Source of the DNA: Marsupella aquatica
Lineage: Eukaryota > Plantae > Marchantiophyta
Direction: 5' to 3'
DNA: 64,000 nucleotides
Assembly: GCA_973895155.1 (NCBI GenBank)
Contig: OZ316891.1
Location: 17,668,095-17,732,094, forward strand
Under the pieces are notes generated by a model. It had not been told where the DNA came from, did not search any database, and saw only the letters and a program-made list of their open reading frames with translations. This document shows positions 1-64,000 of this stretch, in pieces. A program made the position numbers and the translations under genes. How positions within the stretch are numbered: position 1 is the stretch's first letter; every line of letters begins with the position of its first letter.

Positions 1-1328
1 GTTTGTTTGAAACTCACAGGAAACTCTCCACAAAGGTTGTGTTGAAAGGTTCCATCTTAGGATGCTGGAACAGGAAGATATTTTGGTTGTGATCCCTTTC
101 AAGGATTTTAAAAGTTAAAGCACCCAGTATTTCTATGTGGAACATGGTATTCCAAATAGGACTTGGTTAGGGTCATGACTCAGACCATAATCAAGCCAGG
201 TTCAAATTATGGTGTGATCCATTCTTGATGAAAAATGACCCTGTCGTGTGTCCGCCATCTCGGCCAACTAAACTGAAAACAGCTATGATAGTTGGTCCGC
301 GACACCTACGGGTGGGCTTGATGGTTTCGATCTCTTCTGGACTAGTCCTCACGTGATGGGATCTAAGTAGTAAAATGAACTGCTGCACTGCACTGAACAG
401 ATAGATTGCACACCAATTCAAGTGGATTTCCAGCCGAGCCGGTTTGGCAAGTTCAAAGTCCGTCAAATGTACAGTACTACACACCAGAAAATTAGTTAAA
501 GTCTGGTCTCATCATGGACGGATCATTCCTGGGAACCTTCATTTAGGAATCAGATTTTTTAACATAAATTATGGCCAATCTGATGTGAAATCGCGGTGAC
601 AATATAGAGCATATATTGTGGCTGGCACAGGACTTGCATTTGTGGTCAATGAACAAACAAGTGCGACTTAACAATAGGAGACAACATCCTCTCTTCGACT
701 CAATTCCACACTTGTGCAAGTGTGGAATTTGATGAACGTTTAGTTATCAAAAAGTATCTTTCGTACCTTTGCAGTCATAAACCCACCCTTTGATAAAATC
801 ATTCAACAGGATAATAACCATGCCAGACCGGAAGAGGGGACACCAATTGTCACCTTACCTCATTAGAGTAGGCAAAGGTAAAAATGTTCCAACGTTCCCG
901 TTTCGCAAATGGGTAAAAACTATTTCAGGTCTTCAGAAGCAGTGACGGTCAATCGATCTTCCATTTAGAAACGGATCACGGGCCTCGGTGTTCTGGTAGG
1001 TTTGCCCGGGTGTGAGCTAGAAAATATCCTTACCATGTCATTTCTCCAGTGCGGTCTATGACTACTCGGAAGTTAACAATCCAGCACCCCAACTAAGAAT
1101 ACCAAGACTACACATGGATTTGACTGTCGGCGCCAGAGATGCACTACACCATTCATGTTCATGACAATCACTACAAGCTTTTGTCAAATCATTTTGTCCA
1201 TATCGTACATGTATATATGGAAAGATTTTAAATTGAATGTTGACAACAAATATCATTTAGTGTACAAATGGCCACCTTGTTTCTCCATTTTAAGTGCCCA
1301 ATTCCCATCGTCAGCGAGAAAAGCAAAT

Positions 1329-4289
<2,961 letters not shown>

Positions 4290-5469
4290 AATTTCTCTCT
4301 ATATGTCGGTAATCAATAACCTCTTCTTGCTCCTCTGCCTTCAACCTTGTTCTGTAGCAGAAAAAGAACACGACACTCAATTCGTCAAACAAATGTGTCC
4401 GATTAGATGACAAATCTCAAAATCTATGTTTCAAGCCCTATTTCTCCCTTTCTACTAATCGATCGCTTGCAGTTCAGGACACCATGAAAGGGGAAAATTA
4501 GTGAATTTTTTGTCAAATAGCATGGCTCAATTTTGTCCCTTGGACACCACCGAAGAAAGCCAAACATTTCATGCAATCATTCCCATTCTCCCTTTCTTTC
4601 TTTCACTGCCATTCTCTTGTGTCCAAACTATGACTCGTCAGCCAGTCAACCAAACCATCCGCCAATTTCTGTCTTACCCAGGATACAAAAGAAGTCACAA
4701 ATTCAACCCATTTCATGTGACATCAACAAATTTCAAAAACAACATAATAATCTGAACTGACTTCCCTCATCAATCTACAATACTCACTCAATCGGGAGTA
4801 CCAGATGCCCCTCGACTTTCGTAACTTTCCGCTAAAAGTTCCTTGTCAATTGTAGTTCCGTTTATTGACACTATGATTCCACTTCATGCTCATTCCATCG
4901 AATATGAAATCAATCTTTCATCCATTCATTCATCAATCCCCCCATTATCCGTTCGTGTCTCTCGTCGTTGTTCTACTGGTACTACTACAGCAACAGAAAC
5001 AGTAAGAGGCGTGACTAAAATCGTCACCAAGACATGCAAGGCAGAGCTTGGCTCACCTGATCTCCTCTTCAACACGCCCACTTCGTCAGACTCAGGAGTA
5101 ATTCAGTAACTCGCAATCCTCGTCCTCGGAATGCGAACGAACGAAAGCTATGAATCAAACACAGAGAGCCCACCTCCCAAATGAACGCAGAGAGGTTTCG
5201 GTTCCTTCTATTCAACCTCCTCACACTCCTCCGTCTGTCAGCTCACCGGTGAAGATTCATGCCCAGGCTCTCTGCTGTCGTGTCAGCTCAGCAATATAAA
5301 GATTCAGACCGCACGCTCTCAGTTGTGTATGTGTAGCGGAGAAGTAAGGAATGAAAAAATCTGATCCGAGGCAGGCGGGCAGGGCGGGCAGCTAGGCAGC
5401 GGGCAGCAGAGGGGAGGATTGCATTTACTCAGACCGCACGCAATTTCGTTCAAAGCTCACGAGAACGGA

Positions 5470-5590
5470 TCGTGATTGGGCCACGGCAACGAAAATCTGA
5501 GCTCTTCGATGGGCAGCCACGTCGGTGCGTTTTGCAGCCTGTATCATATAATAAACGGAGCACGTCACTCAAATTGAGTGGCCCATTTCC
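5470..5590 (-). promoter_or_regulatory. Putative FtsH2 proximal promoter with ACGT-core boxes and TGGGCC site-II-like motifs
   Basis: GCCACGTC (~5516), GCACGTCA (~5560) and TGGGCC (~5477, ~5579) cluster upstream of the likely intron-containing 5' UTR. Motif match only. Confidence 0.3.
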
Positions 5591-6883
5591 GCATATCTTT
5601 CCTTAGGCCTTAGCTTTCTCTCCATCGATTCCTTTACCTGGCCCGCCGCCTTGCACTTTGCCACTAAAAGTGTCTGCCACTCTGCCCGCCCTCAACCGGT
5701 TTATTTTTTATCTATAATTACATAAACACTTAATAAATTTAATTGCTTGGATGGACCACTCCTGTGAACCTTGCACCCAGGACGTATCAAGTTACATTTC
5801 ACCTACAAGGTGTGGACTTTTTAATAAAGAGAAAGGACTATCTGAGTAAGAAACAAGTTCAAAGTCAAACAAATTTATTATATTTATAATAATTATGACA
5901 CTACCAAGTCTACTCTGTCCACTGCAGACTCCCTGGCAACATAAGCAGCGAGCACTATTGGAATGCACCATGCAAATGCATTCCATATCATATACGCACT
6001 TTTTGATATGTGCACAGCTTGCACTAAGTACATGAGACATAGCTTATGCACTTCCCCATTCTGCTGTAAGGTTACATACATTTACAGTAGCTTTTGATAC
6101 CCAAAGCCCTCACATTGCACAATTGAACTGAATAATTACAAGAAACTACTTAGCATAGTTGTTCATTTCACTTGTCAATAAATGCATCTCCTGTATCTGT
6201 TGCAACAAATAGATGTATGATTGTGTACACTTTATCATAGACTAGTGTTGATATTTTATCATGTAGTGAGGGTATACTTGCACTTATGCAAAGTGCATTC
6301 TCTTTGGTGCCTTCCGGACTTCCCTTATAGACGTAGTTGAGAAAGCGGCGCAATGGTACCTTCGCCAACCACCATCGACATCTGGGATATTCCATCTGAG
6401 GTCAGAACTGCTCTTTCTCAAGCTGTCTACATTCTGTTGGACTTATGCCTTCAAAGATTGCCGCATCGTCATTTAGTTCAGGACGCATTCCTATACCTTA
6501 CAGTATAGACCCGTGCCAATCCGAATCTAATCAGAGAGATTTGCAGTGGGATTGTTATGCATATTGCATTGCCGTTCTATGCAAGCCGTTGACCCACCAC
6601 TACATCTAATCAAATGAATTGAAGCGATGGGTTCGTTGAGAGTACAGGAAATGGATTCTATGACACATTCAACAACACAAAAGTGTGAATCCGATTTGGA
6701 CACCACGTTGAGATACAGTCGGGGCCCTTGACATGGAATAAGCCACTAAGGCTCACAGCAGAGTGGGTGTTTTGGGACCTTGTCTTATTAGACTGTGTCC
6801 ATTCAAGGTTGTTACAGTCTGAAGCCTCTGCGATAATATTGTATAAATATTATATATATACAGTGCCAACGACTAAACAGCCT

Positions 6884-6957
6884 GTCTTCGTGGTGTAGTT
6901 GGTCATCACGTCAGTCTAACACACTGAAGGTCTCCAGTTCAAACCTGGACGAAGACA
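6884..6957 (+). tRNA. tRNA-Val(AAC)
   Basis: Acceptor stem GTCTTCG/CGAAGAC+A, D-arm TGTAGTTGGTCATCAC, anticodon arm TCAGT-CTAACAC-ACTGA, T-loop TTCAAAC. T-runs lie downstream and a TATA-rich stretch upstream. Confidence 0.95.
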
Positions 6958-8267
6958 CCTGACGTATATTTTCGTAGAACTTTTGGTAGCCTCAAGTGAG
7001 CTCCCTAAGGGCGTATATCAGTAGCGGCATTATGTGATGCATCGTCGCGACGAGGCGTTTTGTTTTCAGTATACTTATACTGGGATGGGGACAGTGATTT
7101 TGACCTGATTGATTCAACTGTGAATTATCCTCGACAACTTTTTGCTAGGAGGGAGAGGCCAGACTTAACAGCCCTTCAACTTTCTCAGACTAACTACTTT
7201 TGTTTTAAAGAAAACCTTATAACTACGACGCACAAGGCTGCTTTTATCCAAAAGAGAAACTGATATCTACAAACCACGTCAATCTCAAATGCAAATCAAT
7301 GGCATTCCATTGGGTGGAGGCCGTGGTGAATTAGGTGTTATACAGTCTAATCCTGACCTTCGCCCTTTTGTGGCGCCAGTCATCTCAGCGTGTTACAGCA
7401 AGATTACATCACACAAACCTGACTACCTGTCGTTTTCGAGTTAAAAATAAAGGTGAGAATAAAAGTGTCCGCGGGAATCCCGTTGGTCACACCCGTGAAA
7501 TAGTCAAACCCCCTGCTACAATGCTTTGGTTTGGTGTCCATAAGGTGCGTGGTTAGGAAGCAGGCTGTTACACAAGATAACGAGTAATGAATTGGTACCT
7601 GCAATCAGTATATATGACTCTCTGCGCACAACTACCAAGAAAATTCCATTTTTTTTCCAGGGAGGAATATGCGCCACATGATACCAGTGTTGCTGTATCC
7701 CTCCGATGCTCTCATCAAGCCTCTTAAGGATGCATAGCAAGTAGGAGTGCAGAGATGGAGATTGAAGATCATTGCCGAGATTACCATATAGCTCTGTCAA
7801 CGTTTGATTACAGCTCCAAACTTGCTGGTGTAATATGTGAATTCACAGGACAAGAATATGCAAACAGCAGACATTATACTGAAAGCCATGCGCAACTTGT
7901 TTGCAAATGCAAGTGTTAAAGTTGGTCTCCCGGTAAATCTCATCGTTATTGAATTGATAGGAACCAGCACGAGCTGTACACAATAGCTGCTAAGTTCGTA
8001 ATCAATCCCCATCCTTGCATCTTGTGCAGTATTTTCGGCTAATTCAGTCACATGTTGGTCCAGACCATACAATTGGGTCAAGGACACAACCAATGGACGA
8101 TTATGTGAAGCCACAAGCCAGTGTCCCAAAATATTAATCTACAGCACTACCTTGACAGGTAAGGTTGGTTTCTTAAACCCTCAATCACTCTAACTGTGGC
8201 ACTTGTGAAAAGAATAAATTGGTACACTTAGAAGAGCAGTCGAAGTGGAACTTCCACGCAGCCCTCC

Positions 8268-11200
8268 CTACCACCACTGGAGCTTTAAGCCTGGTTCTTC
8301 TTGAGGGATTTTCCTGAAAACCAGTAAGCCCAAATAAGTATCAAACCATTACATGGCAACAGAATAGATGTAAGGATCAGGATCTCTTACTTTTCATGTC
8401 TAATCGCCTTGCATCTTCTCAAACCGGAAAAAACAGTTTAATGTAACAAATAATGGAGCAAATACATACGAAGAAACAAGAGATAAACCTCACCCAAAAT
8501 CTAGGATGATGACAGTAATGTTATCTTGACCATGGCGCTCCTAAATCCAGAGGCATTACAAAATCAGTTACGCTAGATTCTACTTCCAAGAGATGACGGA
8601 ATGCTTTGATTCCTCCTGGCTCAATGACGACGAAGGAAAAGCAACAAAAGTTTGCAAGTAGTCAAATACTCTGCATCACGCAAGCTGAACTTCAAAACCA
8701 TAAAATGTCATGATAGAACCAAATTAAGAGAACAGAATTGTTACGAACCAGAGTAGCTTGTGCAATCGCTTCAGCAGCTTTCTGCAAAAACATCCAACCA
8801 ATCGGAGGACCCAATAAGATTTTTCGACCGCTTCCATTAAGCATGCAGAACAACTGGGCACAGACAAGGGGGCCCGCGTCACAGCACTAATCAAAGAGAG
8901 TTGCCAGCTCTTTGAGCTCAGAGATTACTAGTTCAACTCACTACTTTCACTTACTCCCATTGGTCTAGGTGAAGGACGTCAACACAAAGTACCTGTATAT
9001 CTCCATGTTTTTTAAGCTGTTTTCGGATGAACTGCACAGCATCATTACTACACACAAGTATTGACATAGGGTTAGTAAAAATTCTTTTGAACAGCTTCTC
9101 ATCACAAGGCAACCGACAATCTAGGTGAAAATTGCTGGCGCTACATGTGAAAATCTTACGCTCAGCATGAACAAACCAATAAATGACGTCCGAATAGTCT
9201 GTTTGGGCCCAAAACCGGATCTTAAGGAAGATCACGATCAATCCATTAATGACGGGTGTGTTCACTACCATAAGAGAACCTTTGCTTTCATGTTTACCTT
9301 TTGAACGAGTCCCACAGTCCATCAGACGCAATAATAATAAATTCAGCATCGTCCTCCAGTTTTATCCGACTGACATCCGGAGTAACTGATAGCCAGTTAC
9401 CATCCAAATTTAACCTTAAACATCCAAAGGCACTAAATGTCAGCCGTCAAACGAGCCATCATTCCGTAACAAGGATGACTGGAAGTCACTCCCATGATTA
9501 CGAGTCCAGCAGCCATTTTGCACAAGCTATGTTCCAACGTTGGAATTACATTCAAACAAAGATCGTATTGCAATCGAGGGAAACAAGCCCTGAAGGTAGA
9601 CACCTTACCTAGAACTATGAGCCCTCTGACTTATTCGAAAGAGAAACATCACAGGGTGAAAAGGGATCTCTTATTCTCATATGAAACACGACGAGCTGTA
9701 GAAATGCTAGGAGGAGAACAGAGCATTGCCAAGGCCAACATGACAAACGTATGAAGGCGAACGAAAGAAAACTGCATGCTTATTCAGAACCGACCTTTCA
9801 GTGAAAGGCCTTGTCCACAGCCTCTGCGTAATTCCGTCTTCCAACATCCTGTTATAAATAAAGATAATATCAGTAGAGGGTTGACACATTCGGAAACTAC
9901 AAGCAAGCTATAGCACTCTCACACAGTTGCTCAGCAGGAGCCAAACGAAGTGAATTTCTTCGATCCATTCGAGGCAATCACATTAATTTATTAGTAATCA
10001 CGTACTCTTTCTTCTTAGTTTTGAAGCCCACATCTCCAAATGCACGAGAGACAGATAGTGTTGAGCAAAGTCTCCCATGGCTAACCTGTACAAACAAGGA
10101 CAGCTCGAAGGTCTCAGGCATAATACCAAAGACTTGAATATCGGGCAACAATCCAATAAACCTGAGAAAAATGACTCACAAACAAGGACATGTAGCCAAA
10201 GATGAGCTACACACCCAGCCTCCTTCTGTCTTGATTCGTTTGATTTCTGCAAGGGCTGTCTTGCTGTTACCAAAGGGCCGATGATCGCCTGATAGGTCTA
10301 CGGCTTTACCACCCTGAGCAAGGACCTGCATATGCTTCATCAAACTACTTAGTGTTCAGTTAAAACACGAACGCACTCATTGCTTGAAGCTCTGCTTAGT
10401 TTTCACCTACACGCGCGCTATAATGTTCCTGTAACATGAGACACAATAGTAGTAGGAGTTCAAAGTGTGCTCTTTCATCCTGTAGGAACAGACATTTAAC
10501 TATGGACGGGGTCATAAGAATTTCGGGTCATGGTGAAGGACGAGACTGCTGAGAGAAGTATTACCTACCGCACGCGAGTCCCCGACATGCGCAATAGTGA
10601 CAGAATCGTCGCGCATAAACAAAATTGTACCAGTGGCACCTGCTTCTTTCTCTTCAGCATCTGACGCTAGCCTGTAGGAATCCCAACACCAGCAACTGAG
10701 AATTATCGCTCACGATGAAATTGCATCATTAGTGATAAATCCGGCATTCAGCGCAATACTGCTTCTCTTACTGCCAGACTACAACCCAACCTTAGATGGC
10801 TTACATCAGCTGGGTCGATGACCATGTGAGAAAGTAATTTTACAGTGCGTCTTCGTTTTCAAAGCTAGCAAACAGAAGTAATAGATGGGAAGTGGCACCA
10901 TTGCACAGGCGTAAAAAAAGTAAGACACATTACAAAGTGGGTCAGACTAGTAACCACCAGGATAGTAAGCGGGTGTCAGTTTGTTGAAAGGCATTTACTA
11001 GTGCGCCTTCCACTGCATTCTGGTCATCAGACTCCAGCAACTTGCCTCCCTGAAGAGCTTCAACGCATTCCTTGTAGAGCTCATTCCTACATCATCCAAC
11101 TACATTATTACGGAGCTCATGTTTCAAGGTTGTAAACAAGCAAACTCCACATATATTGGAGTGCACCTGCTGATGAATTCAACAGAAAGAACACAAAGAT

Positions 11201-12753
11201 AAAATTCGTGCAAGCTGATATTTTCAGAGAATTTTTTGTTAAAATATCAGGACCCTCAATTGAGTTAACGGAGATTCAATTCCACAGCCAAACATCAGAG
11301 AGAAAGAGGGAGTAAGAGTTGAGATAATTGATTACGATTGAGTTGCAGCAACAGAAACAATGATTTGATTGATTTCATTCCAAAGTCAACGGATACCGAG
11401 AGGCATGGAAAGACAAGGGCTGCAGGCAGACCAAACTTGCAAACAGAACTACGTACCAAAGCGAACTCATGATGCAAATGCTTCACTGTCAGTCAAGTTC
11501 ATCCTCTCTCTTCTCTCCCTGTGTTTAAGATTGGATGAACTGTCCGATGCGAAAAAGATATTTCCGACATAAATAAAACGTCGTAACCAAATAATTACCT
11601 GAGAAATTTCACGGCATCAAAGCCCACATGGCCATCGAAGACAGCAGCATAGGTGAATCCCAAGGGCCCATCTAACACTAGGGCATCATCCTCCATCTCT
11701 TCCCTCAATCCTTGCACCTTCACCTGCCCTATATTCAAACCCCCTGTCGTGCTACTGCCTGTCACTTCATCCATCTCTGCATTTGTAATCCATCTCTGCT
11801 GCTCGATTGCGCACAAAGACGTTAGAAGAGTTTCTGTGCTCTTCTTCCTGACATCAATCTATAGCCTGTCATCTTCGAGGTAAAGCGAAATCTTCTCCAG
11901 TCAGGACGGACGGAGACTACGAAACGAGGAGGAGGACAAATCGATACCGCCCAACAGAATAGGGGGAGAAGCTCTCTCACTTCAGAGAAAACAAAATTAA
12001 AATTCGAAGCCCAGCTTTACCAAGCCAGGACATTGGACCACAAGTGATCATAATTTGCAGTAATTCGGCTGACTGAACCATGCTCTATCCGAGCAAAAGT
12101 AGCCAAAATCGAAAATTCAGATGAGACCAAATTGATGAACTGAAAGTTTCAACACGAAATGAAATGAATCCCTATTTCAGTATTTTGGTCCCAGGAATGC
12201 GTAGGAACAGGTTGCACAAAAAGAGTAAGGTGCCAGTCCGAACAGTAGAAATATTGTTTCAAATGCTCAAGAAATTTAGTACAAAAGGCACAACGAATAG
12301 AACCTGCATCAGGACCATGCAGGCTTTGCAAGTTTAGGGGGGACTGGACGGGATTCCGGGAGGAATTCTCCAGTGGATGGAGGGGTTATCCTAATTGTAA
12401 CTTACCCGGTCTAGCTCAGCGTCTTCAGTTTCGGTAGCAGCAGGCGTTGTGGGAGCAGGGGCAGGAGTCTCAATCTTCTCAGCGTTTGCAGTGGCACGGG
12501 GCCCTCCAAGAGATGCCCTTCTCAAATTCATGCATTTATGAGACCTCCCCATCCTCCTGCTCGACGACGACGACGACGACCAGAAGAGCCTCACAGATGA
12601 CGAAGAGCTAGAAGCAACCAAACCGAAATCCGCAGAGAACCTCCCATTGCTATGACTGCTGTGTCCGCCGGATGTGGATGAGTTCCCACTGCTTGTACCT
12701 CCAGTGAACGGCCGGGAGAACGAGCAAGCTCCGGCTGCTGCTGATGCCAACAT
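8268..12753 (-). CDS. PPH1: Chloroplast PP2C, PPH1/TAP38 (LHCII phosphatase, At4g27800)-like, about 12 coding exons
   Basis: Ser-rich transit peptide. Spliced exons give QGLREEMED, AVFDGH, NELYKECVEALQGG, AHVGDS, DHRPFG, VSRAFGD, IIASDGLWD, QLKKHGDIQ and GQDNITVIILDFG. The inferred last exon reads KIPQEEPGLKLQWW*. Motif order matches PPH1 as recalled. Confidence 0.88.
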
Positions 12754-14356
12754 GGCTGGTTGAAGCAGAGAGCAATCTCACACCAATGTTGACACCCAAA
12801 GGAAATTCCCAAGCAAAGTGTGAGGGCCCTGCCGCGCAAAATTTTTTGTCTGTCGGTCCGCAGGGAGAAATCGCAGGGATAGGGGAAGAAAACGGAGGAG
12901 GGATGACGCGGATTCGTAAACTTCTTTCAATTGCCTGTTCGACCGCGATAACCGGAAGTCCCGATTGCGCTACAGACGCTCGAGTGCATTGCGGGAGCCA
13001 TCACTGAAGTGGTGGCAATTCAGCCGTCAAATTCGAAGATTACTGAATGCACGAAAAGCCCGTGCACAGACAGTGCTCGCAAAGCAAAGAGCTCTTCCGG
13101 AGCTTGAGCAAATGCTTCAACATGATTGCGAGACGAATTGATTCAAAGCCTCAGAGTTTTGGCAGAGCTGACATTCATGCGCAGAGCTTTGACAGAATGC
13201 ATAACCCTACTGTATTTGCGAACAAAATTCAACCAATTGAATCAAACCAGTGATGGGAAGGAGGGAGGGAGCACGATGAGGCGTAATAACGCTAGTGCAG
13301 GGCCTAAAAACTCCAGTTTGTTCTGTTTGCCGTGATCTTCCTGCGGATACTTCTGTCCACTCATACTAGGCTCAGCTCTGTCTGGCGTTGCTGCTCCCCT
13401 TCTTCTTTCTATGGGTCCCCTTACCATTGGTCGTCGCTAATGTGCTAGGGTTACGCAGACTACTTATTCTTAAAAAACTGAGATAAATGTGGGGCACAGA
13501 ATGTAAGAGGTACAAAAAGCATGGGCCCAATTGGCTTCCCAAACTGTATAAAAAGAAACTTTATTGACTTTTGGAGGAAAAAACATGCCAGGTTCCGCCA
13601 ATTAGTTGGCTCCATTGGTTTCCGGCTCCTTGCCTTGTTGGCTTCCAGGGACTCTATTTCTATTGCGTCACTGACAGTCCTCCCCTCTTTGATGGGTTCT
13701 TCTAATGTCCTTCTTGATTATTTTTCCTTTCGTGATTTTCAGAATACACCATCAAGATTTGGATCAGGTGATCATGACAATTCTCCCCTATGTTTACGAG
13801 AATTTGGAAAAACAAATTAGTTCGTGGACCCCTTGGTTAATTGACAGCATGGTTATCACAAGAAGTTGTCAAAATCATCATTACTTACAGTCATGTTCTC
13901 AAGCTATTAGAGTTAAAATTCAATTTGTGGAAAGTTCATTTGTAATTAGATGAATGTGTGATCAAATGAATTGTATCACTTGGTTGAGTTCAAGTTGGGA
14001 TCATGGCTAGCAGTTTACCTTAATTGCAAAGGGCCAGAAATCTTACTCCAAGTGTCAATTACCCTTTAAACCACAGATACAGGTATAAGGGGCTCCGGGT
14101 TACCCGGAGTCCTCATTCCCAAGTGCATCCAACACTTAAAACAACGGGCAGCACAATAGGGCCTCCCATCAAGTGTTAGATTTGCATTGAAAGCAGCGCT
14201 TACTGTCAACCATCAGATCAGATCTATGGCTCAAATTGTAGGTCTCGTTGAGATCTACGTCTGTGAAAAAAAGCAGGCAAAATGGTTGGATATTTTGTGA
14301 GAAATAACAAAAAAACAAATGGGGCAATCTGATTGGCCGAATTTGAAATTTGAATT

Positions 14357-15176
14357 TCAGGGGTAAGGGTCGATCTGAGCCGTCTCCATTTCTTGTCTCC
14401 GGAAATCTCGTTCGTCCATCATAATGGCCAATCTATGGCTCAAAAGAAAGATCTCAAAAGAAAGATCTCAAAGAGATCTATGGATGGGTTCTGTCCGTTT
14501 TGTAAATGGATTAATATTTTTCAAATGAAAAATAAAACAAATCCAAGCCTTCCTAGCCGTGGATTTTGTTGATTTTACAATCTTTGCCGTCCATTTTATA
14601 ATGCCTCTAGAAATCTTATTCATCCATGTTAGAAGGCCATCTAGGGTGCAAAAGAAAGATCTCAATGAGATCTACGATTGGGTATTCTTTGTTTTGAGAA
14701 TGATTAAATAGTTTTGAGTATAAAATTCGGTGAACTTTCAAGATTCCAGCCATTCCTCCTCCCCGATCCTGGGTTTCTATGTGCTCTTCCCAGCATTAAT
14801 GGCTGTACAATACAAGAGGTCCTTATACACCAGGAGTTGCGATTTAACAAGTAAGTTATCAAGTTAGTTATTAGCCATTATTTATTATATGAAAAATACT
14901 TTTTAAAAATCTTTGAATTTAAGTTTTAAAATTGGAAATGTAACTAAAACGGTTACATAGTGACAGTTTTAATCGTCTTGTGTTTTGCATTTCTAACTTT
15001 TTTACTTCTCTTTTTACGGCATGGCGTCCCAAAATTTACACGCAAATTGACGCAAACACGAATGAAAATTGTAAGTTCGATTAACAAAACTGACAAGTCT
15101 TGTTTGTTGCGGTTGTTGTTGACGTGGCACGCTCTGGTGCCAGGAATTTTGGAAGGGACCTCTAGTGGGGTCCGTA
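14357..15176. repeat. Dispersed ~820-bp non-coding repeat (non-autonomous TE-like), copy 1
   Basis: Reverse-complement match to 39919-40738, e.g. GGAATTTTGGAAGGGACCTCTAGTGGGGTCC vs GGACCCCACTAGAGGTCCCTTCCAAAATTCC. Repeated AGATCT / ATCTATGGCTCAAA submotifs. Confidence 0.85.
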
Positions 15177-16856
15177 ACTAAACATAGTAAAATTAAAAAT
15201 CTCTACCTTCAAGTGTACTAAGGTCATGTTACCAGACAATTATGGGCATAGCCTCTCATAACTTGAGCTCAAGCTTTCGTTTTTGGAAGCATCATATCCC
15301 ACAATGACCTGTTGCTATATTCATAAAGTATCATCAAATGTGATGCCTAGTTTTTAGGAAATTCAAAGAACATGAAAGGCTCCCCACTATCAGAAATAAA
15401 TCTGTGGTTACTATTTGGTCTGTGTGAGGACATAGATTTTCTTTATCAAACTTTTGTCCCCTCTCTCGCACACTTTACAAAAAGAAATAAGGTCTACTAT
15501 TACAAAGATTATTCAGCGTCGTACCACAGCTTCCAGCAAGTGCTACGTCGACTGTTCAATTGTAAAACCAAATATGGCCACGGGTTTCAGCAACAAAAGG
15601 AAGGGCTCAGACTGGAAGAGAAACTGGTGAGAGAAGCCCCCAACAATACAGCTGGACATAAAGTCTGAATTTGCGTAACCTGCAAAAAATCCAAAATTCT
15701 AGCCAGGGCACATTCACAAAAATTTGCTTTAAGTTGCATAATCAATCAACTTCTTGACATGGAGCTCTGCAAAACGTCACATCAAATAAGTTTACTGGAG
15801 ACAGTTTGATGAGGTGAAAGTGAAATACAAACAGAATATGATATCGTACATCTTCGTAATTTAAAATTCGGAGTTGTGAACGATGGAAATTTCTTGTAAA
15901 ATATTTGTGTTTCCAGAAGATATCGTTACCCTCATCCCAGCTCACATCACTCTTCCTCAAGATATCTAGATTTCTAAATGTCTGTGGATTTTTGCTTGCA
16001 AAGAGGACTGGATCATTATTAAGTTCAGCACTTAGTGAGCTGTTGGAATACCACTGCGTATCGGTTTTTATTTTGCTGACTGCTAGACCGAGTTCCTCTG
16101 TCGAATACATTCAGGACCTCGCCTACAGTATATTGGGATTCTTCCTGATGTGATGCATCCATAGGCTTATTTCTAAACCTACATGTATTAAATCGATTTG
16201 CTTTTTGAAATTGCTCTGTCCGCTGTTTACAATTTCTGAAATCAGTAACGAAGTCACAGTAATGAAAGGAAATATGTCACAAAGCAGCGGTACCAACCGG
16301 TTGTACGCAAGTCAATGTATTAAATTTGCTTTGGCAGCCTCTTTAGTGGCAATCAACGTCTGTTCTACAATTCCCAGAGGACATATGGCTGCCAGGAACA
16401 GGCCGGTCATGGTGATGGACAATTTGGAATATCAGATAGGGGCTTCGTAACCAATTTGAAGGGAATACAGTTCTCACTGCCTGAAGTGAGGAGACAACAT
16501 CGTAATCCACTGCTAATTATTAAAAGTTCCAAGGTGCTGGAAACTTCGGCTCCTTCCAAGTTCACTTTTTTGGATATTTCCATCTGATTGTAGGAAGATT
16601 CAACGTGAAGCGATGATGGGACTTAGATGATATGAGGAACATCATCCAGCTACGTGTCATCCATACCTTATGAGAATAATTAGCTGGAGTAGCACTACGC
16701 TAGTAAATTTGCACAAGGTCAGATAGACTCAATACAGGAAGTGAGCAGAAATCGCTCTAGCCAAAACCGCGGTGGACTGAAATTCGGTGGACTGAAATTA
16801 CCCAAGGGATGATGGGATTTAACCTATGAGTCCACCCCTCAGTTCCTACTTACGGC

Positions 16857-18055
16857 TTATATATGGTTGCATGGAACATCCTTGCAGGAACACACAGGTC
16901 GGCCAGCAGCGGCCCAACCATCGAAACCTCTCTCAAGCACTAAAACTTTAGGTCTTTTATCGGCTGTTCTGGCACTGGAAGCTTTGTTCAAATGCTCCAC
17001 AAGAGTACGAGCACAAGTAGGACCTCGAATCTGCAACCACAAGATGAGTCAAGGTTACTCTATGTTCATCCACACGTTGAAGGGAAGCGACTTCGAAGGT
17101 TAGAATATTTACATTACGAAGGGTAAAAGAGAGAGACATATTTAGTGAGAGACGGATAGTGCTTGTGGCTTCCCAGAAAATTCCGCCGAGTTCCAGCAGA
17201 ATCTTTTGCTATGCTGAACAATGGGAACTGTAACTGATTTCCCGCCCCATTCCACTTAGCAAGAGTCGTTGCATGCTGAATTCCACCTAAATGATGATAA
17301 CACTACTAACCATGCCGGAGCTGGAGTCAGAAGAATCATACTGCAAGTAGAAGGAGATCCAGCAAATCATTTTAGGATGATAATTGAAGCCCACCTGACT
17401 CTTTGCGCAGTGGAACACGACAGTGTCTCTGCCCCTTAAATCTTTCAGTAAATCGGGAATCTCTTGTTCAAACGTTTCACTGGGATAGTACAAAGATCCA
17501 GCAATGTGGCCATCATATTTCCGCTCTTCATCTCTGCCATTCAGTTGCCATTCAATTCACGAACAACCCAAAATCAAGACCATATCCTCAATCCCCTCAT
17601 CAACGCCCCAGCGCACTAATCGATCCTCGCAAGTAAGGCAGAGGACGATGTGAAATGGCACAAGTACTCCATTTTTCACAAAGGAAAACAAATCTCAGGA
17701 AAAGCCTATGTACGGTAGTATTGCCCCTTCGATGATAGAAAGAAATTGTCTATCTGAACCAGAGCGATGTCACAGACAGCATTCACCAAGAGAGCAGAAT
17801 CCCCAAGAAAGCAAGCAAGCAAGACCTATAGACCAGTTGCAGCTAAAGTATGAGCCATAAATCGAGATAATTTGGCAGCCACGCACAAAGAAGTTAGAGT
17901 CCATAACCTAAATCGAATCAAGACAGAGTTCAGTAGCAACTTTAAGAAAGCTCTGATAATGGATGAGCTACTAACCTCACATCCACAACGGCAACGGAGG
18001 GATCTCGCAGTCTGACGAAATCCGCAGCGGGAATGAACATCACCGGAGCCGCCAT
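16857..18055 (-). CDS. ACR2: Rhodanese-fold CDC25-like phosphatase / arsenate reductase ACR2-like. Exons 18055-17976, 17533-17395, 17030-16857
   Basis: The spliced product contains [18 protein letters not shown], the active-site HCAKSQIRGP (HCx5R), LERGFDGW and a C-terminal CSCKDVPC. Introns are GT-AG. Confidence 0.9.
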
Positions 18056-30999: not shown

Positions 31000-31600
31000 C
31001 ATGAAATTAGTATCAGGTGTATTAGGGAAATTCTCAACCAACCAGCTACTTTCACATTTGAAGGCCCAGTGGACCGCACCCCAGAAAATTTGAGTTTAAT
31101 TGTCACTCATTGTACATTCTTCCTACTTCTGAAAGTTTTGGATCGGCAAGTTTTGACTTACAATTTTTCCCTTAGTATGGAGCACAATTTGGTACTGTCC
31201 ATCCAAATTGCAAAACTGTGTCAGAGCATTTTGTCAAATGTGGAGTTCCATACATGCTTCCACTTCCAAGCTTTACATTGTTGTGCACTACCAGACCCAA
31301 CCTCCAATATTTAAAGCTTGGAACTAAGGCAATAGACAACTATTTACTTGGATGACTCATTTTGGCAATTTGCAAAATCAAATTGGTCCCTTGAAGTTTG
31401 GAGGAATGTAGGAAAAGTGTGGGTTGGATATAACATTCCCCTGTTTATAAATTATGATTCAATTGGTTGTCCCAGACAGTTTGGAATGGAGCCTGAAGCT
31501 CAAGCTGAAACAGCACTGTTTGGTTGGAACTGAAGTTGAGACATTGTCATCTGAAATCCCCCGTTATTGGGGCTCACTGGTTTGTTGGCTTTTGGGCTTC
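31000..31600 (-). mobile_element. Degenerate retrotransposon-like internal remnant (tentative)
   Basis: Faint pol-like peptide fragments broken by stops and frameshifts, next to an LTR-like segment. Confidence 0.25.
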
Positions 31601-31649
31601 CCCATTTTCTTGTGTTTTCTTTTGTCTTGCGCATAAACAACTTACATTG

Positions 31650-32090
31650 TGTCACACATATCCAATCATAGGCACAAACAAACATAAAAGAATGGGATAC
31701 AAGTGGCACTCATGTTCACACATGTCCAAAATTCACAATAATCTTCACAAGAATCAAACACGATCGTAGAGAACAATACACAATCGACCACACTCGATCT
31801 GATCACACACATATGTCAAGCCCAATACACTTTTCACTCAAGGAATCCACTTTCATGTGCAAATAGCCTGATCGGCCACACCATAGCCGCCACAGCTCAT
31901 GCTTGAAGCCTCAACTTTGAAAGATGAAGTCTACAAGCCACCACAAGAGTTATCCTTTCAAACTTAAAGAAAACCTAAAGTGCTCAAATAGCACAGATAT
32001 GAAAGCTCTAAACTCACATAACATGATATACTCTAATAGCACTCATAATGGTGTGACACCTCCCTTCATTGAGTATCTTGTCTTTGGGAT
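31650..32090 (-). mobile_element. Putative 3' LTR (31650-32058) with adjacent polypurine tract
   Basis: The termini TGTCACAC...GTGTGACA form an 8-bp TG..CA inverted repeat. On the minus strand AAAGACAAGATACTCAATGAAGGGAGG directly precedes the TG. No TSD. Confidence 0.5.
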
Positions 32091-34251
32091 GCTCCAGGTT
32101 GGGCACTTTTCGTTAGAAGCCTTTTGTTCTCTTGCAAATATAATACCCAAGTGGTTAGTTTATAAATAATTGCACTACAAGTAGAAAATGTGGTCAAACA
32201 ATCCATCCTGTACTGGTAAGTGAGGGTAGATTCCATCCATATTGGTAATTGAAGGTATCTTATCTGTAATTCAATATTATTATCCAGACTGGATTGGCAT
32301 CTGCATGTTGTTTCACTTCAGCGGGCAACATCTGGCAAGGCAAGACTTCTAAAGAGATGAAGGGCCTGAAAGTCATGGCGTGCAATGGGCTCAGGCAAAA
32401 GTGGCCATCAAATTCATCGCGTGCCATGATCTCAGGCAAGGTGAAAATTCATTCACTTTCGTTTGCTTCCCAGACTTATAAACCAAGTGATTGCCTGACA
32501 TACAGCCTAGAAATCGCTTTACTACAGTGACAAGGAGCCCCAGCCCGTGAGAGTAAGTTGCCCAAGTGCCTGGCTTGAAGAGGGAAACAATGGTAGTCAA
32601 AGAATAACAGCAACGTGGCCCATAGGAAGCTGGTCTCTGCCAAGTGTATCAATTTGCATGGAGTGGGGTTCCTGGGTAATTGCCAAGTGTTATATTGGTT
32701 GTTAAGCAGTGGCTGGGGTGTGACGCTGCCCTTCGGAGTTCGGACCCAAAGCAAAATGCTGAGGCAGGCGACTGTAGAGTGCTCTAGACTCTTTGTAAGG
32801 ATTGAATAATGATCCTTATAATAAGTGGCCGAGTCATTATTGGACAGAAGCTTCATATAGAGATTTGTCCCTTAGCGAGTCCCGTAGTCGACTAAAACAT
32901 TCTTCCCGTAACAATCATTGTTGCGATTGTGCGGTGCACATCTTCCGACCAAGCGCACCGGCCCTTGTTATTAGGAATACGAGAGTGGAACTGAATCTAC
33001 CGTACACAGCCGCTAGAGCTTTCTAGACCTTCCATGATACCAGCATCTACGATATCGTTAGCATTGAGATTTGAGAAGGGTAACTATTCAATAAACCTAA
33101 GATACGAGCCTAAATGCATTGCCACCCACCCAATCGATATAAGAACATACATTGGACATGTTCTTAAAACGCTTGTTTCGGTTTTTGTCATCATTTAGAA
33201 AAATGTTGACCTGGAGCATGATTGTTTCAACAGATAGGCCCGTAGATCGATGGGTCAGATGTTGTCCTTGGGATAAGAGGAAGTTTTACGGTTTAAGTGG
33301 AACCTAGGAAGCACTGAGGTTTTAAAGGAAGATAAGATAAGAGGAAGAAACGTGGCTGGAGAGACCAGTGTGCCCGAAACTTGGATCACCCCGAGAAGTG
33401 GCATCTTTGAAAACTAAGAACATATGCAATTTCCACAGTTGCCACTGGCCTCCAACGGGCTGTTGACGTCAAAGACTGTCCTCTAATTATGGTGTCATTC
33501 TTCCGACCTCGATTCAGACTAAAGTTTACACTAAAGCGCTGACCATCTGCACATTCATTTGACAGTTAGCTGCCCTTCTGTAAGTGTCATCATACGAACA
33601 TTAATCCAGGCACAATTTCCTCTAGTGTTGTTGAACTCTTAGTGTCGTGCTCGGCTTATCGGCTTATGCAACATGCACAGTGGAGAAAGGATCAAGCTTT
33701 AGACTGGTGGGAAACGGGATCAAGCTCGAGATCAAGCTACATCAACACTACGTATTGACACATTTAATCTCTGTGCGAGAAACATGTAGAAATTACGAGC
33801 CCTTTAATCTATATTTATTTATATATTATATATTATTATATATTATATATATGAGTTTCATACCCCGCATGTTGGAGTACCATCTGATGAGGCTGACCAA
33901 TGGCAATTCTAATATAAATAAAAATGCTCATAATCTGGAGAGCTGGACTTGTGTGCCCTACACCCCTCTCTCGCTCTCTCTACAGCATTATGGCTGTGTA
34001 CTCAGAGCGGAAGATGTATGCACGGAGAAAATTGAGCTCCTCAGTGGCACGCAAACAAGCAACAATAACAACAAAAACGTATCCAGCGGACAACGTGTTT
34101 AAAAATGCTGGATTAGACCCTAAATGATGAAAGCTCACATGTTGCAGTCTCCAGTCAAGTACGTGCGATAGTCCAATTTTCCCCTATGGAAGTTGACGCC
34201 ATGATTGGATTTCTCGCAGTGGACTCAGTTGTGGGAACCCATGATTGAGAT

Positions 34252-35834
34252 TTAATATTTGTAGCAATCGTCGCGGACAAGGGAACCTGCCGAGCTCCAC
34301 TCGTGGGCAGGGAGCCACTCCTTGACCGGCCAATCATGTTCATTGGTGACTATGGGGGTGGAGACAAATACCGCAACCCATTCTACATACCACGAGGGCA
34401 AACTTCCGGATGCGTCAGTGTAGAGTTCCATCTTGCAGATATCATGTATGCACCTTCCCTGGATTTGGAACACGTCCAGGTGGCCCGTCGCCAACCCGCC
34501 TTGAGTCAAAACCATGTAGATACTGTCCTCTGTTTTGTTGGAAAAACGGACGCTGATAGTGGAGTCCGTCCCCGCAGTCCACTGAGTTCCCGTCTGTGTC
34601 TTCACCTCGTACTTGCATAGCTGCATGCAAGTGGCATACACAAATTCATCAACCAGCTCAATTTAGTGCAATTAGTCCACATGGACGTGCTCATTGTGAT
34701 TGCAAATTTCTTGGATACAGTTCAAATTTGTCTCAATGAGATAGATAATGAAGGGTCCATGTAGCTCTTCAGCACGAATCCGGATTGTATGGACATTCAC
34801 CACTGCGCGGTGCACACAGCTAGAAGATGCACATTTCTCCTTCTGGCACATCGAACCATTCAACAATGAGGAGTTTACTGAAAGTGACTCGTTACCTCCA
34901 ACACTCGCACCGGATGTGAAACCTGACTAAGATTACTTAAAGCTTCATTGTGCCTAGGAATTGCAACCAAACCATACAGCTTTGCAGGAATGACAGATTT
35001 TGCCTACGGATAAGGCTTGCGCTGAATCTAGATTCCAATCCTTCATGTCACGTAATTTCCCTCACTCCATCCCCCAATTAATTAAGTCTCACTGTGATCT
35101 GCATATATATGTAAATTGAGATCGATCTCGATGCCTATCTCATGTCGTCAGTGTAGAAAAGATTGTGTATTTACAGTAGAACTACGCGCAAACTTACTGC
35201 CATCTTCTTGAGCCTGCATGCCCTCTCGACGAGTTTACTCAAACAATCGTTAAAGTAGGCTAGGCTTAGAGGAGAACTAACGATGCAACCTTGTTGGTCT
35301 ACACTGAGGAAAGTCAAACATAAAATAAATAGACTGAAATAGTACGTAGATTACAAACACGGGGCCATGATTCTAGTGTAGTTGGAATGATTGATACGTG
35401 CTTACCGCAGGCTCTTGAGGAGGAGGTGGTGGTGGTGGTGGTGGTGGTGGAGATAGAGATGGAGATGGAGATGGCGATGGTGGAGCATGATCTGGGCTCA
35501 TTTGTGTGTCTCTCTCCGAATTGAGAGAATGAGTTCGCGAAGGGCCTGGGGCTGGAGCAGGAGCGTGGACTCGGACCCCTGGGGCAGGGACAGGGGTGCG
35601 GACTCGGATCCCTGGGGCAGGGGCAGGGGCTTGGACTCGGACCACTGGGGCAGGGGCGTGGCCTCGGCCCCCGAACTCTCCTCCCCCTGTCAGCTGACTC
35701 GAGTCCAAACTTCGACGACCTCTCGTTGTTACTACACTTGTTGCAGCAGCAGAAGCGGAGGCGGCGTGCCAATGTAGCAGCAAGACTATCAACGGCAGCT
35801 GTAACAAAACCACAACCACGTCGAACTTCGCCAT
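34252..35834 (-). CDS. Secreted chimeric protein: signal peptide + AGP/extensin-like Pro-rich region + PLAT/LH2 domain. Exons 35834-35406 and 34620-34252
   Basis: Hydrophobic N-terminus MAKFDVVVVLLQLPLIVLLL, then APAP repeats and SPPPP. Donor GCG|GTAAG joins acceptor CAG|CTA in phase 0. PLAT motifs CxYxVxTxTG, AGTDSTIS, LDVF, SWYVEWV and a final RDDC. Confidence 0.8.
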
Positions 35835-38800
35835 TGTATAAACGACTTTATCTGTCCGGAAAGCGTTAGACCAATACTCTCTGCTATGGAGGGGACGCTC
35901 CCTACTTGATACCATACATAGAATTGTGCTGCTGAAGCTCCCTTAGCTTCATATTAATAGTAATCCACAGTAAGATGGACTCAAGCCAACTCGAGAGAGA
36001 CGAGTAGCTCGATCGATTGGTGCTGAAAATACGGACTCCCCTCGAGCTGCTGTTTCGTAATTGAGCACATCGTCTAGCTAATGATCGATTCGAACGGAGG
36101 CTGGACGAACGAATCAAAATAGTCCTCGAATTTTTGTTATATTTCGTTCTGTACAAACCATGTACTGTGGTATCGAAGTCCGGTAGGGTGGCAGTTCAGT
36201 TGCCTTACATCGATCTGATGATTTGCCGCTCTAGCCGGGGAAGTTCGATAGTACGAGGCATGGACTCAAATCATGCACGTCAGAAAGTGACTACAATTTA
36301 GTGGTGCAGTAACCAGGCTGCCCGTCTGCAAATCTGAGAAGCTTGCCAGAAATATACGGGGATCGGATGACATTCATTCATATGCCTGGACGGGTGCCTG
36401 GATCGGGCTATGCTTAATTGAAAGAAATTGATCAAAATTTCAGCTAGACTAACGCAAGGAAATGTAGAATGATCCTAAAATTTGAAAATCTACTTTGAGA
36501 CTAAGTATGTTCGTGGAAACATACATGCCGGGTCCTCTGTTCTGTTGAAGTGGGACATTTGGTACTTAGTGCTTTCAACATTGCAGAAGAATCTGATCCA
36601 AAATCCTACTTCCTGCCAACCACGGTACTTCCTGGGAGGTGATTACCTTCCTACCAGCTCGCTCTCTGGTTGCAACCGTCCAAAGGCAGCTGCTCAAAAC
36701 CATCATGAATAGTGACATCTATCGAAGTCTGCCGGGCATGCATAACGTCCGCTAAGCATCGTCTCAACATCAATCATATCGTCCTCGCAGTCATGATGTC
36801 TTCTAAACAGGAATGCAGGTTGAAGCCATACAAGGGGCAAGGATCTACTACACTGGAAGAAACACGGTATGAATGGAATGCAAAAATGAAGTAAAGCACA
36901 GAGTCCGGACATGACCGGAAAGGTTTTAGGAGACAACTTCTACTTTCCTTGTCCACCCATTTGTTCTTCAGCCTGTCGATGCTCTCTTGTAATCTACAAT
37001 GGCATGCTTCTCATCCACCTCCATGAGCCATTCCTTAGATTGCAAACCCACGACATAATTTTGCACTTCAGACACGGTGTGTGACCTGAGACTTCTTACT
37101 CTCACTTTTTCATACCGTCGCGAACTCAATGGTCAGCGAAATTTTCTTATCTTCAACCATTAAGAAATTGGCCAAAGATTCCTTCTTCACTATATCATAG
37201 CTTTGTAAGGAAAGCTTGTTGGATTTAGAGCAAGAGTACTGAACAAGTGTCACGAATTCCGCAGTGGAACTAATCTGCCAAAGCGGTTTAGGTCCACCTT
37301 CTTTCAGATTGTCGTCTACGTACCTTGATGGGTGTGCTCTCATTCTTTGTTTCCTGTCGTTCTTTAGCGTGCAGCTGCAACGGACAGAGCATTCAAGATC
37401 CCTCGATTTGGTGGTCCATATTGTTTAGAGAAATAGCTCCTCTCTACCTTGCATCGTTGATGCATAAATAAGGGTATTTTATGTTAGTTTGTTCAATAGT
37501 TGGTTTGAGCTGGGATAGTATCTAAGAAAAGATCTGAAAGAAGAGCAAGCGAAAGAACCAATTAAATCTATATGTGCAACTCAAATGATCATGATTCTGA
37601 TCCGACTGATGAGACACATAGCCATATCAACCAGGTTTGGAGATTTCAACGGAGATTTGCTGGAGGATGTTGGCACTTTTGAGTCTAGAAGAAATGCTTT
37701 CTTAATACCCTGCTCCGGTGAGGTTTACTGTGAGGAATGAGACTGGGAATCGAATCACTCAAAATGCTAGCTCACAAAACCTCACCGAGCTCGAAGAGTG
37801 GACACCGAGTGCAGGCTCTAACGCCAATTGAAAAAATGAAGGATGCATTGTGAGAGACCAACAAGCATAGAGGAAAGGGAAAGTAAGCACTACAATAACA
37901 CACAAATACAGAAAATGGAGCTTTGTTTGTGAACTATAAACGAGTGCTGCATGGGCCAGCCGTGCCTGGGTCAAAAGTTTTTGGAATTACCAGGGCTTGG
38001 CTGGCCAGATCTTACACGGTACAATATCTACAGTTTTTGGTGGACTCGATGGAGTGATGTGTTTGTACAATATTCTCTAGTAGACAGAGTCTATGCTTGC
38101 TCAAGTCTATTCAGACAACCAGTCCCAGCCTTCACTTGTTATTCCTCTGCTTCTGGATGACTGACTCGGCTCTCTTCCTGTATTTTTACCGGTTATCATG
38201 GGAGGCATTCAAAATACAGAAAAGTAATATATTATTGGGCAAACAAGCCTCCATACCTCAACTGAAATTTGAGTCAGCATGTATGCTACTTGTCACGTTT
38301 TGGGTAATACCCAAGAAATTTTGCTTATTGAGCGTCCATGAACTCCAGATTTTTTAGGCATAGCCTCAAAAGCACTCCCTCAGAATTTCCACTTTGGAAG
38401 TCTCGGTTCTCGGACAGCTGTTCCTCCTAGTACAAAGTGTGGACTGTATGATCAGTTGGCACGCTGAAAACAGCAAAGGCACGATAACTGCAACAAATTG
38501 GCTATGAACTCTTCAGTCTTCTCTTACTGTCACGATTGTCTCAATGCGCTGCAGCTAGGTCCCTGCTGCGATGAAACTTACCTTATCCATTCCTGACGGC
38601 CATCAACTCTTTCCATCTGCATACTATTGTTCACCATTGTTGGTTCATAGCTGGTCGTCGTGCAATTGTGCTCAAAAACTGCTGCGCTGGAGCCGGCCCA
38701 TCTTGCAAGATGGTCAAAGCCGAAGTCTGGTCAGCAGCTCAGGCTCTTCAAAATTGTTGTAGGAACAAACGGCACATTTTCAAGGGCGTGTATCATCGAG

Positions 38801-39918
38801 AAAAGTCTCAAAACTGGCTTGAAGGACCCTACTAATACTTTGTTCAAAAAGTTGAAATTCTTCCCTGAGAAGTTTGTTTAGCAACCAAGAGCAAAATGTT
38901 CTTGTCAAGAAAGGGTCAAGAATTGCACTGAAATGACAACTATTGAATCTATAAAACTGAATCACCAAACAAATCATGCAATCCTATTAATCTTTCCCCA
39001 GGTCACATCATGAGAGGCCCTACAAAAGTAATTACTCTGCCACTTGATGTGGAGCTCAAGAGGCTAGATGCCAATTCCATTAATGGAGCTCAAGAGGCTA
39101 GATGCATCCACTTGAAATTTGCTGAATTCTAGCAATTTGACAATAAATAACCTAACTAGGCTATATTCATAACTCTAGACCTAAGAGAAAGTACCTGATA
39201 AATGGTTGCCAATGACAGGGTGAGTGTAGCTAGGTGAAAACAAGCATTTTTCAAAAACCCCAACTATAACAAGATCTGGACACAAAACATGCACCTACTG
39301 TCCTATATCAAGTGCTCAGAACCCTCATCTTGATAACCCTAAACTATACATTCATTGAGAAAAATCAACACTAAGTCACACAAAGTGTACAACATCAAGT
39401 TACAAAGCATCTATGAGCTCAGGGGCCTCACTATGTGAAGCCCTCCATCACCTCTGACATTTCAAGATCTGGTACATCTTAAGACTTAAAGAAAAGAAAA
39501 GTATTCTCTTTAGTTCATCAATTTTGAATACTTTTGGAATGTTCCAAAATTTGGTTGAAAATTTTTATATTTTCTTAGAAACCTCACAATTGAATTTCAA
39601 AAACTTTGAAGTCCTTTTATGGAGCAACGTTCTAATTTGTTCCATGTGAGGTGCCATTGTTGCATAAATGATACCTGTGCTAGTGAGACCCCTTGCTCAA
39701 AGAGAGACACCTCTTGAGACATTCACCAAGACAAAATTCTCTCAATTGACATGCTATGTTGGGCCAGGTAGTGCTGGGGGTTAGGAACTTCAGATAGGAA
39801 GAGTGTCGGGTGAATAAAGAGTGTCAACCTGACGGTTGTCAAACAATATGTTCTACAAGAAGGTTAGGATTGGCTCATTTTTTCTTATTAAATAGGCTAA
39901 ACAGACCAAAAAGTATTA

Positions 39919-40738
39919 TTATGGACCCCACTAGAGGTCCCTTCCAAAATTCCTGGCACCACAGCGTGCCACGTCAACAACAACCACAACAAACAAGACT
40001 CGTCGATTTTGTGAATCAAACTTCTAGTTTTCATTCGTGTTTGTGTCAATTTGGGTGTAAATTTTGGAATATCATGCCGTAAAAAAAAAAAGTAAAAACA
40101 TTGAAAATGTAACCGTTTTAGTTACATTTCCAATTTTAAAACTTAAATTCAAATATTTATAAAAAATATTTTTATATAATAAATAATGACTAATAACTAA
40201 CTTGATAACTTCCTTGTTAAAGGGCAACTCCCGATATATAAGGACCTCTTGTATTGTACAGCCATTAATGTTGGGAATAGCACATAGAAACCCAAGATGG
40301 GGAGGAGAAATGGCTAAAATCTTGAACGTTCATTGAATTTTATACTCAAAACTATTTACTCATTTTTAAAACAAAAAATATCCAATCGTAGATCTCATTG
40401 AGATCTATCTTTTGCACCCTAGATCATCTTCTAACATGGATGAATAATATTTCTAGAGGCATTATAATATGAATGACAAAGATCATAAAATTAACAAAAT
40501 CGACGACTAAAAAGGCTTGGATTTTTTAATATTTGAAAAATATTAAATGATTTGCAAAACAGACACAACCCATCCATAGATCTATTTGAGATCTTTTTTT
40601 TGAGTCATAGATTGACCATTATAATGGACGAACAACCATAGATCTATTTCTTTTGAATCATAGATTGGCCATTATGATGGACAAACAAGATTTCCGGAGA
40701 TAATAAATGGAGACTCTCAGATTGACTCTTCCCCCTGA
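39919..40738. repeat. Dispersed ~820-bp repeat, copy 2, inverted relative to 14357-15176
   Basis: Colinear reverse-complement homology; this copy appears more AT-shifted. Confidence 0.85.
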
Positions 40739-40924
40739 TTTATTAGCCAAGGGGTCCACCAACTAATTTGATATAGAACGCTCAGATTGACTCTTCCCCC
40801 TGATTTATTAGCCAAGGGGTCCACCAACTAATTTGATATAGAACCGGCATTGGGATAAGGTACTAGAGTGGGTCCACCAACTAATTTGATATAGAACCGG
40901 CATTGGGATAAGGTACTAGAGTGG
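40716..40924. repeat. Overlapping 65-bp and 53-bp tandem duplications at the repeat border
   Basis: CTCAGATTGACTC...GATATAGAAC x2, then GGGTCCACCAAC...GGTACTAGAGT x2. Confidence 0.9.
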
Positions 40925-41082
40925 CTGAAACTGAGTGTCAATATTAGTGATCCCTTGTAAATGGGCAAACAATTTTTTGGAGGGATAAGGTGATAGAGTA
41001 GTTGAAACACTGTGAGTAGCGAATATATGAGTCACCGTGCACCCTGGGCATTTCACAGGCAGAGGAATACCTATCGTTCAGC

Positions 41083-41178
41083 ATACATGTGACCCCCTAC
41101 ATCGTAAAGCTGTTAGAATTCTGTCTAGTCAGTATACATGTGACCCCTACACCGCGAAGCTGTTAGAATTTGTCTAGT
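41083..41178. repeat. 51-bp imperfect tandem duplication
   Basis: ATACATGTGACCCCCTACA.CG..AAGCTGTTAGAATT occurs at 41083 and 41134. Confidence 0.85.
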
Positions 41179-42281
41179 AAAATCGATTTCCTGGGTCTAA
41201 CTAAGGGTCTAGACCGACTACGCCGAGGGCTTGCAATTCTCGGTGGTGTATGGACGAACCCTGTGGCAAACTTCCGTGGGTGCATCATCTGAAATTCTTT
41301 CTTCCCGTTCAACAGTAACAGTAAATTTCAGCCCTCATGCTCACATCAAAAATAACATCCCAGACGATTTCAAGTTCCCGAAAGAAAACGAGATGCACAT
41401 TTTATCAACAATGACATCACAAAGCTGGGGCATTGACGGAACGAAAAAGGACATCCAACATCATACCAGCAGCCATGGTCACTCACTAACTCTACTTCCA
41501 CTGAATTTCAGATGGCATTTACTTCAGAGAAACCACAATTGCACAGGTCGGCGGCGTATGTTAGTGTCTAAGTACAATCACTAACACGGCTGGGAAGGGA
41601 AACCACAGGCCATAAACCATGAGTGGTCACTTTCAATGACCACAATTATATCGTGGAACTAAAATTTCCAGCAACATACAAATCAGGAGGTCCACAGTTG
41701 ATTAGTGTTGACTTCTGCTGCTATCAGCAGAGCCCTCCTTGCCCCGAACATATTCTACAAAGACGCGCCATTCTGTCTCCAAATCTTGAGAGCTGCAGAT
41801 GGACCTGGTAATGCAAAATGAGCCCTCCAAGCAAGGCCCAACCAGTAAAAGTACACTGCGGACATACCTGCTCTTGATCTCACCTACATTTCCAGCAACA
41901 TGCAACAATTTTTTGTCTAGACGTCTAGACCTTCATCTTTCCTCCTTCCAAGAGGCCCGAAAACAATCCTGTTTACAGCTTAGATTAAGGAGATTTCTTT
42001 GTCGTGAACGCAGGCTCCTTGATTTTGCAGTGCATAAGAGTTGGACACAATTCGCCAGGATGCCTGTTGTGACACAAATACCTTAGAAGTCTTTAACACG
42101 ATGAGCTTCTCTAAAAAATCCCTCCTTGAAAGGATTGCAACCGGGTAATATCGGAATCATAAGTGCCCTCCTTCAGAGGTTGATTAGCCTGGACTCAACC
42201 ATAAGGTTCATTTAGTTTTCCATTGGCACAAGAGCAATCTCCGAGGAGACAATGAGTACAACACCCGCAAGCCAATGACTT

Positions 42282-45200
42282 CTACCTGCCTTCCTGGAGA
42301 TCCTCAGAGATTACTGTGGTTCTTGAGAGATTATCTCCTTCCAGACCGCCGACCAGACCCGATACAGGACCGGACGAGAACATCGATGACGAACCATCTG
42401 ACTCAAAAGTTGTGGACGTAGGTCGAGTGTTCTGCCAACTAGCTGTGAAAGACCTTTGCGATGCACTGGCCGACGTAGGGGTCCGGTCTTCCCTACTATC
42501 GAACTCACTGCGAGATCGCTGTACCAATCTCAAGGACTCCACAACCTCCCCCATTGTAGGCCTCTGACTCGCCTCTGGGGCTACACAGGTTGCAGCAATA
42601 GCGGCAACCTGCGCAAAATCCTCCTTAGGAAACCTACCGACTAGCCTTGGGTCCGCAAGCTCTGATAGCCTATCTTTATCTTTCAGAAGAGGCCGGGCCT
42701 AGAACACATTCAAATAAATCATCCCAAGACACCATTCAGTACTAGAAGCTGAATTCTTTGTAAAAACAAATCTGTAAATCACAGCTGCCAAACTTCCACG
42801 AACACATCAATAATTGTATTTTCCTCCCATTCAAGTCGTATCCATACGAAACTTCCATTCTCAACGTTGTGACAAACGTCGAACCCTTTCGGGAATCTAC
42901 GTGACAATGCTTTGATCAGAAGAGCGCAAACTCACCCATGTCACGAGATTTTCCTGCCCTGACGGTTGAGACATATCAACCGGCTTTCTTCCGGAGAGCA
43001 GCTCGAGCAAAACAACCCCATAACTGTACACATCGCTTTTTACTAACAAGTGCCCAGTCATGGCATACTCAGGCGCAACATACCTGCATTCACAAACAAT
43101 CTAAGATATTAACAAGGGCCTGAAAGTTTTAGTCAGAAAGATTACCTCTCAGATGTGCTGTTCCTTACGATAAGGTCCGGCACTCCTAGCACTAAGTCTC
43201 CGGCCGACTCCAGTATAACAAACCAGTAAATTAAAATTGCTCTGAGATTCTGGGTCGGACACATACCCAAAGGTACCCATTACGCGAGTAGACACGTAAT
43301 TGCCTTGCCCTTCAGGAGCCTGCTTCGCAAGACCAAAATCAGCCACCTTGGCGGTGAAATTGTGCTCTAGTAAAATATTCGAGGCTTTAAAATCCCTATG
43401 GATGACACAGGGTTGGGAGTCTTCATGCAAATAGGCAAGTCCACGAGCAGATCCAATGGCAATCTTTACTCGTTTCTCCCAGTCCAGAGGATGGTGGACG
43501 CCAAGATGCCCTATCAACACCCAACACCACATTCCAGTATCAGTCTTTGACGAGGGGTAAAATTCTTTCAAAACGAGCGAAGATTCTTATAAAATAATCT
43601 CGAAGCTGTCATCAACGATATCAAGTGGTAGTGTCTGTTAATATCCCAAACGACGACAAGTGATCTTGGGACTCGTCAGAAAACAAACGTACCATGAAGC
43701 CAGGCTTCCAAGCTACCATTTGGAACCAGCTCGTAGCAAAGTAGCTGCGTGCGAGTATCTCGGCTACTAAAGTAACCCACCAGCTTTACCAGGTGTCTGT
43801 GATGAAGTCGGCTAAGCATTTCAACCTCGACAAGAAATTCTCGGTCACCCTGATGGCCTCCAGTGGAAAGCTTCTTGATGGCAACCTCTGTACCATCCTT
43901 CAAGACTCCTCTATACACGCGGCCAAACCCACCCTCTCCCAACAGGGTTGCAGGATCAAAATTGTTGGTAGCTTCCCTCAAATCATCATAAATAAATATT
44001 TTCGTACTTGAGACCGTATGCACGTCCGTTGATGGTGCATCCGACAAACTTGACCTTGTCATAGTGCTCACTGCCCAAATAAATAACTCAAAATTAGTGT
44101 CCACAAAGGTTGAAGTGTTCTATTCTAGGACAAAAGTCAACAGAAGGTCACATGTTTCTAAGCTTCACGTCTCAAGGATATAGGATTGCAGAAATTTGAT
44201 GCATCTGAATGAAATTTTATTACAGGACGGTTATCTCTAAACAAAAATACCTTTGCTATGCGCGCGTGCAGGTCCAACAAGTTTATTGAAGTCTTTTTTT
44301 CTCCCCAGGAACACAAATCGCCAGAATATTCCGGCCAAGACGATGACCAGAACTAAACCGCCGACCGCAACCCCAATTATGTGCGGAAGGCTGGAATTAC
44401 TACTACCTCCAGAGGAATTGAACCCTGCTGAAGGACTCTGCCCGTCTCCTCCTAAGGGGGCGCCGGGAGGACTGGGAGACCCATTCACTGAACCACACAG
44501 AAAAAAGCTATTAATATGTTGCACTAAAGTCTAGCCATTTCTGATTGATGTTCGTCAGGCTATTTTACTGATAGCATTAACCCCTCCCTTAACGTACCAC
44601 ATGCTTAAAGGCTCGCCTCAGCCAGCAAATGTTTCTTCAGATTATGCGCGGGAGTAGACAGGAACTTCGATTATCAACAAATCCAAGACCACTAAAAGAC
44701 AATCCAAGACACAAGAAAAGCTTAATAAATCCAAGACAAGAAAAGAACTCTGAAGATTCACGTTTTGTTCGCTCTATATCTTTCATGTGCTCGATAATTT
44801 TGCTCCTAGACAGACATCTCATCCTGACTGGAGGAGATCAATGACAGTACGTGAAAGACGTAAACGCAGAATTGACGAAAACGAGTATGACCTACCTGGA
44901 CCAGAATTTGGTCCATAAACAATGAAACTTTGAAGTGAATAGTTCCCGAATAATTGTGGGTCGAGAATCACGTCATGATTCTTCAGCTTTGCTTCAAAGA
45001 AAGTAGCCGCATCTTGCGAGAACGCGTCACCAACTAAGGGTGCAATATCCACCGTGATGTTAATCTCGGGGTTACTTTTACTGTTCTCGAACTGGACACC
45101 TCGAATCAAAACCTGGTTAAAAGTCAAATTGAGTTGATCGCCAAGTTGCTGCTGGAACTTCATACTCCAATTGGCAATCGTTATTCGGGCGTTATCGAGT

Positions 45201-45897
45201 AGCAGTCCAATTTCGACAGGATACACACAAGAACAGTTGTTATTACTTATCCACGGCCGGGAAATTGTATTGGCAGCACAACACTGTCCTGAAGAGGGAA
45301 ACAGACCAGGCCTGGGATCAGCATTAAACAAGAACAAGAGTGGAAGAAGACATACTACAATGTGAAGAGCAGCGACATCCCAGAATCGTGCCCCTGATTG
45401 ACCTGTGAACCAGACTCTGGTCCTTCAAGGAGAACACAAAAAAGTAAAATAACCACCTCCGAGAGGAAAGCAGTCCCACAATTTCGCATCATCTTAAATC
45501 TCAAATCTTGTTTATTTTATACGAGCGTATGACACGAAAATATCTACCTGGAGAAGGGTTTGATCCCGGAGCGCTAGAAGAAGTGACAGTTGGAGTGTCT
45601 GCGCTTGGTGCAAGCCCACTCGTTAGCCCCGCCGTAGAAGAAGCGGGTGCAAGTGTACTCTGTTGAGGAGGGGCAGCAAGCGCATCTGTACGAGTTCCAA
45701 ACACTACTGCGCATGAGATGGCTAGAACTAAAACAAGACAACAAAGACCTGTAGACCAACATTGGAGGAGGGCAGACCGACGACAACAAACAAACTAAAG
45801 TAAGCTCGTTGGTAACAACAATCAGGGAGAGACCTAAGAAAAAGAATTTACACACAAATAACGCTAAGATCGAGTGGACTAATAGATGGGCGTACAT
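42282..45897 (-). CDS. Extensin-like/ALE2-family receptor-like kinase (At4g02010-like), about 8 coding exons
   Basis: Inferred spliced signal peptide [19 protein letters not shown] and a Pro/Ser-rich stalk. Ectodomain CC...CSCVYP and [22 protein letters not shown]. Kinase motifs [32 protein letters not shown]-terminus SEDLQEGR*. Confidence 0.9.
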
Positions 45898-48800
45898 GGG
45901 ATCACAAAGGAATATAAGAAATTTACAGAAGTCATAGACGGTGTCTCGTAAAGATTCTATTACAGAGTCGGGGAACGGGGGTGAAGAAATAAATTCGCAC
46001 GAGAACTTGCTCAAGGATTGGCTCGTAGAATCTGGCCACGGAGGATACAGTGTGCTGAAATCAAATGACTTTGGCGAGTTCGGAAGAAAGGAACCTGTCC
46101 GTATAGAGGTGTGCAGAACTGCAGCCAAACCTGCCAACTGCTTGGACGAAGCAGACTGGGAAAAATGTAAATCGTCATCAATTGAAAGAATTCGCCTCAG
46201 TGCCGCAACTGTGAGACACAATGCACAGGACGAAGTCGTTATCTTGCGCGTCAAATGAGAAAGTTAATTCGTTCAACGTGCAGGACATGGAACCAAACAA
46301 GGAAATCAGACCGAAACGTGAAGATACAGGATAGATCCATTTTCAGCTATTTGCATCTTACTGAAAAGAACCAACCCAACTTCCCCTCGGACGTTAGAAG
46401 AATACATAAGGGCAACGTATGCGACAGCCTACAAGTGGAGCGAGTAGTGGATACGTCTCTTCGGAGTTCATTAATTCACTAACTTTCACCGCCAGTCTCA
46501 CTTGCACGGCGTTACAGAGCATTCGGGTCAGCTATCCTTCAAAATCAACGGAGATAGTATCACGCCCACTTCGACAGGTTGGCAATCCGGGGAGGATGAC
46601 CTTGATTGTCGATACATCATCCGGGAGGAAAAATTCCATGACGGAGTTTGCAACATTGAGGGGTGGGGTGGGGCTCCATTCGATCTCGATCAAGCAGACG
46701 TCGTTCCGGGGGTCAATCGAAACCATCATAACAAACCTAACACAGCGAAAAGATGCGCAGAATTTCACACAGAGAGCGAGAGGGGGCGACGGGGGGTGGG
46801 AAAATGCGGTCAGGGTAAACATCGCACATCCCCAAATAATGAAAAGAGGAAGCTCGTATACCTCGATGTAACAGAGGCTGTTGGCTGCCGCTCCCAGAAT
46901 GGACATTTGATAGTAGCAGATGAAGCAGTGCTAAATAAAAAAGAAACTGCGCACATCTCCATGTCGAAGACATAGCCGCTTCTCAATCCACTCTATCAGA
47001 ACACTGCTCAACAAATTGGACACGATCCACCCCCGATGGAATTGTGACAATGCTGCTGTCAACTAGTAGGGATTGGGTCCATCTGTGCATCTTGCCTTCT
47101 CCTTTCCAACGAATAGTCCACTACTATCCAATGACATACTCCCCGCATTTACTCCAATAGAGATGTTGATCCATGCTGCGGACATGAGTCGAAATGGCAG
47201 CAGCGTTCGAATAACTTACAGAAACTACCACACATTCATACAGTATTCTACATGTCCGTCTGCTGCCTCGCCTGTTTTGTTTGTGGAGACCATCAGAGCC
47301 GCTGAAGGTGTTCAGCTCCCTCTCTTGTCTTCTCTTCCCCTGATTTGATACACCACTCCCTTTCTGCGTTGCTGAAAATCTGCATGGAGCAATGACGGTC
47401 AAGCTCAGCTCAGCTCTCCATCGACCTGTAGGCACCCTCATTTGCAAGTGAGACATATTGTGCTCACGAAGCTCGAGCGAACGATTCACCCGCTAAAGAT
47501 ACAAAAGGGCTTAAGAAAGCAGTAGCTAACAGCATCTGCACTACGTCAATGCTTCGTACCAAGCCACTCTAAACCTATCCAGCCTGACAATACCAGATTA
47601 CACCCACAACAACCCTTTTCATCTGAGACAGTTTAGAACACTGATGACGATGAAGATGATGATCCGCGATTGCTGTATGTAACCGAGACTGCGACTACTT
47701 GATTTACCCTGAGAAGATCGTGACTCCACAATGTGCGTCAAGGCAGAAGACTCAGCCTGAACACCATGATCACCGGAAGGAGGGGAATGCAACCATCCCA
47801 GCTGCAGAAAGCCCTGGCTTACTGCCTGTGTCAGAAGACATATGAGGGAAAAAGAGAGGAGCGTATTGAACTGCAAGAGACCAACTAAACATTTCAACTC
47901 CAAACCAAGTAAGAAGAAGAAGAAGGAGAAGCAGGCGTACCTCATCTATCTTGCACTCATGAGCCGGCTCGTGCAGATCCTGAAGAGGGTCGACATGACA
48001 GAAACACATCAAGCTCAAGCTCGCTCGTCACGAATAGACCGATACCATTACATATGACACTCATCTAAATCTCGGAGTACAATGTCGGAGGAGTAGAGCG
48101 GAAATGCGGCACCATAATCTCTACCGTAACGAGAAGGCAAGGGTCAAGCCGCGTCCTTCCCTTCCTACACAATCTTCTCAGTAGGCAGGAAGGCAACACT
48201 GCATCCAACACTAACGCAATGACGGCTCCTTCATAGCAGCAATCGGACGCCAGCCGGGAATCAGAGCCACAATAACGGCGTGGCTGCACATCAAATCCTG
48301 CTGCTCCAATGCTGTCGTCGCCGTCGAATATATTGCTGCTCCCAGGAAATTCTGTAGTCTAAAAGTCCTCAGGCTCGTTAGTGGAAGAAGGAAGCTCCGA
48401 GTTCTCGAAGATGGATGCCACATTCTGGCCTCCCCTGGTTGTAACTGTGCTCGCTCTAGCTGCCAACCAGGAGCTTTACCGGATGGGACTGATAGTCAAT
48501 CACTCATCAATAACATCAATCAATCCTCTCTTTCTCCGCTTTCCTTCATTGATTCGGTCGCTCATCACTCCCGCTCACACATCCGTCTCAGGAATCCAGA
48601 CCGGCCTCGCCATTGCGGAGTCCGAGAACTGACAGAAACACAGGCAGACATACACCTCAAGGACAGACAAAATACACACTACATCACCACTCGGGTAATC
48701 AGAAACTACTAATTTCCCTTCCACTTCTCTTGTCGCCCCACGCTTCCTCCTCTTCCCCAACAAACTATCTCCGCTTCGTCTGTCTTCTCGCTCGCGGTCT

Positions 48801-49799
48801 CGTCTCTCGCTTTCTCTCCGGTCCCGTGTCCTCTACTCCGCTTTCTTGCTCCTTTCAGTTTTCCACAGCGAGTGCCAACAAAACAAGGGTAGTCCTCGCG
48901 AAAAGAACTTCGTCCAGGCCCGGGTGAGGCGGGGCGGGGAGCCAAAAAGCGACGAATGTATGTCAGATACCAGTCGACGAGACGACGAGGAGGGACCGAG
49001 GGAGGGAGAGAGGGCAGAAAGGTCGAAAGCCGAAAAAGCTGAAAGGCTTCAAGCAGAACTCGAAGAAGAGAGAAACGCGGAAGGACGAGGAAGCGACGAG
49101 AGACAGACAAGACACGACACAGGAGGAAGCTGGAGGCCTGGAGCAAACGAAAACGAAAACGAAAAGATAGAGAACGCGACCGCAACGCACAACAACGGAC
49201 GAGACGTGATGAGAGGCAGGCGGTAGCAGACTAGTAGTGTAGTAGTAGTAATCCACTACTCCTAGAGCCGGTCGGTACTGGAGTACCGAGCCCCGCCCCA
49301 CCCCTCGCGCCCGCCCGCCATCAGGTAGGGTCCAGTGATCGCAAATAATCAGAAAGGTCTCACCACAGCAACAGCAGCCAAAGCTGCACAAAGCACAAAG
49401 CTCCAAACCCAACAACGCACTGCAACGCAATCAATCCGTAATAAGTTTATTCTGATGCCGTCGCGGCCGCTCTGCCCTACGCCCCTGCTGCTGCTGCAAT
49501 TCTCTATCATTTTCTTCTCACGAGGAACGACAAACGCCGCATGCTGCCCGACGAGGCCGCCAGAAGGACGGACTGAGGCGAACGCAGATCCGGTTTTCCC
49601 AATTGGAAAACAACTCAGATTTGGGTTTCAAAAAATTACAACACCACACAGATTTGATTCGCCTCCCGTCCCTCGAGTGGCCTCGGACCGATCATGAACC
49701 TCCCCACTCACAGCATCATTCCGTTCTCCCCCACTCGTTGACAGTGTAAAACGAGCGGCTTTACCAGACGGGGAGCCGTTCCTTTTCCATTTGAGATTG

Positions 49800-52700
49800 A
49801 AATTGGAGCCTCTAATAAATGGGACATGGCTCTATTTGGCTTATCCCGGTAGGTAGGGTATCTACCAATCATTCATGGAAGAGAGTGGGCCCATGGCTGA
49901 TGTGAAATGCCTATATTGTCTAGAGATCTAGAATTGTAGACTACCTCCAAAAGTGGTCCAAACTTGGGCAAAGTTTGGCTCTTTCTACAAGGAATTTGCA
50001 TTTATTGAAGTTCATTTCAAAATCTTTTTAGTATTTGTCTTTAGAATTGGATAACTCCTTGTTAGAGGGCATTGTGGGATATACTGCCCCCAAAACGAGG
50101 GCCTTAGCCCAAGTTTGAAGGGGCCAATGGCACACAATTCCCATAAGCTGAACCTTAACTTACATAAAAACCTCAATTGAGTTTTGGATAGAATACGGAA
50201 AATACGAATCCCTTAAATTACGGTCATGCAATAGTGTGCAAATAAGAAAAAGAAATTAAAGTGCCAGGATACTCTGGCAAATTTTTAGGAACATGATTTT
50301 ACTTCTTGGTTTATATCCTAAAAAGATTATACTTTGAGTTACATATACCTCGATTAAGGTGGAAGATGCCTCAACGAACCTGGCCAAGGAGGATGTTGAC
50401 CTTCAAGACCACCAGTTGATAAGGGCAAGAGCACCAGTTGATAAGGGCAATAAGCTCATGTCCTATGACTATGCCAAGATTCTGGATTATGCAGAGATTC
50501 CAGAGAATTTCAATGTCATACATGGCTCCAGGAAGAAGAAGCCTGGTAGAAAATACCAATCTAAGTAGTCATCAAGTTGACTAGGTTAAAGAATGCCTCC
50601 TTATCCATCATACACATCTGCCTAAACAGATAAGGCAGCAACTCATGTCTGAAAAAAATCACCAAACTCTTTAGACCAGGCTCTTTTAGAACTATCAGCA
50701 AAGAATGTTTGGGTCTCCAACAGTGAATGCAACTCTATCTAGTTCGCAGGTGGAGCATGAACACCAGTCGGATCAGTGACCCCTGCTTCTGAGTGGTTGG
50801 AAGAATCCAACTCCAAGATATTTCTTATATGTTTAGATAATAATGCAGTGGATGAAGTGGTACTGGATTTAGAGCCTTCAGAACTGCTGGATATGAAGTA
50901 GTCTTCATCAATGGAACTTTCATTGAGAATGCCCAAAGACAATTGCTCCCAAACCCATTTCAAGCATTGTTGTGGATTGGAGACCTTGGGCATTGTAAGC
51001 AATCTTGTATCTGTCACGAATTACAGAAATGATTCATATGCACAACACACAATTTAATGGAACAAAAACAAGTTTGTACATAATTGACAGATTCAAGTGG
51101 CACAGATACCATGAAGCCTCAGTCGAAGGGTGATGATTTATCACAACATAGAAACAATGCTCTAAACCGCTTGTCCTGTCCACTGCCCTTATTCCACCTG
51201 ACAATCAATCGCTGACACCTAAGGAAGCTGATTTAATGGCCTTGTAAATATCATTGATAAGTTGCTTCTTTGCCCTGGTATCGTATTTCTTCTGTTTGTT
51301 GGCTGTGAGTTGCGGAACTCGACTACCTAAACACTTAGCTCCGGCGTCACTGACTCCCATGCCGAGCTCCCTATGGTCCAGACCCGGAACGGCCATCCGG
51401 GGAGGGCTTAGCATGGGGAGACTTGTGGGCAATTGGGCGTGGCCCTGGCGAAGGCAAGGCGCTAAGCTGGTGACATACACTAAGGACTTAGACTAGCCGA
51501 GGGCTGGTCGGGTCAAGGGGAAAGGGGTGGACTCAAGGTCGACCGTTCGGACCCCCGGACAGACTTTGAATTTTGAGGGCTTGAGTGAGATCTCCTCTTG
51601 GGCCCAAGGCCAATGAAGTTCACTCCATGGGCAACAAACGCTTAGGGCACGAGTTATGGTCTGATCTGGGTTTGGTCGATCGAGAGGCCCAGGCAACGAC
51701 GGGATCTGAGGGCCTAGGCATGAGCACTAGGTCGGCCCAATCACAACGGGCTAAATCCTAAACCCTAACTAGAAAGGTATGGGCATCGCCAGTTAGTGGC
51801 GTGCCCAGACGTGCGAGTTGGGGTCCAAGTGGGGGGCCAAAATTTGGGGACCAAAGTAAGTCCAGGGGTGACAGGTATCTAGAAATATATATGAGGGGAG
51901 TGATGTCTCCCTGGATGCTAAGGGTATTCTCTATTGGCACTCAATTCCATGCATTGCATTGAACAATTTTTAGCTAAATTGCCGCTAATGAAGTTTCAAT
52001 TTACAATAGTGTCATGGTTTTTATTGTATTTACGAATATGTCACAATTTTTGTATTTGGTTATTAACTTTGGTGAACTTGTCATCCATATATGGAACCAT
52101 GGCATGTTTATAAATACAAAAATAATAATGACAATATTGTCAATTAGGACATGTTTAGTGGCAAGGTAGTTTAGAGTTGTGACATTGAATTCACTCAAAC
52201 AAAGTCAAACCTGCAATATTGTGGCTCATAGCATTGCTTACACTTATTGGATAAGTGCTCAAAATTCCTCACTTGCACTGATGTCATATGCAAAATATGT
52301 TTAAGTGCAAAGTGGGGCCTACCTCCCAAAGTCTTGCACTTAGACGTAGTACCCTGTATTTTGTCTTTCTTGTTTTTGAATGGAGAAGCAAGTCAGGAAG
52401 TGACATCTTAGGTTACTTCTACCTACAACTTACTGTTGTTCCTTGTGTTTCTCCCGTGTTTGATTATACAATTCCCGATTCCCTGCATGAAATTATCTCA
52501 GCCTCCATGTCATGTTGTGGCCCCATATAGTACACAACCCCAAGTGTCAAGCCCAACTCTCACTCACGGTCTACAGGATTCAATTTGATACACATGCATT
52601 ATGGAAGGCAAACATTCCCTGAGCTCTACAAGGCTCTTCAGTATGCCCAAAGATAAGGTTTTAGTTATTCTTTTCCTAGTTGTTTATGTGGTGCGCTTTT

Positions 52701-55110
52701 TACTTGATCACTGGGCTCTTGGCTCCTTGGTTGTCCCCCCTTGATTGGAAGTTTTGTCTGAGGGATCAGGTCTCCTAGTTGGGTGCCTTTGGTGTTATTG
52801 TAATTTGATATATTATAAATCTCATCTGGCGACTAATTTTGTCAGCTATAGTAGGTAGTGATTTGGCAAAGAGGAAATCTCTATTTTTAATTTGAATTAG
52901 ATCATCAGAACATTTTCCAAGTGAGATTAAAACCAGCAGTATCCCCAACCCTTTGGAAAGACAAAATAGTCCACCATTTACTATGTTAATAACATTATGT
53001 ACTAATTATGGTAAGTGAATCAGCCAGGTTTTGCTTCAGAGATAATGATACTTTAAGTCAAAATTGACCCAGAAAAATTGTTTAAGCTACGGATCTCTGC
53101 TGGGTTGACTAGCCTCTATTATTGCTATTTACTTGCTAATAAAGTATGCTTTCAAAATTGTCCTGAGGATATAAGCGTAGTCTATTGACTGAACCAAAGC
53201 TGACCTGATAGTTTCTAACTCGTATATTTTAATCTTCATTGCTGCAATAAAGTATTCGTGTAAAACAAAGCAGTCCACTGTGTGTACCAGTGTACCTATT
53301 ATTAAAGAGGCAACGGCCAATATTAGAACCGCAACTGATGGCATAGATATTGGGATTTTGGGGGCAGGCAAGGTTCTGTTGGAAAGCGTTTGGGGCACCA
53401 CCGCAGCATCATCTTCAACTAACCTTACGAAGTTTGACGGCTCTGACGACGAAGGTCTTCGGTTACCGCAGTCAAAACCAATGCAGAACCTGGAACTCGT
53501 AAAGGTTCAAACGCACTGTTTCGACCTCGGGAGCGAGTCTAGGGCTGGGTTCTGTTGAGTACTGTATGACTGTGTTAGACCCCGGTTGTGTACCTCCCAC
53601 AGTTTCCTAGAAAGTGTAGCATGATTTTATTTCACCTAAAGATTATAGGATGCAATCTTGGTGGATTATAGGTCATTAGTGCCTCTCAAAGCTAGGTCAT
53701 TAGAGAAAGTTAAGTATTTATGATATATCCCTTCCTATAACTCAAGTTATGGAACCTAGTTGTAGAATTTTAAAAATGGGGGGAGATAACATTGACCCGC
53801 TTCACAAGGCATAATTATGGTCTCACTTGTCTCATACCATATATTCTTTTTTCCTTAATTCTTGACCAACTGCCGCCTCAATGCAGCAGCGATCACCATG
53901 TCAGGAGCAAATGCCACGTGCCTGCAGTCGCGGCGTTCTGGGGTTCCAGAGTCCTGGATTCCTGATTTCTGCCTAAGTTGCGGGAAAGTTACGTTTCAAG
54001 TGTTGAGCCCGTGGGCTTTCCTTACGGGAGCCGAAGGTCAGCTCCCATAACTTTTACGGGAGTTACCATAATATTTGAGTTGTGAGAATACCTTATCTTG
54101 TTAAGGCCAAGCTTTTAGACGCCCCAACACTTTCCCCTTAGCTCCCAAAGGTCTTGATATCCACTTAATAATATAGACAATACTAAGCAATGGCAGGTGC
54201 ATTGGGCTAGTTTTAACATAACAGAAATGTGTTACTTGTGTTACAGATTATATTTTTTCCTGCAACCTACAACCCAATTAATATTTTTATAGGCCTTTTC
54301 CTTTCTTTGGCAGAAGTAGTGTCCAAGCATTCCCTAGCTATAATCAACACCTCATGCATGTCATACCCTTATGGCCCTTTGAGATGTTACTCTTCGTAAC
54401 TTTTTGTGCCTTTTTGGAGAACAGTGCGCAGATTCAGATGGGGGATCATGAAACCTCTCTTCTACGTCTACAAATAATAAGAATTAATAGCCTCCCTCAC
54501 GCCTTGAGAGTATTAGTACTCCGTTACTAGCGCATTATTGGGGGCATTATGGGCAATAAGGCCCACTCAAAACTCAAGCTAAATCCCTTGTTTTTGGAGG
54601 CCTTATGGCCCACTATGTTCTATAACCTGAAGATTATCATACATCTAATACCCATCATGATTTTCTCTTAGTCTTTCAGGGCATTTCTGGAGATTGGGAT
54701 GACCTTCCAATGACCCTACAAGCTACACCGCATCAGCCAGATCATCATTGAAGAAAAAATGCATCAAAGGGGTGATGACTGTATTTAATAAGGGAAGGGG
54801 CCCAAAATGGAGCAAAGGATAGGGAAGGGGCCAAAAAATGGAGCTGCACTGACCTTTGTTGTGTTAAGCCATATTTCTTGGGCTCCCTCTAAATGACAGT
54901 CATTCCATAAAGTCTTCTAGATAGAGATGACTCCCATCCCCCTTACACCATCTGGTTTTAACAGGTGATTAATTGTGAAGGCACCCCGCATCTCTCAACT
55001 CCCAACAGGCGGCTGCAACTCACAAAGAAGGCTCCCTCAATGAGAATTTACCGGCATAGGGTTAGTATGATAGAAATCATTTGCCAATGTAGCATTAAAT
55101 ACCACGGATC
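49800..55110. other. Gene-free tract, probably decayed transposon/LTR debris
   Basis: No coherent ORF. PPT-like GAGGGGAGTGA-TG at ~51893, a GC-rich gag-like patch at 51300-51760 and a short direct repeat at ~54791/54821. Confidence 0.35.
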
Positions 55111-55120
55111 TTTGCTGCTC

Positions 55121-55437
55121 ATTCAGCGCGATCGCCAGTCTCGATGCACATTAATGCATCGAGGCAGGACGGATTACAGTAACGCGAGCCTACTTACATG
55201 TGATTACGAGTTTGGGGAGTCAGTGAGGTTTTCGGGCAGCGTGTCCCTTGCCATTCGGTGAGTCAGCGCACCTGTTCCCAAGGGCCAGACCGGGCTGTCC
55301 CTATCCCCTTCGCAAGGCATTCCGGGCCCAGTTCACTCGCCCGCCCGCACCCCAAGTCCTCGTGGGCTGCTACCTTCGACACAGTCGCCCCCCTTGTCCA
55401 AGTTGTATGTACATGGAATCATACTTTGTCAAAATTT
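55121..55437 (+). repeat. Left terminal inverted repeat (317 bp)
   Basis: Exact reverse complement of 63516-63832 on base-by-base reading. Confidence 0.97.
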
Positions 55438-55709
55438 ACCATACTCGTATCCAAAATGAGTGAACTTGACACTTTTGCGTAGTTTTGACAATTCCCGCCA
55501 GAGTCAGTTCTCCTGACCTATTGTATCACAGTCTATCGCACTCGTTACTTTTGCCTAGGGCATTGAGCGGTGAGGCGCATCGAGCATCCAAGCGAGAGTT
55601 CCGATCTGCAGTGTGCTTCCATTTCTGCAGAGATTGAATTAAGAAGCAAAGTTCGTGGTCAGGGCGATCCGTCAAGATTACAGTAAGGGATTCTTGATTT
55701 GGTAAGGCA

Positions 55710-56594
55710 ATGTCGATGACAACCCTGTTCGATGTGCACAATGCAATAATGAGAGAGGACACTGGTTTTTTGGGTCCATGTAGTGTTGTGGTATTGAACT
55801 TTATCGCCACCAATCCTTTCCCCAAGAAATTTGTGTATCGAGGCTGTACCGAGGTCGTTGCAAGAGGTTTATGTAAAATCTCAATCGAAGGCCCCAGAGT
55901 GAACCATTGTGAGCACGACGCTTTGCAGAGTGGACATTACAGCAAATTTTTCCGTTTCGAGGTGTTGTTGACTGATGCTACCTTGCATTCGCATTCTGGC
56001 AAGCCTGCTTTGAGAGCTGCAATTTGAGATGCTGCAAGAGATTTAGTGCAACTATCTGCGACTGCTCTAGCTTGTATGGAGCCGATAGATCAATTTCAGG
56101 TCATGCATGATTCCATCAAGGATGCACCGCTTTGCAATGTGAGGTTTCGAATTAATCGTGGTATTTTGTCTATCCATGAGTTGGAAATTGTTTCTTCAAG
56201 CAGTACTTTGGCACAATCTCGTCTATGGACCCAGACTCGAACTCCGCGGCAACAAGGATCGCGAGGTCCACACTTGTCGCCCGGCCTACGCGTTTCCAGT
56301 CAGGGACGCAGCCAATCCAATGCAACTCAATTCAACACCACTGCACCAACATCTGCTACCATAGTGTCATCCCCCGGCCTCCCAGTGCTGACACAGTCAC
56401 CAGTAACCGAATCCAAGGCAGCATCGTATGCCACAACTACATCAAGTGTCGGAGAAGTGTTAGACGTGGTACAAGCTGAACGAGAGAATGAACACACCGA
56501 AGACATCCAGCAAGGCACCATGTCATCCATTGTTCGACGATTAGCAGAAGCTTTCAGTGCATCCCTAGATGTGTACTCTGGGCGGAAGGGATAG
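55710..56594 (+). pseudogene. RPA1 DBD-C (Rep_fac-A_C)-like OB-fold/zinc-ribbon cargo gene with one in-frame TGA (56025-56027) and a Ser/Thr-rich tail
   Basis: ORFs 55710-56027 and 56046-56594 share one frame. The joined pattern TTLFDV..FVYRGC..CK..CEH..FRFEVLLTDAT..AI*DAARDLV.LSA parallels RPA70C (KTLYEV..YxAC..C.KK..C..C..YR..V...D..F...AE..LG..A). Confidence 0.6.
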
Positions 56595-57083
56595 TTTAGA
56601 TTGTTCTAGGCAAACATACATACATGTAGCCATTTTGGTTTTGCAAGTAGCCTCGGTCGTCTTGCTCTGTTGCAAGTGTTGGCAATATGACAGAACGCTG
56701 GACTGATGCTTGGGTGATTGACTATGTATGAGGATGAAACAAAACTTTGCATTCTGGAATTTATGCCGACATGGTTTTTATGCTGAAACTCAAAATGAAT
56801 TCCTCTGTATAGTGTGGATTGGCGGGTGCGGTTTTATGCATGGCTCCACTTTCATGCCCTGCAGTGTCCGGATCATTGCCATTGCAAGAATGAGCGGTCT
56901 ATATTGTGGTCCCACCAAAATGTATATTGTATTGCAACCATTTGTGAAGTGGATATGACATTGCAATGTTTAGTGTAACTCCATGTCACTCTGACTTTGT
57001 GAGTACAGTGATGTAATTAACTTTCATTCCCGCTATAATTCATTTCACAATTCATATATATTGATTGCAGGTGTGAAGATATA

Positions 57084-59049
57084 ATGCCACGAACAAAGGC
57101 CCAGGTACTACTCGCTCACGAATTACTTCATGAATTAGAACATGAGTTGAATATTCAGTTACTGACACACCTCGCAGAGTATGAGTAGACTCACGTATTG
57201 CATGTGGTCCCATTTCAGGCTCGTAGTCCGGCAATGTGCGAATCCACTATGCTCCAACGTCGATCATCAGAGGTGGATGGGGATACGGATGTGCCAGTGC
57301 TCCCTGTGGCCATCCTGACCAAACCACGTCAGCGGTTGCTACTCGAGGACCCACCACCGGTCCCACAGGATCAGTCCTTTGAACCCATCGAACCCAACAA
57401 TAGTGAGGAGGATGAAACCCAGGTTATGGCAATGATACTGCCGAGTCCTTCCAAAATGGTACCAAGAACAACTACGAAGAGACGAAAGTCGTATGTTGGG
57501 AATCAATATAAAAAACATCACGTACCCCACACTGCCAACCATGAATCACTTCCAGCCCAAAATAGACCAACCTGCAATGACAGCAACGTTAACCCTCCTG
57601 GCCACGGACCTTCGACTGAGGCAGGGAATTCGGGTGTCGACCGTGGATCTTTGTGCAAGTGTGTCCAAATGCCCGAAGCATGTGCAATATGCAAATCGGT
57701 AAGTGAACTCAGACCGTGGCAATTTAATTTTGTGTGTGAGTGGCAAGACCTTCGACTCAAATCAAATCCTGCTTTTTTTCTCAACAGGAGTCACAACTGG
57801 CATGCGAAGCTAAAGAGGGAGTGCATTTTTCTCGTCTCGGCATTGGCGCTGTGTGCAAGACATTGCCGTGCAGGAATGTGCGTTTCAATAACCGTCGCAC
57901 ATATGGCTGCCATGTTTTCAAGAAGCATGGCCTCATCACTGAAGGGACTCCCCGAATCTTCTATACAAAAGACATTGTTCCACTGAATGGTGCAAGGCCA
58001 AAGCAAGCAGGGCTGCAATTGTCGTCCAATTACTATGACGTGAAGGGAACACTACGACAAAGATGGAGCATTGCCAAAAAACGGGTGAAGTACGTACATC
58101 AGCCCATAAAGGTCGATCATATCCTGCATTATTTTGTCTGTCGTGGCCACCATGTACTGATTGGAAGGAAATGCAATTTGTGGTGTAGGGCTTTGACTCA
58201 CACCAAGTACGTCATCCAATTTGAAGACAATCGTATAAGAAATCCCCCGCCCACAGTTCCATCTGAACCTATGTTTATCATGTTCTTTGAGTTAATCATG
58301 CCAACAATTGGCTTCCAGGTTTGGGATAGTCTTCTCAATGACACTCACTGGGCCTGCTTGCAATCCTTGCTCGCGCAATGCCCACATTCCTCGACCGTAG
58401 GTTCCTGGACCACCACAGCTTTTTCTGATGTGGAGCACATTGCCTATGGGCACTTAGACGACTTTCAACTTGGAAGACTGACCCGACTAGCTACAGTCAT
58501 GAGGAATTTCTTTGAACCAGTTCAACCCTCAATCGATGCTCATTTGATTGATTATGCAATGGCGCAGTCTCGACAATACATGTGCGATGATGCTTTGAAT
58601 TGGATGTGTACAAAGCGTGACAGTCTAATGTGGGACGAGGAACACGGATGGGCAATTTATCAGAGTCTGGGGGAAAAGGAGTACAAGGTTTGGAAGGAAG
58701 GCAACAAGGCTCATGCAATTCAGTGTTACATACCCAACATAGTGGCCTCATACAAGACTCATGTGTCTTGTACCGAAGATTTTGCAATGGACCAGGTAAA
58801 ATGTATTTTCACTTTTCACTTTTACAACCTTTCACTGCTGTCCGTGTTTAAGCGTGAATGGTTTACTTTGTGATGTAAATAGTCAAATAACTATATTCAG
58901 TAACCATTTATGTTTCGCAGGTTTTGCTGGAGGCTGTGTGGATTGACACCTCAGACGAGGAGCCAATAGACGAGTCTGATGCTGATAGAAAGGATCAGGA
59001 GCGTTGTCTTGATGAAGACGCGGCTGAAATGTTCGGAAATGTAGTGTAG
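57084..59049 (+). CDS. Spliced cargo gene (~545 aa) with a Cys-rich AWS-like and degenerate SET-like region. Exons 57084-57104, 57219-57698, 57788-58795, 58921-59049
   Basis: All junctions are canonical and phase 0 (CAG|GTAC, TTTCAG|GCT, TCG|GTAAGT, CAACAG|GAG, CAG|GTAAA, GCAG|GTT). The frame is open from MPRTKAQ to an acidic tail. The domain call is by eye only. Confidence 0.65.
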
Positions 59050-59506
59050 TAAGGAGCATGCTACATGTCAGTAGTGTGTATTGGTGCACAGTTTAGGTTA
59101 CACTATCCCAACTTGCGCGGGTTTCAAAAAGTTACGTAGCCAGTGATAGATACACGGATCCATCTGATCTTGTATGGATTCCTCAGTAATAAAGATACCG
59201 ACGCTCACATTCTGAATGCAATTGTGTTTCTCGCCTAGTAACTAAGGCATTTTGAAGGCGCGCATGACCCGGAACTGTAAGGGAAGCCATATTCAATTTC
59301 ATTCAGACCACTAGGAAAACTCATATGTAAAGATGACGTGTGTGTAAATGCTTTGCGAGCATTTAAATTCAGGTCTTACATGCAAACAATCATGCCGACG
59401 CTATATATTCATATATGATGCCCACTCTTCAAATACAACCAAGGCGCAAATGACCATAGATTATGCGCGCTGCCAAATAAATGTATGGAATTAATCTTCG
59501 ATGGCA

Positions 59507-62500
59507 CTATTCATCCACGATCGATACTATTGGGTACTCCTTAGGAGCAATTGCTTCTTTGTCGGATGTCAATCCTGACTCAAACGCATGTAAGATTTCG
59601 GGGAAAGTAGGCGACATAGCCCAAGTCTGGCTACAGCCAATGTGGATTTGACCAAGAATGTCCATGTTGGCTGCAGTCGCTGGTGCTTGAAGGACCGCGG
59701 ATTGAGAAGCCTGGGTAATTGCGGTGTGCAGCGGGAAGGGTGGCGCTGATCGATTTTTTCGAGTCTTGGCCGCCCTTGATGTGACAGGCTTTGACGATTT
59801 TCCATTCACCTTTGTAGCAGTGTGGTCTGTGATGGTTGTGCACATTTCCCCAAGGGCTTCCATGGATTCCTTATCAAACTTAGCTTGGAATGATAAAGCC
59901 TTATCCTTCCGTTTAATCTGTAGTTTATCAGGGGCGTTGTGCCCACGCACCATATTCCGCGGGTCCTGAGGACGCGGGTCTTCATTCTCTTTGTTGCACA
60001 TGTCATTGCCAACTTTCTCCTTGCGCTTGCGTCTTCCCTTTGCAATCATCAATTTGTCTACCCAACCACGTTTGGGGACGGTAGATCTGTCTACACCCTC
60101 ATCTGGAGTAAGCTTTTGAAGACCCGACTCAGGCTGCAGCCTGGCAACATTTTGTTGTGCCTCTCTCACGAACAGAGACTCCATCCAATGCTTCAACTCA
60201 ATCAACCCTTGTTTGGCAAGGGTCGGGTGATATGAAATCTGATTGTAACATCTGGAGATAACCAGTTGGTACTCCTCCAAAGGCGGAGAAAGATCATCAA
60301 CCTGCGATGTGCCTTCAGGCGGTGCCTCCCACATATCCTCTCCATCATACATTAGACTGACATTGCCAACCTGCGTAGGCAAGTCCGAGCCTTCCCCATG
60401 CGCTACGTTGAAGTGGTGATCAAGCCCACCCGAAAATGACCCCATTTTGGTTCCGAGCTGCTAGAGAATTTCCAACTCTATCATCTTCTTTGTCAGTAGC
60501 AGGACTTTTATCTGCGCATCATGACATGAAAACTAGGTAAGATTGAATCTCAATGAAGTTTGTGCCCGCACTATACATGTACTGTCGCCAAACATATAAC
60601 GGGACTTGGTATGAAAATTACCTGGTGCTTGCATGCATTTCCCTGTAATGAATACCCACATGTACATCCGCAACTGTCTTTGTCCCAGTCTGTGACAAGA
60701 TGTTCCTTGGTCTGAGGATTGTTCGAGGAGGTGCTACGAACACATGCACATTTGGCCACCCCATAGTTGAATGTCTGGACGTAATCATCTGGGATTGCTT
60801 TGGCTCTATTCAGGGACTTATGCACAAGCTGCTCGATAGTCTTGTTCCTGATACGACCCTGGAACTTTTCTGCAGCAATACACCAATAGTGGTTCTCCAA
60901 GACTCTCATACGACCAAGTAGCCATGGTATTGATCGACCTGTAATGCTGTACCTACCCGCCTTCAACTCCATCTTTAGGGTGTGGTGCCAACGTTCGATA
61001 CCCCCATTTGTATTTTGGTTGGCATGATGGTACCCTCTTAACTTGACTGCCCAGGAGCAAACCTTCTTATGCCACTCTCGTTTGTAGTAAGCAACAAAAA
61101 TGGGCTGGCTGTCAACCCACCGATCCATAAATGCTTCTGACTCTTCTGTGATGTCTGTGAAGTAATATGTTAGCCCTGAACATGAGGAGCACATATACAA
61201 ACCTCAAAACTTCTGCTCATATGGATCCCATGGCAGCAATAATGAGCAAAGAACTGGCAGGAATGAATTATGCGCAGAGAAAATGAGAAACTCACCAGTC
61301 CCTTCAGAATACATTATTGCTCCCAAATGTGCATTGATTTGGGCTTTGGCAAATGGGCAGAAGACTTTTGTGATTATATTTTTTGTCCAAGCACGTCGAA
61401 CATGCCATGTGCAAAATGTTATGTGCACTTTTGGAAACACCTGTCTGTACACATGCCATGATGTATGGTGTCAAATTGAAGTTGTCAAGTGGTTAGATTG
61501 CACAGTGCTTGAAAGCAAAAACTTACTATACCTGATAGCGGCTTGTTCCTCGTCTGCTACATCGATAATCCAACAATTAGGAGTCCAAGGAACGGGTAAA
61601 TTGAGATGTGCCCTCCTGGCATTCACACAGTCTTTCAAAGCCATCAAGATTTGGCTGACTTGCAGGGCTCCGTAGGTTTGTAGCAGAGCAAATGCAACAG
61701 GAATGGCATTTTGGAATTTGTCAAAGACTACCACCGTGTAAAAGGAGAACTGCAACAAATAAGAAAGAAAGTAATAAGCATGGGTGTAACATTACAAGCT
61801 GACAAAAATTAAATTATGTAATACATAACAAAGAATCACTAAAATTTGCCACGGCAATTTAACACATTCCAATGAGCTTACACCAAAGTGATTGGTGCCG
61901 AAAGTTGCATCAAATGCAACAGGTCCTTCATGACCAAGTTGAGCTAGCTTCTTTTGCTGCTAGGGAGACGACCACATGAGGATGAAAGGCTGGTTTTCCA
62001 ATTTTATCTGTGGCTGATATAACAAAACTTGGTCACCATTTTGAACGACCCACAATTGTATAGCTTGTGCTTCGTCAGAGCAGTAATCCGGTTGCCGACG
62101 TCGCATAGAATCCCTGACTGTTTGGACATCTCGCGGAGTAAGCTGCATGTCCCTGGACATGATCACATCTGCATCCTCGTCCGGGTGATCTTTCCGCCAT
62201 CTTGTAAGAATCTCTTCAAAGTGAGCATCAACAATTGCCTTGGCTGTCAAACCTGCCCTCAGGTACCGTTCTATTTTAGTCCGTAGCTTCAATGAAATTC
62301 TGGGGGCTATGTGTGCATTTGCTTCAAATGCAGTGGGATCCTGCAGGCCATGGCAAACCAAATTCTGTCTGTCCAAATGATCTTTGCGGATCCATCTGAT
62401 CAATAGAGCCCCTGGACGATCCTCAAATTTGGTAGAAGTAAATGAACATCTGCATCCACGACGGACAAACATCCCTGCATGCAGGACAGGAAAACAACCC

Positions 62501-63258
62501 AACAAAAAGCGTGTTATAGTGAAACGCTGATGGACAAAAATGAGCAGAATGAAATGAATGAAAAAAGTGGAGTGATTATAATTCAAGTCACCTGTTAATG
62601 TTTTTCTCTTTAGAAAAACGCCTGCCTCCTGTGATTTCAGTTTATCAGGGACCTTCGTTGATTTCCAGCCTCGGTAATCTTCCGGACCAAAGCAGCAGCA
62701 ATATAAAGTTGTGGTCTTCACCAAAGGGCCAGTTTTGTAGATTCGGTTCTCCACCATATGTCGGGTGGTGAACTGAGTGTGGAAATTATCTCGCATGTTC
62801 TCCCCCCATATAAAATCTGTAAGCCGAGCCTCAGGAATCCAAGCGTAATCCTCTTTCGATCCAAACCATTGAAGAGCAGTATATTCGAATTCCCCGGGAG
62901 GCGGAATCTGAATTCTATCACATGTTGAGTAGGTACAGTGGCTTCTGCGTATGGCAGGACATTTCCGTGGAAGGGGGTCGAGCTCAATTTCTGCATCGTC
63001 ATCGAAATTCAGGTCCCGCACATGTTCTTCAATGCCATCCAGTGCATGTTGCACAACATTTTCCGATCTTGCGACCTTAAATTCATGGAGCCCGCTGTCA
63101 AATGTGTGTACCGGCAGAGATTCCCTTCCATTGTTGAAGGCGACCATCCTCTCCTGCAAAAAAGCATCGGACATTGGCATAGGCCCAGTATGGGGTTCAG
63201 TGCTTCCATTGCGCACGACTTCCCGCTGTGCATGTGTTGACGCAGATGTCGTAGACAT
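59507..63258 (-). pseudogene. MULE transposase (N-terminal C2H2/GCM-WRKY-like, DDE, SWIM), spliced, with two premature TAG codons
   Basis: CFGPEDY..RGCRCSF..HLD..CHG, AFDATFGTN (D), WIIDVAD (D), FCTWHVRRAW (CxxH), NTNGGIERWH (E) and SWIM CTCGYSLQGNACKH. Stops at 61960-61962 and 60461-60463. Confidence 0.9.
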
Positions 63259-63515
63259 CGATGAAACCAGTCGAGTCTTCTCAAAAGTTAGCACGAGGCA
63301 ACTGCATGCGGCACACAGGGAACACGAATGATAAACTGGAATGAGCCAAACATTCCATTCCTCATGCGGAAATGTGCATGCTGTGGCAGAGAATGTGCAG
63401 GAGGCTACATTCCACCACCACATGGAACTGTGCAGAGTACACACACGTTCGCTGCCATTCCAATCCCGCTCAAAACAAAGTATACTCATGTTTGAATGCG
63501 TACACACTGGTGGTC

Positions 63516-63832
63516 AAATTTTGACAAAGTATGATTCCATGTACATACAACTTGGACAAGGGGGGCGACTGTGTCGAAGGTAGCAGCCCACGAGGACTTG
63601 GGGTGCGGGCGGGCGAGTGAACTGGGCCCGGAATGCCTTGCGAAGGGGATAGGGACAGCCCGGTCTGGCCCTTGGGAACAGGTGCGCTGACTCACCGAAT
63701 GGCAAGGGACACGCTGCCCGAAAACCTCACTGACTCCCCAAACTCGTAATCACATGTAAGTAGGCTCGCGTTACTGTAATCCGTCCTGCCTCGATGCATT
63801 AATGTGCATCGAGACTGGCGATCGCGCTGAAT
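63516..63832 (-). repeat. Right terminal inverted repeat (317 bp)
   Basis: Exact reverse complement of 55121-55437. Confidence 0.97.
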
Positions 63833-64000
63833 TGCTGCTCTTTCTTTCAGTTTTCATGTAATCAAAGCAAGCTCTTTCGTCATGGATCAGGTTACAGGTT
63901 TTTATCTATACAAGGCAGCTCCACTATCCATCTTTAGGTCATAAATAGAGATTACGCCCCTAATCAAAGATTTCATTCTTGATTAATAAAATTCTTAAAG

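Follow-up and report, generated by a model that had tools for sequence, protein, structure and literature searches.

Results

Organization of the element

The window, the whole stretch of 64,000 nucleotides analysed here, holds a MULE at positions 55121-63832. The element is 8.7 kb long and ends in 317-bp TIRs that are identical to each other, and it is flanked by the TSD TGCTGCTC, which measures 8 bp, or 9 bp when one terminal base is counted as TSD. TIRs of commonly hundreds of base pairs and TSDs of 8-11 bp are hallmarks of MULEs (PMC6446971), and the TIR (317 bp) and TSD (8-9 bp) found here both lie within that definition. Three modelled genes, namely an OB-fold gene (the OB gene), gene 2 and a transposase gene, take up the coding space of the element. 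The OB gene starts 272 bp inward of the left TIR and faces the DDE transposase on the opposite strand. The features are:

55113..55120, no strand: left TSD TGCTGCTC, 8 bp (alternative register 55112-55120, 9 bp)
55121..55437, plus strand: left TIR, 317 bp, identical to the right TIR
55710..56594, plus strand: OB accessory gene, intronless, 294 codons, broken in this copy; homologues begin at the same place
57234..59049, plus strand: gene 2, second accessory gene, exons 57234-57698, 57788-58795 and 58921-59049, 533 codons
59507..63258, minus strand: DDE transposase of MULE type, about 1037 codons in 6 exons with 5 GT-AG introns between them
61960..61962, minus strand: premature TAG at transposase codon 394, the sole internal stop of the spliced model
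63516..63832, minus strand: right TIR, inverted partner of the left TIR
63833..63840, no strand: right TSD TGCTGCTC, flanking the right TIR

The transposase model contains, in the expected order, the motifs DATFGT (411), IIDVAD (481), CxWH (504), GGIERWH (593) and SWIM (706), which we take to be DDE-type, CxxH and SWIM-finger motifs. Pfam matches to its exons were below cut-off (MULE, E 0.18, in the CxxH exon, profile positions 79-96; SWIM, E 0.07-0.16), because the exons were scanned apart. A homologue search among candidates of length 757-2160 recovered 0 of 618. At the position of codon 394 related transposases presumably have W, and the transposase of this copy is broken by one stop, like its OB gene. 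Gene 2 has no internal stops in this copy and is cysteine-rich near 57650-57900. It had no Pfam or PDB match, its homologue search gave 0 of 263 candidates, and its Atlas matches were all below 0.9. A short ORF from 57084, upstream of gene 2, has no GT-AG sites that would join it to the gene in frame.

By CpG/CHG ratio the element could not be told from host genes, and no empty-site joint was found among the joints listed for related contigs. Classification of the element as a Pack-MULE was rejected, as it is 8.7 kb long and has its own transposase gene and a whole ORF under apparent selection; a close host parent was also absent among 27 RPA70C rows, a comparison that covers RPA1 parents only.

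Elsewhere in the window, spliced FtsH-like and receptor-kinase-like genes, recognized by eye, neighbour the element. Together with the homologues described below, they point to a land plant, probably a liverwort, as the host. An older inverted pair of about 800 bp (14357-15181 and 39916-40738; 87-89% identical, 24.7 kb apart) has host-like genes between its members. No TSD was found for this pair, which probably represents two oppositely oriented copies of one repeat. A 40-bp core at 54544-54583 occurs in many contigs of three runs with unrelated flanks and is probably the end of another abundant repeat. A 500-bp segment is present twice (8492-8995 and 20612-21106; 76% identical, 12.1 kb apart), and there are short tandem arrays at 18487-18896 (97-102 bp units), 23988-24154 (65 bp) and 40713-40922 (53-65 bp).

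The OB gene is interrupted by one stop codon

The frame 55710-56594 on the plus strand contains exactly one internal stop, the TGA at 56025-56027, which separates the stop-to-stop ORFs 55698-56027 and 56028-56594. The initial annotation had described two ORFs in one frame split only by TGA at 56025, and translation confirmed this. The gene encodes a zinc-ribbon OB domain followed by a linker enriched in S, T, P and G, after which comes an amphipathic C-terminal helix. The zinc-ribbon spacing, the FRFEVLLTD strand and the helices after it, also claimed in the initial annotation, were all found. Since the homologues begin at the same position as the OB gene itself, we discarded the idea of a further coding exon upstream of it. 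Its parts are:

55710..56195, plus strand: predicted RPA70 DBD-C-like OB domain, residues 1-162
55845..55916, plus strand: predicted zinc ribbon, ligands C46, C55, C67 and H69
56025..56027, plus strand: premature TGA, codon 106; TGG in related copies, F or W in 61/64 homologues
56505..56579, plus strand: C-terminal amphipathic helix, predicted from sequence and conserved, residues 266-290

Contigs of related copies were taken from four public runs (X1-X4; two studies, two organism labels) and aligned to the OB gene. The suspected TGG>TGA change at an aromatic position, and the proposed check for a sense codon in other copies, were borne out by these contigs: G stands at 56027, giving TGG, in 6, 4, 9 and 5 contigs of X1-X4, or 24 contigs from four runs and two studies. 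In summed depth, G accounts for 151.6/151.6 in X1, 786.7/919.3 (86%) in X2, 2659.2/2659.2 in X3 and 425.4/425.4 in X4 (100% in both X3 and X4). Among the 68 homologues described below the column holds F in 35, W in 26 and another residue in 3, with 4 not covering it, and the best four hits all have W. The TGA is a defect of this copy, with a slight chance that it is an assembly error instead.

That the stop is no real lesion, being either an assembly error or a codon that is read through or edited, is extremely improbable. In its favour, X1 contains the left junction of this insertion without difference, yet none of its contigs has A at 56027. The window's letters at 55746 and 55925 are likewise missing from X1, however, so the contig of this very copy is simply unlisted there. 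In X2 the remainder of 132.6 depth that does not have G at 56027 matches by subtraction a remainder of the same size with the window's letter at 56060, as expected if a single contig has the window's version. The second nonsense codon, in the transposase, also fits a decaying copy. Furthermore, neither nuclear stop-codon editing nor selenocysteine is known in land plants.

Synonymous changes in OB gene sequences of related copies

Contigs 80-90% identical to the window cover the OB domain, the C-terminal helix, gene 2 and the transposase, and contigs with about 10% differences link the inner TIR to the leader of the OB gene (55392-55723). Among the contigs listed, none extends over the full OB ORF, and none links that ORF with the transposase of a diverged copy. 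Among the best supported 40 of 505 variant rows, 7 of the 10 sites listed for codons 1-165, excluding the stop, are third positions (P 0.02), and 6 are synonymous. By eye, residues 50-59 are unchanged at 8 of 10 positions in one diverged copy, which has 7 synonymous changes there, and in another LDVYS and the terminal stop survive alongside 3 synonymous changes. In the loose ends of more distant copies, residues 4-13, 50-59 and 286-290 show runs of synonymous changes, and the terminal stop is preserved (also judged by eye). Other copies carry lesions as well, and for this reason no intact host copy was seen whole: C>T at 56232, which alone would give TAG at codon 175, occurs in 2, 1, 1 and 5 contigs, paired indels at 55900/55904 in one contig type, and TGA at codon 44 in one loose-end consensus. 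The bias to synonymous changes in related copies points to the OB gene as a maintained accessory gene.

A family of stand-alone homologues

A phmmer search of 1.84 billion representatives yielded 68 natural homologues that align across the stop (best E 1e-42, 47% identity). Their identity is 24-50% and their length 73-383 aa. None has a long N-terminal extension; 60 of them contain the zinc-ribbon motif, its first residue lying at 16-116. The predicted zinc ligands are CCCH in 49/68. The plan of OB domain, linker and helix is common across the family, and the tail is more amphipathic than the linker in 41 of 48. When 30 homologue clusters were looked up, 8 were from Calypogeia fissa, a leafy liverwort, and the other 22 were Logan, ENA, JGI or SRC records, so that all named homologues come from C. 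fissa. The C. fissa members are 11 proteins on 10 contigs, all annotated 'unnamed protein product'. One liverwort genome has at least 8 clusters below 50% identity, spread over 10 contigs, a dispersal and diversity that would be compatible with transposon cargo.

The Pfam cut-off was reached by 0 of 59 homologues scanned, the best Rep_fac-A_C score being 19.6 bits against 28.5. At E<=0.1, CDC24_OB3 was matched by 7/69 rows and Rep_fac-A_C by 4/69. A word-indexed homologue search with the single query gave 0/1953 candidates, no related locus was confirmed in 146 metagenome stretches, and none was found in 15 viral contigs. For each of two distant members, P0055 and P0065, the ENA contig is 8582 bases long, close to the length of the element, and this may be one shared contig.

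The family alignment identifies an RPA70C-like OB fold

The reference for comparison was DBD-C of RPA70/RPA1 (Pfam Rep_fac-A_C, PF08646; PDB 1l1o, 4gnx and 6i52). An RPA70C profile was made by a motif scan of metagenomes, which gave 119 loci, 115 with the motif in frame, of which 68 were kept after short, duplicate and intron-broken rows had been dropped. In a spot check 5/5 reference rows matched Rep_fac-A_C, 4 of them above cut-off.

The query alone gave little. The Pfam search proposed for the read-through translation returned no family at E<=10, and phmmer found no match among PDB sequences. The RPA70C profile scored the query at 3.9 bits, with 2/2000 shuffles as high, and pieces of four other places in the window outscored the query's full-length 2.2 bits. 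HHalign gave E 0.038, with 5/300 shuffles as high. A single-sequence AlphaFold model had pLDDT 36, and Foldseek returned nothing for it at E<=0.001.

The family gave a consistent result. Against 177,635 PDB sequences the only hits of the family profile at E<=10 were yeast RPA1-C (E 5.6e-4) and U. maydis RPA70 (E 0.75). A profile of the homologues with the query excluded aligned with the 68 RPA70C domains in HHalign (probability 96.9, E 1.4e-10), at a score of 64.3 compared with at most 15.7 in 60 column shuffles. AlphaFold with the 69-row family alignment, from which RPA sequences were absent, gave pLDDT 96.7 and pTM 0.88. For this model human RPA70C was the first Foldseek hit (E 1.8e-5, TM 0.63), and VIA-align placed U. 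maydis RPA70 447-609 (4gnx_C) first (Z 13.3, rmsd 3.2, 142 aligned), with all of its first six rows being RPA70C or Teb1-C. C46, C55, C67 and H69 align with the RPA70C cysteines as a predicted zinc site, and the aromatic of codon 106 aligns to the F of W-x-x-x-F-D/Q-E in RPA70C; we take it to be the equivalent of human F532 in strand 3. The RPA70 DBD-C-like OB fold proposed in the initial annotation is thus supported by the family profile, HHalign, Foldseek and VIA-align, and the product of the OB gene is predicted by these models to be a stand-alone, zinc-bearing OB domain like RPA70 DBD-C. The OB-fold assignment is solid only with the family alignment. POT1-C and RMI1-C stand near the top of the Foldseek and VIA-align lists. 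These act as protein-binding OB folds, and therefore the shared fold by itself shows no function.

Relation to RPA1

With RPA70 DBD-C the family shares the predicted OB barrel, a zinc ribbon in the first loop, a helical insertion after the third strand and the F532-equivalent aromatic. It differs in that identity is 11-16% and the protein stands alone, with domains F, A and B absent; the family is too short for A and B, and the four-OB architecture F-A-B-C of RPA1 was not found. Its predicted zinc site is CCCH, whereas that of RPA70C is C4; in human DBD-C four cysteines form the site (PMC7897470). The L45 hairpin, which in human DBD-C bears the base-stacking Y581 (PMC7897470), is about 8-9 residues shorter in the family than in RPA70C when compared by eye. 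In the AlphaFold model strands 141-149 and 152-162 are connected by a two-residue turn, and this region spans 12 residues in 42/58 homologues. Finally, the C-terminal helix of the family lies about 100 residues from the OB domain, with the linker between, whereas the RPA1 helix trimerises with RPA2 and RPA3. Other members of the RPA70C-like OB class, namely CDC24_OB3 (PF17244), Teb1-C, POT1-C and the CTC1 OB folds, were below cut-off or had lower Z and belong to multi-domain host proteins, unlike the family.

Of the 55 full-domain family rows, 32 entered a tree together with 27 of the 68 RPA70C rows; Helitron RPA and CDC24_OB3 rows were left out. In this unrooted tree, whose bootstrap was not fully settled, the family split from RPA70C at 100/100 and stood apart from two RPA70C rows that are plant-type by eye. 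Such a separate branch, not with plant-type RPA70C, argues against recent capture of a host RPA1. On this comparison of sequences, the OB protein is neither an RPA1 nor a recent piece of one, and belongs to a separate stand-alone family. A divergent, apparently stand-alone Rep_fac-A_C protein (L012:340-1119, minus strand; Pfam E 1e-17) was encoded on a 1.6-kb metagenome contig. Of the RPA-type rows it scored best with the family profile (E 4.7e-8, n=68), and it was the first branch on the RPA side of the tree.

We also considered that the homologues form a host liverwort family, of expanded small RPA1-like or CDC24_OB3-like proteins, one member of which was captured in the manner of a Pack-MULE. 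MULEs are known to capture host sequences (PMC6431247), and the two Pfam families matched at E<=0.1, CDC24_OB3 (7/69) and Rep_fac-A_C (4/69), are host families. Against this, the OB gene is whole rather than a fragment, and its DNA copies, 80-90% identical and with a synonymous bias, occur beside equally diverged transposase copies. The many clusters in one liverwort genome (at least 8 below 50% identity on 10 contigs) and the failure of the family to branch with plant-type RPA70C rows also weigh against capture, which we regard as quite improbable.

No Helitron features found in the element

Helitrons have an obligate ssDNA step; no such step is known for MULEs. RPA domains are known in Helitrons of plants, cnidarians and fish (PMC6431247), and an OB gene that belongs to a Helitron, or to a Helitron remnant nested in the MULE, would have such plant precedents. 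No Helitron 3' end (hairpin plus CTRR|T) was found on either strand of 55438-63515 in a strict perfect-stem test, however, the perfect stems being of 6-9 bp only, and the sole CTRRT between the OB gene and gene 2 (56703) has no hairpin. No Rep or helicase match was found among the ORFs of the element, and the TIR and the leader of the OB gene stay together in diverged copies. A nested Helitron insertion is unlikely and already largely refuted, and we give it a very slight chance. The claim that an RPA-like gene sits inside a TIR/DDE element free of Helitron ends held up, given the TIRs, the TSD and the transposase model. With the RPA70-like genes of Helitrons (PMC6431247) the OB gene shares an RPA-like ssDNA-binding domain on a transposon, such binding being predicted here. 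It differs in its carrier, a DDE element with TIRs and TSD that has neither RepHel nor Helitron ends.

Discussion

We propose that this transposon family has probably kept the OB gene for a long time as an accessory gene and that the DBD-C-like product of the gene likely binds ssDNA in transposition, a model-based reading to which we assign a probability of roughly 60%. Binding of ssDNA through the conserved basic and aromatic residues is itself more likely than not: K or R is conserved at 39 (40/62), 40 (54/62) and 82 (50/64), and an aromatic at 106 (61/64). The OB domain would bind ssDNA through a face made up of F37, K39, K40, R82, R102, W106 and R147. The C-terminal amphipathic helix on its flexible linker may tether the OB domain to itself or to the transposase, by analogy with MURB and MURA. 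The protein could then keep hold of the excised ends, or of the donor site after resection, and tip the outcome towards copy-restoring gap repair or reinsertion. Action at the resected donor break or the excised ends, favouring copy gain, has somewhat less than even odds in our view.

In MuDR, mudrB and mudrA face each other. Likewise the left TIR would drive the OB gene, which faces a transposase driven from the right TIR, as mudrB faces mudrA. The MuDR TIRs drive mudrA and mudrB (PMC10401008). The OB gene is also like mudrB in being the second gene, adjoining the opposite TIR. MURB is needed for insertion, and how it acts has yet to be worked out (PMC10401008); MURB binds the MURA N terminus (PMC12973397). 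In the present copy both the OB gene and the transposase are lost by single nonsense changes, and it would therefore move only in trans.

The main functional rival keeps the same fold and accessory status and assigns the protein to binding of partner proteins, chromatin or RNA, as an anti-silencing factor like VANC of VANDAL elements or a decoy for host RPA partners. Anti-silencing accessory proteins of MULEs exist (PMC12973397), and the homologues, at 24-50% identity, diverge fast. The L45 hairpin is short and has no equivalent of Y581 (PMC7897470), so that ssDNA binding is possibly weaker or absent. Nevertheless, by alignment the basic and aromatic residues at 39, 40, 82 and 106 are kept on strands and loops that face ssDNA in RPA70C, and we consider such a role unlikely, if a serious candidate, beside an ssDNA-binding accessory protein.

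The reading that we prefer, an accessory ssDNA-binding protein, can be taken further, more tentatively still. A liverwort MULE lineage may long have kept a private ssDNA-binding protein derived from RPA70C, with an oligomerising or transposase-binding tail. The 68 homologues would be its cargo, and the donor break would be steered to a copy-restoring or replicative route.

Compared with VANC, PMD, Peptidase_C48 and mudrB, the OB gene resembles no accessory domain described in Pfam, and two accessory genes are present here, one with a recognisable replication-protein fold. REPA_OB_2 is a DBD-B-type domain. When active TIR elements were surveyed across 1007 plant genomes, it appeared once as an accessory domain among 1846 MULE clusters (PMC12973397, Table S6) and once in a transposase row, and neither of the two supplementary files has a Rep_fac-A_C row. 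That case is a singleton of DBD-B type, whereas the OB family here is DBD-C-like; since the family falls below Pfam cut-offs, a Pfam-based survey would miss such genes. Full-text searches, together with PMC3627910 and PMC10288648, turned up neither an RPA70C-like MULE accessory gene nor this family; most subscription journals and Repbase, where an earlier description may exist, fell outside their scope. What is new here is an accessory gene in a MULE whose product has a predicted RPA70C-like fold and belongs to a family of stand-alone proteins not described before; in this copy the gene has become a pseudogene.

These findings touch on two open questions, the route by which Mutator elements increase in copy number and the role of their accessory proteins. 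A 68-member protein family missed by Pfam cut-offs is now identified, and RPA-like cargo is found also outside rolling-circle elements. A recognisable replication and repair fold in a MULE accessory protein opens the way to direct biochemical tests of ssDNA binding, transposase binding and donor-site repair. If the protein is indeed a dedicated ssDNA-binding part of a MULE lineage, it would provide the first structural handle on MULE copy gain.
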